A stretch of 63,277 nucleotides of DNA, counting the filler, from Stramenopiles sp. TOSAG23-2 (lineage: Eukaryota): NCBI GenBank assembly GCA_900128395.1. It is 42 parts of 42 records of this genome, joined end to end, with 100 filler letters (N's around TTAATTAATTAA, not from the genome) between each part and the next. Parts side by side here need not be neighbours in the genome. Positions count along the whole stretch, not along the records: positions 1,521 to 2,940 come from LT652945.1; 41 more parts are not named here. One strand, given 5' to 3'. The notes beneath the pieces were generated by a model. It ran no database searches, was not told where the DNA came from, and was given only the letters and a program-made list of their open reading frames with translations. Shown piece by piece: positions 1 through 63,277 of the stretch; within the stretch, counting starts at the first letter, position 1; every line of letters begins with the position of its first letter. The translations under genes were made by a program, and so were the position numbers.

Positions 1-378
1 AATACTGTACTGTATCCCAAAGCTCACTCATTGTTGTTGTTGTTGTTGTTTGTGCACTTGTCAACAATAATTAATTCGAAATTAAATAATAATAGAATTA
101 TTTTTGAAATAGACTATTGTATATTATTGAAAAGGGGAAAGTGATCATATATATTGGATATCAATGTCTACATTTCGTGATATTTAATTTTTCGTATTTC
201 GTATATATATATATATATATTTGTATTATATTAATTTGATTATTGGGAGATACGTATATATACACCATATATATTATTATTAATATAAGTCGTCTATATT
301 GATAATAATTATTAATTATATAGTAAGTTAGTTGTGTGAAAAAATATATATATTTATATATAAAAAAATATACCAAGA

Positions 379-888
379 ATGATGCATGCTACTGGACATA
401 TGTATCCGACGGGAATGGGGCAAGGGATGGAAATGGATCCAGAAGTATTGAAAATGGCAATGGATGCTGTTACCCTTAATACAGTCATGGGTATACATGC
501 TTTTTTTTCATTGATTGTTGGGACGTTACTTGTAATATTACCTCATACATTATTTCATGATATGTCTGGCGCATATTCATTTTTAGCACATGAGGTCATA
601 AGATGTTATGGTGCTGTTACGATTGGATTAGGATATATGGCATATAAACTTCGTTACATTAAAGATGGTAGAATTCGTAGATTATTAGCAGAAACATATT
701 TCGTTGTTTATGGTGTTACCACAATTTCTTTATGGAAGGCATGGATCAGCAATCCTTCACACCATACATTATGGGCTTTGACACTTATTGCATTGTCGAC
801 ATTTGCAACATTTTTTTATGGGTATTTTCGATTTTTACGACCAATTAAAACATTTCAATTACCAGGTGCTGGGAAAGGTAATTTATAG
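379..888 (+). CDS. Four-TM membrane protein, TP53I11/PIG11-like
   Basis: Complete ORF with four hydrophobic segments; IRCYGAVTIGLGYMAY...RRLLAETYFVVY resembles the TP53I11 IRLYGGALL motif. Confidence 0.6.
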   Translation: MMHATGHMYPTGMGQGMEMDPEVLKMAMDAVTLNTVMGIHAFFSLIVGTLLVILPHTLFHDMSGAYSFLAHEVIRCYGAVTIGLGYMAYKLRYIKDGRIRRLLAETYFVVYGVTTISLWKAWISNPSHHTLWALTLIALSTFATFFYGYFRFLRPIKTFQLPGAGKGNL

Positions 889-1420
889 AAAGAGAGAGAG
901 AGAAAGTTATAAAAAATTATGCCTTGGTATATCTTTGACGTATTGAAAAAACTATTTTTTACGTGTGTGTGTGTGTTTGTTCGTGATACATGGCTATGAA
1001 TTATTATTAATAAATTCGACATAAGATTTTTCATTTTTTTTTTCCTGAATCCTGAAGAATATTGACAGGAATAGCATCAACACAGTATTGACTTTAGTAA
1101 TGATTCAGAAGATGACTACTATACTAAATATTGTACTTAAAGTGAAATTTTGATCTGATCCCTAACCCCGAACCCGATCAAAACGCGCCCCACAAACAAA
1201 CAACAACCGTTATTTGTCAAAAAAACTGTAAGAGTTTAATAATTTAATAATATGTGTGTTAGTGGTGAAGAAAAAGAAAAACATTCAAATTAAACAACAA
1301 AAATATCACTTATCTTATGTTATCAATTGCTGTAAATACTTAACAAAAAAACTATATCTATATACATTATCATTACAAATTTTTTCTTTGCATCGTGAAA
1401 TATTTATTTATATATATATA

Positions 1421-1520
1421 NNNNNNNNNNNNNNNNNNNNNNNNNNNNNNNNNNNNNNNNNNNNTTAATTAATTAANNNNNNNNNNNNNNNNNNNNNNNN
1501 NNNNNNNNNNNNNNNNNNNN
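1421..1520. other. Artificial contig linker N44-TTAATTAATTAA-N44 (first of 41; recurs about every 1.5 kb)
   Basis: Identical 100-bp spacer with stops in all six frames; contig lengths fall monotonically from 1420 to 1399 bp. Confidence 0.99.
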
Positions 1521-2938
1521 TATGTTTTACCTGAACCAGCTGGACCGTAAATATGAATATTGTTAATTTTGTTGTTGTTATTATATTTCTTATAATATTC
1601 ATCTAGTTTTTTTTGCTGATCAGGTGTGAGAGTATCGTTTGCTAGTCTACCTTCTTCGCATATCATCCTTAACGTATTCAATAATTGTCTTCGTTCCGGT
1701 AGACAATTGATGTTGATATTTTTGCATCCTATCTTTGTAGCAATTTTTTGAACATCACCTATTTGCATCATACTAAACTTTTCTATCATATTATTAAGAT
1801 TTTCTGGATTCATCATGATATGTGTTTGAAATAAATTATAGAAAATTGCTCCGGTATGTTTTACTTCAGCATTACTAGCAGTATTATTATTATTATTATT
1901 ATTTTGTGGTTTTGCGCGTAATATTTCTTCTTTTTGTTTTTTTGGTACCAACGCTGCATTGTTTTTTATATTTGTTTGTAAAAGTGGGTTTATTCGTGTT
2001 GCAACAACACTGCCATCTTTCTGCAGTATCTTCGGTTTTGCGTTATAAATATTTTGAATGCTGGTTGCCCAAAAACCTACATCTCCCCTAAACACTGGCA
2101 TCATATTTATTTTTCCAATACCTTTTAAATATTCTTTGTTCGGAGGGCATTTATCAAGCATTTCACCTATTTTCTTTTTATGTTCGATATCATGTACCAC
2201 TACTAATGGCTTTCCATATTCGACTGCCCATTCTAATTCTTTCACGCAAAATGATCGGGTGAAATATAATGGTGACATTATTACAAGTACCAGATCAGAA
2301 CACATAATGCCTTCTTTCATCGCATCTTCATCCTGTTCGTGCATCCTTACATCTAACCAACATGTTTTTTCATACTGATCTCGCATCGAGTAAAACACAT
2401 CAAGTGCAATATCTTTCGAATCTGATTGCACATGCGATATAAAATAATCCCAATGTCCAGGATCATTCAAAATTGTAGTACTTGTTGTTGATGATCTATA
2501 TAAATCCATTTTTCCAACTTGTTTTTCAACATTATTATCGTCTTTTTTAACATGCGCTAAAATTTTATCGTTTTGTTTTTGAAGCTTAATATCTACATCC
2601 TTTGTCAAAGTTTTGTTCATATCTTGTTTTAAATTGTTACTATTGTTGTTGCTGTTATTATTGTTATTGTTATTACGATCGAAGCTTTGTTGCCTTGCAA
2701 GCAATACTTTTTCTGGGTCACCTGAATATGTAGTCTTCGATTTCCCCGCTATCTCTCTTATTATTGTTAAATCAGATCCCTTCTTCTGTTGATTTTGTTG
2801 TTGTTGCTCTAGTTCATCAACTCGACCATCAATCTTTACAACATCTCTTTCCAAGGCAATAATATTTTCCTCTAACTTGACATACTTTTCATAAATATCA
2901 TAATAAAATATTTTTAATCCTTCCAAATGTTCATTCAT
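1521..2938 (-). CDS. Coiled-coil + TIR (TIR_2-like) + small helical domain + start of P-loop NTPase (SF1-helicase-like), 3'-truncated
   Basis: WDYFISHVQSDS..CWLD..SDLVLVIMSPLYFTRSFCVKELEWAVEYGKPLVVV (TIR, ~2040-2451); LTPDQQ then IHIYGPAGSGKT Walker A at the contig end. Confidence 0.85.
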
Positions 2939-3042
2939 TTNNNNNNNNNNNNNNNNNNNNNNNNNNNNNNNNNNNNNNNNNNNNTTAATTAATTAANNNN
3001 NNNNNNNNNNNNNNNNNNNNNNNNNNNNNNNNNNNNNNNNAA

Positions 3043-4209
3043 GGGGGGGGGGATGAATTGATAAGTAACGACGATACTAACAAACAAGGCAGTAATCAGC
3101 TTGTACTAGACAGCAACAGCTCACCAGTTCCAAGCGGTACGCTAACAAGTTTGAAGAAGGAAAACTTGAGTGGTATGATTCTTTGTGCAACAGGGTTACC
3201 GGGATCCAATATGGACTCTTTTTTATCTTCGTTGAAAATAATACTTCATAAATTTAGCGAAGACAAAATCTCCGTGGAGATTATAAAAGTATCAAAAAAT
3301 TGCCATTTGTATAATGCGAAGTGGGAGTCACCGAAGGAAATTGCATTTGCATGGCACGTCCATGTTTTAACGTCCTGTATTCATAGCATGAATCATTGCT
3401 ATAATCTGTCTACAAGTGGGAACAAAAATATATATATTACCGATTGTAGTCTTGTAAAATGTTATAGTCACGCAGTTACTGACTTTTGCAACGGGCACAT
3501 GTCGAATTCTCAAATGGAAGCCTATCATAATTATTTTCTTACATCAACTAAAGTCTCGTATGCGTGCCAATTGGGTATACAAAGTAAAAAAGCATCTGCT
3601 AACGTAATCATATTGTACCTTGCAAACAATCCTGTAACTTGCCGCAAAAATATATTACAAATGAAAGAGGGTGTCTCCAATGTAGAGGAGAAAAAGCTTT
3701 TGCAAAACTTTGTCTCGTTGGCGTATTTAGAGTCAATATATAGCAGAGACCTGGAATTGATATCGCAACAATGTGAGCATAAAGGCAATGTCCTGATAGT
3801 AGGAAAAGGCATGTCGAAGGATTATAGAATACTGTATAAGAAATTACTGGATGTCAAAAATGGGAAAACGAAGTTGCCAACTATCACATTTGAATCTGTG
3901 ATTAGAGTATCAATGGAAGAGATTGGTGGTTCAAGGAAGCCGTGGTTGACAGCAAAAAATATTGTATTTTACTCCAATGATGAAAGTCTTTTTGCAAGCT
4001 ATAACGATTTGTGTAAAGATCGATGGAAATACAGCACGTTTACGCCCTACTCGGTATTGGATAAACATGTTGAAACTGTCTACATACAAAAGCAATTTTG
4101 GATAATGCGATCTCCTCATATTGTTGATGTCATACTTGAACATATGTCACGTGGACAAAATATAGTCGTTTACTCAATTCATGAAACTTTCAAAAGTAAA
4201 ACGACATAG
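3043..4209 (+). CDS. Deoxynucleoside-kinase-like protein with degenerate P-loop plus C-terminal extension (5' end uncertain)
   Basis: ILCATGLPGSNMDS (degenerate Walker A), IYITDCSL (ERS position), GHMSNSQMEAYHNYF, ILYLANNPVTCRKNI and VSLAYLESIY occur in dNK motif order. Confidence 0.6.
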   Translation, partial: GGGDELISNDDTNKQGSNQLVLDSNSSPVPSGTLTSLKKENLSGMILCATGLPGSNMDSFLSSLKIILHKFSEDKISVEIIKVSKNCHLYNAKWESPKEIAFAWHVHVLTSCIHSMNHCYNLSTSGNKNIYITDCSLVKCYSHAVTDFCNGHMSNSQMEAYHNYFLTSTKVSYACQLGIQSKKASANVIILYLANNPVTCRKNILQMKEGVSNVEEKKLLQNFVSLAYLESIYSRDLELISQQCEHKGNVLIVGKGMSKDYRILYKKLLDVKNGKTKLPTITFESVIRVSMEEIGGSRKPWLTAKNIVFYSNDESLFASYNDLCKDRWKYSTFTPYSVLDKHVETVYIQKQFWIMRSPHIVDVILEHMSRGQNIVVYSIHETFKSKTT

Positions 4210-4559
4210 AGGCCATACAGGTATGCCATGTATCCCCATAGAAGCTCGTTTACCATATTTTGGATGCTAAAATATATTCTGATGGTTAAATGCTAAGTTA
4301 TTTAATATATATACATATATATATGCATAACCATAACCAGACTTCATTGAGTCGCCCGCAAATGATATTTTAATATCTGATGCGGAACCACCTGATCCCG
4401 ATTATACCATTTATGTAGACACACAAGTTAATACTGTGCAACAGAGTCAAGCTTATTANNNNNNNNNNNNNNNNNNNNNNNNNNNNNNNNNNNNNNNNNN
4501 NNTTAATTAATTAANNNNNNNNNNNNNNNNNNNNNNNNNNNNNNNNNNNNNNNNNNNNC

Positions 4560-4844
4560 AATTTACCATCTATCATAGCATGGATATTAAATTTAATAAT
4601 AGCTGGTATTGGATTGTATGTATTGATTCGTGTAAGTGTTGGAAAATCTGTAAATATTTGTTGTTGCAAATTTATAAGTGGTAATGTTGAAAGTAAAATT
4701 GATAAAGTTGAATTAATTAATCAAAATAAAAAGGAAGAAATAATACCAACGATAGAAGAAGGTGGGGATAATACGGTTGCAAATGATAATAGTAATGCAA
4801 ATGATAATGGGAATGATGAAGAGAAAATAATCGAAACAGTGTGA
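4560..4844 (+). CDS. C-terminal fragment of a membrane protein (TM helix then acidic tail)
   Basis: Frame open from the contig start: IIAWILNLIIAGIGLYVLIR then a polar tail to TGA. Confidence 0.45.
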   Translation, partial: NLPSIIAWILNLIIAGIGLYVLIRVSVGKSVNICCCKFISGNVESKIDKVELINQNKKEEIIPTIEEGGDNTVANDNSNANDNGNDEEKIIETV

Positions 4845-5403
4845 TGTATTATATATATATATATGTATATTATATACAAATGATAAATGTTTTTATAAAC
4901 GCCCTATCATGGGTTTAGTCTTGAGATTGGAGATTTTTTAGATATTTATAGATTGGAGATTGTGTGATATGACCAGATGACGGAGACTGGCAGAAAATAG
5001 CTGTGGATAGACTGAAAATAATTTTTAGATCCTTTTCATATTACAGTAGTAGGTGCATACCATTATATTAGTTTCCTAGTTGAAGCAGTTGCCTCGTGCT
5101 TTTACTTTATAAAGGTTGCAAAGCACGAGGGCACGAGGCATGATCTAAAATATCTTTTTGCAGCATGCAGGTAAATACCATTGTGGATTGCCAGATTGTT
5201 GCTCTCCCTTTTGTCCAAGTAAGACATAAAAATATAGATACAGAAGTATTACAATATCGAAAAGGTACAAAGGTGCAAAGTACATAAAGAAAAGAAGGAG
5301 ACAAACAACAAAAGAATAATAAACGTAATCTATAAAACGAAAACAAACAAACAAACAATTTTATTAACAAGTTTATATAAAACAACAACAACAACAGCAA
5401 AGA

Positions 5404-5976
5404 ATGACATCATTTAACTCTATTAAATATGAAGACCCATCAACTTTGCCATTTAAACTTCCAGCTGGAGTTGGCGAAGTAGATGCTGCATTTATGCAAG
5501 GGGTATTAAGACATCGTGGTGCAATCGGTGAAGATGTGGAGGTAACATCCATTGAAAAGAGTGACGTAGGCATGACTGCTGGTTACTTCAGTTCCATCGT
5601 ACGTGTTAAATTAACCTACAGTAAAGAGTGTTCAGCACCACCTTCGATGATTGTAAAATCCTGGCCACCTTTTGAACTTTTATCAAAAGATGCCATTAAA
5701 GGTATGTTCATCATGGATATGAAAGGTTACAGTGAATTCACTGGTGATGAATGGTACCCAAGACCAAATGTATACCTTGCAAGTTACGACGAGTCTGAAG
5801 ATAGATGGGCATTGGTTATGGAAGATGCATACAATTTTGCTGACCACGCAGTACATGAAAAACCACTTACACTCGAACAGGTAAAAATTATGATCCCAGC
5901 ACTTGTTGATTTTGCTGTTAGATTTGAAGGTTGTAATGAAGAAAGTTCACCTATGTTTGAACGCACCAAACATATT
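5404..5976 (+). CDS. Ecdysteroid-kinase/aminoglycoside-phosphotransferase-like small-molecule kinase, N-terminal part
   Basis: VDAAFMQGVLR..VTSIEKSDVGMTAGYFSSIVRVKLTY..PPSMIVK and PNVYLA..ALVMED, typical of the EcKL/APH N-lobe. Confidence 0.7.
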
Positions 5977-6076
5977 NNNNNNNNNNNNNNNNNNNNNNNN
6001 NNNNNNNNNNNNNNNNNNNNTTAATTAATTAANNNNNNNNNNNNNNNNNNNNNNNNNNNNNNNNNNNNNNNNNNNN

Positions 6077-7494
6077 TGGCAATACTTAGATCATAAAAAT
6101 GGCAAAACGTATTATTGTACAAATGCAAAGGAGGAACATCCCTTATTATTAGAAGAAGGAGCAAGGTTTTGCAAATATCATATGAAACTTTGTGTAAATG
6201 ATCATACAAACCGAGGAAACGACAATAGAAAATTTCAACAGATACAAGCACCAAATAGATATGCATTATGCGATGATTGTTGGCATGAAAAGTTGACCGG
6301 ATTTCCACGTAAAATACATGAATTTCGCATACCAGGTGTTTATACAGTGAAAGAAGAAAATTATAAGCGATTAGCAAATGTACAAGCTGCAACAACTGCA
6401 TCAGATGCTAGCAGTGGTACAGATGGGGAACAAGAAAAGCCAAAATGCCGTTTCAGGAAAACCAATATGTCCACAATGAGGCGTATGTTTTGTACTGCCG
6501 AGCCAATACGCCATCGGGTAACGAAAGCACAATTGTTTGAATGTGGATGGCACCAGAAAAATTGTATAGCCGCACACACTGGGAAACCACCAAAAATTGA
6601 AATACCAAATGAATTAGGTGTGTGTGTAGCTCATTACATATCAATAACAGGATCAAAGCCAAGTACTATAGCCTTTCATTGGACGCAAATACCTACTGTA
6701 GTTTATAAAAGGAATGAATTACGGATAGCACCAAGGAAGCATAGTTTAGCACCGAGGGGTATGCCAGCATGGAAAGCAGCTAAAATAAAAGAGAGAATGG
6801 AAAGACAACAAGTGCGTACTGACGATGATGGTAGTTCAAATAATTTATTTGAAGATGAAACTCCATTGTCTGAAATATTAATGAATCAAGTAAAAAATTT
6901 AGCTAGATATGTATATACAATGATTCCAGCACCACCGGTCCCAGTTATCAAAGCAAAATTTTTCCTAAAGCAACAACTTTTCGTTTATAGATTAAAGAAA
7001 AAATATCCAAAAAAAGCACTTATAATACAACGTACTTATCGCGGTTACTTGGGACGAAACAGAGCAAGGCTTTTACGAGAACGTGCCCATAGAAATAAGC
7101 GTGATCATAGCGCAGTAATAATTCAACGATTGGTCAGAAAATTTTTAGGCAGTTATTATGCAAAAATATATTTAAATAAAAGAAAAGTTGCAGCAGCAAC
7201 AATTAATAGAGTGGCCCGAGGATATTTATCAAGACGACGTTTAAGACGTAAATTGCGCGCAATCCAAATTCAAAAAAACATTAGAGGATTTTTAGGACGT
7301 ATAAAAGCTGGTGGAAAAAGAATTTTAAGAGGTTTAGACGATGATAAAATAGATCGTGTTTGGGCTAATAAAATTTTATGGACAGCATGCAGACGATGGT
7401 TAGCACGACGACGAAGAGTCTATTGGTATGTACCAGATACACGCGAAGAAGATGCAGCGTTTTTGCTACAAAGAAATATTCGTGGATTTTTAGG
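6077..7494 (+). CDS. Cys/His-rich N-terminal repeats + multiple IQ calmodulin-binding motifs (partial at both ends)
   Basis: Frame open from the contig start (WQYLDHK..FCKYHMKLC); IQRTYRGYLGR, IQRLVRKFLG, INRVARGYLSR, IQKNIRGFLGR, LQRNIRGFL. Confidence 0.8.
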
Positions 7495-7594
7495 NNNNNN
7501 NNNNNNNNNNNNNNNNNNNNNNNNNNNNNNNNNNNNNNTTAATTAATTAANNNNNNNNNNNNNNNNNNNNNNNNNNNNNNNNNNNNNNNNNNNN

Positions 7595-7831
7595 AAGAAT
7601 ACTAAGGTGATTGAGTTGTTATTAACTAATATGCCTCTTAATAGCATTAATAAGAAGACCAGTGCCGGGTCCACTCCCCTGGACGAGGCATATGATAATA
7701 ATAGTCCAATTGAACAAAAGATCATTGATCTTATACGTTCAAAAGGTGGAAAAGCACCAAAACAAAAAGAAAGAGAACGCGAGGAAAGAGAACGCAAAGA
7801 AAAAAAGAGCGGTAGTTGTATCATATCATAA
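7595..7831 (+). CDS. C-terminus of ankyrin-repeat family protein ending in charged tail + CaaX (CIIS)
   Basis: IELLLTNMPLNSINKK..GSTPLD ankyrin repeat; ends KEKKSGSCIIS*; nucleotide paralogue of 60379-60545. Confidence 0.8.
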   Translation, partial: KNTKVIELLLTNMPLNSINKKTSAGSTPLDEAYDNNSPIEQKIIDLIRSKGGKAPKQKEREREERERKEKKSGSCIIS

Positions 7832-9112
7832 AAAGTGACTTTTAAAATATTAATATATAATTTTTTATTTAGATGTTTATATATATTAATGTTTATATTT
7901 TATATTTTTTTAAATATTTAAAATGTTTTATTTAATTTCGTACATCATTTCGTTAACATTATTATTTTTTTATATAAAAACATAATTTTGATTTCGTCAC
8001 ATTATAAAACTAATTATTGTCAACATATCTACTCCACGATATATCAACATACACGATGCCATTGCAATATATATGTAAATTTAATTAATAAACAAAATTA
8101 ATTATTACAAATTATGTCAGTTTGTACCAGTTATTGTTTGAAAATTTACTAATTTTATTATTTAAAACTAAAAAATATTTATCAAAATGTATTTCTCTAG
8201 ATTGAAATATCCATATATATGTATAAGTGACTTGCGAATATATATAGATATATTCAATATATCTAACTTCTCCTCATATAATTTAATAAATGTGCATAAC
8301 AAAAATTTATTGATTATAGAAGAGAGTTATTAAAAAGAAGACGATCCGTGGTACAAAAAAACTTTTTCTTAGTATATTTTCAAGATTTGTATTAATGCTT
8401 TTGCATATTCTGTGTTAGCAGTTCCACAAATATATTTATATTTTTTTATATTTATTCACCAACAACAATTTCATTTTTCAATTATTATGTTTTATTCTTT
8501 AGTAGTAGTATAAAATGTTTTGAAATTGAATCAATTAAGAAGCCTTTTCGGTAGATTCTAAATGCGGCGGAACAATGCGTATCGTATAATATCAATGGGG
8601 GGACGAAAACGAATTATTGTAATTCCATAAATGATACGTATAGAATAATTCAATTTGCAGTTTCTAAAATATGATGGTTAAAATCTACGAGTCGTAAGTT
8701 ATTAATAATTTTACAACCCTTCTCTCTCGTGTTAAAAGTTAAAAGTAATATGCTCAATACTCAATCAAAATGTGAATAATATTCTAATCGTATATCCTAC
8801 TATATAGTAAAGCTCTAATGCACCTCTCTGCAAACTAATACTTGTTTCTAATATATATAATACAATATATTTGATCTCTCTCTTGGCAACATATCTTAAA
8901 TCACCACCCTTACCACCACTCATTACCTCTTTCCAACTTTCACTTTAAAACCATTTTTCAATGGTGCAACAATTGTTTGTATATATTTTCCATCATGTGG
9001 TTTAATCAAGNNNNNNNNNNNNNNNNNNNNNNNNNNNNNNNNNNNNNNNNNNNNTTAATTAATTAANNNNNNNNNNNNNNNNNNNNNNNNNNNNNNNNNN
9101 NNNNNNNNNNAT

Positions 9113-9397
9113 AGTGCAAGTGGTAGCGCGGAGAACGACGATGCGGATGGCGAACAAGCTACAAAGGAGGAAGAGAGTGCAAGTGGTAGCGCGGAGAACG
9201 ATGATGATGACGATAATGATGACACGAATGGCGAGAAAGCTTCAAAAGAGGAAGTTAATGCAGAGGAAGCGGAAATGCAAGAAGATGAAGATGAAGATGA
9301 AGCAGAAACTGGTGGTGCAACCGGTGATGCCACCGATAATGCAACTGGTGATGCAACTGGCGATGCAACTGGAGAAGAAGAGGGAAATACGGAATAA
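9113..9397 (+). CDS. C-terminal fragment of a very acidic low-complexity protein (frame absent from the ORF track)
   Basis: Reads SASGSAENDD (twice)..EDEDEDE..ATGDATDNATGDATGDATGEEEGNTE*; repeats are in codon register. Confidence 0.7.
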   Translation, partial: SASGSAENDDADGEQATKEEESASGSAENDDDDDNDDTNGEKASKEEVNAEEAEMQEDEDEDEAETGGATGDATDNATGDATGDATGEEEGNTE

Positions 9398-9859
9398 AAA
9401 GTCGACACATAATTTAAAATGTAGATATAATCCTGGTTAAATTTTACCGAATAAAAAGTTTTATATTTTTTTTTACTCTCTGCTGTCGTAAAAATATTTT
9501 TATTACATACTCTCTTTCTTCGTAAAATTGTAAAAAATGCATATATAGTACACATACACGCATATTTTAATTGTTTATTTTCTTATTTCGTATTTGATAC
9601 TCTTTTTTTACATATTATTTTATATAACTCACCACATCCTCTTCTTATACTGTATTATAAAATACCTCTGTATATGCTGTCGCTGTCCTGGCCAGCTGGC
9701 TGTGGCATTTTTTTCTCACATTTTTTTTTCATATTTTTTTGCAAATTATTGTTTATTTTTTGACATTATTACGTTCGTAATAAAAATACCATCATTTAAT
9801 ATATTAATATATATATATATATATTGCACGTCCAAATATTTTTCTATATATATGACAAA

Positions 9860-10526
9860 TTATGGTAACCATACAATACAAACAATTGCTGTAATATCAT
9901 CTCTTGAACCTCGTCTTGATGCCTCTGCTACTAACTGATCTGCAATATTTTTCGATTCTGCTGTTTGTTTACATGGATTTCCAGTTTTTTTATTTTCAAT
10001 TGCTCTATGTATAAAACTAATTACTTCATGATTTTTAAAAACATCCCATAGACCATCTGATGCCAATACAAAAACATATAATTTATCTTGTTCAATTTTT
10101 CCTTTCCTCATTTCAGGAGTAGCAATTAATCCGGTATTTCCTTTATCCTTAACATCCAAGTCACCGATGGTACGTGACGGTTCCAAAATACCATCCAATC
10201 TACCATGTAATACTCTACCACCTGCACGCCGGATTCGAGTACTTTCAACTTTTGCTGTATGATCAGTACTCAACGCAATGACTTTTTTATTTCTTTTATT
10301 CCATCCTATACCTGCGATGCATCGACAATCACCAACACCAGCAACAATGTAACTGTCTTCTGATAAAACACATGTAATCAAACATGCACCACTATCATCA
10401 CCTACTCGTCTTGCTTGTTTACAATATCTTTCTTCAGCTTCTGCAATACCATTTTTAACTGCTTTATACCACGAATTTTTTGTTGATTGTTCTTGTTGAT
10501 TCATAACATGATACATGAAATTCTCT
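9860..10526 (-). CDS. Protein phosphatase 2C (PPM) catalytic domain, C-terminal part
   Basis: SGAC, AGVGDCR, DH, SRTIGD, LASDGLWD and GSRDDIT motifs. Confidence 0.95.
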
Positions 10527-10626
10527 NNNNNNNNNNNNNNNNNNNNNNNNNNNNNNNNNNNNNNNNNNNNTTAATTAATTAANNNNNNNNNNNNNNNNNN
10601 NNNNNNNNNNNNNNNNNNNNNNNNNN

Positions 10627-10900
10627 ACAGATATGATGTAACATCCAAATCTTCTACATTATGAAAATTAGTTGCTGGTGTAACATCAATGATATCTTCC
10701 ATTATGATTTTACCCTTAGGTTTAGTGTTTTCTGGTGACACAAAATACTGCAAACATGCTTTTCTCACTGCAAACATTCCTTCTGACGTCCGCGTCATTC
10801 TTGGTTGTTTATATGAAAACCAACGTTTTTTCCATCCTTTATTAAATCCACCTCTTTTAATAAGCCAACCACTGAAACCTTTTTGGACTGGATTACTCAT
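10627..10900 (-). CDS. N-terminal PH domain protein (fragment)
   Basis: SGWLIKRGGFNKGWKKRWF..LQYF..KPKGKI. Confidence 0.9.
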
Positions 10901-11369
10901 CTTTGCATATGTATATATTGATATATATATATATTATGTTTTTATATTGTTCTTATTTACTAGTATGACATATATAATTACGGTTTTTTTAATCATTTAC
11001 TACTATATATATCTGTCTTTTTTTATATCTCTCTTATCGTGCTATAATATACAAATATATGTTTATCAATTATTAAATTATTAGACGACTAATAATCTTT
11101 ATCAACTCCATCATTAAAAAAAAGATATTATTTTTATTATTAGGAGGCACACAGCATTAAAGTAGAAAGGATTTTTTTGTTGGAGAATTTTATATTATAT
11201 CTTTTTTTATTGCCGCCACAGATGGATTGCAAAAAACAATATTAATAGAATTCAGTTTGTTATGACACATTGCCCATCATGGTTTTATATCAAGAAGAGA
11301 AGATATACAAATTATTACTATAGAAACAGATCAAGATAAATAAGTGTATAGAAAATCATACACCAAAAT

Positions 11370-12041
11370 ATGCAAACACATGATGAATTACTAAATTTTT
11401 ATAAAGAATTAGAGGAAAATGATGTTGATCAACGTAGTATTATGGAATGGTTGTTAACACCCTTTTTTTTTGTGACGAGTAGAATTGTTCCATTTGCAAT
11501 AGGATTGCCTTTTTTTCAAAATAATATACAACATCTTGATCGAAGCCGTCACGATTTTATACTTCGTAGGATGCTTGTTCCTGCTACATATCCAAAATAT
11601 AGTCATAAAACTGGTGTCATGTCAAAAGATATTGAAACTCCTAGTTGCACACCTGGTATTAAAAACATTTCAAGATTCTTTTTGCCACGGAAAATTATTA
11701 TGGAACAAAATGTAAATGTAAAAAAAAAAGTGCCTTTAATGATATTTATTCATGGAGGAGGTTGGGCCACTTTAGATTGTAAAACAAACATGTATACAAA
11801 TCTATGTGAACGTTTTTGTAATGATTTACAGATGCCTGTTTTATCACTTAATTATAGACTTGCACCAGAACATCCATATCCAATACCACTTGATGATTGT
11901 TATGCTACTTTAAAATGGTTAGGAACAAAAGATTCTATTGTTGAAATACCTGAATATATTAATCGTGAAAAACTAATTGTATGTGGTGATAGCGCAGGCG
12001 GTAATTTAACAGCAGCTATTTCATTAAAGCATGTGGATTCT
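11370..12041 (+). CDS. Alpha/beta hydrolase, hormone-sensitive lipase (GDXG) family, 3'-truncated
   Basis: FIHGGGW, YRLAPEHPYP, GDSAGGNL. Confidence 0.95.
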
Positions 12042-12141
12042 NNNNNNNNNNNNNNNNNNNNNNNNNNNNNNNNNNNNNNNNNNNNTTAATTAATTAANNN
12101 NNNNNNNNNNNNNNNNNNNNNNNNNNNNNNNNNNNNNNNNN

Positions 12142-13555
12142 ACTTCTTTTGAAACAGCAACGTGGAAATTTTCTTATGATCAAGATGCTTGGGAAAAATT
12201 CGAAGGTTCAAATAATATTCCACCTTTGAGAGAATATCATCGAATGATATGGACCAATATAGGACCATTGGTTTTCGGAGGGCGAAAAGATAACATATAT
12301 TATAATGATTGTTGGATCTATTCAGAACCTGATGGTTGGAAAGAAATTAAACCGGAAAATAAGGATACATTGTGGCCTTCGGCCACAGTATCCATGTCAA
12401 TGGACTCGAATATTGATGGCACTAAAGTTGTAATGGTTGGGGGTAATGGTCCAGAAACTGAAAACATTAAGATGACTTGGATATTTTCGACTGCAACCAA
12501 AACATGGGAACAAATACTTCCACCAGAATCATCAAGTTCTGATTATTTCTTTGTGAACAGGGGAAATTTAGCATTTTTAAGTCCAAATGGTTTTGTTTTA
12601 ACTGGAGGATTCTTATCTCACCAATACATTAATGACCCTCGGATGTTTGATTTAGAGCAAAAGTTGTGGAGCAAAGGAAGTAGTATAGATACCCTACCAC
12701 CACCGCTTAAAAAACATAAAAGTACCGAAATAGTTGGTACAAATTGTATTCTTATCCATGGCGGAATACTGGGTAATAATTTAGTGTATAATAAATATGC
12801 ATGGAAATATTGTATTGACAAAAAATCATGGCAATTTCTTCATGTGACACAAGATAGTGAAAATCCTGGAGTTCGCGTTGCACATGGAATGGTTAGTTTC
12901 ACGCCACAAAAAGGGATCATGTTTGGTGGTTATCATGCAAACAAATATTTCGACACCACATACGTCTTTACCCTTCCCTATAATGGATATATAAAATGGA
13001 CAAAAATAAATAGCGATTATGGCCCAAGTAAACGAAGTGAATTTGGCATGGTATTGATAAGGAGGCCGGATAACGTTCCAAATAAAAACATTGCATGTTT
13101 ATTTGGTGGGATAAGTGAAGGTGGAAGGGTGTATCATGGCGATACTTGGTGTTTTGATGATAGTACAAATAAATGGACAGAAACGGTTGCTGCTGATAAA
13201 GTGAAGCCATTAAGTCGGAATCATCTTGGGATTGCTTCATATTCTAGAAATAAAATGTTAATTTTCGGAGGTCAAGGCAAAACTACCTCTGGTCCGGCAA
13301 TATTCAATGATCTATGGGAATTTAATTATGAAAAACAACAATGGAGAGAATTAACGGCACTTGCTAAAAAAAACAGTGGAAATATAATTCCTGAAAAACG
13401 ATATCTTCCACTACTTGCAAGATTACAAACGTTTAACACATTTGTTCTTTTCGGTGGGAAAAATAGTGCCCCAATCTCTGATACGTGGATGCTTTGGTTT
13501 GATTTGGACGGCCAGCCTTACTGGAAATTATTAACGCTCCCTATATCCCCTCCTG
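12142..13555 (+). CDS. Kelch-repeat beta-propeller protein (internal fragment)
   Basis: Repeated LFGG..NDxW..W blades; frame open across the whole contig. Confidence 0.9.
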
Positions 13556-13942
13556 NNNNNNNNNNNNNNNNNNNNNNNNNNNNNNNNNNNNNNNNNNNNT
13601 TAATTAATTAANNNNNNNNNNNNNNNNNNNNNNNNNNNNNNNNNNNNNNNNNNNNAATAGCTGATGGAAAACGTACATCATAGGAAGGCGGAGAATAAAT
13701 TGTACCAGGGCAGTATATATTATTCACGTATTATAAAAAAAATATATAACTTATAAAAAATCATATCAAGATAAATTGTTAAAAATTTAAGTATACATAA
13801 AATACTATACTCGTATATATGTGTGTGTGTCATTATATATTTACACACACGTACATCACACACACACACACACAGTCACACACCTCCGACTACATCTCCA
13901 TATTCTCTCTCGCGTGTCTGAGATATATATCATATTAATATT

Positions 13943-15043
13943 TTATTCATCACTACCATTTAATTTATCCATTATTTCCGCTTTAAATGCATTTAAATCA
14001 CCATTATTGTTAATAGTGCCATCTTTAAATTTTGCACTTGTTGGATTACTTATTATATTACCTGCACTGCTATTAATTGCTGCAACTTCACCATTGCCAA
14101 ATGTAACATCACCACCACTTGCTTTATGTCCTTTTTTTACAGCAACACAACCCCATGCACGTTCAACACCATTGCTTGTCAATATAGCATGATGACCAGA
14201 AAATAAATTTCCAGCTTTAAATGCTTTTGCTCGTTTGGCTTCAGTAGATGTGAAATCCAATGTAACATCATCACCTGAAACAACAACATCACATGGTAAC
14301 AATGTGCCTGGCTGTGCTGCATTAACAGCATCTGCCATAGCATTTAATACATCACTTGCTCCCATATCTGCAGATAGAACAACATGTGATTTTCCATTTT
14401 CAGTTGCAATCAATGATGTTTTACCATCTTTTGCACCAGCTGCAAAATATGCAGTGACCGTCGCATTACTATTATATGCACCATGGCTACGGTTAAACAT
14501 TGCTTTGAATAAACCAGCAGCATTCACATCATCAGTCACACCCTTTACGTTCACACTTGTACCTATTGTGCTATCTTCCAAATATACTGCTTTGCAAGTT
14601 GATAAAAATTGTGTATTATCTGCTAAAATTGCATCGGATTCATCATATGAAATTTCTTTTGCAGATCCATTTGCAAATCCGGCGGTCATAGTGTTTACTT
14701 TTCCACCTTTTTTTCCACCTAATTTAAGCGCCCCGCCTTTTGTCAAACGGTGCGTGCTTAAATTATTTAATACAGATGCTGCGTTCACACCAGTAGAAGC
14801 AAGAGCAAAACTTGCAATATTCTCATTACCAGCTCTTGCTTTTGCTTTTAAAATAGCATTTTTAGCTGCTTCGCGATCATCTACCATATTTGCTAAATCT
14901 TTTGGTGCATACATTGCAGGGTTTTTTGCCCTGTGATCTGCAACAGCGGATACAAATTCCGATACACTACTGCTATAATACCTTGCACTAATATTAGTAT
15001 TGCATGCTGTTTTTTTCACCACTCTAAATAACGATGATGCCAT
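13943..15043 (-). CDS. Mitochondrion-targeted degenerate PEP-carboxykinase(ATP)-like protein
   Basis: Basic presequence MASSLFRVVKK..SARYYS; VYLEDSTIG..VKGVTDDVNAAGLFKAMF and LFSGHHAILTSNGVERAWG resemble PEPCK segments, but no GLSGTGKT loop. Confidence 0.5.
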   Translation of the reverse strand: MASSLFRVVKKTACNTNISARYYSSSVSEFVSAVADHRAKNPAMYAPKDLANMVDDREAAKNAILKAKARAGNENIASFALASTGVNAASVLNNLSTHRLTKGGALKLGGKKGGKVNTMTAGFANGSAKEISYDESDAILADNTQFLSTCKAVYLEDSTIGTSVNVKGVTDDVNAAGLFKAMFNRSHGAYNSNATVTAYFAAGAKDGKTSLIATENGKSHVVLSADMGASDVLNAMADAVNAAQPGTLLPCDVVVSGDDVTLDFTSTEAKRAKAFKAGNLFSGHHAILTSNGVERAWGCVAVKKGHKASGGDVTFGNGEVAAINSSAGNIISNPTSAKFKDGTINNNGDLNAFKAEIMDKLNGSDE

Positions 15044-15520
15044 AATATTATCTATATACGGTGTGTGTGNNNNNNNNNNNNNNNNNNNNNNNNNNNNNNN
15101 NNNNNNNNNNNNNTTAATTAATTAANNNNNNNNNNNNNNNNNNNNNNNNNNNNNNNNNNNNNNNNNNNNTACTGCTGTGTGCGTCTGTGTTAGTGGAGAG
15201 TATGTGTTTGTAAAAAAAATACTGAGTAAAGAATACAATATTACACAAAGAGCGTTTGTAAAAAAATCTTTTCTAGAGTAATAATTTATTATTATGATAC
15301 GCGAAACGTGCGTAATAATTAAAAATAAAAAAAAAAGTAAAAAATCTTTTTTGTGTACAAACGTCAAATGTAAAATATTTTTGGTGTTTATTACTTTAAC
15401 ACGTCATTTTACACACACACTAAAGCGACAGAGAGGTTTATTTTTCACACTTTTCCATATACTACACACACGCACACCTCCTTTCTCTCTCTCTCTCTCT
15501 TATATATCAATATATCTTAA

Positions 15521-15814
15521 TCAAGATACAACTGATGTTTTACCACTCTCTAAAATAACTGTCGTATCCAAAACACCATCACCTGTCGTATCTAATAATT
15601 TCGTATCAATTATACCATCACGATTGGTATCAAGTGCATCCACAATTCCATCCCCAGAAGTATCAAATCCTGTAATACCACTTCCTAATTTTACAATAGG
15701 TATCATTTTTTCGTTATTTACACCAGGATTCTTAGTATGTTTAATAATACTTCCCATACCACGATGTATTCTACTATTTTTATAAATCATTTTCGTAGCT
15801 TTAGAACGTGCCAT
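15521..15814 (-). CDS. Small protein or last exon with three DxxxDG Ca-binding-like loops
   Basis: DTSGDGIVD, DTNRDGIID, DTTGDGVLD; frame open upstream to ~15937. Confidence 0.55.
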   Translation of the reverse strand: MARSKATKMIYKNSRIHRGMGSIIKHTKNPGVNNEKMIPIVKLGSGITGFDTSGDGIVDALDTNRDGIIDTKLLDTTGDGVLDTTVILESGKTSVVS

Positions 15815-15985
15815 AAAACGATGATGAGTTACGATTGAATCTAACGTATCAAAAAAATCCTCAATACTGATTTTTTCAAGGTTCTTTGATTTATCTTTCT
15901 TTCCTTTTGTTATATGGTCAACAAATGCTTGTCTCGTCTACTTAATAATATATATCTAGCTCTTAAATTATTAACACGATTGATG

Positions 15986-16019
<34 letters not shown>

Positions 16020-16375
16020 CTTTAAATATGTATATTTAAATTAAATTTAATTTAAAATATTTGTTTTTTCATGACATGTGCACCACATGAACACATGTCA
16101 AAATGTACCTGCATTAATCATAAATGTTTCTAATGTTTTATGCATTTTTTTTTGTATAACGTTTTTTGCATGTTGTTTGCTGGGTTAAAGAAAGCTGGGC
16201 CCTGGGCTGGGAGATCATAGAGCTATACCTTAAAATATATTTGTGAATGGTATTGACATGCTATTCATATGAGACAGGTGTTAATATCGGATTTTATTCA
16301 TCACCCCTCTCCCACCCAGACCAGCTGATGGGCCAGCCAGCCAGCTCCCAGAGCTTTCAAATGATGATTAGACGA

Positions 16376-16583
16376 CTATACTACTTCTTCCAAACGATCC
16401 AAACTAGATTGCAATAACGATAATGTTTTTCGGTTTAAATGTGTTTTGTCACTATCATAAATTGGATTTAATACCCTGGTTTCATTATTGAATTCAACGT
16501 CTTCCTCGTTACCTCTTGTTGTTGCACTCCCAGCATCAACATCATCATCAACAATATACAAGTCATCAATAAAATCTAAATAA
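16376..16583 (-). CDS. C-terminal fragment of unknown protein
   Basis: Open from the contig edge, acidic protein-like composition. Confidence 0.4.
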
Positions 16584-16783
16584 NNNNNNNNNNNNNNNNN
16601 NNNNNNNNNNNNNNNNNNNNNNNNNNNTTAATTAATTAANNNNNNNNNNNNNNNNNNNNNNNNNNNNNNNNNNNNNNNNNNNNGGAGGAAAAGAATTTTA
16701 TATAACATATGAGTAAGAGAAAAACACATATATATATACGTATACAGAACATTTTATATACGTATACGCGTAAAATATATATT

Positions 16784-18097
16784 TTATAATTTCTGACCAA
16801 TAATTAATTGTCCTGTAACGCCTTTTCTATGTTGCAATCGCAATTCTACATTTTTATTATGAATAATATGCATACCTGCATTGATTAATGAATCTAAAAT
16901 ATATTGTTTACAATGTCGAAATCGACCATGTAATGTATGCATAGAATATTGTTTCTCGTTTTTATTACAAAAATGTTCTATTTGGCTATTTTTATCGTCA
17001 TGATTTCGTTTATTTTTTAAAACTTCAATTGTTAATGCAATCATTCCATTTTTACGTAAACCATTTGATAAATCTTGGAAAAAGACAGTTACATCACCTA
17101 TATAACCTAACACATCGCTTAATAATACTAAATCTATTTTGTTTTTTGGTAAGACGTTACTCGCAAAGTTTAAAACGTCTGCGACTATTACTTTTTCATA
17201 TACATTTAATGATTTTGCCCTATGTGCCATACTTGATGATAAATCCACACCAATTATAGTATGTACTGGAGATGCAAATAAACTACCACAAAGGCCTGTT
17301 CCACAACCTAAATCTAAAATAGTCATTTTTGTTTCATTTAAACTTTCAAGTGTATCATTCACTGCTTTGTGAATCAAAAATGGTGTTTTGAATTGAAGAA
17401 CTCCTACCATATGTTTATCATAATTTGGTGCATAATAATCAAATAAATCGACTACGTACTGTGTCTCTGCTTTTTTTACATCTTTCTTTTGAATTGCATT
17501 TAACATATGTAGAGCAGATGCATGTTTTTTATTTATCTTCAAACATGCTTCATACTCTTCTATAGCAGATTTTAAATGTCCTTCACGGTGTAACAAGTAA
17601 CCTAATTGAAAATGTGCTTCCGCTGCTTGTTCATTTCTGTAATTTTCATTATATGTTTTATCACGAAGTAAATGAATCTCGCGTTGTTTTATATAATTTT
17701 CTATATTATCATCGTATTCTTTGGTCTTATCCGAATCATCACTTTCATCATTATCATCATCACCATTCTTTTTATTATTATTATTATTATTTTTTTTATC
17801 TTCCTCATCATTTAACATTCGTTCAAGTATTAAAGGTTCCTCTAATATATCATGAAAATTTTTTTCTGTCATATCTGATAAATCCCATCCAAGTTCATCA
17901 CCTATATCTTTTAAATCGGTAATATCTTGTAGATCTTTAAGATAATCATTATCTACATTGCCGTCGTCATCTATTGCATCTTGTAAACCTCCTATAGTAG
18001 CACTTTCCAATAAGTTTTTATCAATAATATTATTAACACCAGCATTCTCTAATAAATTATCAATTGAAAACAATAACGCTGCACCTTCTGCTCAATT
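16784..18097 (-). CDS. TPR + SAM-dependent methyltransferase (COG4976-like), 5'-truncated
   Basis: AEAHFQLGYLL..AIEEYEACL TPR; YVVDLFDYYAPNYDKHMVGVL; ILDLGCGTGLCG; GVDLSSSM; GRFRH. Confidence 0.9.
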
Positions 18098-18303
18098 NNN
18101 NNNNNNNNNNNNNNNNNNNNNNNNNNNNNNNNNNNNNNNNNTTAATTAATTAANNNNNNNNNNNNNNNNNNNNNNNNNNNNNNNNNNNNNNNNNNNNAAG
18201 TAGATCAAGTGTAACATAATAGACTTCGTACTCAGTACACAGAGTATGATTATGTACATTAATGATTTCAAGTGACAAACTTCTTAATCACCACTGCCCA
18301 AAT

Positions 18304-19610
18304 TTAACAACTTCCTTTATGCCTATTCAACAACCTTCTCCTCTTTTGACGTCTAAAATCTTTCTCAAATTCCACACCATACACTGTCCCAGTCACATCA
18401 ACATCTTTCACATAATGCTCATCATGAATATTTTTCAACTCTTTCAACTTGCACTGTTTTTCCTTTATACATTTTGCAGAATTGACAATATCTTCACAAC
18501 AACCATCAACATCAACATATGCTTTTACTGTGACTTTCGTACCTATTAAATAGTTTCTGCTTTTACAATGTTTTAATTCACTTTGTAAAAAACCGTTTGC
18601 AGATTGTGTATTCAATTGGACAGTAGCAACCCACTCTTTTTTCGCACCAGCTTTCTTACCAAATGTATCCATATCAATTTGTTGCAACGATATATCTTCT
18701 GCAGTAAATAATGGAGCTGGACAAGAATGATCAATAACATCATACCGTAATCCATCTTTCAAACTAAACATACATTCCTCTTTGCTAGTACATTTTTTCA
18801 CAATATCTTTTTCAACGAAATGAATAGCAATAGTTTTGACATTTGAATTACTTAAGTCGACATGATTGTATCCACGACAATAGGTTTTCTTCTTTTGTTT
18901 TAGTTCTTGTTGTTTCCATTTAGAACCATGACTACAGGTTTTCTCTTCTATCGATGACGGTTTTGGTTTTGATTGCATAACTGCACTTAAACCACCACTA
19001 TAACGATTTTTACCTAAACGATTTTGACGTTTCTTAAATGAAGTTTCCATCACTTCAAGAAAGGTTGCATCTTGCACTTTAAGTCCTGAAAAATAAGAAT
19101 GATCAATCAACTCATAGAATCGCTTCATCGTATGTTGATATGGTATAAAAAGCTCACATAATTTCTTCTCGCTGTTTTTAGGATCATTTAATATACGTGG
19201 ACCACATAATGATACTTCATCAAAAAATGAATTAACCATTTGTTTTATTTTCCTATTGTCTTTTAATTCCCTAAGCGATTCTATTAAAGCAATCATACCT
19301 TCATGCAAATATCCACTTTTTTTAATTGTATCTGTGACTTCAGCATATAAATTATGACGACTATAATTACCACCAGATGATAATGCAAATGGTATAATAT
19401 CACCACGATTTAATTTACCGGATGGATCTTCACATACTTCCAAAGTCGTATCACGTCTTTCTTTGCAACAAATATTTGGCCAAAATGATTTTGCTTCCTT
19501 ATCTATATTTTGCACTTTGAATAACTTATCTAAATCGGATGTGAAAGAACAAAATGATTTTAATAATTCATCACGATTTGTATCAATACATGTTGTATCT
19601 TCAATTTTTT
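18304..19610 (-). CDS. Unknown Cys-containing protein ending KRRRLLNRHKGSC (5'-truncated)
   Basis: Long open frame, no recognised domain. Confidence 0.7.
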
Positions 19611-20350
19611 NNNNNNNNNNNNNNNNNNNNNNNNNNNNNNNNNNNNNNNNNNNNTTAATTAATTAANNNNNNNNNNNNNNNNNNNNNNNNNNNNNNNNNN
19701 NNNNNNNNNNGTATATTTTTATTCTTATAAATGATCGTAAATATGAAGATATAGATGTGGAATGTATTGTATACTTCTATCTCTACAATTGTGTGTAAAT
19801 ATACTATACAATAAATAAAATTTATAACGTCTCGTCAGCTGGTCCCCAGTGGTCAGAGAGACTCTCTTGGTCTCGGTTTTTTTTGTCGGCATCTTGTTTT
19901 TAAGGTTATACAGCTTTTTTTCATTTTTATACCTTTTGCCTGTTTAAACTAACTTATGCTATTTTTTTGTATTAATATCATGCACAGTGTGCCAGTTGCT
20001 TTATATTCGATCTAAATGCTATTTTCATGTTATAACAATATAGTACCTGTACAGGGAGCTACTAAAATAAAACAACTATAATACTATTAATATACCAGGT
20101 ATTATACCAGGTACTCATTCATATTAATATGATTGTATTAAAATTACAATATCATCATCATCATCTTCTTCTTCTTCGATAAATATACTGTATATATGAT
20201 TTTTACTACTTTTTATATAAACTATTTTTCTTACGTAATATTGCCCACATGGCAAAACCTATCCTATAGACAAACGTGTAATCACTAAAAAGATCTAAAC
20301 TGTAGCGCTTATCACACTGCTGATATTAAAAAAGACGCACAAATTCCAAG

Positions 20351-21122
20351 ATGTCAGAACGTTCAACAGACAAAGATGACTTCATTCAGGGCGATATGTC
20401 GTCTAACGCCATCAGACTACGTGCAGAGGCATACTCCCGTGCAGTCTGTGACAAAAATGACGCTTTGGACTGGGAGGAGATGCACGAAAGTATTGAAAAT
20501 GACTATTATGAAAAAAAAATACCAGCTCTATATAAAAAGTATGTAAAGTATTTAGATAAGTACACAAAACTAAAAAAAACCTTCGAACTTTATAGGCACA
20601 CATACAAAGCAGAAGATATGAAAAAGCTATTGACTGACGTAGAAACTCTTAAAGAATGGAAAAAAAAAAAGAAAGAGAAAATAATAAAAAAGAACGAAGC
20701 ATTGCAAAAAAAAGAGGAAAAAATTATAGAGCTTGAGAATCAGATTCAAAGCCTGAAAGGCAATGACGAAGAAGATAAACTTAACGCGGAAGAAAAACAA
20801 AATGAATTAGAAGATAATATCCGTAACTTAACAAACGACCTTGAAGATGCAAATAGACGTATAAAAGATTTAGAAGCAGAAGCAGAAACTAGGTTGAAGG
20901 ACTTTCAGAATCAAATACGAGAAGTAAAAGACTCTCTTAAGAGGGAACACAAAATAGCACATGATCAGACAAAAAAAGAATTGGAAAGTCATAAAAGTGA
21001 AAAAAACTTATTGGAGAAGGAAAATGAAAAACATGAGCAATTGATGAAAGAATTGAAAGGTAAAGATTTTGTATTTGATAGGAATGGTAATGTTATTGTT
21101 ATTCAACAAATGAAACCAGAGG
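20351..21122 (+). CDS. Coiled-coil protein, N-terminal part
   Basis: Heptad E/K/L-rich sequence. Confidence 0.75.
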
Positions 21123-21594
21123 NNNNNNNNNNNNNNNNNNNNNNNNNNNNNNNNNNNNNNNNNNNNTTAATTAATTAANNNNNNNNNNNNNNNNNNNNNN
21201 NNNNNNNNNNNNNNNNNNNNNNTGTTTTCAAAGTTGATTTATCATTGTATACATCATCGTCCCTAGCCTGGTTAAATTTTAAAGGGATCGCCCGGTGACT
21301 ATGATTTTGAATGATATCCTCTTTGGATAATAGTTTTTTGCAGCATACAGTATTCACATGATGAATCTCATTCTGTTGCGCATTCTTGGTGTTTGTGTTT
21401 ACGTAATAAAGAACGTCTTTATATATATATAAATGTACGCGTGTTTTAAATTTATAATATTTTAAACATCATTATATATTTAAGAATATTTTTTTTATAG
21501 TTTTATTGTTACACCTGCATTTACCAACTGAAAAACTCGCACTGGCAAAGTTGAGACGACAAATTGCTACGTGAACAGCCGGTATAGATTCTTT

Positions 21595-22633
21595 TCATAC
21601 AGCACAAACGCCATTTTGATAATCACATTTTTCTGAGTTACAATCACGAATGCATTCTCTTAGCTTCAGAAGGCTATCTTGACAATACCTTGAACATTGC
21701 TGATTGCATCCAGCATCCATGGATTTTTCTACAATATCTTTGACTTCTTCGTGATTATCAAGCCATCCATTCGAACAGATTGGATTTTCATAAAGATAGG
21801 TGTGTGTTAGATACTTTAAATTTACCATAGATGTTGGAAGAGATTCAATGGCGTTGTTTCTAACATCCAACATAGACAGCTTCACAAGATTCCCAATTTC
21901 TTCTGGCACAATGGAAATGTTATTATTGTTATTGAATTTTATATACCTCAGGCTTCTTGCAACCCCAATTCCACTTGGGATATTGTTTAATTTATTGCCA
22001 TCGACTATCATGGTAATTACATTCAAATCAAAAAGTTCATTTGGTAGGTCGACCAAACTGTTATTGCTCAAGTAAACACGTCCTAAACTTTTAGCACTTC
22101 CTATTGATGATGCAATCAGAGAAATATTGTTGTTATCTAACTCCAAATGAAATAAATTCTCATTTCCCCAAACACCATCAGGCAACTTGTTCAAGTTATT
22201 ATTCGCTAATTGTAACTTATTAATCCCCATGTTGCCCAAACTTTCCGGTACCTCAGTTAATTCATTGTAACTCAAATCCAAAACACTCACTTTACTGAAA
22301 CTCTTATCAAACCCGCCCGGAATCATCTCCAGCAGCCCATGATTAATTTGCATCACTTTTAATGCATCCATCTCGTGTATTTCATCTGGTAATGTCGTCC
22401 AATTGTGTTTTCGTACATTCAACACGACACAATTACAGGTGGAGGTAAAGGCATTGCCACAAAAAGGCGTTTTTACCATACAACTTTTCCATAATAATGG
22501 TTTGCAGGTAGTGATATCTGAAACCAAATGAATAATTGCAGTAGAACATAAAAACAGTCCATACAACACATTGTACACAACAAATCCAATTCGAACTTTG
22601 TACGGGATTATATTTTGTTGTTTTTTTTGCTAT
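21595..22633 (-). CDS. Membrane protein with Cys-capped LRR array and C-terminal LNR(Notch)-like Cys module, 5'-truncated
   Basis: TM helix, CNC cap, about 8 LxxLxLxxNxLxxLP repeats, NPIC cap, CSRYCQDSLL..CIRDCNSEKCDYQNGVC. Confidence 0.85.
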
Positions 22634-22733
22634 NNNNNNNNNNNNNNNNNNNNNNNNNNNNNNNNNNNNNNNNNNNNTTAATTAATTAANNNNNNNNNNN
22701 NNNNNNNNNNNNNNNNNNNNNNNNNNNNNNNNN

Positions 22734-24098
22734 ACCAGTCAAATATATGCACATCACAATGTACAGATATATCAATATCATCATATGCCTATTGATTTAA
22801 ATTGCATTAATACGAAATTGTTAGCACGGTTGTCAAAAATGTTTACTGTCGATGAGTTGGAAACGGTCCTTGATAAGCGTAATAAAATTATTGGAAAGTT
22901 ATGGATGAAAAAATTAGAAGTCATGCTTGAGGATAGTAAAAAAAGCATTCGTGCATGTAAATATTGCCACAAAGTATTTGCTGTTGGGTTTCTGGAAGTA
23001 TTGGAATGTTCAAAAGCGAAACCATTTATTGATTTTCATGGTAATGTAATTGCAAGGCACGAATCGCATGATGATAAGGCATGGAGTATGCGTGTATATA
23101 TTAAATCTTTGCGTAGTAAAAAAAATTTATCATGGTGCCAAGTATATTGGAAAATTTGGGGATTGACCCATGGTTTGTATTGCAAAGTAAGTGACACATT
23201 TTTTCCCTTTACAGAAGCAAATTTTTCATTGTACCATCCAAAAGCACCTATTTTTCGTCCTGGTGAGAATACTGGTTCTCACCCATGTTGTGGCCAACAA
23301 GCATATCGTTTTGATACGTCTGTTAGAAAATCAGGGTGTCAAGCACGTCCATATGTTCCACGAATTTCAAATACGAATGATGAAACTACGTATCAAATTT
23401 TCTCAAAACGTAGTTCTACCATTGCGTTGACTTTTGATTCCAATAATATTGATAATGATGGTGATTATAAATTAGGTTATATTGGAATATTGGATGTAGG
23501 AAATAGTAAAAATACAGATTCTGCATCTGACGGAGGAGCACAAAGTGATAATGATAGTGTAAAAAGTTCAACGAATTCGGACAATCATTACGAGACAAGT
23601 AGTAGTAAGAAAACATCCGAAAAACGCAGTAGGCGTCCTTCAAGTAGTACTAGTAGTAGTAGTAGGTCTAGCAGGAATTCTTCGTCTAGAGGTAACAAAA
23701 ATAGCCGTAATAGCACAAAAAATTCCTATGGAAGAAAATCTAGTTCCAACTCTAGCAATAACAGTAGTAATAAAAACAACAACAACAATGATAACACTAA
23801 TAATAATAATACCATCATCAACAACAACAATAATACAAATAATGGAGCTGTCACTAGTACTGGAAATGATTCTAGGTTGCCACTTCGTAAATGGAAAAGA
23901 CATAGTACATTGCATTATGAATCTCGTGAACAACCACCAACACCTGAACAATATAAAGTGAATCCGCAGAGACGTCGAATGTGGCGTATTGATTTACAAA
24001 GGGAAGAAGATGTTTTCCGAATGGAAACATTGATGCAACAATTAAGTGCAAGTCGAAAGGAAGAAAGAGGTTATCAACATCAATATTTGAATGTTTGA
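22734..24098 (+). CDS. SANBR: SANBR/KIAA1841 (DUF3342-associated) homologue, C-terminal part
   Basis: MPIDLNCIN, IDFHGNVIARH, SWCQVYWKIWG, YHP..HPCC and C-terminal WRIDLQREED. Confidence 0.8.
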   Translation, partial: TSQIYAHHNVQIYQYHHMPIDLNCINTKLLARLSKMFTVDELETVLDKRNKIIGKLWMKKLEVMLEDSKKSIRACKYCHKVFAVGFLEVLECSKAKPFIDFHGNVIARHESHDDKAWSMRVYIKSLRSKKNLSWCQVYWKIWGLTHGLYCKVSDTFFPFTEANFSLYHPKAPIFRPGENTGSHPCCGQQAYRFDTSVRKSGCQARPYVPRISNTNDETTYQIFSKRSSTIALTFDSNNIDNDGDYKLGYIGILDVGNSKNTDSASDGGAQSDNDSVKSSTNSDNHYETSSSKKTSEKRSRRPSSSTSSSSRSSRNSSSRGNKNSRNSTKNSYGRKSSSNSSNNSSNKNNNNNDNTNNNNTIINNNNNTNNGAVTSTGNDSRLPLRKWKRHSTLHYESREQPPTPEQYKVNPQRRRMWRIDLQREEDVFRMETLMQQLSASRKEERGYQHQYLNV

Positions 24099-24452
24099 AA
24101 GAGAGAGAGAGAGAGAGGATTGTAGATTTTGTGTGTGTTTTTATNNNNNNNNNNNNNNNNNNNNNNNNNNNNNNNNNNNNNNNNNNNNTTAATTAATTAA
24201 NNNNNNNNNNNNNNNNNNNNNNNNNNNNNNNNNNNNNNNNNNNNATCATGAGTAAAGTAAAAAATAAGTTATTGCATTTAATTATTATACTTTAATGATA
24301 TGATACAGTATTTTAAGGAAGTACTTCATATTACGAATATATATTATACGACGTATATGATATGCATTACGTATTCGGTATGCATATGATACTACACACG
24401 CGCAAATATATCATAAAATAATCTACAACACTCTGACTGAAAAACTTCATTT

Positions 24453-25655
24453 TTAAGAATCCATCGATAAAATTCTTTTTTGTGTACCTCGAATAAACAA
24501 AGTAGGTTTTTGTGTTGGATTCGATGTTAAATCTAACATTCCCATGTAAACAAATGGATTGATTGTAGTAGATGGAAATGGCATGGATACAACAACAATT
24601 TCTGTATCATCTGTGGATGTATTTGCAATAGCTTCACCTAATAATGCAGATTGTGATAATTTTTTTTGAATATTTTGATCTGCTTTAACTGCACCACCAG
24701 CAGTATCGCCATCATTATTGCTTTTTTTCGTCTCATCGTTAGTAATATCAGGATTCTCTTTTTTATCTTGTTCTATCATTTTACAAACACGTGTATACAT
24801 TGCATCACATTTTGACTTCATGGAGCTACCTGCACCAATTTTAGCAGTTTTTAAATTTACTACAATAATTTCTTTAACTGCAATACGCACACGCTGTAGT
24901 AGATCTTTCACACTTTGTATTTGTTTCTCCTTGCTTTCCACCGAGGGATCACGAGGAACAATAACACGTAAATCACACTTCCTCCAATTAACATGACGTT
25001 GTAATACATGTGGTAACAGCAAAGAAATACCACCACTATCATCCATCCACCATATATCAATCGTACCATTTCTTGATTCTGGTCCTATTAACCGTTCTGT
25101 CACTATACCACGTAATGTTGTATTTAATGCTTCTTGATTTTTTCTATTCTCATCAACTGCACCAGAAAAACTTTGTTCTGTTATCATATCAATTGTTACA
25201 CCATCATTTTTCGCTAATTCCAATAATGCTGCTTTCCCATCGACCTTAAGCTCTTGTTTACCAAATCTTTTATGGACGTAATTACGTAAAATTGCAACTG
25301 AAAAATCTAAACGTATGGAATCACGTATAGATTGAACATAACGTTTTGTTTCTTGCAACATATTCATCGAAACCCATCGTTCACGAAAGCCAAGGGCAAC
25401 AAGATTTGGCCGTAATTTTCCTACACCACATGTTAATAACAATGATCGTATTCCTTCTAACAACGTTTCCGCAACAGTAACTTCTTGTACAACTTCAAAT
25501 TTATTTTCGCTATACCAATTATTACGTATATGAGCTTTAACAAGCGGTGTTATCCCAACAAAAGCATCTTGATTTTTTACATCTCCAGCAACAATATTGC
25601 CAGCAACCATAAGGCCACCACCTCTTCGAAGCTGATGGAAAAAAAATAATAAATC
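24453..25655 (-). CDS. SLC12 cation-chloride cotransporter, C-terminal cytosolic domain
   Basis: GIRSLLLTCGVGKLRPNLVALGF, GTIDIWWMDDSGGISLLLPHVL, PTLFIRG. Confidence 0.95.
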   Translation of the reverse strand, partial: DLLFFFHQLRRGGGLMVAGNIVAGDVKNQDAFVGITPLVKAHIRNNWYSENKFEVVQEVTVAETLLEGIRSLLLTCGVGKLRPNLVALGFRERWVSMNMLQETKRYVQSIRDSIRLDFSVAILRNYVHKRFGKQELKVDGKAALLELAKNDGVTIDMITEQSFSGAVDENRKNQEALNTTLRGIVTERLIGPESRNGTIDIWWMDDSGGISLLLPHVLQRHVNWRKCDLRVIVPRDPSVESKEKQIQSVKDLLQRVRIAVKEIIVVNLKTAKIGAGSSMKSKCDAMYTRVCKMIEQDKKENPDITNDETKKSNNDGDTAGGAVKADQNIQKKLSQSALLGEAIANTSTDDTEIVVVSMPFPSTTINPFVYMGMLDLTSNPTQKPTLFIRGTQKRILSMDS

Positions 25656-26316
25656 NNNNNNNNNNNNNNNNNNNNNNNNNNNNNNNNNNNNNNNNNNNNT
25701 TAATTAATTAANNNNNNNNNNNNNNNNNNNNNNNNNNNNNNNNNNNNNNNNNNNNATAGTTTATTTTAGTCATTTCTGTAAATTAATAATTTATTTAAGT
25801 ACAAATTTTAATGTATAAATTTGATGCCAGAAATTCTGCTATCCCTAATTTCTGAAAACAAGAAATGTCAAAATTATTTTGCCAATTGATAGGAAAAATA
25901 GTATACTAGTGGAGCCTAAGTTTAAAAAGCTATTTTCAATGTTTTTCCTTTGTTTTCATGTAATGAAATGAAAAATCCAACATCACAACAAGGAAATAGA
26001 AGAATTTAGGTTGAAAATGTTAGTTTTAATGAAATTTGATGAAAAATATGCGCGATGTAATGGTATGTACTGTTAAACAGCCAGAACCAACACTAATTAT
26101 AGATTTTTATAGAAAATGAATATGTACATATATATCAATAGTAGTATCCAAGATAATACATATAATGTTGCAAATACACATGCAAATGTGTTGGGATATA
26201 TATAAATACGAAATACAATTTATATATATTTACGTAAATAAATTGAAATAGAAATAATTACTCTTAATATCGTTGTAATATCGATATTATTACAACCTTT
26301 TTTTTTTTCTTCAACC

Positions 26317-26784
26317 ATGTCAAGATTATTATTAGAAGAAAATGTAGAAGAAAATAAAAAATGGGAAATTGATACTAGTGCAATTGAAATTCTTGGATAT
26401 ATCGGACGAGGTGCTTTTGCAGATGTACATAAAGGTACTTTATATGGAATGGATGTTGCAATTAAAAAACTTCATGCTCATACGAACGAAAAAGAGCGTG
26501 AACAAGCAAAATCATTATTACAGAATGAATTCAAAACGTTAAGTTTATGTCGACATCAAAATGTTGTACAAATATTAAATATTTGTTTCGAGCCACCTAT
26601 GCTTATATTGGCATTTGCAGAAAAAGGAAATTTAAGAAACCTACTCGAACACGAACCAAACATGTCCAAAGAAAAACGCTTTCAACTCGCATGTGGCATA
26701 TGTAATGGAATGGCAATGCTGCATAGTCGTAACATATTACATTTAGATCTAAAACCTGAAAATATTTTAATTAGGGAAAGATAA
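26317..26784 (+). pseudogene. Tyrosine-kinase-like protein kinase truncated after the catalytic loop (no DFG/APE)
   Basis: WEID, IGRGAFADV, VAIKK, HLDLKPENILI then a stop; breakpoint ~26770. Confidence 0.75.
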
Positions 26785-26827
26785 AAAAGAAGACGGACTT
26801 CTACAGGTTGAACGTGATCATAATGAA

Positions 26828-27165
26828 ATGGAAAACAAGCTTATGGGAGATATGCAACATGTGAAAAATGGAGCAGAGAAAAAGAAAAGTGCTGTATATA
26901 TTAAATGGGAAAAAGAATTTGATGGGAAGACGGGAGTGCATTTGGGTGGAAAGAACCTCACGGATGAGGATGCATTAGCTATTGGTGAATTGTTAAAAAC
27001 AAACAATACATTAACGTCATTGGACCTACATAGTAATAATATTACTGATGTACAAAGTATTGGTGAAGGATTAAAAATAAACAATACATTAAAGGAATTG
27101 ACCCTAGGTGGTAATAATATTACTGATGTACAAAGTATTGGTGAAGGATTAAAAACAAACAATAC
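26828..27165 (+). CDS. RNI-like 26-aa LRR protein (78-bp repeats), fragment
   Basis: LKTNNTLxxLxLxxNNITDVQSIGEG units start at 26993, 27071 and 27149. Confidence 0.9.
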
Positions 27166-27265
27166 NNNNNNNNNNNNNNNNNNNNNNNNNNNNNNNNNNN
27201 NNNNNNNNNTTAATTAATTAANNNNNNNNNNNNNNNNNNNNNNNNNNNNNNNNNNNNNNNNNNNN

Positions 27266-28454
27266 TCACATTATATGGATATCCCCACGCATTTAATTTA
27301 TTAATAGTTGCAATGTTCAAATCCCACCAAAATTTTCGTTTATATACATTTCGCTTTTCCATTAAAACAACTTTACTGGCACCCATTTTTATACTTTCAA
27401 TTGCCGTAGTTAGGCCAGCAACGGATCCTCCAATGATTAAGATATTTAAATTCTCATCATTAAATGTATGTTTCATATTTGTATTTTGTAACTGAACAAT
27501 TGATGATGAAACTTTATATATAAAATCTTGAAAAAAACTGATTCTTTTTGATAAATCTACGTATTTCCTATCTTCATTATTATTGATGGGGGGGCTATTT
27601 AAAATATTATTGCATGTTGAAAATAATGGACTTGAATCATTAAAAACAATATGCCATTCTGGTATGATTAATTCAAGAATAAAAAATTGTGTTTTGGATA
27701 TAAAATTCTCATTATTAGCATTGGCAAGATAATTCATTATTTTATGCAATAACATTTTGTGCTTTCTGTTTCCTTTTTTCGCTGCGACAGATGGATTATA
27801 TGTTTCAATAAACTGAAGAAAATCATCTATTTTTTTACATATGGTGGATGGATTATTTGATGATTCTGTTGTTGTTTTTACATTATTATTATTATTATTG
27901 TTGTTGTTATCATTGACAATATTTAATTTTTTTTCAATACGCTTTAGTTCCATCAATATATCGTTGTATAAAGGCGAATTTTTATCTATGCCTTGTTCTC
28001 TTAAGCTCCGCCAAACATCCAATGCTTTGTATGGAGCATTTAAATCGTTTTCATAACATACAGCTTTATTCCATAAAGCTTTTATTCTTACTTCAACATC
28101 ATGTGTATACAAAATAGTTTGTTCATAATGTTTCAATGCACTTTCAAAATTGTGAAAAATAGTTTCTTCTACAATAGCTAGATTGTAATAAGCATCAGCA
28201 TAAAACGGGTCTGTTTTTGTAGCATTTAACAACAGTTGATGGGCTAGTTGATAACGACGGTTTTGGTATGCTAATAGACCTTGACGATAAAATTGTTGAG
28301 ATAATGAAATATTTTTTTCAATGCTGTAATTAATATTATTATTGAAATTGGATGAGGGTGGAAGTTGATAATAATGGACAAATATGATGCGTAGACATAC
28401 AATTGCTATGACTACAGGTATGATTGCATGTACAATATTTATATATGAAACCAT
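27266..28454 (-). CDS. Signal-anchored TPR protein fused to FAD-dependent (MICAL-like) oxidoreductase, 3'-truncated
   Basis: N-terminal TM; ADAYYNLA TPRs; ILIIGGSVAGLTTAIE..VVLMEKR Rossmann motif. Confidence 0.75.
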
Positions 28455-28787
28455 ATTTTTTTAACCTGCCCATACATTAAAAGTATGTGCTTTCTGTTCT
28501 TGATATATATGTATATGTATATCAGGATATGTGTATGTCTTTCCTTTTTCTGAAGAAATATTTATTGTTTGTTGCCTTTTGTTTTTTGTTTTCAACAACA
28601 ACCCATCCACCACATCAGTAGTATATAAATCTAATAAATATAAATGTATATTTTTCAAATATACATTATTCTCTANNNNNNNNNNNNNNNNNNNNNNNNN
28701 NNNNNNNNNNNNNNNNNNNTTAATTAATTAANNNNNNNNNNNNNNNNNNNNNNNNNNNNNNNNNNNNNNNNNNNNCTACGAAAGAAA

Positions 28788-30185
28788 ATGGAAAAAAAGC
28801 AAGATAATATTGTAAAAGAACGAATGGAAAAAAGACAAAGGATTATACGGTTTAAAGCATTTTTGTTTCGGACAAAACGAGTTTATCGAAAAAGAATCAA
28901 GGAAAGTTCAGAAAAGCGTTATAAAAAAACCCCCGCTTCAAGGTTTCAAAAAAGCCGAAGAGGGGGTAGATTGAAAATTCGGTCAAATTTTTTCACGAGG
29001 CAATTGCAAGGGAATGTATTTCAAGGTAGTAAATCAAGTGATGAATTTCAATTGGATCTATTGTTTCCGGATGTATATATGAAAAAAATGAAAATAAATG
29101 CAAAGGTTAAAATACAGTCTGTTATAAATCTAAAAACGTTGTTAAAGTGGGTTGATAACCTTTTTGTACATAATTCACACGTGAAACGAGGGCGATTGTT
29201 TGAATTGTCTGTTTTCACTAACGAAGATATTCAAACTAAGCCTAAACATGAAAATATTGTGAAAAAATTCACTGATGAAATAATAAATCATGAAGATATA
29301 GCTCTAAATGAATTAGAATCTATGCCGCAGTATTTAGTCAAAACGCCGTTACAATATAATGAAAGTTTAATCAATCATGGTACTGTTGTTAATGAAAACG
29401 AAAAGGAAAAACAATATCCAGTATGGATCCATTCATGTAATTTTGTAATGAAATTTAAGAAAGATGTTTCAGATTTATTTAGATTAGCATTGATTTGTCT
29501 GGAGATTACCAGTAAATTACCTGGAAATCGCGTAATTGAACTTTCTAGTATATTAGATTGTCATCGTAGCATAATAATTAATACATTGTTACAAGCAATA
29601 TTATGCCAAATATGTCTAATAATTTTAAATGATCATGATGCAGATTCTGATGATAATGATCCAGAAGATGCAAATGATGAAAGCCACAATAATAATATCA
29701 TTGAAAAGACAGTTATACCGTTTAATATTAAGACTACATTTGAAAATGAGAAGCAATTACTTGTAGCAAAAAATGAATGTTACAAATATATGAAATATAT
29801 GATGCGGCATGCTACAATGTCCCCAAAGCTACAAGATGCTGCGATTGTGCAAGAGGTAAGGCCTTTTGCTCATCCAAAACATGTATCAATACAGCAAGAA
29901 ATTGAAAAAGGTGGCATGGTAGTCGATGATAAATATTTATATTCAAAAGATGATTTATATAAGAATATTGCATTGTATCAAGTTGAATATTTGTATAAAT
30001 ACAAATTATGCCCGAAACATCTTGCTGATGAATTACGTTTCAAGTACGTCAGCAGTGCTTGTTTTGTAAACTATAATGATGGTAATGGAAAGAGAAATGT
30101 ATACTTTGTCAAATGCTTTCCCAATCCGAAAAACATGGTACATCGTAGCTTTAAAATATGGCAAAATGCAACTGAACGATATGTT
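28788..30185 (+). CDS. Unknown protein (internal fragment)
   Basis: Open frame across the contig, no recognised domain. Confidence 0.65.
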
Positions 30186-30285
30186 NNNNNNNNNNNNNNN
30201 NNNNNNNNNNNNNNNNNNNNNNNNNNNNNTTAATTAATTAANNNNNNNNNNNNNNNNNNNNNNNNNNNNNNNNNNNNNNNNNNNN

Positions 30286-31694
30286 GGTGATGACATATGT
30301 GAGTTGGAAATAAAGTATATTGATCAAACGTGTATGACTTATGGTAGAAGTAAATTTTCTGTCGCCTTTAAGACTGATTGTCATTTTTATTCAGATGGAA
30401 ATGGAGGGGTAGATTTAGTCAGTCTATATACTATCCCGGAACAATTATTACAGATAAATGATACTGAAATTTCAAGTGAAATGACTAATCACATGCAAAA
30501 CGCATTGAGCGTCGATCTTGAGGGAATACCAAGCATTATGAGCAGGCTTGATAGACATGGTCGTATTATACAAAATGATAGTCCATTTGTAAAACTACCA
30601 TCTTCAAAATTACGGGTATCGAGTATTTCAAAAGGTATTTTGACTGGTACTATTGATATTGTTGCAGATGTTGGTTATTTTAACGACACAAGTTCATTTA
30701 TATTTATTGAGTTACTATCAAATGCTACTGCTTCAGCAACATCTACCGAAAAGCAAATTATTACATCAAAAAATACATGCGGTGGAAGCTCATCGATTGT
30801 TAGATTGCATTGCGAGTATGATGAACCAACTACAAACGTTACAGCCGCAATGTCAGTGGGGCATAGACAGCCAAATTCCACACATTGTCGCATATCTGTT
30901 AAGTCTATTGATAGAATCTGCACATTAAATGATACTTTCTCAAAACTAGAAGTTATATACCAAAGTTCTTGTGAAAATATATCCTTCAATATTTTTGAAT
31001 TAGTTTCAAACAGTAATTCAATAAATCGCGATTCCAACGCTAATTCATTTAATTTATCAGCAAATGGAACAAGTAATGTTACAGCAATAAGAAATGTAAC
31101 TAACGAGACAAACATTTCTAACGTAACTACGTTTGGACATTATCAAAGGCGTCTATTGTTTGGTGACAATAGAAATACATCAAGGCTAAAATACTTTTCT
31201 TTAACAAAAACTACTGACATTGAAGAAACTATTGAACATTATGATCTAGAAGTGGGAACATGGATCGAAAGGGGTAGTTATCGGGATAATGAAACCAGAG
31301 CCCTTCGGCACGGTCCTCATGCAATTGGTTATACGGCAGCGTCGTGTCAACAAGCGTGCTATGATTGGCAAGGAACTTGTTACAAATATTTTGCATTACA
31401 AAACAATGGATGGNNNNNNNNNNNNNNNNNNNNNNNNNNNNNNNNNNGCCTATCGATTCCGTATAATGATGAAGTTGGAATATTGTTAAATTTTGAAATT
31501 CCTACAACATACGACTATGTTATATATAACGATGATTATTTGATGTTCGTAAATGATCGTTTAAACGTCATTCGTTATGAAAATAGTTCAATAGGGATCG
31601 TACAAAGCCAGACTTACGTAAAACAGTGTGTAGCTGATGGTACCTCATACCAAGTACGAATGCTCTGGGGGTCGAAATACATAGAATTTACGGT
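30286..31694 (+). CDS. Extracellular glycoprotein fragment with WSC-like domain (internal gap 31414-31447)
   Basis: Many NxT/S sites; GSYRDNETRAL..TAASCQQAC..YKYFALQNNGW. Confidence 0.65.
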
Positions 31695-31794
31695 NNNNNN
31701 NNNNNNNNNNNNNNNNNNNNNNNNNNNNNNNNNNNNNNTTAATTAATTAANNNNNNNNNNNNNNNNNNNNNNNNNNNNNNNNNNNNNNNNNNNN

Positions 31795-32052
31795 GGAAAT
31801 GGTACATATACATGGGCTAATGGTAATGTATATGTTGGTGACTATAAAGATGATGAGAGAAATGGAAAAGGTACATTTACATTTAATAGTGGATCGGATA
31901 AAGGTGATGTATATTTTGGTGAATTTAAAGATGATAAGAAACATGGAAATGGTAAATACACTAGGGCAGATGGTTCTATCTACCATGATGGTGAATGGAA
32001 AGATAATAAACGAGTGAAGAAATCATGGTGGCGACTACTACGACGGCGGTAA
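31795..32052 (+). CDS. MORN-repeat protein C-terminus (frame absent from the ORF track)
   Basis: GNGTYTWANGNVYVGDYKDDERNGKGTFTF..YFGEFKDDKKHGNGKYT..HDGEWKDNKRVKKSWWRLLRRR*. Confidence 0.92.
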   Translation, partial: GNGTYTWANGNVYVGDYKDDERNGKGTFTFNSGSDKGDVYFGEFKDDKKHGNGKYTRADGSIYHDGEWKDNKRVKKSWWRLLRRR

Positions 32053-32065
32053 AAAAAAACCACAG

Positions 32066-32920
32066 CTAGCCCTCCTTGTTCCGCGGAGATAATATATCTA
32101 TTTTTTTTGTGTTATGTATATATCTATAACAAATATATGAAAGGAACGATATACTACAAGCTAATATAAGCAGAATACAAGCAACGAAACTTAGTGTTTG
32201 ATAATTTGCAATATCTTGTATAAATTTATATAGTAACATTGTATCACCGCTACACTGTGAATATAAGCGTGCTTCATGCTCCTCATAATGATCTGATAAT
32301 TTAGATGGATATACGCACAAACAAGGAAGGGCAGAAGCTTCGTCCAAATAAAGATTATTTAATACACCATATTTTGAACGATCAAATTGTTCTTTTGAAC
32401 AGACTCTATCTTTTATTTGTTTTGAATCCATTTTTAAAACACCACAATTTTGGCGTTCGATGCAGTTACCTGGATAATGTATTGGCACCAATCGTATCTT
32501 AAATGGCGTTGTTTCGTTCTTTCCCTTATTATCAGAATCATCTTTTTGATTCATCCAATGCCAATAATTATCGGTTGGATCTTTAAATAATCCAACATTC
32601 ACAAAATTATTTCTTCCTGTTGTTTGTATTAAATTTGTAAGAAAATAAATATTCTCATTTGTTAGAGTAGCCAATGACGCATTTTTACTTGTATCACAAA
32701 CTGCTTTTTGACATTCATGATGAAAGTGTAACGTTTCGCTAACCCAATAACATTTATTCGTACGTTTATGATATTTATAATTTCTAGGACATTTCAAATT
32801 TGTATTATTATTATTATTATCATTATTATTATTGCTCGCTTCAGCAGTAAAAAAAATTAATATATGTAATAACAACAATATATTTAAATGGAACATAATG
32901 GTTGTATAGTTTGATCTCAT
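32066..32920 (-). CDS. Type I membrane C-type-lectin-domain protein
   Basis: Signal peptide; CPRNY..KCYW..CQKAVC..ASLATL..VGL..WHW..NCG..PCLC; C-terminal TM. Confidence 0.85.
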   Translation of the reverse strand: MRSNYTTIMFHLNILLLLHILIFFTAEASNNNNDNNNNNTNLKCPRNYKYHKRTNKCYWVSETLHFHHECQKAVCDTSKNASLATLTNENIYFLTNLIQTTGRNNFVNVGLFKDPTDNYWHWMNQKDDSDNKGKNETTPFKIRLVPIHYPGNCIERQNCGVLKMDSKQIKDRVCSKEQFDRSKYGVLNNLYLDEASALPCLCVYPSKLSDHYEEHEARLYSQCSGDTMLLYKFIQDIANYQTLSFVACILLILACSISFLSYICYRYIHNTKKIDILSPRNKEG

Positions 32921-33305
32921 TTTGTATTATTAATATTGATTTTAATAAATTTATTGTCGTACAATATCCTATTAATGATTCAAAAGAAAAGTATATTTAC
33001 TATATTGACTACACATTTGCAACTTTCTATAAATTATAAAATATATAGTCTAATGTATTTTTATTTATTTTTTACCCAAAATGTGTGGCACTGTGTAAGT
33101 AAAAAATGTTATATACCTTGTAAATGAGAAGGATTAATTTAAGTACTGATTTAGTATACTAATTTATGTATATTTGATAGAGAGGTATTGGATATAACAT
33201 TTGNNNNNNNNNNNNNNNNNNNNNNNNNNNNNNNNNNNNNNNNNNNNTTAATTAATTAANNNNNNNNNNNNNNNNNNNNNNNNNNNNNNNNNNNNNNNNN
33301 NNNAT

Positions 33306-34247
33306 AACAATAATGCTGAGATTATTAGCAACTCTCTAGGTAATAATAAAATTAATAAAGAGGCATACCACCACCACATAAACCATATAAATGATATTTC
33401 GAAATGCAATAATATTGAAAATGCAGATTTTAATTATTCTAGTAATTATTTATTAACAGATGATCGTACCGATAAGAACTGTAGTAACAAAAGTGCTGCT
33501 GCCATGCTTCCTATGGAAAGTAATAGCATAGATATTAATCCATCAAAGTATCCTCTACCAGCTAATGATATTGATAATGATCCAAACTGGTACAATCATA
33601 TGGAAAAAATATATAAAGTATCTGGGCAGTTTCGAGGATATCATAAGGATTTTTTTCTCGCTACAAATCTACGTTCAAAAGTAAATTGTGGCGGTGGTTA
33701 TCTCAATCGTTATCATTCACATGATTCGTTGCATCCCAATAATGATCATATGGTACTTAACAATGAGAGTAGAAACATTGACTTTGACAAATTTTTAAAT
33801 AAAATTTATAACGACAGAGAAAATAATAGAAAATTATCGATTGCAACATTGGTGAAAAATGCGAAGAAAACAACAACATTAGAAGTAAGTTCCTCTGGCC
33901 GCCCAGAAAGTGATATAGTTAGTGCAAGCAACATTACTGCGGATAAAAATTCTGTTAAGATGAAATTATCAACAGACGGAAATATTGCTCTTTCAGATTT
34001 GCAAGCAATTTATGATTATAACAATTATAAAAAGTTGCAGGATATATTTCTGCCACCACCATTATCAAACAGTGACAATAATAATATCAATAATCGTATC
34101 AAGTTAAAGAAGCTAATAAAGAAAAGACATCATAAAAGATCAAAAAAAGTAAGAAAGAGAAGAAAAAGAAGACGAGGCAAATCTTTTTTACAGATAAAAG
34201 GTAAACAACGATTACAACAGCGTTTTCTAGTATCATCATCTAGATAA
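33306..34247 (+). CDS. Unknown protein C-terminal part with basic tail and SFLQ motif
   Basis: Frame open from the contig start to TAA at 34247. Confidence 0.6.
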   Translation, partial: NNNAEIISNSLGNNKINKEAYHHHINHINDISKCNNIENADFNYSSNYLLTDDRTDKNCSNKSAAAMLPMESNSIDINPSKYPLPANDIDNDPNWYNHMEKIYKVSGQFRGYHKDFFLATNLRSKVNCGGGYLNRYHSHDSLHPNNDHMVLNNESRNIDFDKFLNKIYNDRENNRKLSIATLVKNAKKTTTLEVSSSGRPESDIVSASNITADKNSVKMKLSTDGNIALSDLQAIYDYNNYKKLQDIFLPPPLSNSDNNNINNRIKLKKLIKKRHHKRSKKVRKRRKRRRGKSFLQIKGKQRLQQRFLVSSSR

Positions 34248-34291
34248 AAAGTAAAAAAAATTAAAGAATTAATATTAGTGTTTTGCAGACG

Positions 34292-34402
34292 TGCATTAGA
34301 GTTTCACTAAGATATACAAAATTAATATTCTTGAGATATTGAGTATTGAGCAGTTATTTATTTACCACGGGAAGTAAAATTATTATAACTTAGATTTTAT
34401 CC
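34292..34402 (+). repeat. Dispersed non-coding repeat family A
   Basis: TATTCTTGAGAT..TGAGTATTGAGCA..CACGGGAAGTAAAA shared with 48430-48497 and 48529-48650. Confidence 0.85.
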
Positions 34403-35197
34403 ATCATCTATATAGAAAGAATTAACCACATACCATCTCTCTTATTTTTTGATATTTTACATCGTACGCGCACATTTATGTGTCTGTTATGTGTGTGTGT
34501 GTGTGTGTGTTTTAAAGTCTCTCGGAATATAAAATATATATATTTTTCAAGCGGGATGTAAAATTATTATCTACGAAGCTCGTATGACATATGCATAACT
34601 TTAAACATCAAATATTTTTCAAAGGTACTGAGGGATTTACGAATTCTGCTCTTTTCCAAATCTTCGTTGTTTTATGTGTTCATTTATATATCCTTTGTTT
34701 ACTTTCATAATTNNNNNNNNNNNNNNNNNNNNNNNNNNNNNNNNNNNNNNNNNNNNTTAATTAATTAANNNNNNNNNNNNNNNNNNNNNNNNNNNNNNNN
34801 NNNNNNNNNNNNTATATATCTTATGTCAAAAATTCTCTTATATATTTAATATTATTATCATTATATTATACATCAAACCGGTGTTATGGAATGTTATCAT
34901 AGAAAATATTATGTCAAACTGTATTTCATACACACACACATATTAATTATATATATTTGAAATAATATAATTGTATCCTCGTATATATAGCGAATGATGA
35001 AATGGAAGTGAATTAATGAGAAATTTGTGTGCTGACCGGCATCTCCCTATCCTATTAAACGCGCGAGAGTTTTTGGTCCCTGTAAAAACATTCTAATTTC
35101 TAATTTTTCTCTAATATAATTTAAGTGTCTTTAAATAAATGCTATCATACTGATAAAATATAAAAGATTACAATGATTAATACTTTTCTTATACGCT

Positions 35198-36200
35198 TTA
35201 ATCTGGTAAAAATCTCATTGCAATTTCAAACCCTAGAAATGCTGCAGCTGTGGAAATAGATATATGTGAATACATCATTTTTGTTAGAAATAAATTCCAT
35301 GGGTTTGTACATAGAAGACAGAGGAGTAAATAAAAAAAGACATCCAAGTATATTTTATACCTACCATTCGCTGGAAAAGAACGTATTAAACATGGTGAAA
35401 AACCAACAAAAAAACCACGATATCCTTCTTGTTTCCATATTTGTTTAATACAATCAGAAGTTGATTTATAAATTGGTTTAGCATCACTTTGTGCCATTAA
35501 TTTATTTTTAACCACATTAATCGGATAACAAGTTAGCCAATAACNNNNNNNNNNNNNNNNNNNNNNNNNNNNNNNNNNNNNNNNNNNNNNNNNNNNNNNN
35601 NNNNNNNNNNNNNNNNNNNNNNNNNNNNNNNNNNNNNNNNNNNNNNNNNNNNNNNTAACAACAACCTGCTGTACCACCAGCAGTTACAGCTGCCCATGCT
35701 GGCAATGGTTTATTTTTCATATTATTATTGTCTTTTCCATTTACCATTGTAACTAATGCATTTGATATATAAAAATAACTACCAAAATAAGCAAAATTGC
35801 ACATCCGTGAAAAAGTTACGGTTAACCATCCTCTATAAATGCCTGTAGACATACCTACATTATGGTATACTTTTCTTGCACAATCAATTGGTCCCTTATA
35901 ATAATTACTATTGTTATTCATACCACCTTTAGTATCATTGTATTGTACTTGTAAACGTGCCTTTACACCTTCCATAGGCGTAACAAAAATGGAAATAAAA
36001 GCACCAGAAATAATTGCTGCTTTCATTGTTTCTTGCAAAGTTGGTTTATCTGTTCCTGGAATACCGCCACGGCTTTTCACAAATTCACTGACTATGTTGA
36101 ATTGTGTTCCAAATAAAATAGAATTAATCCCTCCTGTCATTGCAAGTGGTGCCCCCATACCTTTCTATAATCCTCGTATACCTTCATGTTTTACTGTTTT
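35198..36200 (-). CDS. Mitochondrial carrier (SLC25, carnitine/ornithine-carrier-like), with intron, internal gap and in-frame TAG at 36165-36167
   Basis: PMEGVKARLQ, YPINVVKNKLM, YKGPIDC, RSFPAN/AAAFLGFE. Confidence 0.92.
35248..35364 (-). other. Spliceosomal GT-AG intron, 117 nt, in frame and stop-free
   Basis: GTAGGT...TTCCACAG; removing it restores the carrier motif FPANAAAFLGFE. Confidence 0.9.
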
Positions 36201-36322
36201 TTGCCATATTTATCAATTAANNNNNNNNNNNNNNNNNNNNNNNNNNNNNNNNNNNNNNNNNNNNTTAATTAATTAANNNNNNNNNNNNNNNNNNNNNNNN
36301 NNNNNNNNNNNNNNNNNNNNAT

Positions 36323-37720
36323 GCCAAAGATGAACAACAAAATACATTTTGTATTGTTGGTACAATACCAGTATCAATTGATGATCCAACACCTTCGTCT
36401 GTACCAACAAATCAGTTGTTAAGCAATGCTGAAAAAATAGCAGCATCGCTGTGTGGAGGAATTCAAGTTGTTGGTATATATGTATTTGTGCGTGCGACTG
36501 GTAGAGATTCAAGTTTATTATCTAACTTGGAAAGCTCATTGAATTCATTTCCTTCCAATAATAACAACAACAAGATAGCAAATAATAAAATTGCTTTACA
36601 ACTTACATCCAACCATGCATCTGCAAGGATTTTAAATAATACTGGTGGAGCAGGGCGGCAAGCTGACATAAAATTTACCTCATTACAGGAGCAATATGTA
36701 TTTTTACAATCAAGTTTATCATTAAATATACAATTATACGGTAATAGTAATGATTCATTAGCAAATTTATATGATGAAAATACATTATTTCACAAATTTA
36801 AAAATAATATGATAATTCAAGTTGATAATAAATATATGCCAAGTGATATAGCAACAAATATTCCAATTGGGCATTTGCCATATAGAGACATACATAATGT
36901 TAAATTTTATCCGGAAAGCGATGTTATAGTTGGTTCAAATAAGAACAACAACAAGCAGAAAAATAATACCTTGGTCCATTTTAAAGGTACATTTCACTTT
37001 AAAGCATATGTACATGAAAAGAATTCGACGAAAACAGGACTTGAACTTTTATTAAATGATTTGAAATTTTCAATTAAAAAACGGTTTGAAATGTGTTCTG
37101 TGCCAGAAAAAGATAGTAACAATGGTATTATTGAATATGTACCAATACGATATGAAGTTACATCATCATCCACTGTATTATCAAAATGTTTTTTAAACTA
37201 TTTTATATTATCAAAAGATAATGATGTGATGGATGCTGTTGATGATGTAAAAACGGAATTAGCTCAGATTGGTATACTTGCAAAGGAAGTGATTACAAAT
37301 GAGAGTGTTTCTATACGTAATATCCTAGGTATAAATATTTTAAGAAAATGTAAAGATGGGAAACAACGTGAAATTTTTATTAAGAAAGATGGGATCTTAA
37401 ATAAAAAGAATGGAAACGTAGGTGGAGATGTTAATGTAAATTTAAATGTTGAAAATGAAATGGAATTTGAAATAGAAGATGTTACACCAAAATTAGAAGA
37501 AAAAGAGGTGACGACAAAAGAAGAAGAAGAGGAGGAGGATAGAGATCGTGATGTTGTCAATAGTAGCAATAATGCTACCAATGTTGCAACTACAGGCACA
37601 GTAAATGGAAAAAGTAATGAAATCACAAAAAATGGTAACATGCCCTTGATATTTGTAGGTGTAGGTTTATTGGTTTTGTTATTAGCTATTGCACTAATGT
37701 TTATGAAACCTACGAAGTAA
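36323..37720 (+). CDS. ODR4: ODR-4-like tail-anchored ER protein, 5'-truncated
   Basis: AEKIAASLCGGIQVVGIYV, FKAYVHEK..LNDLKFSIKKR, C-terminal TM. Confidence 0.65.
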   Translation, partial: AKDEQQNTFCIVGTIPVSIDDPTPSSVPTNQLLSNAEKIAASLCGGIQVVGIYVFVRATGRDSSLLSNLESSLNSFPSNNNNNKIANNKIALQLTSNHASARILNNTGGAGRQADIKFTSLQEQYVFLQSSLSLNIQLYGNSNDSLANLYDENTLFHKFKNNMIIQVDNKYMPSDIATNIPIGHLPYRDIHNVKFYPESDVIVGSNKNNNKQKNNTLVHFKGTFHFKAYVHEKNSTKTGLELLLNDLKFSIKKRFEMCSVPEKDSNNGIIEYVPIRYEVTSSSTVLSKCFLNYFILSKDNDVMDAVDDVKTELAQIGILAKEVITNESVSIRNILGINILRKCKDGKQREIFIKKDGILNKKNGNVGGDVNVNLNVENEMEFEIEDVTPKLEEKEVTTKEEEEEEDRDRDVVNSSNNATNVATTGTVNGKSNEITKNGNMPLIFVGVGLLVLLLAIALMFMKPTK

Positions 37721-37829
37721 AGAAAAANNNNNNNNNNNNNNNNNNNNNNNNNNNNNNNNNNNNNNNNNNNNTTAATTAATTAANNNNNNNNNNNNNNNNN
37801 NNNNNNNNNNNNNNNNNNNNNNNNNNNTG

Positions 37830-39234
37830 CATTTACGATTACATGAAGTACTACCTGAATTAGTTAATCTTAAAACAAACGTAAATACATTACAAAACAA
37901 TTTGAAAAATGCACAAGATATACCAAATTTTAATGAAATTGGTAGGATAAAACCATTGCTCAAACAAGAAAAACAAACATTAAAACGTAAGTTGCAAGAA
38001 GCTGGAGATGCGTATGCATTTTTTGAAGATGCTACAAAACTTCAAAGTAAGATTGAGAAATTGTTAGATCGTGCAGCACGAAATGCAAATGCCGAAGCAG
38101 GTGTAATATTGCAAGCCTTGTTTAATCGTGTTGAAATTGTTATTACTGAATTAAAAAACCGAGATGATTGTAATTTTTTAATTTATAAATTTAAATTTGG
38201 AGAAGATACATGGGAGTTGTATAAATACTTTTGTGATGGTAGATTTACGTCAAAAAGTGAAATGATGAAAGCACGACTACGATGTGGTGGTTTTATTACA
38301 CGTGCGGATTATATAGCATTATTTCAACAAGTGGTTAAATGGCAACAAATACGTACAAACGCATTGGCACGCGGTAATATCCTCGCCCGATATGGTGGTA
38401 ATAATCTTGAAGAAGAAGTTAAAACGTTAGAGACAAATGTTGGAAATTTAAGTAATGTGCATTTACGATTACATGAAGTACTACCTGAATTAATTAATCT
38501 TAAAACAAACGTGAATACGTTACAAAATAATTTTAAAAATGCACAAAATCAACATAATTTTAATGAAATTGGTAGGATGAAACCATTGCTTGAACAAGAA
38601 AAACAAACATTAAAACGTAGAATACAAGAAATGGGAGATGCGTATGTGGTATTTTTAGATGCTACAAAACTTCAAAGTAAGATTAAGAAATTGTTAGATC
38701 GTGCAGCACAAGATGCAAATATTTTAGAAGGTAATCTTTTACAAGCCTTGTTTAATCGTGTTGAAATTGTTATTACTCAATTAAAAAAACGAGATGATTG
38801 TAATTTTTTGATTTATAAATTTAAATTTGGAGAAGATACATGGGAGTTGTATAAATACTTTCGTGATGGCAATTTTACGTCAAAAAGTGAAATGATGAAA
38901 GCACGATATGGTTGTAATACCCTTGAAGTTGAAGAAGAAGTTCAAACGTTAGAGACAAATGTTGGGACGTTAAGTGACGTGCATTTACGATTACATGAAG
39001 TACTACCTCAATTAATTATTCTTCAAATAAGCGTGAATACATTACAAAATAAATTGAAAAATGCACAAAATCAACATAATTTTAATGAAATTGGTAGGAT
39101 AAAACCATTGCTTAAACAAGAAAAACAAACATTAAAACGTAGAATACAAGAAATGGGAAATGCGTATGTGGTATTTTTAGATGCTACAAAACTTCAAAGT
39201 AAGATTAAGAAATTGTTAGATCGTGCAGCACGAA
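37830..39234 (+). CDS. Protein built of long near-identical tandem units (210 aa and 174 aa), helical with UVR-like motifs
   Basis: Nucleotide repeats start at 37828, 38458 and 38980 (periods 630 and 522 bp). Confidence 0.85.
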
Positions 39235-39334
39235 NNNNNNNNNNNNNNNNNNNNNNNNNNNNNNNNNNNNNNNNNNNNTTAATTAATTAANNNNNNNNNN
39301 NNNNNNNNNNNNNNNNNNNNNNNNNNNNNNNNNN

Positions 39335-39611
39335 CTGCTAAACTACCAGCAATGGAACCTGCAACGACACCATCTCTAACAGTATGATCAGTTGTTGTTG
39401 TATGATTTATATTGTTATTATTACTATTATTATTATTTTCATTGGATGAATTATTATTATCATTGTTTACATCATTTTCATTTGCTTTTGCAATTACTTT
39501 TTTATTATTACCACGCCTAGCTTTTCTTGTCGATACACGTCTACGTAGTTGTACACCATCTTCAATGGTAAAACCTATTCGTTTTTTTCTTGGTTGATTT
39601 GGATTTTCCAT
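39335..39611 (-). CDS. Probable mitochondrial carrier N-terminus
   Basis: Low-complexity leader then VVAGSIAGSLA (first carrier helix). Confidence 0.55.
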
Positions 39612-40175
39612 TTTTCTTTGTTGGTTCTCTATTTATGTAAAATAAATGACACTGTCTCTAGATATGCTTTTTTGTAAACATACCTATGTCTCTTGTTGTT
39701 ATATGTTACATCAATTCTCTATCTTCATCAATCAATATCAATTATTAATTCTAATAATACAAATGTAAAACAACTTATATTATTATTCATCAACAAACAA
39801 CTGCCACCACACAGGCAACTACGGTGGAAATATGAGCTATTAGAATACTATACACCAGGGACGTGTCAATTAAGGTATAATAAATGGGCACAGTGGTGGT
39901 GGTGTCGTGTTCACAATAATATAAAAGTGAGATAAGGTGCTAAAATTTCTCTCACCAAAAAAGAAGGGGGGCGGATATATATATCTCATACAAATACATT
40001 TATCAAATTGCAATTGACGACAATCAACTACAAAACATAAATAATAGAACGCATATATCAATATCAATTAGATTATAATCGTATACGTTATCATAATAGA
40101 GATTTGCAGAGTACGTAGCAGAGAATTAAGAAATAATATAGGCCATAATATAAGGAAAAATAAAAGGTACAGATA

Positions 40176-40740
40176 ATGATGATTTATATATCGATGATGA
40201 TGATATTTTTGACAACTGTATCAAACGTATTAGGACAACGTGGTGTGCCAACATGGATGAGACCACCTGGTGAGCAAAGTAAAATGTTTGGCTCAACATT
40301 AGGAAATCCATTAGGTGGTAAAGGTTCTGCAATATTGTCGACAAAGGGCAGTGATGTTATGTCACCAGTTCCATTGCCATCAACATTGTTTGGTTTACAT
40401 GCTACGGATCAAACAACAGCGGAAAGTCCTTTTGCTGGACCAACGCAATATGCATTTGGAGCTCCGCATGAAATGAGAATGAAAGATCCATATCCAACAC
40501 CGCATCAACCAACTGCATGGGGATTAACTAGTAACAGTGCAAACAATCCAATGTATTCCCCACCAGCGTCTGAACTTGGTACTGCACCACCAGCTAATCC
40601 AGTTATCAGTGATGTCAATGAATATTCAATGCCATCAATGTTCCTAGAATTACAAAGAAGAAATTATCGTAATCGTAATACTCGTGAAATACCAGAATTC
40701 ATGCAACGTCCTGAAAATCCAAATTTAATGGGACAAGAAC
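40176..40740 (+). CDS. Secreted Pro-rich protein, N-terminal part
   Basis: Signal peptide; P/G/S-rich; SMFLEL motif. Confidence 0.7.
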
Positions 40741-40840
40741 NNNNNNNNNNNNNNNNNNNNNNNNNNNNNNNNNNNNNNNNNNNNTTAATTAATTAANNNN
40801 NNNNNNNNNNNNNNNNNNNNNNNNNNNNNNNNNNNNNNNN

Positions 40841-41103
40841 AAACAACCCAGTGGAAATTCGCTATCGTGATGTCTGATATGCCAACGCAATAGCAAACCA
40901 TTCGATATGAGCAAAAATGCTTTGTAATCATTAGGCAATTGGTATGGCGCATTATCCTGCTCCCAAGCCGTTATTTCAGCCAATGTAATCCCACGCCGCT
41001 CCACAAAATCAACTGACGCTACACCCTCATGATTTTCTAAAAAATTAATAACACTAAGGCTGATATCATCAAAAATCTCTCGTATACTTGCGTTACTTGA
41101 CAT
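40841..41103 (-). CDS. TPGS2: Tubulin polyglutamylase complex subunit 2 (SMI1/KNR4 fold), N-terminus
   Basis: FDDISLSVINFLENHEGV..EITAWEQDNAPYQLPNDYKAFLLISNGLLLRW. Confidence 0.8.
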
Positions 41104-41899
41104 CGAAGTCGTTATTATAGATTAAAAAGATGAAATTTTCATGCATATATATGTACTGGACAAATATAGGAAACAATTTGTCAAAAAACTTTATTGTATA
41201 GCACTATATATATATTTTTATTTTCAATATATAAAATAATTCAAAAAATCCTATATTAATTATAGTCCAGTATTAGTGCAGTATGCAGTAGTCAAATAAT
41301 CATAGCTAATTATTTTTCACTACGCATCTATATAGGTAAATGTGCAAATCACTCTATACTACTGTGTGGATCGTGCTATCTATTGTACCAAGGGTCCTCC
41401 GGACGGACGAGACAACGTGCGGGAACAGAGTTTATAAAATTAAAATCATAAAATATATTTAACCTTAATTACGGGAAATAAATACATTTTACTTGGTATT
41501 TATTTTACGATACTAATACTGCCTTTTGGACTGATGCTCGACCGTTATCCTGGTAAGTTAAAGTAGTATTTTTTTGCCACCGACAAGTACATAATATAAA
41601 AATTATACTGCACTAATCGTAGCTTAAAATAATGATAATAGCACCAACAATAATACCTATTAATAATAATAGTAGTAGTAATAATAATAAATAATAAATA
41701 TAATATTATATATTATTATACAAAAGCAAGAAAATAGAAAAAAATATTTTGAAACCATTATACCACACCGGTGGTATCTGACAGTTATAAGAATTAAATC
41801 TATCATATATTCATCCATCTGTCAATCAAGTTGGCTTATTAAATTTCTTAAGTTGAAACAAGTAAGTACTAAACCGATCTCTTTATATATTTTCGATAC

Positions 41900-42245
41900 A
41901 ACTATATATACAAGATTTTCTTTAATGTTGAAAACATGCAAATATTCAGTGGCATATACTGGTGAATTGCAGGAAAAAACACTATTGCGGGAAGGTCAAG
42001 GTACATATCGTTACAAAAACTCTTAACTATATATATATCTAACAAGATTTTCTTTTTATGTTGAAAACATGCAAATATTCAGTGGCATATACTGGTGAAT
42101 TGCAGGAAAAAACACTATTGCGGGAAGGTCAAGGTACATATCGTTACAAAAACTCTTAACTATATATATATCTAACAAGATTTTCTTTTTATGTTGAAAA
42201 CATGCAAATATTCAGTGGCATATACTGGTGAATTGCAGGAAAAAA
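41900..42245 (+). repeat. 133-bp tandem repeat (2.5 copies) containing the 5' end of a MORN1-like gene
   Basis: ATGs at 41925, 42058 and 42191; unit encodes MLKTCKYSVAYTGELQEKTLLREGQGTYRYKNS*. Confidence 0.85.
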
Positions 42246-42345
42246 NNNNNNNNNNNNNNNNNNNNNNNNNNNNNNNNNNNNNNNNNNNNTTAATTAATTA
42301 ANNNNNNNNNNNNNNNNNNNNNNNNNNNNNNNNNNNNNNNNNNNN

Positions 42346-43750
42346 GAAGGACTTCATCGATACGCAGAGTTGTACCACAAACGCGCTTTGTGTCATCGCG
42401 CCCTTGGCGATTATGAAGACGGATTGTCCGATGCCGAAAAATCGTGTTCGTTTCGAAGGCTCTGGGTTGATCCGTTTTTAACATGCGGAGATATTTTAGA
42501 AAGATTGGAACGGTGGAGTGCGGCCCTCAAGATCTACAGAGAATCACCGATAAGAGATGCAAATGTAGACGTAAAAATAAAAGTAGACGAAGGAATCACC
42601 AGATGCGAAGAGAGAATGAGGAGTTCGTCGTCGATGTGGGTTGTTGAAAACGCTCACGAAGGAGGCGTCAAACGCATCGCGGTAAAATCTATATCGATGG
42701 GAAGAAAAGATAACCACATCATTTCGAATACGAGTGTAGCTTTTTCATCAGAGTTTATGTACCTGATTGCAACGTGCGGCAGAGATAAGTTTGTGAACGT
42801 CTGGTCTGCAGATGGCGAAAAGATTGCGAGATTAAAATGTTCAGAAGATGTTGTCGATATACGATGGAGCGATCCGAAAGCATCGGACGACGATATCGAC
42901 GCAGACGAGGATGCAGATACTCGCGACGATGACAATTATGTATACGAAAATCCAGATACACCCACACTCGCAATTATTGGACGCAATAACACTATCATAA
43001 TTTGGAAAAATATGGTCCGCGAAATAAGAAGTGGTGACGAACAAGTATTTCACTTAAGCAGCTTTCACGATGAAAAAGCAACCATCACCGCGTGTGCGTT
43101 CTCACCAATTTTGTTTTCACATCGTCTCGCAACTGCAGATTCAGATGGCAAAATAGCAGTTTGGGATGTTCAAACTGGATCCTTAGAATGCGTGACAAAG
43201 TATCATCACTGTGATGCTGTCAATGAAATCGCATGGCACCCGCAAACTGGTGCATCTCTGACGACGGTGTCAAACGATGGTGACGGACGCGTCTTCGATA
43301 TCAACGGAGACGTCAAAGATCCTGGAAGTTGTTTACACACGCTGCGATGGATGACAAAGCAAATGACACACGTGACGTACACAAATTGCGGACGTCTTAT
43401 TTTGACAGCCACGTGCGATAGTTACGCGAATAGTGGTCGTGGTGCATATCGCATTCTCGTTTGGTCGTCCGTGAGCGGGCGCTTGTGTAAATGGTACGAC
43501 GATCATTCCAGTAAGATCACTTCACTTTCGTGGCATCCTAATCCCGGAACGAGGAATATATTAATAACTGGTGCTTTAGATGGTGTTTTGAGATGTTTTT
43601 CAATCAGAGCATCGCCGAGCGGAGCAGGAAAATCGCTCGTTCAACAGGACGAAAAATCTGGTGATATTTTAAAATTTGCGGGTGAAAAATGGACGCGCAC
43701 GACTGTGGCACATAATTGCGTCAAGCATAACGAATATGGAGGGTTTGTAG
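42346..43750 (+). CDS. TPR + WD40-repeat protein (internal fragment; higher GC)
   Basis: YHKRALCHRALGDYEDGLSDA TPR; ATCGRDKFVNVW, ATADSDGKIAVWD and ITGALDG WD40 blades. Confidence 0.9.
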
Positions 43751-44710
43751 NNNNNNNNNNNNNNNNNNNNNNNNNNNNNNNNNNNNNNNNNNNNTTAATT
43801 AATTAANNNNNNNNNNNNNNNNNNNNNNNNNNNNNNNNNNNNNNNNNNNNAATAATATTTTTGTTGTTGCGTTTATTTGTATTAGATATATGAATTGTAT
43901 ATATAGATGTCTATATGTATATGCATCTATCTATCTATTTTTTTCTTTTTTGATCTAATAATAAAATATATATATTGTTTTACCATACTATTTAGATGCT
44001 AATTTGGAACTTTTGGTATTGGCTTTGGATTTTTCCAAATGATGTACCTTCCAGAATTGGTGGTGTGGGGAGCGCCATTCAGAAATAAGATAAACACAGC
44101 AGGGTAATTAAAATATGTTGCCTGTATTTGTACTTATTAGTAGAGTACATAAAAAAAGATTGCTAGGAACAACTGTCTAATATGGAAATAGCATCGGATT
44201 AGGCAGTGTCATGGATAATGGAATCGATTTAAAACTCCATAATATATACGAATAGCATAGCGAGGAGCTAATATGTAGTATTAGCCGCCTAAGTATTTTA
44301 GCGTAAAAGATGAAAACTGTGTTTAGAGAGTGAGTGCTATCGTGCTACTGTATCCAGGCCCGAGGCAGTCTATCCTATCCAGGCTATCCACCCCCTGAGC
44401 TGAGCCGAGCGCACGAGCCGAGACCACAACAGGAAGACGCAGCACTACAAGTACACAATAACATTGCCACAGCACAAGTCGAGCCAATCACAACACTACA
44501 CAGCACTAGCCCCACAAAGATAGTCGTCAAACATTCACAAAAAAAGGAAGTCGAATAACCAGATTGGCAAAAAAGAGGGGCCGGCGAGAAAGCACAAAAT
44601 TTACAATACCTGGAATACAAATACAAATACAAACTAGAAAACATAACGTCAAACAGATTATTTTCATAGAATATACAGTGTGTCATTCACTCACTCAGTC
44701 AGTCATATAG

Positions 44711-45255
44711 ATGATGACAGTAAACATGAACTGCATGTATATATGTATATTATGCATATTAGCATGTTTAATAATACAACCAACAGTTGCAAATACAAAT
44801 CAAGATTTGCCTACTGGAAAATCGGCTGATATTATGAAACGAATGTTTGGGGAAGTACGTCCGTATAGTTTTCAAAAGAAAGCCGATGTAGTAGAAACAA
44901 AAGTGGAGAAAGAAGTTGTTGCTGAGACTAATAAGTTAAAAGATGCTGTTCAGAAAGTGGAAGATAGTGATAATGTTCCGCATAACAGTAATAGTTTAGT
45001 ACCACCTTCCACCAGTACCACCACCACATCTAAAACAACAGCAAGTGATGTGGTGGAACAAAGTGATAATAAAAAAGAAATGGCAACATCTACCTCCTCC
45101 TCTTCCTCCTCCTCCTCCTCATCATCATCATCAAAAACAACATCAACAAACAAAGCTACGACCCCATCAAAGAAAATATCTCTTAATGATGCAGATAAAC
45201 TATTTGATTCAGTATGGGCAACAAAATCAAAAAAGGCTACCCCCTCACAAAAGCC
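44711..45255 (+). CDS. Secreted Ser/Thr-rich protein, N-terminal part
   Basis: Signal peptide then S/T tracts. Confidence 0.65.
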
Positions 45256-45355
45256 NNNNNNNNNNNNNNNNNNNNNNNNNNNNNNNNNNNNNNNNNNNNT
45301 TAATTAATTAANNNNNNNNNNNNNNNNNNNNNNNNNNNNNNNNNNNNNNNNNNNN

Positions 45356-46760
45356 ATTTTAAAATTTGGATGAAATTCAATTACAGGCATGGAAGAAACA
45401 ATATTTTGCTCATTCAATTCCTTGATTTTTTCCGGCGATAATAACTGTCGACCATCACTTAGCACCATTTGGCCATCTTCAATCAAGCTTTTCAATATGC
45501 ATACCACTTCCGTCGGCGCTTTATCAGCCTCATCAACAATTAATACATGTCCATTTTCTACCGCTTTCACAAGGGGAGAATCTTCGTATTTAACGACACC
45601 TTCTTCGATTGTTGGTACTGTTGTTAAACTTTGAATAGAAGTGTCACGATGAAGTTGCATATATTCCCTTGGCCATTGCAACAGATGAAGCAATCGATCC
45701 ACTAACTTGTTTTTTTCCTGTACCTTGATTGCCGATTAATAAAAGCCATCGTTCATCGTGCTTTAAGTCTCTTGCCATACTTTCAAGGTACGAAACATGT
45801 GCAGGGATATCAAAAAATAATGGATTTGGAATCAAATGTGNNNNNNNNNNNNNNNNNNNNGAAATTTTCTTTCATCATTTATCTTCATCTCCGTTGAGCC
45901 TATTCTTAGATTGTTTGTTCCCGTTTCCACTATTATATGCTTTTTTTCATTGATATTATCAAAGCTTTTAATATTGTCCTTAGTGACGGATGATTCTGGT
46001 AAAAATCCATTTTCAATTAAGATACTTGTGATGGCATCACGATGCATAGCAGGCATAAATTTTGTTAATAAATTCCTTTGAATCAAATCACCCACTTCAA
46101 AATCGCTAAGTCCATATGAGCTTTGCCATATTCGCTTCAATTGTCGCAATGACATGGAAGTATCTTTACCATCTCCACTTATTGCATTTTCAGCAACTAT
46201 CATATTGGACTCGCCTTTAGCATCATATATAGTTTCTAATTTCTCTGAAACGCGGACTAGTTTTAACATACGTTCCGTGTCATATGATGTACCTTTCATA
46301 TTACTAATATTTTCTAAAATATGTGTAACGCTTTTATTTGAAGGTTTCGATAAATGTACAAAATTAAACATGGTTAAAATTTCAGCACTCATCCAATCTT
46401 CACTTCCATTTCCATTATCACGCGAAGAAGGATTTCCAAGTGCAATTATTCTAAACGATGGATGAACTCTTAAAATATCATCGCCAGAACGATCAAAAAC
46501 AGTAGTATTAGACGACCCAACACCATCACTATTTGCTTCAAATTTATTGCCCCCCACCGCCTGAATATTGTCAAAACGATCATGACGCAACAAGCGGCGA
46601 CCATCTGCTAAATCAATTTCTCTATGAGTTACCAAGGAATGCAGAACTGCAAGAGTATCAGATTCCAAACGATGTATACCATCAAGTATTACAATTTCAC
46701 CATTTAATGCACCCTTTAGCAAAGGTGACATTTCCCAAATTGTACTACCATTGTCATCCG
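45356..46760 (-). CDS. VWA8: VWA8-like AAA+ ATPase fragment with gap and +1 homopolymer frameshift at ~45710
   Basis: SPLLKGALNGEIVILDGIHRL, RVHPSFRIIAL, LLLIGNQGTGK, REYMQLHRDT, VDEADKAP. Confidence 0.9.
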
Positions 46761-47355
46761 NNNNNNNNNNNNNNNNNNNNNNNNNNNNNNNNNNNNNNNN
46801 NNNNTTAATTAATTAANNNNNNNNNNNNNNNNNNNNNNNNNNNNNNNNNNNNNNNNNNNNTGAATATATATAGCAACTACTACGTAAATAAAAGAATGAT
46901 GAATATAGAGTGACTCCTATCGAATAGATAGAACCGGATAGAATAGACAGAGAACAAACAGGGTATATATATGTGGATAGAACAGACAATATATATTAAT
47001 AAATTCATCAAATATTATGTGGTTAAGGTGGAAGTGGACGTACGATACCATTAAACAACATAGGAATACCAGGTACTACAATAAATAGAAAATTATTCCC
47101 ATTTGTCCAATTTTGACACTGACATAGGGATTATAGGATATTATTATTATTTTTTTTATCGGATATTATTTTTAAATTTTTTATTATTTACACAACTTTT
47201 GAAGTTTTCATTTTTTATTTTGTTTTGTATATTTTGATGATTCCTGTTCCATCTTTCTGTTCTTTTAATCGAATCATTCTTTATTTTGGCAATATGTTAC
47301 TGATATAATAACATCTATATTAATCTATGACTGTATTTTTTTTTTCATTTTGGTT

Positions 47356-47778
47356 TTAAACAACAGTAACGTTTAATACAACTGTGTTTTCACTTAAATT
47401 CTTACCTTCCCATACTCTATAACACTCGAAAATTAAACGATCATGTTGACCTGCTGCAGAAGCTTTTACGCCAGTAAAATTAAATACAAAATTATCAGTT
47501 AAACGACCTTCTTTCTTTGGGTTCTTCTCCTGCTTAACCCCGCTGAGTTTAACAGTGGTTGCTACTGATGCGTCCGTATCAAAATACCAATTGTAAGCCG
47601 TCATATGGAATTGGGAACGAAAACCTAGTTCTAAAGTCTCGCTCACTTTTATTGCAATTTTTTTTTCCTCAAATCCAGGTGGACCATCATCAAAATGTTC
47701 ATATTGATATGCTTCCCCAGTAAAGGTAATAATAGCAATTGTTGCTGCAATAATAAATATTATTGTTTTATAATTCAT
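47356..47778 (-). CDS. Secreted chagasin/I42-like cysteine-protease-inhibitor fold protein
   Basis: Signal peptide; IKVSETLEL..TAYNW..FNFTGVKA..YRVWE resemble I42 TGYxW and RPWE motifs. Confidence 0.6.
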   Translation of the reverse strand: MNYKTIIFIIAATIAIITFTGEAYQYEHFDDGPPGFEEKKIAIKVSETLELGFRSQFHMTAYNWYFDTDASVATTVKLSGVKQEKNPKKEGRLTDNFVFNFTGVKASAAGQHDRLIFECYRVWEGKNLSENTVVLNVTVV

Positions 47779-48429
47779 GGTTCTTTTCGTTGTTCTTAAT
47801 TTTTCTTTCTTTCTTTTGTTAAAAAAAAATAAAATATGAGACGTATATATCTATATCTCCTTCATTTTCTTTTATTTATTTCTTTATGTAGTAAAAATAA
47901 TAAAATAAAAAGGTTGAAGTTGTTTTTATTATATTTTAGTGATGATGTGTGTAATGGTATGATCATCCTAATAAATTGTCCAAATCCCGGAATATAGGAA
48001 GAAACGGAAGAAAAGAAGAAGTAAGTCTGTCGTCTACTAATAATACAGTAAGTAGTAAGTTACAGTTTTTAAGGTTGGAGTTGAGAGTTGAGTGAAATTT
48101 AGAGTTCTTTGTTCCTCGGATATTTTTCATTGAAAAACTCGGTCTGGAATTGTAATTTTTTAAATATATTATCCCACCTTAACCTGGTAAACAATTAATT
48201 GGACTTTTTTTCATCAGCACATCAGCGCATCATCATCACAATACCTGGTAAGCCATAGTATCGANNNNNNNNNNNNNNNNNNNNNNNNNNNNNNNNNNNN
48301 NNNNNNNNTTAATTAATTAANNNNNNNNNNNNNNNNNNNNNNNNNNNNNNNNNNNNNNNNNNNNTATTATAAAAATTTAATAACATATTTGAACAAAATG
48401 TATCTACATATATGATATATATATAATGA

Positions 48430-48650
48430 TATTATTCTTGCGATTGAGTATTGAGCATATATTACTTAGCACGAGAAGTGTAGAATTTTTATATAACACT
48501 ACGATAAAATACAAATTATATAATATAATGCATTAGAGATTTACTTTAATATAGTAGAGATATAGAATATTATTCTTGAGATTGTGAGTATTGAGCATAT
48601 TAATTAGCACGGGAAGTAAAAATATTATATAACTTGTATAGATTTTAACC
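48430..48650 (+). repeat. Dispersed repeat family A, two diverged tandem copies
   Basis: Similar to 34292-34402. Confidence 0.85.
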
Positions 48651-48715
48651 TTCATTTTAATATAATGAACTAAGTACAGCTGTGTATACCATGGTATCAT
48701 TACTGTTTTATAATT

Positions 48716-49768
48716 TTAAACAAGAACAGAATTCCTTCGATTGTTGTTGTTATTACCATTGGAAGTATTATCATTGTCATTTGAATTTCTTGCTAACACA
48801 GGTGCATTAATTCTTGAGGGTCTGCGACGGGGAGTATTACCTATTGGCAACAACTCTTCGCGTACTCTCTGTTGAGTTCTTCTATTATTACCCTCTCTTG
48901 TAGAGATTGTACTCAGTTCAATTGCAAGTGCCAATTGTTCCTCTTCATCAGAATTGTTATATTGCATCTGATTAAACATCCCAGCACGATGCCTCAATGG
49001 TGGAGGTTCCAATGAACGCCTCATTCTTGTTGTCCTATTATGATTCGGGAATTGTATAGCCCGTCCATGCATACGATTAAGTACCATATCATTATCATTC
49101 TCCTCCTCGAAATCACGTTGATTTAACCCCCAAAATGCATCGTTGTGATCAGTATTGTTTCTCCGATTCAATTCTCCAATCGATGGGGAGACATCACTTC
49201 TACTAGGTCTCCTCTTTTTGTATTTCTTTTTCTTTTTCTTTGGTTTTTTTTTCGATGAGCCGCCTATTTCTAATAATTGATTTGAACGAGCTGAAAAATC
49301 TAGAACTTCATCTGATTTTCGTGGGGATATAGTAGCATTTTTACTACTACCTCTTCCTCTTCTCATAACTTTATTTACCAACTGCTTCCGTCGTTCTTTT
49401 CGCTTTGTTTTTCGTTTCTCCGTTGCTAAGTCTATCACATTGACTTTACACAAGGGGCAAATACTATTTATTTGTAACCATGCATCTATACATGGTGAGT
49501 GAAATGTATGACCACAGGGCAACAATCGCACTTCTTCCCCATCCTCATAATCACCAAGACATATTGAGCATGAGATCTCTTGCTCCAACTTTTCCAATTT
49601 TAGTTTATGCTGTTCAGTAAACGTGAAAGTTGGAAACTTATTTATTGAACTTAGTGAAGCTCCACGATCTGTTGCTTCTAAATCCATTCCAAAATCATTT
49701 TCTACGTCGTGATGATGATTTGTAAAGGTCATGCGCCTAAAGCACAGGCAGCACATGCAACTGCATAT
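48716..49768 (-). CDS. RING-H2 E3 ubiquitin ligase with UIM-like motif, 5'-truncated
   Basis: CSICLGDYEDGEEVRLLPCGHTFHSPCIDAWLQINSICPLCK; EEEQLALAIELS. Confidence 0.93.
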   Translation of the reverse strand: MCSCMCCLCFRRMTFTNHHHDVENDFGMDLEATDRGASLSSINKFPTFTFTEQHKLKLEKLEQEISCSICLGDYEDGEEVRLLPCGHTFHSPCIDAWLQINSICPLCKVNVIDLATEKRKTKRKERRKQLVNKVMRRGRGSSKNATISPRKSDEVLDFSARSNQLLEIGGSSKKKPKKKKKKYKKRRPSRSDVSPSIGELNRRNNTDHNDAFWGLNQRDFEEENDNDMVLNRMHGRAIQFPNHNRTTRMRRSLEPPPLRHRAGMFNQMQYNNSDEEEQLALAIELSTISTREGNNRRTQQRVREELLPIGNTPRRRPSRINAPVLARNSNDNDNTSNGNNNNNRRNSVLV

Positions 49769-49868
49769 NNNNNNNNNNNNNNNNNNNNNNNNNNNNNNNN
49801 NNNNNNNNNNNNTTAATTAATTAANNNNNNNNNNNNNNNNNNNNNNNNNNNNNNNNNNNNNNNNNNNN

Positions 49869-51271
49869 GGATTCTTATATTATGCGCAAAATACTACATT
49901 ATCAAATGTTAATATTTACCAACAATTAACTCAACCTGATTGTGTCCTACGTTCATCCGATTATCAGGGATTAGCTGAATCAGATGGATGGGAGTTACAA
50001 TGCCATGTTGCTGTTTTAATTGCATGGTCTGACGTGTTTAAAAAATTACTATTAGGTAGTTGGAATGATTCGAATTTAATGGATGCAAGTGGCAAACACA
50101 TCGTTATTGTTAATATTGAAATCGTACCAAATATTGAGGTAATGCAAATATTATTAAGTGGTATGTATGTGCAATCATTATCAATGTGTGGTTATGACGT
50201 GCAAACGTGTGTCAATTGCCGTGGTGCTGCGGAATATTTTCAATTGGAACATATTGTTCGTGGTTGCGATGAAGCTATTGTAAAATCGATGGATGACGAC
50301 ACATGCCTTGGAATCATGGATTGGGCACAAGAAATATCATCTTGCCAATGGGTTTATCGTTTATCAAAAAGATACCTTCGTCAATATTTTGTGGACATTG
50401 TGAAAGATGATGACAGGCTTGCAAGTATATCAACGGAGCTTTTAATGGAAACGATCTCATCTGATTTTCTTCAATGTGAAGAATGGATGGTACTTGCAGT
50501 ACTGTTGCGTTGGGCTGATTTAAAAAATCCAGATGATGAAAACAAAGCTAATAATATTATTAATGATATTAACAAAGAATTTAACATTCCAACATCGTTT
50601 AAACCAAATGTTCACCAACCTATTTCTAGTAATAATAATATTGAAAATAGGCACCAGCCGTACTACTATTCTGATGATGAAGATGTAGATACTATCATTA
50701 TGATGGAAGAGATATTTGGTGAGGCTGTTCCAAAAAGTGAAATAAATAACAACAACAACAATAACAACAACAACAACAATAACAATAACAACAACGACAA
50801 CGACAAAAAACCTAGCGGTTCTACAAAGACAACAACAACTTTGATTGAACATATAAGGTTGCCATTTATAAAAGATGAAGAGCTAGAGATGTTGCTTGAA
50901 GATTTCCCTGCTTTCGGCTTATCTTTTAATAAAAAAGCAAAAGCAGTAGAGACAACAGACAATGAAAAAGCGGAGAAATTTCCTTTTGTATCCAAATGGC
51001 TTTCGAAAATATTCCCAAAATATATGGTTGATGAGAGACAGTTGTTTCAAAATCAAGGTGATAAACGACGTGAAGAAATGCGGAAAGCTTCAAATCCGAG
51101 ATTCTATTTAAGATTGGAGAAAAAAATTGTCGATGAGTTAGCAAAAGTGGAAGAGAGACGGGTAGAAGATTCACTTAAACATATAATGCTTCGCCAAGAA
51201 TACATGGTTTGCCGTATGTTTCATCCAACTAATGGAAGGAATAATTTTGATGGTTTGATTTGTACAGATTA
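49869..51271 (+). CDS. BTB/POZ-BACK domain protein (internal fragment)
   Basis: CHVAVLIAWSDVFKKLL, AAEYFQLEHI, ISSDFLQCEEWMVLAVLLRW, LIEHIRLPFI. Confidence 0.88.
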
Positions 51272-51502
51272 NNNNNNNNNNNNNNNNNNNNNNNNNNNNN
51301 NNNNNNNNNNNNNNNTTAATTAATTAANNNNNNNNNNNNNNNNNNNNNNNNNNNNNNNNNNNNNNNNNNNNAGAGAGAGATGGTGACGACAAGAGAAAGA
51401 AAGAAAGAAAGAAGATAATAAACAAATCATCATTTGAATCATTTATAGTTATTCATAGTTATAACATGAAATAAAGATATATATTATATATACACATTTA
51501 TA

Positions 51503-51974
51503 ATGCCATCGTCATCGATTACATCCGTTGATATTGAATCTGGTTTAAATACAGGGGATGCATTGTTAACCACTGTTACTGTTGGTGGTGCAGTTGTTGG
51601 TGGGGCCATTGCGGGAATGGAAAAAGTTGCACCAAAAAGTATTAAAAATAAAATGAAACGTCAAAAAAGTTATTTGAAGAAAAAAACAGAAGAGATAAAA
51701 CAAAATAATCCGGTGTGTGTTTTTTCTTCCCACTATATATATTTTGCAAGAAATTATATATATATAGTCGTACCCACGGAGGGTTACTACAAAAAATACA
51801 CATTTTGATATTATTTATAATTAATAATGGCATGTTGTTTATTATGCTTTAGTGATGCGCCGCATGAGAAAGATCAATTTGGAATGTACCAACGTAAATT
51901 CCAAGTGAATTTAATGGATGCATGTAATGCGGATCCATCATGTTGTTTATTTGGTTTCGTATGTCCATGTCCTA
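51503..51974 (+). CDS. Probable spliced PLAC8-like gene, 5' exons (exon boundaries uncertain)
   Basis: Exon ~51851-51974 reads FQVNLMDACNADPSCCLFGFVCPCP, followed by the donor-like GTTAGT. Confidence 0.5.
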
Positions 51975-52289
51975 GTTAGTGACAACAGGAAAATAAAAAT
52001 CATAAATAAGGAACACTAATTTTTATAATATAATACAGGATATGATACGAATATTTAATTGATAATATTACAAATAATACAATCATCATATTATATCGAA
52101 ACAAAAGAATGAAATGTACCGTAATGGATGTAAATGTTAAACGCATTAATTATATGATGTACACATAATCATTATATAAAAAATTCTCTTATTTATCATT
52201 ATAATGCATAATGAAATTATGATATTTTGATATTATGATATTTTATAAATAGAATCGCGCGCGGTAGTTTATAAATAAGAGTCCACGAT

Positions 52290-52513
52290 TCATTGTCCAT
52301 CTTTCAGTTTAGTGAGATAGATATTACGTACTAGATATTATTGTCTTAGTTATTGTATTCTTTCTGGAGAGTAGGAATTATCAATGAGTAAAATTAAAAA
52401 ATCATTGTCCATCTTTCAGTTTAGTGAGATAGATATTACGTACTAGATATTATTGTCTTAGTTATTGTATTCTTTCTGGAGAGTAGGAATTATCAATGAG
52501 TAAAATTAAAAAA
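52290..52513 (+). repeat. Dispersed non-coding repeat family B, perfect 112-bp tandem duplication
   Basis: 52290-52401 equals 52402-52513; inverted copy at 58879-58981; partial at 24245-24292. Confidence 0.92.
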
Positions 52514-52726
52514 TAAGTTTATGATGCATTAATTATACTATAATAAGAGTCCAAAATTATACTCATAATATATTTAAAATATTAAAATGTATAGCTTTAA
52601 TCTTTAATCTCTCTCGTATTACCTACCCACCACGAGGCTTTTAAACATCTCGAAGATCTACACACCCGCACGGGCACACTTTTTTACAAACAATTCACAC
52701 TCGTCCTTCTCATTCTACCGTAATAT

Positions 52727-52771
52727 TTACTTGCAACAACTATTATTACCACCACCATTCTTACCACCACC
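52727..52771 (-). CDS. Possible prenylated C-terminus (GGGKNGGGNNSCCK*), Rab-like tail
   Basis: Only 14 codons at the contig edge; Gly-rich linker plus CC. Confidence 0.25.
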   Translation of the reverse strand, partial: GGGKNGGGNNSCCK

Positions 52772-53118
52772 ATNNNNNNNNNNNNNNNNNNNNNNNNNNN
52801 NNNNNNNNNNNNNNNNNTTAATTAATTAANNNNNNNNNNNNNNNNNNNNNNNNNNNNNNNNNNNNNNNNNNNNACAACCACGACATTATAAGGATATACC
52901 ATTGCAAGATTGCAAGAATCACATGATGATGTCAACATAAACAGTGTAAAATGTTTTAAAACTAAAGTTTTTAAAAAAAATGTTTTTGTGTTAGGCACTG
53001 CTTATATAGTGTGTTTTTGTATTTTTAAAATTTTGTATTAGTATATTAGATTAGTATATAGAAAATAATTATATATAGGGGTATTGTAGTTGGTAGTATA
53101 TAAATATATATATATTAA

Positions 53119-53358
53119 TTATGATGTCTTTATCCTCATCAGTTCCACTTGTTGATACCCGTTTGATCCATCTCTTTTATATTGTTGTATAGCATTTAAT
53201 TGTGATATCATATTAGAACTAAGTTGATTATTACTTAGGAACAAGTATCTTAATGTATTGTTTGTTTTTAATCCATCAATAATACTTTGTATTCCACTAT
53301 CATCAGTAATATTATTATTATATAGGAGCAATGACGTTAATGTCTTGTTTGTTTTTAA
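53119..53358 (-). pseudogene. 5'-truncated LRR cassette or terminal exon (2 LRR units + C-cap), same family as 26828-27165
   Basis: LKTNKTLTSLLLYNNNITD..LKTNNTLRYLFLSNN..AIQQYKRDGSNGYQQVELMRIKTS*; homology begins abruptly at 53358. Confidence 0.75.
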
Positions 53359-54190
53359 TACAAGTACAATCAAGAACAATAAATGATATATACACATTTA
53401 ATGCTTACTATGTATACCGATCGATGTATATGTGTATGTGTGTGTGTGTATAGATATATATTATGAAATGTCTCCTATACTGTGTCCATGTTAATAATTG
53501 AATTAATGTCGGAGGGATATTTAATTTATATTCGACAACACAAAATAAGTACATAGATAGAAATGTGTACTCAAATGTATACCGGTGTATTGAAAGACTA
53601 TTTTCGATAAGATGCATTTATACATACATTTACCCTTAACACATTAATATGGCTAAAAAAGGACATTATATCATATAATTAATGAACTATAACTAAAGAA
53701 GTTTACATCACAGCATAGATAAGGTAATTGATTTATTTATGTATGCTTTTCCCTAATTATCCATAAATTGGAAAATACTTCGTAATAAAATATGAAAAAG
53801 TAACGATCTCTAACTTATACGCCACCGTACTTGTAGGTCACAATTATATACTAAAAAATATGGATATTCCTATATATAAAAAACTCACATACAAAATATA
53901 TCGAGTATCGTAATTATTATTTATACTAATAGTATTATTATTTGTAGTAATTATATATATAAAATAGTCGAAGGAATGTGATACTCGATCCATAAAACTA
54001 CATTTGGTTTGAATCTTTGCCGCGAAAAATGAAAAAAAGTTGAAAAATTTAATAAGCGATTGTCACCTATCAAATGACACGTAATTTGTACTTGAATGGG
54101 AAATCAGACTATTAAAAAATATCAAAAAGAAATTATGATATTATATAGGGATATCGTAGTTGGTAGTATATATATATATATTATTAATTA

Positions 54191-54274
54191 TTATGTCATT
54201 ATCACCATCCCTTCCACGTGTTCCACTTGTTGATACCCGTTTGATCCATCTCTTTTATATTGTTGTATAGCTTT
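54191..54274 (-). CDS. C-cap of a second, tandem LRR-family copy
   Basis: KAIQQYKRDGSNGYQQVEHVEGMVIMT*; coding and 3' flank 54142-54271 repeat 53072-53193. Confidence 0.85.
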   Translation of the reverse strand, partial: KAIQQYKRDGSNGYQQVEHVEGMVIMT

Positions 54275-54613
54275 ANNNNNNNNNNNNNNNNNNNNNNNNN
54301 NNNNNNNNNNNNNNNNNNNTTAATTAATTAANNNNNNNNNNNNNNNNNNNNNNNNNNNNNNNNNNNNNNNNNNNNATGCAATAATTTGAAACGTATTAAA
54401 ATATGTAACATTTTCTTTCACAGGTACTACCTTTTTACACTTCGTCTATTCCCTCCGTCATTTTCATTTCTATCTATTTCTTCTTCGATCAATTTAACCA
54501 TTCGAATTTTTTTTGACGACGATCCATCATTTTTAAGGGTTTTATTTGTTCTTTAAGGAATTTGTAATATTATGCAGATTTAGATTGAAGATGATTTTTC
54601 AGTGAGGTTTTAA

Positions 54614-54871
54614 GGTGCTGAGAAGAAGAAGTGTCTTAATATAGATGATGAAAACACAAGTGATAATAATGAAATAGAACTACCGACGAGGATACCTGAA
54701 TTGAAAGCCGATAAAGATGGATTTACAAACAATCCAATTTTTAGAAAGAAAAACTCGAACGATTTATTTGATTTTGAAGAATATTCAAGGTACAAACACC
54801 ATGAACAATCAAGAAAATATAAAAAAACTTTTCGACCGTCAGTTGTTTTTAGAGATGTATATAGTAGATGA
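54614..54871 (+). CDS. Possible terminal exon of unknown protein
   Basis: 86-codon open frame after the acceptor-like TTTTAAG. Confidence 0.35.
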   Translation, partial: GAEKKKCLNIDDENTSDNNEIELPTRIPELKADKDGFTNNPIFRKKNSNDLFDFEEYSRYKHHEQSRKYKKTFRPSVVFRDVYSR

Positions 54872-55143
54872 ATGAATGATTTTTAATGAGGTGATTAAAT
54901 GTAAAATTTAAATAGGCAAATATTAATAACCTGTACTTGTTAATATACTCTCAACCAGAAAATATTCAAAATAATTAATCAAAATATTAATGTATGAATA
55001 AAGATACATATATATCAATAATAAAATACAAAAGCCTAAGAAAAAACAACAACAACAAACAAAAACAAAGAAAAAATGAAACAAAACTGTTTCAACAAGC
55101 ACAATATTGAAGGTAATATATCTGTTAAATAAATATTATAACC

Positions 55144-55777
55144 ATGGAAAATAATTCCGAACATGACACCGGATTAACATCTGGCTTATCTGCAATGCCA
55201 GAACCTATATCAGTAGATGATGTAGCAAGTAAATTACTATCAATTCGTGAGGGATCCTCTGGTGCAAATTCAATATCGGAAATCACCAGTAATGCTACCA
55301 CTACAACAACCAACAATGATAATATGATGGCAAACCATGAAAATACTGCAATGCAACATATGCCACGGAGGGTTATTGTGCCATCCAACTATCAATTGTT
55401 TATGAGAGCAAATCGTTCTATTGTAAAAGATCAAATCTTACATGAAATACAGCAACAGGAAGCTGCTATTGATGTTGATAATTTTGATGTCAACCAACAC
55501 AATGAGAAGCCTCCAATAAGACCTAAGGTTTATCAACTGGTTACCAAACGCTTAGCGAAAATATGGCGAAATATGTCCGCTGAGCAAAAAAATAAATTTT
55601 CGATCAAGCGTGATGAAATTATACAGCATTTCAAAGACAAAGGAGTAGAATTTATTGATAATAAAAGGAAGAGGAAAAGTGGAGGAGGTACAAAAACCAG
55701 GCAAGTGAAAAAGAAAGTAGTAGTAGTACCTGTGAAAGAAAATGTTACATATTTTAATACGTTTCAAATTATTGCAT
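55144..55777 (+). CDS. HMG-box protein (insertion between helices 1 and 2), 3'-truncated
   Basis: PRRVIVPSNYQLFMRANR..LVTKRLAKIWRNMSAEQKNKF. Confidence 0.75.
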
Positions 55778-55877
55778 NNNNNNNNNNNNNNNNNNNNNNN
55801 NNNNNNNNNNNNNNNNNNNNNTTAATTAATTAANNNNNNNNNNNNNNNNNNNNNNNNNNNNNNNNNNNNNNNNNNNN

Positions 55878-57277
55878 TATAAAACATTAGAGAAAAATCT
55901 GCTACACCATTGATAAAAATCATAGCTAACGTCTGGTAGATGTGCTGCCGCCATTTCTGGGGTAGGTCCATCTGTTTCCGCAATCATTTGAATCTCGCGA
56001 GCATGGGTCAATACCTCCCAACGACGCATGTGTATCGCTAAATTTTCCTTGGCTAAGTCTAGATCGGCTTCGATAAAGGCATCCTCCCAACCCAACATGC
56101 CGTAAGATGCGCGCTGTTCCATAATGCCGTGAACAACAGACAGCGCATACAGCATCTTTCTGAAAAATTGCCGTCTTTTTGAGGAGGCTGGTTCTTTATA
56201 TGCACTTCGCAACGCCTCGTCTAGTTTTTTCTTCTCGCCTATAGGGAAACATTCTTGCAACAGTGGACTATCTCCTACGCCAGCAGCAACAGAGTACATC
56301 ATATCCAAATCAAAGTCTGATGGAGTCAATTCTTTAAATGTATCCATCATGGTTTGTCTCATACTATGTACTTCAGAAATAGCTAGGCAGATGGAATTGG
56401 CAACGACGTAGGATGGAAATGTGTTATCTACACAAGATATCATCCATAAGCGAAAGCGCGAATTAACTTCTGTTCCAATATCATGCAAATAATTGTGAAT
56501 GAAAGCCTCTAATTCCGGAAGCCATTCCGGTACTAAATGGCAATTGCATAGAATTACCCAGTTTCCATTGACTAACGATTCTTGCATTGCTAACTTGGCA
56601 TTTTCAAGACTATCTTCGCCTAAGAATATACGAACTGGTTTTTTCTGCCCACCATGAAAACGTTGCCAACGGGCGTAAAATTCCATTATGGAAGGGAGTG
56701 GGTCTTTGCTTCCTGTTGAAGATAACAATATCAGGATAGGATATGCTGGATTTATCATAGACGATAAGACGTGTGCACGATTCAAATCATAAGTAATATT
56801 ATCCAAGGTATTTTGTCCTAAAGTTGAGGATATCAAGGCTGGAAGCACGTTTGCAACAAATGCATTTGGGCATATCGCACGCATTAATATGACCTTTTGC
56901 CGGATTGATAATTTATTCCAAGGTGGCGGAAATGTCTCTAGCAATGGGTTTGTGGACCGAAAGATCGTTTGCCACATACTGGAATATGCCGGTGCAGATT
57001 TTTGTATTGTGACAGGTAAAGTTTCAAAATCATCTAATTTTGCGACTTCTAGGATACGCATCCACTCGTCTATGGTCATCCAGCCAGCAACTACTTTTGG
57101 GACTTCTATCGACTTTTTCTCTCCCTTTGCATCTCCTACATTACTATTTTTGATCTCGGATTGACCATCACTGAGCGTATGTCGCAAAAAAAAATTGGAT
57201 GGACAAGGAATGTCTAAATTGTTGCTAGTTAAATCACAATATGCTACAGGTTCAAATGAGTCGACATTCCTGGAAAC
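55878..57277 (-). CDS. Dynein heavy chain, divergent AAA6 region (internal fragment)
   Basis: PPPWNKLS, GNWVILCNCHLVPEWLPELE, FRLWMIS, FRKMLYALSVVHGIMEQRASYGMLGW. Confidence 0.9.
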
Positions 57278-57378
57278 CNNNNNNNNNNNNNNNNNNNNNN
57301 NNNNNNNNNNNNNNNNNNNNNNTTAATTAATTAANNNNNNNNNNNNNNNNNNNNNNNNNNNNNNNNNNNNNNNNNNNN

Positions 57379-57925
57379 TATTAGGATCAGCTTCACCTTG
57401 TTCAATTAAATATTTAACTACTTGGAAATGTTCGTTCTTTGCAGCAGCCATTAAAGGTGTCCTCCCATCATAATATGTATACCCCACAATCTGTTTCATC
57501 GTCATCTCACTTCCGGCACACTTTATATTGTTGATATATTTATGAAATGGATGTAACCTAAAAAAGAATTTAACACTCTCCAAATTCCCGTTTTTGCATG
57601 CTTGATAAAATACATACCTTCCATACTTTGCATATAAATCATATAAACGTCTTGGATTTTCAATCAAACGTTCAATACTCGATATAAAATTTATATCCCC
57701 ATTATTTTGTATTGTAAGTTGTTTTATTAAACATGATTCTTTTAAATTCAATATCGATTTTATATTTAGATATTTTATAATAATTTCAAACAAACCATGA
57801 ATATTACATACGGAATAGATAGTAGTTGTATCTGATTCTTTAACTTTTGTTTTCACATACGTTTTTATAAAATCTTCTGTATTTAGTATTTTCGTTACTA
57901 ATACATTTATTCTTTCAACTATCAT
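57379..57925 (-). CDS. F-box-like + ankyrin-repeat family protein, N-terminal part
   Basis: GLFEIIIKYLNIKSILNLK; ACKNGNLESVK; LHPFHKYI; GRTPLMAAAKNEHFQVVKYLIEQGEADPN. Confidence 0.85.
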
Positions 57926-58878
57926 GGTTGTTGCTTCTTTATCGATGTTGTTTGTGTTGTGTGTCTGTCTGTGTTGTTGTTTGTGTCGTGTGCATGTCTG
58001 TGTGCAATTATGTATATGTGTGTGTGTGTATATATATTATATTGGTAGTATTCCATTGTTATATTTTGTACTATGCCAGGTATGCACCAACAACTAAGAC
58101 AACATCATAATGTCACTTTGATTGACACCACTTTTTTATTCCATGAAAGACACAGCCGAACGCCATAACCTAAACCACCACATTTCATAATTATTACTAT
58201 ACTACCCCATTAAGAATTCAGAACTATTACTAATTTTTGTACTTTGTACTATTAACTATTAATACTCTGGCAACTGATAAGCTGGTAAGTGGTAAGCCTA
58301 TAAGGCCTAAGGCAAGCCCTGGGCAAGCACAGAGTCTTCCCAGCTGAGATTTCCAGCAATAATAACTTTGTACTTTTGTACTTTGTACTTATTGCAAACA
58401 TTACTGAAACGACGACTTATGAAAAACATTTTATATCCATATGGATCATTATAATATTATCATTGTATCCATACGATTATTTTATGGAAACATGCCGGGA
58501 ATGCTATCCCAGAGAGAAACAATACGGAGGTGCTTCTTTTTGAAAGATGTCCATCCTCCGTCCATTGTATAGTGTTTTTTATACCTAATATATTCTCCTA
58601 TCAAGGCATAATTAGTATGGGAATAGCATTTGTTTCATCATCATTTTCAAATCAAAATAAGAAATTTCCTTTGAAAACACTAACACTATAACAACACCTT
58701 TCTCCATCGATTGATGTGAATGTAGAGAGAGATACGAAATGTTGCAAGTATATATTTCTGATTGTATAATATTGATAANNNNNNNNNNNNNNNNNNNNNN
58801 NNNNNNNNNNNNNNNNNNNNNNTTAATTAATTAANNNNNNNNNNNNNNNNNNNNNNNNNNNNNNNNNNNNNNNNNNNN

Positions 58879-58981
58879 TTAATTTACTCATGATAATTCC
58901 TACTCTCCAGAAAGAATACAATAACTGAGACAATAATATCTATCATATCTCAACTAAACTGAAAGATGGACAATGAATCGT
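58879..58981 (-). repeat. Dispersed repeat family B, inverted copy
   Basis: Reverse complement matches CGATTCATTGTCCATCTTTCAGTTTAGT..TTCTTTCTGGAGAGTAGGAATTATCA. Confidence 0.9.
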
Positions 58982-59479
58982 AACATTTGCGATAGAGTTC
59001 ATTGAAATCCACAGATTTTTTTTTTTGAGATATATTTTTTTAAATGTGTTTAAAATTATTTTAATATTAAAATTTTTGTTTTTATTGGGTATAATACACT
59101 CTCTGGCCTTATTTGTTTGAGTACACTTTTTTTTCTTCATGCACACACACACGCACACACACTACTTTCCTTTTATCGTTCTTTATATCTTCTCTCTCTA
59201 AATATACGAAATACAAAACTCACGATAAACGACCTTTTACATTTTTGTTTTTGCTCTCTTAAGTACTCCCATTTTTTCACATTAACTATTGTATATTTTG
59301 TTTTTCAAATTCGTATTTGCGGCAATACAGTCTCATACATCTCATTCCAATTAACATATTATATATAATGTATGATGTCTAATTCTCTATATTTAAAAAT
59401 AAATATTTGACGACCGACATTATATTTCATATTGGAAGAAAAAGGGTGATGAATTTTTGGTATATATATTATATATATA

Positions 59480-60262
59480 TTAACCTAGCGCTGGGAACTC
59501 ATTGGCATTGTTAAGTTTAATACCTTGTCCACGGCTACTACGACCACCACCACGGTTACCACGACCTTTGTTTCCACCACGGCCACGGCCACCACCATTT
59601 CTACGATCGCCACGATCACGACGTGGTGGACGATCACCACTATCACTATTTTTTACAGTAATATTTGCGTCAATGAATTGTTTCTTTGCTTGGTTCTTCT
59701 TTTTCTTTGCTTTTTTTTGCCCTTCTGGAAGAAGTACAGCTTCGCCTTCAGTTTTCTTCAATAATTTTGCCCCTTTGAAGTCACTTTTGGTTTTTGGCTT
59801 TTCAAGCACTTTGAAAGCCTCGGAGTTGGTATTTTTACTTTGTTGTGCTTGCCACTCATCATATGAAATACCTGGTGGTGCTGAATCTTCTTGATTTTCA
59901 GCATTTTCATCTTCTTCACCAGCGCCATCACCGCCTTCTCCATCCAAGTTCTCAGTGCCAGTGCCCCAATTATGAGCGCCTGCTCCGCCTTTTTTCACTC
60001 CGCGGCCGCGTCCAGTTCCACTGACATGGCGATCTTTTTCTCTTTTTTTCGTGGTACCAGCTGGTTTGCCACCACGGTTTTTGTTGACCGATTTTTCACT
60101 TTTAGCACCTTGGCGTGATTTACCGGAAACAGGGTTTGCGTTTGCTGACCTTGATCCACTTGGTCCTTTTTTACCTTGTTTGGATCCAATTTTGTTACTC
60201 AATTGAACTTCATCTTCGTCATCGTCTGACATATCAAGAGCAGAAAATGCATTTCGCGCCAT
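59480..60262 (-). CDS. SERBP1/HABP4/Stm1-family RNA/ribosome-binding protein
   Basis: NAFSAL; KREKDRHVSGTGRG..KKGGAGAHNWG; RGG tract; FPALG end. Confidence 0.93.
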   Translation of the reverse strand: MARNAFSALDMSDDDEDEVQLSNKIGSKQGKKGPSGSRSANANPVSGKSRQGAKSEKSVNKNRGGKPAGTTKKREKDRHVSGTGRGRGVKKGGAGAHNWGTGTENLDGEGGDGAGEEDENAENQEDSAPPGISYDEWQAQQSKNTNSEAFKVLEKPKTKSDFKGAKLLKKTEGEAVLLPEGQKKAKKKKNQAKKQFIDANITVKNSDSGDRPPRRDRGDRRNGGGRGRGGNKGRGNRGGGRSSRGQGIKLNNANEFPALG

Positions 60263-60378
60263 GATGATCTATAATAATNNNNNNNNNNNNNNNNNNNNNN
60301 NNNNNNNNNNNNNNNNNNNNNNTTAATTAATTAANNNNNNNNNNNNNNNNNNNNNNNNNNNNNNNNNNNNNNNNNNNN

Positions 60379-61253
60379 TTGCTTTTCCACCTTTTGAACG
60401 TAAAAGTGCAATGATCTCTTGGCGAATTGGACTACGATTATAATATGCACAGTCCAGGGGAGTGCGCCCCCCCCCCGTCCTTCTTATTAATGCTATTAAG
60501 AGTCATATGAGTTAATAACAATTGAATCAACTCGGTATTCTTTCCGTTCCAACGTGCTGCCCAATGTAATGCATTCCTTCCACCCCACAAATTATTAGGA
60601 TCAGCTTCACCTTGTTCAATCAAATATTTAACTATTTGGAAATGTTCGTATATTGCAGCTGCCATTAAAGGTGTATATCCAAAACCATTACTGCCTCTAC
60701 CGACTTGACTCACCATATCTTTCAATGTCACATCATCTCTGTAGCCATTCACATCACGATTAGTAATATACTTGTGAAAAGGATGAAGATTCATAAATAA
60801 TTCTACATCATCCATACGTCCGCGTTCACATGCACATACGATAGGTGTTGGTATTTGATCTTGATTCCATGATAATGTACCACGTGGAAACTCTCTTTGA
60901 TATCTTTCAATTAATAGATAAAGTCTTCTCGCTGGATGTGAAAGTCTCATCTCATTTATACTTCTTCTACCGTTATAATCAAGACTCAATGCTTCATCGC
61001 GAACACGTTCCAAATCATCAGATCCAAATTCTTTACTTAGTTGTTGCACTAAAGAAGATCGTTTCACATTACATAATGACTTAATATCTAAATATTGAAG
61101 CATATTTGTCATTATCCCACATGTTGACTCCACTCCAGCTGGTACAACAAATGAACCAATATAAATTTTTCGTAACGGTTTTTCTTTTAACGCTTCAATA
61201 GTTGACAACTTTAATCGTTTTGCCGGTGGTGAGTTAGTAGTTAAAGATGCCAT
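60379..61253 (-). CDS. F-box-like + ankyrin-repeat family protein with apparent +1 frameshift in a G10 run (60467-60476)
   Basis: GIMTNMLQYLDIKSLCNVK; LHPFHKYI; TPLMAAA; NALHWAA; removing one G gives GGGRTPLDCAYYNRSPIRQEIIALLRSKGGKA, matching paralogue 7595-7831. Confidence 0.88.
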
Positions 61254-61878
61254 TATAAATATTTTCTTCTCTCTCTCTCTCTCTTAATGATGATTCAATG
61301 CTAAAATTATCTTGAATCTCTTGGTGTAAATTATAATACACTACTAAGAAATGTGTGTGTGTGTTTAATAAAATATTCTACGAATACTTCACAAAAGCGT
61401 ATATATATAATATATATGATAATAATAATAAGAGTATAATATTCTATCCTCCAGTGATACGTTCCGTGTGATAGATGTGTCTATATATAACTACTTCTCG
61501 TATTGTTTACACTATATTGTTTTACTTCAACATATTCTTAGTTCATTCAGTATAGATTAATATATATATATTAATTAATGTTGTATGTAAATAATATCAA
61601 CACTATAATAAATAATAGGTTTTAAAATGAAAAAAAGCATTTCTTCAAGCCATGGAGACGGCTAGTGTAGAAATATGTCCGAAAGTGATAGTTGTTGTTT
61701 CTCTCCCTTTTAGCAAATCTCTCTCTCTCTCTCTCTTCTCTCTTGTTTTTAATTTGTAACATATGTGAAAATATGCAANNNNNNNNNNNNNNNNNNNNNN
61801 NNNNNNNNNNNNNNNNNNNNNNTTAATTAATTAANNNNNNNNNNNNNNNNNNNNNNNNNNNNNNNNNNNNNNNNNNNN

Positions 61879-62681
61879 TTCCCGTCCCCAGGGCCGCCGC
61901 CGTACTCTGAGCCGCTGCCTGGATAGCACATAGACATAGCTTGATCCCAGGAACAACCCATTGGACTTTGATTACATTCATTGTCGCTGTTGCAATAGGC
62001 ACAGTCCGATGAACACTCCTGCATCATATTTAATCGGCGGCGGCGAATCGGTGGGCCATAGCCAGATCCCATGCCATTCATTTCTTCGCAGACACCATCT
62101 TTGCATTCATTCGCATTCATGCAAGCATCGCCGTTTGGCTTTTTCTTACGGCATACCGGATAGTCACAAAATTGATCATTTGAACAATCACGATCCTTCG
62201 TGCAACTGGACATGCAAACCATATTTTCGCACTGGCCAGATGAACACTCAAACCAATCCATACAAGTCGCATCACCGCTTTTCCTGTTTACGCACGTAGC
62301 ACCATCACAATATTCCTTTGAATTATCACAATACATATAACCATCACAATTGGTGCTTGGCATTGTTGCATCATTATAACAGTAGCAACTGCCACCAGAT
62401 TCGCTACCACTGTTACCAGCGCCGCCTGATCCGCTACTACTGCTACCAGAAGCCACGCATACACCATCAGTACCAGCAGCACCAAAATTACAATTGTTAC
62501 TGATGCACTCAGAATCAGCAGTACAACTCTCCCCGTTATTATTTTTTGTAGAAGCCTCGCTACCACTGTTACCAGCGCTGCCTGATCCGCTACCATAATA
62601 TGCTGCCGTGCCATTAACAAGCGTGAGAGTATTGATGGAAAGATTAACCGCAATCAATAATAACAACAATATGATATTCAT
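61879..62681 (-). CDS. Secreted Cys/Gly/Ser-rich protein with Dickkopf-like C-x5-C-x4-C repeats, 3'-truncated
   Basis: Signal peptide; GESCTADSECISNNC, GDATCMDWFECSSGQC, GDACMNANECKDGVC; RRRRL motif. Confidence 0.8.
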
Positions 62682-63277
62682 TTTCTATTGCGTTAGGTTT
62701 CTTTCCTGTTGTTTTATAATAAATATATGTTTAAAGAAGTAACTTTTTCCAATACTAAGCCTCGTATGAAACTTTAAATGTATGTTATAAAAAACACTAT
62801 ATGTATATATGTGATATACTTATACTAATACAATAATATTCTCTGGATTAAAATGTATAATCGTTTACAAAAGTATTAATGAATTGATATATTCTATATA
62901 GTATTATTAATTACTTCTTTATTAAATTAATAATAGTATTATATGAATAATTATATAAATTGACAGAAGAATGTAAACCTTTTGAAAGTTATTTACTTTT
63001 CTTTTGTATATAACAATGCTTGCTATAAAACAACGTTGTATAATATTATATATAAATTATAATATACAATCAAAAGATCTGTTCATATACAGCCATAAAA
63101 AAGAATTATCTAAATTAAAATAAATATAAATACACTAATACAGAGTTTATGGTATTAAGTATTTATTTGATCTGATATATAGATCAATTGTATTTCTAAT
63201 ATATCGATTCATGCAAGTTGTGATTCCCTGCCCTGAAGTGTGTGGGTGTCAATAATGTGTCTCGTGTTGGTATATCA

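Follow-up and report, generated by a model that had tools for sequence, protein, structure and literature searches.

TIR effectors are controlled by STAND ATPases in plant TNLs and bacterial Avs-like proteins, by SAM and ARM domains in SARM1, by STING, and by partner proteins in Thoeris. SARM1 and the bacterial TIR NADases are activated by oligomerization, and TIR NADases need a head-to-tail assembly of their TIR domains. Many eukaryotic TIR domains work as scaffolds. Among microbial eukaryotes, Dictyostelium discoideum likewise has TIR proteins, TirA to TirE. Published accounts link TirA to antibacterial defence (PMC13142454, PMC5758549, PMC4773522), and PMC13142454 describes TirB, TirC and TirD as small and lacking any further recognizable domain, TirE as carrying RCC1 repeats, and TirC as a potent NADase. 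Since TirC and the cADPR-producing TIR proteins of four unicellular eukaryotes, as reported in a preprint (bioRxiv 10.64898/2026.04.20.719644), provide precedents, protist TIR domains can be NADases.

Here we describe part of a gene from Stramenopiles sp. TOSAG23-2. As judged from its relatives, the gene has a TIR-helicase-LRR order that is unusual among innate-immune-like receptors. As in plant TNLs (RPP1, ROQ1) and other NLRs, a TIR domain, a central P-loop NTPase and a C-terminal LRR follow in the same order; the TIR fold lies near those of RUN1 and RPP1, the LRR of the relatives resembles the RNI-like repeats of NOD2 and NLRP proteins, and the proposed logic, in which a sensor and a switch govern TIR assembly, is alike. 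However, the NTPase of TNLs and NLRs is of the STAND class, whereas a two-lobe SF1 helicase-type ATPase is predicted here, with a coiled coil and (in the relatives) a Peptidase_S74 module N-terminal of the TIR. Outside the TIR and LRR, these proteins have no sequence relation to the family. SARM1 and the bacterial TIR NADases (AbTir, TcpB/BtpA, TIR-STING and Thoeris ThsB) have the TIR fold and the glutamate position in common with the family, but they are regulated through other domains: SARM1 uses ARM-SAM and TIR-STING uses STING, compared with a coiled coil, helicase and LRR here.

The nearest solved folds of the relatives' helicase are those of the group III Schlafens (human SLFN11, SLFN14 and SLFN5; PF09848, formerly DUF2075), in which a helicase is part of an antiviral-type effector-plus-helicase protein, as proposed here. 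The effector in this family is instead a TIR domain, no Schlafen nuclease domain is recognized by Pfam, and the sequence similarity to SLFN11 is marginal. We know of no Schlafen with an LRR or an S74 module. RIG-I-like receptors and ZNFX1 also join a helicase ATPase to a signalling or effector module, with nucleic acid as a possible trigger, and ZNFX1 and MDA5 gave the best, though weak, sequence-profile matches of the helicase. In contrast to the SF1-like helicase, TIR effector and LRR tail of this family, RIG-I-like receptors belong to SF2, signal through CARD adaptors and end in an RNA-binding domain. The relatives share a Peptidase_S74 match followed by a coiled coil with MYRF and the phage endosialidase intramolecular chaperone, but the module is joined there to a transcription factor or, in phage, to a tail spike, and in the relatives its cargo is TIR-helicase-LRR. 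A literature search found no description of a TIR-SF1 helicase-LRR or S74-TIR protein within its scope; the supplements of PMC13142454 and 10.64898/2026.04.20.719644 fell outside that scope and may list such proteins. No D. discoideum protein was among the matches of two protein searches that depended on shared words.

The window, the whole stretch of 63,277 nucleotides that was analysed, is made up of 42 small contigs, with an N44-TTAATTAATTAA-N44 linker between each and the next. Because it is a chain of unrelated contigs, adjoining sequence provides no genomic context. One whole small contig (1521-2940) carries a single frame on its minus strand, cut at both ends, with the order coiled coil, linker 1, TIR, linker 2, helical region, LTPDQQ and Walker A (Table 1). 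A stop-free run of this length would be expected by chance with a probability of about 2e-19 at the base composition of the contig. The sequence is AT-rich, with poly-Asn. The initial annotation was right to read 1521-2938 as a coding frame; in addition to the truncation that it described, the 5' end is cut as well: the first Met of the frame aligns to residue 348 of the relative P0002, and the contig extends only 2 bases upstream. Two full-length relatives, P0002 (1460 aa, locus L001) and P0160 (1511 aa, locus L002), are single intronless ORFs, and P0002 is identical to the window frame at 301 of 348 residues. Judged from these relatives, the full gene would have about 1450-1500 codons, of which the window frame is the middle part.

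Table 1. Features of the truncated frame, in window positions and residues of P0001.
Feature	Position	Strand	Residues	Remarks
ORF P0001	1523-2938	-		472 stop-free codons (translation); truncated by both contig ends
Coiled coil	2771-2935	-	2-56	single long helix; pLDDT 85-91
Linker 1, low-complexity, Asn-rich	2474-2770	-	57-155	pLDDT mostly <60; L002/P0160 type
TIR domain	1994-2473	-	156-315	L001/P0002 type; Pfam, model, Foldseek
FISH	2432-2443	-	166-169	
CVKEL	2234-2248	-	231-235	
Glu234, putative catalytic glutamate	2237-2239	-	234	TTC on +, GAA on -; within FCVKELEW
Linker 2 with poly-Asn run	1859-1993	-	316-360	pLDDT 35-52
Helical pre-helicase region	1631-1858	-	361-436	conserved in P0157, P0009 and P0002
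Q-motif-like LTPDQQ	1613-1630	-	437-442	L, T and Q invariant in 7-sequence family alignment
Walker A / helicase motif I, GPAGSGKT	1523-1546	-	465-472	A, G, G, K and T invariant in family

The TIR domain was recognized above cutoff by the Pfam TIR_2 model (PF13676, clan STIR) at residues 166-247 (32.5 bits versus a cutoff of 28, E = 1.3e-7), as it was in P0002 (29.7 bits) and P0160 (50.9 bits). AlphaFold2 modelled residues ~160-310 as a flavodoxin-like alpha/beta TIR fold with a pLDDT of 97-98. When this model was searched against the PDB with Foldseek, the best match was SARM1 (9mw1_B; E = 1.8e-5, target TM 0.75, rmsd 3.0 over 145 columns), followed by the TIR domains of RUN1 and RPP1; MyD88 TIR filaments were also among the matches (8w8m, E = 3.1e-4). 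The initial annotation had read FISH, CVKEL and an intact glutamate in this domain, and its position for the glutamate was exact. Alignments and conservation place Glu234 at the glutamate position of NADase TIR domains, where the alpha-C helix begins. The residue is conserved in at least 90% of a 51-sequence alignment, and the aromatic residue four positions N-terminal of it, Phe230, is kept. In phmmer alignments with solved bacterial TIR domains (E values from 5.5e-4 to 0.2), Glu234 pairs with the glutamate of a W...EL stretch (W..YEL or W.ARELD) in 7uxr, 4lzp and 4c7m, which we take to be the catalytic residue in those proteins.

In other protists, the same TIR type is joined to kinases, Tudor repeats, Roc-COR, a kinesin and an ion channel, a distribution that fits a general interaction module. 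Together with the scaffold role common among eukaryotic TIR domains and the MyD88 filaments among the structural matches, this would be consistent with a TIR that is not an enzyme but an adaptor of the kind seen in animal TLR/MyD88 signalling, in a scaffold protein that recruits others without NAD+ cleavage. We consider an adaptor unlikely, as Glu234 and Phe230 are retained, the best structural matches are the NADase TIR domains of SARM1, RUN1 and RPP1, and protist TIR domains tested in PMC13142454 and 10.64898/2026.04.20.719644 were active as NADases.

The coiled coil proposed ahead of the TIR was modelled as one helix. Three copies of residues 1-320, a number chosen by the analyst and modelled without use of the alignment, gave a self-association score of 0.65 compared with 0.00 for the best of 3 controls, to be read against a mark calibrated on two copies. 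Of 30 proteins whose solved structure is a pair of one chain, 21 attained this mark, compared with 0 of 23 whose structure is a single chain (in eukaryotes, 17 of 29 and 0 of 30, respectively). Contact agreement across the three-copy runs was at least 28% and partner pLDDT at least 69, and the coiled-coil interface comprised residues 1-51 with 3-4 (heptad) spacing. The model supports self-association of the coiled coil-TIR part. C-terminal of the TIR, linker 2 is identical to P0002 at 42 of 45 residues and to P0160 at 41 of 45. The short helical domain that had been proposed after the TIR corresponds to modelled helices between residues 362 and 452, those of the pre-helicase region being 362-373, 378-389, 393-402 and 416-434, though with a model pLDDT of just 40-74.

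As the initial annotation had observed, the contig stops at Walker A, GPAGSGKT being the final 8 residues of the frame, and LTPDQQ lies ahead of Walker A; IHIY starts 18 residues past LTPDQQ. The contig ends 2 bases beyond Walker A, where the relatives go on with YLALDF... and the remaining helicase. Over the last 112 window residues, identity ranged from 73 to 95% (P0157, 106/112; P0009, 88/97; P0002, 100/111; P0160, 82/112), and all four relatives continue from these residues into one common helicase with motifs I-VI. The motifs include DEAHH, SDPSQ, VVRST, QDGLEYD and YRAMTRAK, and LT..Q, GxGKT, DEAHH and D..Q are invariant in the family alignment.

The helicase of the relatives was modelled as two alpha/beta RecA-like lobes with a core pLDDT of 70-87. 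In the PDB, the first Foldseek match of this model was SLFN11 (7zel, E = 1.5e-11) and the next SLFN14 (9uie, E = 4.5e-9), with Dda, RecD, nsp13 and Upf1 below them and SF2 remodellers interleaved; TM-scores of the two-lobe model were low (0.3-0.4). In BFVD, SF1 helicases made up most of the best matches (UvrD-like, Dda and nidovirus helicases), and 10 of the 10 matches listed from the Atlas were UvrD_C, Viral_helicase1 or SLFN-g3 clusters at 0.97. Sequence matches to solved helicases were weak (ZNFX1, E = 0.011; MDA5, 0.016; Dda, 0.026; SLFN5, 0.053; SLFN11, 0.095). The strongest Pfam match was ResIII, nominally an SF2 family (P0002, 48.8 bits; P0160, 48.6 bits; cutoff 22.5), and Viral_helicase1 also exceeded its cutoff of 21 (P0002, 24.4; P0160, 24.8; P0157, 27.7 bits). 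SLFN-g3_helicase was at or just above its cutoff of 24 in two of the seven relatives with the family listed (P0009, 24.0; P0152, 24.6 bits) and below it in P0156 (22.6), P0157 (22.1) and P0155 (21.4). UvrD_C_2 scored 13.2-18 bits versus 27.4, and AAA_19 15-17.4 versus 25.1, except in P0155 (26.8).

The STAND models all scored below cutoff: NACHT (13.1 versus 26.7), NB-ARC (22.0 and 17.8 versus 23.5), nSTAND3 (17.5 versus 27.2) and NPHP3_N (16.9-18 versus 24.8), with matches confined to the P-loop region. Among the 47-48 Foldseek matches listed per library for PDB and BFVD (ranks to 50), there were no STAND ATPases; helicases were returned. The HMM scan that had been suggested for the C-terminus, carried out on the relatives, gave ResIII and Viral_helicase1 above cutoff, a mixed outcome for the other SF1 families, and NACHT/NB-ARC below cutoff. 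Motifs I-VI, the SLFN/SF1 folds and the low STAND scores support the earlier prediction of an SF1-helicase-like NTPase. Read from near-identical relatives, the missing C-terminus is supported as a two-lobe SF1-type helicase ATPase rather than a STAND ATPase. Insertion domains of UvrD, Upf1 or RecD were not recognizable by Pfam in the helicase of P0002 and P0160. A Schlafen N-terminal (AlbA_2-type) nuclease core gave no Pfam match in P0001 and P0002 (E<=1), P0152-P0157 (E<=0.01) or P0160 (E<=0.001).

Both P0002 and P0160 have the order N-terminal domain, Peptidase_S74, coiled coil, TIR, helical linker, helicase and RNI-type LRR, so that the TIR and helicase order of the window recurs at two other loci. 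The match to Peptidase_S74, a family of self-processing and trimerizing modules, exceeded its cutoff of 22 in P0002 (24.8 bits), P0160 (23.9), P0003 (24.4) and P0155 (40.8), and 30 of 30 look-alikes of this region in the Atlas were S74 clusters. The S74 modules of the relatives contain an S-D-x-x-x-K stretch (SDSELK, SDPNFK, SDERLK), presumably the position of the Ser-Lys dyad. The window lacks the module, as its frame begins downstream of it; P0003 matches the first 155 window residues at 44 of 53 and 78 of 98 positions. Pfam LRR matches to the C-terminal region of the relatives were below cutoff, while PDB searches with this region matched RNI-like and NOD2/NLRP LRR chains (E = 4.6e-15 to 1.6e-8). 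From these relatives we infer the helicase, LRR and S74 parts of the window's own allele. Given the LRR and S74 module of the relatives, the LRR may be the sensor and the helicase the switch, and the first suggestion, of a nucleic-acid-sensing helicase in a candidate antiviral cell-death module, is incomplete.

All the relatives keep the helicase-LRR part, but the domain joined to it varies. Besides the second TIR type, there is a weak CHAT-like segment at the position of the TIR in P0152, and a protein kinase ahead of the LRR in P0155 and P0154. Relatives of the helicase part numbered 5 among 8000 scored candidates, and thus the family picture stands on few sequences.

Compared with the two loci, the window gene is a natural mosaic of two paralog types, with a P0160-type 5' part and a P0002-type TIR. 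Linker 1 is identical to P0160 at 81 of 96 residues and to P0002 at 24 of 80, whereas the TIR is identical to P0002 at 149 of 160 residues and to P0160 at 77 of 149. At the nucleotide level, 2491-2850 follow L002 (e.g., 90/90 bases at 2491-2580) and 1951-2490 follow L001 (e.g., 90/90 bases at 2041-2130); the switch point is the conserved GHWDYFISH stretch. The crossover is bridged by a 297-base contig from an RNA library of another study (X15 record 1), which covers 2305-2604 with 5 differences and one 3-base gap. Between P0002 and P0160 themselves, identity was 93% in S74, 88% in the helicase and 52% in the TIR, and codons differed at 33 of 80 identical residues in the TIR versus 27 of 373 in the helicase. 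These comparisons show that effector exchange on the conserved helicase-LRR frame is modular. A variable effector position combined with paralog recombination is the pattern of conflict genes and not of core metabolism.

This pattern bears on whether the protein is a housekeeping or regulatory RNA or DNA helicase, with the TIR and LRR as accessory regulators and no role in defence. The SF1 ATPase motifs are all intact, and Upf1, RecD and Dda are among the closest folds, as such a helicase would have them. Nevertheless, the family is small and patchy, the effector varies while the frame is conserved, the paralogs recombine, and the insertion domains of the familiar helicases are not recognizable, and we judge a housekeeping role slightly less likely than an adaptor.

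The mosaic, in an assembly made of very short contigs, could also mean that the fragment stems from no working gene, being either a dead copy or two paralogs fused in assembly. This appears improbable: the frame is intact across all its codons, the TIR is nearly identical to that of P0002, and the independent RNA-library contig crosses the switch. A chimeric junction between TIR and NTPase, which had been named as a way in which the first reading could fail, is argued against by the same junction in L001 and L002. That the protein is a classical TIR-NBS-LRR protein with an ordinary STAND (NACHT/NB-ARC) NTPase, as the TNL-like domain order and weak P-loop-only matches to NB-ARC (22.0 bits), AAA_16 and NPHP3_N might suggest, is extremely improbable in view of the sub-threshold STAND models, the second RecA-like lobe with helicase motifs IV-VI in the relatives and the helicases returned by Foldseek.

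Four sequencing runs yielded short contigs alone, none covering the whole stretch, and near-identical pieces were present in contigs assembled from seawater and marine metagenomes (X2, X15, X16). A dictyostelid source, which the AT-rich, poly-Asn sequence had first suggested, was set aside on account of these marine pieces. Evidence for transcription was weak, consisting of short contigs in RNA libraries that may contain DNA. The read depth at 2625-2720 is a pile-up on an Asn-codon repeat and is meaningless, and uncovered parts of the stretch are uninformative. Within the window, the only matches of tblastn with P0002, P0160, P0152, P0153, P0154 and P0155 were this fragment and two pieces of LRR, which lie on other contigs. 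A viral origin was considered and rejected, as 31 pattern matches in viral contigs included 0 relatives. A prokaryotic origin of the helicase was also set aside, though on weak negative evidence: at least 599 pattern matches in genome contigs included 1 weak relative (22% identity, E = 6e-7), an Upf1-like AAA_11/AAA_12 helicase with an RNase_H_2 domain and not a specific relative. Scanned with PADLOC and NCBIfam models, P0002, P0152 and P0156 gave marginal matches only (mad8, 16.9 bits; AbiO, 25.8 bits over 50 residues around the P-loop; ThcB4, 18.5 versus 220; ZapE and IstB, far under cutoff).

We propose that the gene encodes an NLR-like receptor built on a helicase ATPase, with the TIR as an NADase effector. 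Taken whole, from architecture to immune role, this statement is in our estimation probably correct; of the S74-coiled coil-TIR-helicase-LRR architecture by itself we are highly confident. In the proposed receptor, the helicase-type ATPase would replace the STAND ATPase of an NLR-like intracellular receptor, and the coiled coil, with the S74 module upstream, would keep the chains together. The helicase and LRR would sense a ligand, a candidate being nucleic acid or a pathogen protein, and would provide the ATP-driven switch. Upon activation, the TIR domains would form a head-to-tail assembly in which Glu234 would cleave NAD+, and the resulting NAD+ depletion or ADPR-type signal would cause the infected cell to arrest or die.

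More tentatively, the family may represent an undescribed class of eukaryotic receptor, in which an SF1 Schlafen/UvrD-like ATPase and an RNI-type LRR form a sensor frame with swappable effectors and a trimerizing S74 module, an NLR analogue built independently. The effectors (two old TIR lineages, a CHAT-type protease and a protein kinase) would have been plugged in by paralog recombination. The upstream Peptidase_S74 would trimerize the receptor and might cut off the N-terminal domain upon activation, by predicted self-cleavage.

Even if the immune reading is wrong, the locus is a clean example of a 1.4-kb contig completed from metagenomic relatives. The family also offers a natural experiment in effector swapping, in which a single frame is combined with TIR type A, TIR type B, a CHAT-like segment or a kinase, and a testable hypothesis, that of an ATP- and ligand-gated NADase activity dependent on Glu234. 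To our knowledge, almost nothing is known about antiviral defence in this marine protist lineage. If the proposal is true, control of a TIR by an SF1 helicase and an LRR would add one more independent answer to the problem of TIR control, and it would tie a Schlafen-type helicase fold to NAD+-based immunity in that lineage.

The finding at 1521-2940 coincided exactly with one contig of the 63,277-base window, in which 42 contigs of ~1.4 kb each are arranged longest first with N44-TTAATTAATTAA-N44 spacers, which are six-frame stop linkers, between them. Because the window joins separate contigs, adjacent genes are not genomic neighbours and do not form a context for 1521-2940. A single open frame of 472 codons (P0001) spans the contig on its minus strand (2938-1523); at the expected stop spacing of 11-12 codons for the contig's base composition, such a stop-free run would arise by chance with a probability of ~2e-19. 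Every motif named in the initial annotation was present where it had been placed (table). The first Met of the frame paired with residue 348 of P0002, a 1460-aa relative encoded in a metagenome locus, and the frame began just after the position of the S74 module, at the coiled coil. Thus, the frame is truncated at its 5' end as well, which corrects the initial annotation.

Positions of motifs in the window protein P0001 and of the genes for its full-length relatives
Feature	Position	Description	Source
FISH	residues 166-169		translated frame P0001
CVKEL	residues 231-235, Glu234 at 2237-2239		translated frame P0001
LTPDQQ	residues 437-442		translated frame P0001
GPAGSGKT (Walker A)	residues 465-472, 2 bases from contig end		translated frame P0001
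P0002	L001 6960-11342	single intronless ORF	metagenome scan
P0160 (1511 aa paralog)	L002 5726-10261	single intronless ORF	metagenome scan

A word-index search for longer proteins returned P0002 as the single match among 5904 candidates, with 301 of 348 residues identical to P0001 from the TIR through Walker A. An exhaustive HMMER search yielded 803 proteins at E <=1e-3, mostly with TIR-only likeness, together with fragments overlapping the ends of P0001 on the N-terminal (P0003) and C-terminal (P0009) sides; the 611-aa protein P0157 belongs to the cluster of P0009. The metagenome scan yielded two loci, L001 and L002. Over the last 112 residues of P0001, identity was 106/112 for P0157, 88/97 for P0009, 100/111 for P0002 and 82/112 for P0160, and past GSGKT all four ran on into one same domain. 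Of 8000 scored candidates, which ranged from 803 to 2555 aa, only five were relatives of the helicase part. The C-terminal leucine-rich repeat (LRR) of the full-length relatives was of the ribonuclease-inhibitor type, its top PDB sequence matches being RNI-like proteins and the LRRs of NOD2 and NLRP proteins (E 4.6e-15 to 1.6e-8).

The class of the NTPase was read from these relatives, because the window ends at motif I. Invariant in the family alignment were L-T-x-x-Q, A-G-x-G-K-T, D-E-A-H-H and D-x-x-Q; farther downstream the alignment had L-x-D-V-V-R-S-T, D-T-I-S-N-Q-D-G-L-E-Y-D and Y-R-A-M-T-R-A-K, which we take to be the SF1 (UvrD/Rep-like) motifs IV, V and VI. In P0002, ResIII (48.8 versus 22.5 bits) and Viral_helicase1 (24.4 versus 21) exceeded their Pfam cutoffs, while DEAD (25.7 versus 26) and UvrD_C_2 (13.2 versus 27.4) fell under theirs. 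SLFN-g3_helicase (cutoff 24) matched P0009 at 24.0 and P0152 at 24.6 bits, with three other relatives below. The P0157 model had a helicase core of pLDDT 70-87; disordered termini brought its mean down to 56. For this model, Foldseek ranked the helicase domains of human SLFN11 and SLFN14 nearest among solved structures (E 1.5e-11 for SLFN11), ahead of Dda, RecD, SARS-CoV-2 nsp13 and Upf1, with SF2 remodellers interspersed; giant-virus UvrD-like helicases, Dda and nidovirus helicases were the top matches in a viral structure library. In a language-model atlas, 10 of the 10 matches listed were SF1 clusters (UvrD_C, Viral_helicase1, SLFN-g3; score 0.97). By sequence alone, likeness to solved helicases was distant (best ZNFX1, E 0.011). 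No STAND Pfam model exceeded its cutoff in the relatives (NACHT 13.1 versus 26.7, NB-ARC 22.0 versus 23.5), the likeness being confined to the P-loop. The evidence from the relatives agrees with the earlier proposal of an SF1-helicase-like NTPase rather than NACHT/NB-ARC, and we conclude that the NTPase is an SF1-type, Schlafen/UvrD-like helicase ATPase.

The TIR domain proposed earlier was likewise recovered. Pfam TIR_2 matched P0001 at 32.5 bits (curated cutoff 28), and in an AlphaFold2 model built with 51 aligned relatives, residues ~160-310 had a pLDDT of 97-98. By Foldseek, the nearest folds of the modelled domain were NADase TIRs: NAD+-cleaving SARM1 (E 1.8e-5, target TM 0.75), RUN1 and RPP1. 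Of the 51 aligned sequences, at least 90% kept Glu234, the putative catalytic residue. By phmmer, Glu234 paired with the Glu of the W...EL stretch in the bacterial TIRs 7uxr, 4lzp and 4c7m, presumably the catalytic Glu of those enzymes, and Phe230 fell on the Trp. The window's TIR subtype also occurred, at 30-49% identity over residues ~150-310, in six eukaryote-like proteins with very different TIR partners (P0010, P0014, P0081, P0087, P0112 and P0136: Tudor repeats, SPRY and kinase, ankyrin-Roc-COR, Macro and FYVE, an ion-transport domain and a kinesin motor).

Residues 2-56 of P0001 were modelled by AlphaFold2 as one long helix (pLDDT 85-91), in keeping with the coiled coil of the initial annotation. 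A three-copy model of residues 1-320, for which the copy number was chosen by the analyst and the family alignment left out, scored 0.65 versus 0.00 for the best of 3 controls, above the tool's mark; in calibration, done on two copies, 21 of 30 proteins with a solved same-chain pair passed this mark, as did 0 of 23 solved as single chains (eukaryotes: 17/29 pairs, 0/30 single chains). At least 28% of contacts agreed between runs, partner pLDDT was at least 69, and the interface comprised residues 1-51 with the 3-4 spacing of a parallel coiled coil. This prediction supports self-association of P0001 and favours no particular stoichiometry. The full-length relatives begin with an N-terminal domain of ~215 residues, followed by Peptidase_S74, an intramolecular chaperone (24.8 bits in P0002, 23.9 in P0160, 24.4 in P0003 and 40.8 in P0155; Pfam cutoff 22). 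All 30 of 30 look-alikes of this region in the language-model atlas were S74 clusters.

Parts of this frame were exchanged among relatives. The paralog-like P0152 (1411 aa) had the family's N-terminus, an S74-like stretch, the coiled coil, the helicase and the LRR, and at the TIR position (residues ~470-550) a segment that scored weakly for CHAT (18.2 bits, under its cutoff of 24) with H-F-I-G-H-G and S-A-C-E-T stretches, which we take to be caspase-like His and Cys positions. This suggests a putative protease effector on the helicase-LRR frame. The C-terminus of P0155 and the N-terminus of P0154 had the same 21 residues (MRIILSDPSQDPSCDTVINSK), and the two look like halves of one gene; joined, they contain S74, coiled coil, a middle part, helicase, protein kinase and LRR. 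P0156 had a helicase and a weak N-terminal TIR (22.3 bits) without an LRR, and the EukProt entry P0153 had helicase and LRR after 1100 unassigned residues.

Between P0002 and P0160, identity was 93% in S74, 92% in linker 2 (after the TIR) and 88% in the helicase, but fell to 52% for the TIR and 53% for the N-terminal domain; codons differed at 33 of 80 identical residues in the TIR and at 27 of 373 in the helicase. This contrast argues that the two TIRs are old lineages within a young or homogenised frame. The window gene was a third combination, with the coiled coil and linker 1 (before the TIR) of L002 type (e.g. 90/90 bases at 2491-2580) and the TIR of L001 type (e.g. 90/90 at 2041-2130), the switch lying at the conserved GHWDYFISH stretch. 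This assembly did not create the mosaic artefactually, since an RNA library from a separate study yielded a 297-base contig (run X15, record 1) that bridges the switch, covering 2305-2604 with 5 differences and one 3-base gap.

Upstream of the TIR-helicase-LRR genes, large ORFs lay on the opposite strand (L001 2-5080 and L002 457-3831, both minus), with three ubiquitin domains in L001 (177.7 bits), one in L002 (62.9 bits) and a weak, under-cutoff C2H2 zinc-finger match in L001. With ubiquitin ORFs upstream in both, the loci look like a duplicated segment. Two other contigs of the window held LRRs of this family. At 26242-27165 (+), a protein kinase domain was followed by a frame break, possibly an intron, and an LRR that starts YIKWEKEFDGK...NLTDEDALAIGELLKTNNTL, matches the beginning of the LRR in P0002, P0160 and P0152 at 75-81% identity, and continues past the contig end; the gene may encode a kinase-LRR, or a helicase-kinase-LRR akin to P0155/P0154. 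At 53125-53358 (-), a C-terminal LRR tail, terminated by a stop codon, was 78% identical to the final 78 residues of P0160 and could be the 3' end of the gene for P0001 or of a paralog. The frame was closed upstream of this tail, which may reflect an intron or a remnant.

The contig or parts of it occurred in 20 of the 24 runs listed, from 13 studies, and the run with the best share (0.72) is possibly the source. Among four runs compared, X2 (labelled seawater metagenome) matched with 0-1 differences in records 20, 22 and 23, and X16 (oligo-dT RNA library, labelled marine metagenome) gave, at 2485-2771, two contigs of 151 bases, one with 0 differences and one with 1. The RNA-library contigs are only a hint that the gene is transcribed, because such libraries can hold DNA. 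Across the AAT/GTT-rich Asn-codon repeat in linker 1 (2625-2720), depth ran from hundreds to 14,000 with many loose ends in 4 of 4 runs; this is a low-complexity magnet and no signal about the gene. A pattern scan of viral contigs gave no relative, and one of prokaryotic contigs gave a single weak, non-specific relative among the matches listed. These outcomes, the low GC (32%), the poly-Asn tracts, the EukProt relative and the ubiquitin/C2H2 ORFs fit a microbial eukaryote.

Collectively, an architecture of S74, coiled coil, TIR, helicase and LRR is very probable. NLRs have the same order of effector, NTPase and LRR; here, in contrast, a helicase-type ATPase takes the NTPase position. TIR NADases such as SARM1, plant TNLs, TIR-STING and AbTir are active only once brought together, and we therefore propose a mechanism of pre-assembly and release. 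The coiled coil and upstream S74 module would pre-assemble receptor chains, with helicase and LRR keeping the TIRs apart at rest. Ligand, with ATP binding or hydrolysis, would alter the arrangement of chains, and the TIRs would cleave NAD+ via Glu234, with NAD+ depletion or an ADPR-type signal as the outcome. The helicase might read nucleic acid, a possible parallel to RIG-I, ZNFX1 and Schlafens, or the LRR might read protein with the helicase as a mere switch. Conflict genes show effector exchange on one frame and recombination between paralogs. The swapping of TIR, CHAT-like and kinase modules seen here, together with the paralog recombination, therefore argues for an immune role, indirectly, and is the chief argument of this kind. 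We rate the immune NADase mechanism at slightly better than even. Nucleic-acid sensing coupled to antiviral cell death, as first proposed, is a plausible reading and an incomplete one, the LRR and S74 modules being missing from it.

Protist TIRs are an active research topic. In a 2026 preprint, eukaryotic TIRs are mapped to 13 clades and Dictyostelium TirC is shown to be a potent NADase (PMC13142454), and a second preprint describes cADPR-producing TIRs from four unicellular eukaryotes (10.64898/2026.04.20.719644). No description of TIR with SF1 helicase and LRR, or of TIR with S74, was found by full-text literature searches or in the text consulted from these two preprints, whose supplements may list such proteins. 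We regard the finding as a TIR receptor of immune type in which the central ATPase and the N-terminal module are unusual.

What the first reader, a model, noticed from the sequence alone, without database searches (positions are those of the whole stretch)
26993..27165. LRR family with invariant nucleotide framework and hypervariable surface codons (VLR-like repertoire?)
Seen: four units on two unlinked contigs (26993 and 27071 on +; 53358 and 53271 on -) share tta aaa aca aac aat aca tta-x-x-ttg-x-cta-x-x-aat almost base for base, including synonymous sites. The x codons differ by multiple bases: acg tca/aag gaa/acg tca/aga tac; gac/acc/ctc/ttc; cat/ggt/tat/agt; agt/ggt/aat/aat. The last three columns keep the third base (NNC, NNT, NNT). 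Established: these xxLxLxx positions form the ligand-binding concave face. The contig ends on exactly 55 nt of framework (27111-27165), as expected if many copies share it. Inference: a large diversified receptor repertoire made by repeat shuffling or gene conversion plus strong positive selection, or by targeted mutagenesis.
Basis: partly seen in the sequence, partly recalled or inferred. Interest (0 to 1): 0.8.

Follow-up and report, generated by a model that had tools for sequence, protein, structure and literature searches.

The report
Hypervariable LRR sensor family, marine protist
Two short contigs hold pieces of a large gene family of an uncultured marine flagellate in which a nearly invariant leucine-rich-repeat tail varies only at five ligand-facing codons per repeat, as a fast-diversifying receptor repertoire would.

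Summary
The window is a chain of about 42 contigs of ~1.4 kb from an AT-rich flagellated eukaryote. The units are 78-nt (26-residue) NLR/ribonuclease-inhibitor-type LRRs. Contig 25756-27165 holds the N-terminal cap plus 2.2 units of a stereotyped C-terminal module. Contig 52874-54275 holds its last two units, the C-terminal cap and a second gene's end.

In 32 related metagenome loci the same module follows unrelated N-terminal domains: kinase, TIR, TIR-helicase, caspase, ankyrin, SidE-type phosphodiesterase. In 62 distinct units, codon choice in the framework is almost fixed and specific to each position (L10 is TTG in 62/62, L12 is CTA in 59/62). Codons 8, 9, 11, 13 and 14 (xxLxLxx) are near saturation in bases 1-2 but keep base 3. 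Their pN is 0.35-0.63 against a framework pS of 0.078.

Syntenic alleles differ by 0.9-1.1% outside the module and by 6.9% inside it. Module dS is 4-6 times lower than in the N-terminal parts of the same paralogues.

Best reading: a germline family kept uniform by exchange between copies, with diversifying selection on the concave face, like the highly conserved repeats of fungal NLRs. No support was found for VLR-like assembly or a linked reverse transcriptase; targeted mutagenesis is not excluded.

The parts
26317..26781 (+). N-terminal half of a protein kinase domain, ending at HLDLKPENILI and running into a stop
   Evidence: Pfam PF07714, 1.7e-25, profile positions 3-137 of 258 only. 84% nt identity to the kinase-TIR-LRR gene of locus L007.
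26774..26775 (+). Junction where 1115 nt present in the L007 gene (rest of the kinase plus a TIR domain) are missing; the reading frame changes here
   Evidence: blastn: 26142-26774 matches L007 420-1056 and 26775-26885 matches L007 2172-2282. Junction sequences were compared. L007 is kinase + TIR_2.
26775..26884 (+). Linker (EDGLLQVERDHNEMENKLMGDMQHVKNGAEKK) shared with the TIR-type genes L002 and L007
   Evidence: 91-92% nt identity to L002 and L007.
26885..26992 (+). N-terminal cap of the LRR module (KSAVYIKWEKEFDGKTGVHLGGKNLTDEDALAIGEL)
   Evidence: 13 copies aligned; codon choice is nearly fixed; variable codons are 16, 18, 20 and 21 of the cap alignment. A strand and a helix are predicted there in the model of a relative.
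26993..27070 (+). LRR unit 1 (LKTNNTLTSLDLHSNNITDVQSIGEG); variable codons at 27014-27019, 27023-27025 and 27029-27034
   Evidence: Pfam LRR_4 28.2 bits (cut-off 27) and LRR_6 24.3 bits (cut-off 23.4) for the fragment.
27071..27148 (+). LRR unit 2 (LKINNTLKELTLGGNNITDVQSIGEG); variable codons at 27092-27097, 27101-27103 and 27107-27112
   Evidence: (family D18, 78-nt spacing).
27149..27165 (+). Start of LRR unit 3, cut by the contig end inside shared framework
53272..53358 (-). Penultimate, 29-residue unit type (LKTNKTLTSLLLYNNNITDDSGIQSIIDG). Nothing module-like lies upstream of it on this contig.
   Evidence: The same unit type stands before the last unit in 15 aligned copies.
53122..53271 (-). 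Last unit plus C-terminal cap (LKTNNTLRYLFLSNNQLSSNMISQLNAIQQYKRDGSNGYQQVELMRIKTS); stop codon at 53119-53121
   Evidence: 122 of 150 candidate clusters match this part.
53065..53118 (-). About 50 nt of 3' flank after the stop, conserved between family members
   Evidence: 12 blastn hits in 11 loci, 11 of them at 85-96% identity (the second L005 hit is 80%). 87% identical to 54135-54181 (family D13).
54194..54275 (-). End of the C-terminal cap of a second family member (KAIQQYKRDGSNGYQQVEHVEGMVIMT), cut by the contig end; stop codon at 54191-54193
   Evidence: tblastn.
54133..54190 (-). Conserved 3' flank of that second member
   Evidence: 83-93% identity to 10 loci over about 50 nt; 79% over 142 nt to an eleventh, L002.
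1521..2940 (-). N-terminal (TIR-bearing) part of a TIR-helicase-LRR family member on a third contig
   Evidence: Pfam TIR_2, 1.3e-07. 93.8% nt identity over 994 nt to L005, which is Peptidase_S74-TIR-helicase-LRR.

Best explanation
The units belong to a large, germline-encoded family of an uncultured, AT-rich marine flagellate and its close relatives. Each member ends in one stereotyped sensor module: an N-terminal cap, then 1 to about 8 LRRs of 26 residues (LKTNNTL-xx-L-x-L-xx-NNITDVQSIGEG), a 29-residue penultimate unit, a last unit, a C-terminal cap, and about 50 nt of shared 3' flank. The N-terminal parts are unrelated signalling or cell-death domains: kinase, TIR, kinase-TIR, TIR-helicase, caspase, ankyrin, SidE-type phosphodiesterase. 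The module DNA is kept almost identical in all copies by exchange between units and between genes (gene conversion or unequal crossing-over, i.e. concerted evolution). Diversifying selection keeps amino-acid changes at five codons per unit, which lie in and just after the beta-strand of the concave face. The result is many proteins with one scaffold and different binding surfaces, each wired to an effector domain. This is most likely an intracellular non-self (virus, parasite or prey) recognition repertoire. Shown here: the family, the module, the near-fixed codon choice, the hypervariable codons with dN far above dS, the excess divergence of the module between syntenic alleles, the lower dS of the module than of the rest of the same genes, the ordinary chromosomal neighbourhoods, and the LRR fold. 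Inferred: exchange as the homogenising mechanism, selection rather than targeted mutation as the cause of the hypervariability, ligand binding at the concave face, and an immune role.
For: FRAMEWORK. In 62 distinct units the codons are position-specific and nearly fixed: L1 TTA 57/62, L10 TTG 62/62, L12 CTA 59/62, N4 AAC 57/62, N5 AAT 50 of 50 Asn, T3 ACA 53/55, T18 ACT 52/57. Different codons for the same residue at different positions rule out codon bias as the cause.

DIVERSITY PER SITE. Nucleotide diversity in framework positions 1/2/3 is 0.048/0.059/0.089. In variable codons it is 0.581/0.558/0.206. At four-fold framework sites it is 0.047-0.168. Nei-Gojobori gives framework pS 0.078 and pN 0.062, and variable codons pN 0.35-0.63, which is 4.4-8.1 times the framework pS. 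Unit pairs within a locus (69) are as different as pairs between loci (1819).

CAPS. The caps are equally uniform: 13 N-caps with pS 0.098 and 15 C-caps with pS 0.056.

SAME GENE PAIRS. For L004/L005/L010 the N-terminal dS is 0.42-0.56 and the cap dS is 0.09-0.135. For the window against L007, the kinase pS is 0.199 (18/90.5) and the linker plus cap pS is 0.078 (3/38.7); Fisher p = 0.12.

ALLELES. For the syntenic loci L001/L015 the flank differs by 0.9% (30/3316), the N-terminal part by 1.1% (7/612) and the module by 6.9% (13/188, 12 non-synonymous), p = 2e-7. For L008/L015 the figures are 1.0% and 6.4%. For L002/L007 they are 2.4% and 9.6%.

ARCHITECTURES.

NEIGHBOURS. Of the 20 flanking ORFs scanned, 16 match ordinary housekeeping-type families (eIF2B-epsilon-like, NatA auxiliary subunit, DNA ligase I, ALG6/8, JmjC and others) and 4 match nothing.

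FOLD. The AlphaFold2 model of the L009 module has pLDDT 95.1 and pTM 0.90, with strands at unit columns 9-11. The best structural matches are LRRC34, the NOD2 LRR, the NLRP1 LRR and ribonuclease inhibitor.

PRECEDENT. The same regime is described for fungal NLR repeats (PMC4986451, passages read; PMC13449251, passages and section 12 read).
Against: 1. No exchange event was seen directly. None of the 62 units is identical to another. Sharing of variable codons between units only slightly exceeds column shuffles: 78 pairs share 3 or more against 58.5 expected, and 14 of 500 shuffles reach that.

2. The third base of the variable codons is kept more strictly than 'any amino-acid change is favoured' predicts. 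K/E/Q/M/W make up 2 of 194 residues in column 14, 14 in column 13 and 24 in column 11. That could instead point to a mutation process limited to bases 1-2.

3. All DNA comes from short-read assemblies of amplified or mixed material, so unit order and the link between an array and its N-terminal domain may be chimeric in some contigs.

4. Function is inferred from domain content only.

5. The window itself holds only broken copies: contig A has an internal deletion, and contig B has a copy without an N-terminal part.

6. The lineage is unplaced. The nearest named relatives of a flanking DNA ligase are 33-40% identical.
Confidence: 0.68

Rival explanations
1. A recent burst without continuing exchange. 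The module spread lately, by duplication and domain shuffling, onto many N-terminal domains. The framework is uniform only because the copies are young, and positive selection changed the variable codons afterwards.
For: Unit distances are star-like. Pairs within a locus equal pairs between loci, and no unit lineages are visible. The conserved block has sharp limits and includes about 50 nt of 3' flank, as a duplicated DNA segment would.
Against: Paralogues whose N-terminal parts have dS 0.42-0.56 still have cap dS of 0.09-0.135, so the module is younger than the genes that carry it. Alleles that are 99% identical outside the module are 6-7% different inside it, which needs turnover that is still going on.
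Confidence: 0.13
2. Programmed, targeted mutagenesis of the first two bases of five codons per unit (DGR-like, deaminase-based or polymerase-based), so the variability comes from the mutation process and not from selection.
For: Bases 1-2 of the variable codons are near saturation while base 3 stays. This holds even in four-fold codons: column 11 keeps C in 18/19 and column 13 keeps T in 15/16 (counted). NNY codons avoid stops, as in DGR targets (recalled knowledge). The variable codons assort almost independently.
Against: No reverse transcriptase, transposase or deaminase was found in 20 of 20 large flanking ORFs. The framework is rich in adenines that do not vary (AAA, ACA, AAC, AAT), unlike a DGR template. 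The targets would be hundreds of units in dispersed genes. Columns 8 and 9 use NNG/NNA, and one copy has TAA at column 9 (L010). Trp (TGG) occurs at NNY columns, so third-base changes do happen.
Confidence: 0.07
3. VLR-like assembly: incomplete genes are completed by copying units from silent cassettes.
For: Contig B carries a headless copy (two units plus C-cap) about 0.8 kb from another gene's end. Headless or truncated arrays also occur in L013, L016 and L022.
Against: Fourteen loci carry a module that reads through to the C-terminal cap and stop, and 7 of 7 of those scanned have an N-terminal domain in the same frame. No cassette arrays lie within 4 kb of the genes. The caps are not the cysteine-rich LRRNT/LRRCT of VLRs. 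The organism is unicellular.
Confidence: 0.03
4. Assembly artefact: collapse or chimeric joining of repeats in short-read, amplified-DNA assemblies creates an apparently uniform framework.
For: The contigs are about 1.4 kb and end in the repeat. At least 7 of the 32 loci end inside an array at a contig end.
Against: The same pattern appears in independent assemblies from several sources: several WGS sets, JGI and ENA metagenomes, and eukprot proteins. All five variable codons lie within 21 nt, so each set is read in one piece. Assemblers join real words and do not average them.
Confidence: 0.03

Closest known systems
Highly internally conserved (HIC) WD40/ANK/TPR repeats of fungal NLRs (HET-E/HET-D/NWD family; Dyrka et al. 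2014, PMC4986451; PMC13449251, 2026)
   Same: C-terminal superstructure-forming repeats that are nearly identical to each other within and between paralogues. A few hypervariable codons per repeat lie on the binding surface under diversifying selection. N-terminal cell-death or signalling domains vary. Repeat number differs between alleles. Concerted evolution is the proposed cause (passages read).
   Different: Here the repeat is an LRR. The close family has no NACHT or NB-ARC ATPase (0 of 10 scanned). The caps and about 50 nt of 3' flank are homogenised too. Repeat identity at protein level is 75% on average, below the 85% criterion, because 5 of 26 residues vary. RIP, a fungal mutator, does not apply.
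Ectocarpus LRR-ROCO and NB-ARC-TPR candidate receptors (Zambounis et al. 2012, PMC3341825; PMC11378527, search listing only)
   Same: A protist-grade lineage with a birth-and-death family of LRR proteins. Positively selected sites lie on the concave face. Shuffling of repeat units is the proposed source of diversity (passages read).
   Different: In Ectocarpus each LRR is a separate 72-nt exon and shuffling works through exons and introns. Here the 78-nt units are contiguous in one ORF. No ROC-COR GTPase was found. The near-fixed synonymous sites were not found in the passages I read.
[quoted passage not shown]
   Same: An LRR scaffold with an invariant framework and hypervariable concave-face residues enriched in Tyr, Asp, Asn, Ser, His and Trp (the VLR side is recalled, and is mentioned in PMC3341825).
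   Different: VLR genes are incomplete in the germline and are assembled somatically from flanking cassettes. Here complete genes are present. The repeat subtype is different (RI/NLR-like), as are the caps.
LRR domains of animal NLRs (NOD2, NLRP1, NLRP3) and ribonuclease inhibitor
   Same: The closest solved structures and sequence profiles. PDB profile E-values are 1e-25 for RI and 2e-25 for NOD2. Foldseek TM is 0.76-0.78 to the NOD2 and NLRP1 LRRs. The module is a C-terminal sensor behind effector domains.
   Different: The unit is 26 residues instead of 28-29. There is no NACHT in the close family. Nucleotide uniformity between units is extreme.
Diversity-generating retroelements (DGR)
   Same: Variation is confined to the first two bases of NNY-type codons on a ligand-binding surface, with an invariant scaffold (the DGR side is recalled).
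   Different: There is no reverse transcriptase nearby and no template/variable repeat pair. The adenine-rich framework does not vary. The host is a eukaryote, and there are hundreds of dispersed targets.

Membership tests
Leucine-rich repeat, RI/NLR-like subtype | Periodic LxxLxLxxNxI motif with Pfam LRR matches above the curated cut-offs | tested here: met
   Window fragment: LRR_4 28.2 bits (cut-off 27) and LRR_6 24.3 bits (cut-off 23.4). The 78-nt period is shown.
Leucine-rich repeat, RI/NLR-like subtype | Curved solenoid with one short strand and one helix per unit; similarity to solved RI/NLR LRRs | tested here: met
   Model of the module of relative L009: pLDDT 95.1, alternating strand and helix. 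Matches to the NOD2, NLRP1 and RI LRRs. The window's own pieces are too short to model.
HIC repeats of NLR-type receptors | Repeats over 85% identical at protein level over at least 100 residues (criterion in PMC4986451) | tested here: not met
   Mean identity within a locus is 74.8%, and 2 of 69 pairs reach 85%. Nucleotide identity is 86%, and identity over the 21 framework columns is 87%.
HIC repeats of NLR-type receptors | A few hypervariable positions per repeat on the binding surface, with dN above dS | tested here: met
   Columns 8, 9, 11, 13 and 14 have pN 0.35-0.63 against framework pS 0.078. They lie in and next to the strand.
HIC repeats of NLR-type receptors | Exchange of repeats within and between paralogues; repeat-number polymorphism | tested here: inconclusive
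   Module dS is lower than N-terminal dS. The alleles L001 and L008 differ in unit number and content. No tract or donor was identified, and sharing of variable codons is only weakly above chance.
HIC repeats of NLR-type receptors | Central NACHT or NB-ARC ATPase | tested here: not met
   0 of 10 family ORFs scanned carry one. PF05729 appears only in more distant hits of 38-54% identity.
Variable lymphocyte receptor system | Incomplete germline gene flanked by donor cassettes | tested here: not met
   Complete ORFs run from N-terminal domain to stop. The flanks hold mostly ordinary housekeeping-type genes and no cassette arrays.
Variable lymphocyte receptor system | Somatic assembly that differs between cells | not testable with these tools
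   This needs long reads from single clonal cells. Only contigs of public runs could be laid.
Diversity-generating retroelement | Reverse transcriptase and a template repeat next to the variable repeat | tested here: not met
   No RT in 20 of 20 flanking ORFs of at least 250 residues. Smaller ORFs and the whole genome were not searched.
Diversity-generating retroelement | Variation at all template adenines only | tested here: not met
   Framework adenines are invariant: AAA 60/62, AAC 57/62, ACA 53-56/62.
Ectocarpus-type exon-shuffled LRR-ROCO | One LRR per 72-nt exon, and a ROC-COR GTPase | tested here: not met
   Units of 78 nt are contiguous in single ORFs. There is no Roc or COR match.

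The most novel reading that the evidence does not exclude
A single-celled marine eukaryote has a programmed diversification system. It rewrites only the first two bases of five codons in each LRR unit, or swaps units from a silent pool. This would give a VLR/DGR-like anticipatory receptor repertoire wired to TIR, caspase, kinase and helicase effectors.
Probability: 0.07. Interest if true: 0.95.

Novelty: new variant of a known kind. Interest (0 to 1): 0.68.

Why it matters
If the reading holds, an abundant uncultured ocean flagellate carries a receptor repertoire of at least a hundred distinct members (122 clusters at 90% identity). All members share one LRR scaffold and differ in their binding surfaces, and each is coupled to domains known from cell-death and immune signalling.

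That would extend the mode of receptor diversification described for fungal NLRs and brown algae (conserved repeat, hypervariable sites) to LRRs of a unicellular marine predator. It would also give a clean natural data set for asking how non-self recognition evolves without an NLR ATPase.

The near-fixed synonymous sites, together with allele-level turnover, make the question 'selection or directed mutation?' directly testable with long reads.

There is a practical point as well. The 53-nt shared framework breaks short-read assemblies, so the family is probably under-represented in protist genome catalogues.

Tried and rejected
- OWN GENOME. None is held, so no genome-wide copy count could be made.
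- RNA GENES. Rfam and tRNA scans of the window found nothing.
- LAY_READS. Only contigs were available. The tool warns that summed depth is not a copy number. The table of other letters was cut at 26939, before the LRR part, so no per-site variant list was obtained. No listed contig piece spans the 26774/26775 junction; pieces stop at 26773-26774 in X2, X3 and X4. That is no proof of absence.
- OTHER COLLECTIONS. Exact framework patterns were absent from viral contigs and from prokaryote genomes. There is therefore no sign of a viral or bacterial carrier at that stringency.
- PROTEIN ATLAS. The best score was 0.76, to bacterial BspA-LRR/caspase clusters. This is below the level the tool treats as a lead.
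- LINEAGE PLACEMENT. A flanking DNA ligase has named relatives only at 33-40% identity, so the lineage stays unplaced.
- LITERATURE. The motif strings LKTNNTL, NNITDVQSIGEG, LKTNKTL and NNITDVQ occur in 0 papers. A search on LRR, TIR, caspase and protists returned only biomedical reviews. In a search on uncultured marine protist genomics, 11 of 12 listed papers have 0 occurrences of 'leucine-rich repeat'. Supplementary files were not consulted and may hold family lists.
- CODON BIAS as the cause of framework identity. Rejected, because the same residue uses different fixed codons at different positions.
- REPRESENTATIVE SEARCH. 548 hits at E up to 0.001, but most match only generic LRR. By my count of the listed rows, roughly 30-35 of the best 150 cover the whole C-cap.
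Full report
WHAT THE WINDOW IS. The 63,277 bases are not one molecule. They are about 42 contigs of 1.40-1.42 kb, sorted by length and joined by N44-TTAATTAATTAA-N44 spacers, with 26-45% G+C. The long ORFs are ordinary eukaryotic genes: dynein heavy chain, SLC12, kelch, WD40, an IQ protein. No RNA genes were found. The finding lies at the 3' end of contig A (25756-27165). Its partner units lie on contig B (52874-54275).

THE OBSERVATION. The 21-nt framework occurs 4 times with at most one mismatch, against 0.08 expected by chance. The units are spaced 78 nt apart. The last 55 nt of contig A repeat 27033-27087 with one mismatch. Pfam calls the fragment LRR_4 and LRR_6, just above their cut-offs.

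WHAT THE TWO CONTIGS ARE. A protein search with the contig A frame returned 81 relatives, from marine metagenomes, a eukaryote protein set and unnamed NCBI records. Their sequences show one stereotyped C-terminal module:
- a cap, ...SAAYMKWEKEFDGKTxVxLxGKNLTDEDALAIGEL;
- a variable number of 26-residue units;
- a 29-residue unit ending in NNITDDSGIQSIIDG;
- a last unit that runs into NNQLSxNMKSQLxAIQQYKRDGSNGYQQVxxMxIxT and the stop.

Contig A holds the cap and the first 2.2 units. Contig B holds the last two units with the C-terminal cap, and also, at its other end, the last 27 codons of a second member. About 50 nt after each stop are conserved too, at 87% within the window. Eleven of the 12 hits in 11 related loci are 85-96% identical; the second hit in L005 is 80%.

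A third contig, 1521-2940, is the TIR-bearing N-terminal part of another member. It is 93.8% identical to L005.

Contig A is a broken copy. Its kinase part matches L007 420-1056 and its linker matches L007 2172-2282, so 1115 nt (the rest of the kinase and a TIR domain) are missing and the frame shifts.

RELATED DNA. A scan of metagenome contigs with the translated cap and units gave 32 loci, most at 65-84% protein identity. The window's other contigs match these loci at 80-94% nucleotide identity, so they come from close relatives.

Ten family ORFs were scanned against Pfam. The N-terminal parts were:
- SidE-type phosphodiesterase (L003);
- Peptidase_S74-TIR-helicase (L004, L005); L010, whose ORF is cut at its 5' side, shows TIR-helicase only;
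- kinase (L006);
- kinase-TIR (L007);
- caspase (L009);
- ankyrin (L014);
- two with no recognised N-terminal domain.

None has NACHT or NB-ARC; PF05729 appears only in more distant hits. Twenty large flanking ORFs were scanned. Sixteen match ordinary housekeeping-type families (eIF2B-epsilon-like, NatA auxiliary subunit, DNA ligase I, ALG6/8, JmjC, histidine phosphatase and others) and four match nothing. None is a reverse transcriptase, transposase or deaminase.

THE NUCLEOTIDE PATTERN. I took every 26-codon unit whose protein sequence matched at least 4 of 7 head residues and 8 of 12 tail residues. This criterion does not look at synonymous sites. It gave 62 units, all different, from the window (2) and 24 loci. 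The distant loci L025-L032 contributed none. The two C-terminal unit types were analysed separately.

Framework codons are nearly fixed, and the fixed codon differs by position:
- Leu is TTA at columns 1 and 7, TTG at column 10 (62/62) and CTA at column 12 (59/62).
- Asn is AAC at column 4 (57/62) and AAT at column 5.
- Thr is ACA at columns 3 and 6 and ACT at column 18.

Codon bias cannot produce that.

Nucleotide diversity is 0.05-0.09 in the framework, and 0.047-0.168 at four-fold sites. It is 0.58 and 0.56 at the first two bases of codons 8, 9, 11, 13 and 14, but 0.21 at their third base. Nei-Gojobori counting gives framework pS 0.078 and pN 0.062. The variable codons have pN 0.35-0.63, which is 4.4-8.1 times the framework pS before any saturation correction. 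Unit pairs within a locus are as different as pairs between loci.

The caps behave the same way. Thirteen N-caps and 15 C-caps have almost fixed codon choice, with a few variable codons placed at their own xLxLx positions.

On a wider protein sample (194 distinct units in 123 proteins) the same five columns carry 1.8-3.4 bits of entropy. The residue classes show that the third-base class is kept there too.

IS THE MODULE YOUNGER THAN THE GENES? For the three TIR-helicase paralogues, the N-terminal parts have dS 0.42-0.56 and the caps 0.09-0.135. For the window copy against L007, the kinase has pS 0.199 and the linker plus cap 0.078. The counts are small (3 against 18 synonymous differences) and p = 0.12. 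Over all paralogues with unrelated N-terminal domains, cap pS is 0.056-0.098.

IS IT TURNING OVER NOW? L001 and L015 are syntenic loci from two assemblies. They differ by 0.9% in 3316 nt of flank and 1.1% in the N-terminal part of the gene, but by 6.9% in the module. Twelve of the 13 module differences are non-synonymous (p = 2e-7). L008/L015 give 1.0% against 6.4%. L002/L007 give 2.4% against 9.6%. Alleles also differ in the number of units.

Two arrays carry an in-frame stop: TGA at column 26 in L005, and TAA at the variable column 9 in L010.

STRUCTURE. A model of the L009 module, built from an alignment of 13 modules, has pLDDT 95.1 and pTM 0.90. It has one short strand and one helix per unit, and the strands cover unit columns 9-11. 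The nearest solved structures are LRRC34, the LRR domains of NOD2 and NLRP1, and ribonuclease inhibitor. That the x positions of LxxLxLxxN face the concave side is established knowledge about LRRs. I could not inspect the model's coordinates.

FAMILY SIZE. The C-terminal cap finds 122 of 150 candidate clusters at 90% identity, nearly all of them singletons. Among representatives at 50% identity there are 548 hits, of which by my count roughly 30-35 of the best 150 cover the whole cap.

In four public runs, 301-747 contig records lie on contig A at 80% likeness or more. The bins of the LRR part collect summed depths of 3,300-117,000, against 6-700 in the kinase part. The tool warns that this is not a copy number. 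Loose ends at 27037 and 27128 continue into C-cap-type and penultimate-type sequence, so the framework is followed by different continuations in those runs (table 7).

The exact 53-nt framework occurs 12 times in 8 of the 32 loci. That explains why short-read contigs end there; at least 7 of the 32 loci end inside an array.

INTERPRETATION. The data fit a germline family whose sensor module is kept uniform at the DNA level while five codons per unit are driven apart. The module being younger than its genes, the sharp limits of the conserved block (including non-coding 3' flank), and the allele-level turnover all point to exchange between copies. Exchange itself was not observed. No two units are identical, and variable codons assort almost at random (78 pairs share three or more, 58.5 expected, 14 of 500 shuffles reach this).

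The retained third base follows from low neutral divergence if selection acts on rare first- and second-base changes. But it is stricter than 'any replacement is good' would predict. A mutation process limited to those bases therefore stays open, at low probability. Against it stand the invariant adenine-rich framework, the dispersed targets, the missing reverse transcriptase and the stop codon at a variable column.

Strict VLR-like assembly is not supported, because complete genes exist.

An assembly artefact is unlikely. Independent assemblies agree, and each set of five variable codons lies within 21 nt.

COMPARISON WITH WHAT IS KNOWN. The closest described regime is the highly conserved WD40, ANK and TPR repeats of fungal NLRs. 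These show concerted evolution, repeat shuffling and positive selection at a few surface positions (PMC4986451, passages). A 2026 survey reports such repeats, LRRs included, in other taxa, mostly with ATPase domains (PMC13449251, passages and section 12).

The case here works like that system but fails two membership features. Protein identity between repeats averages 75%, below the 85% criterion, and there is no NOD ATPase.

The brown-alga LRR-ROCO family is the nearest protist-grade analogue, but it shuffles 72-nt exons (PMC3341825, passages).

I found no paper holding the motif strings. Papers on genomes of uncultured marine protists listed do not use the term leucine-rich repeat in 11 of 12 cases. 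Supplements could not be read.

VERDICT. This is a new variant of a known kind of diversification. It is of clear interest for protist immunity, and there is a small chance of something more unusual.

Noticed in passing
window 25756-26084: The 5' end of contig A is a second high-copy element. Summed contig depth is 800-65,000 in all four runs, against 0-700 in the next bins. It has no match in the 32 related loci or elsewhere in the window, and no long ORF.
   Followed up: partly
window 26774/26775: Contig A is an internally deleted, frame-broken copy of a kinase-TIR-LRR gene. 1115 nt present in L007 are missing, and the junction shares only 1-2 bases. It is either a pseudogene or a chimeric join; I could not tell which.
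   Followed up: partly
L005 about 4415-4417; L010 about 4286-4288: In-frame stops inside otherwise intact arrays: TGA at unit column 26 in L005, and TAA at the hypervariable column 9 in L010. The units downstream are still in frame.
   Followed up: partly
L003:3-2258: One family member joins a SidE-type phosphodiesterase domain (Pfam PF12252, 6.4e-21) to the LRR module. This domain is best known from bacterial effectors, so it is unusual in a protist gene.
   Followed up: no
window 26818-27213 (- strand) and the same place in several loci: The antisense strand of the LRR arrays is also open for 130-230 codons (for example L003:1478-2113:- and L017:3911-4540:-). This is probably a by-product of the repeated framework having no antisense stop.
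   Followed up: no
window 52290-52513 and 58891-58942: A 112-nt tandem duplicate, 100% identical, whose 52-nt core recurs inverted at 98% on another contig.
   Followed up: no
window 41916-42245: A tandem repeat of 133 nt, 2.5 copies at 95-98%, running to the contig end.
   Followed up: no
window 57379-57460 and 60593-60674: Two contigs share 82 nt at 93% inside ankyrin-repeat ORFs (TPLMAAA..HFQ.VKYLIEQGEADPN). Ankyrin-LRR members of the family exist (L014), but no link was shown.
   Followed up: no
window 51372-51723: This stretch matches the region just upstream of the LRR array of L023 at 86.5%. It is possibly the N-terminal part of a further family member.
   Followed up: no
L010 5733-7761 and L019 1104-3088: Two loci of one assembly share 2 kb of flank at 93.4%. 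The cause is either a segmental duplication or two strains co-assembled. It bears on how far 'paralogue' and 'allele' can be told apart in these data.
   Followed up: no
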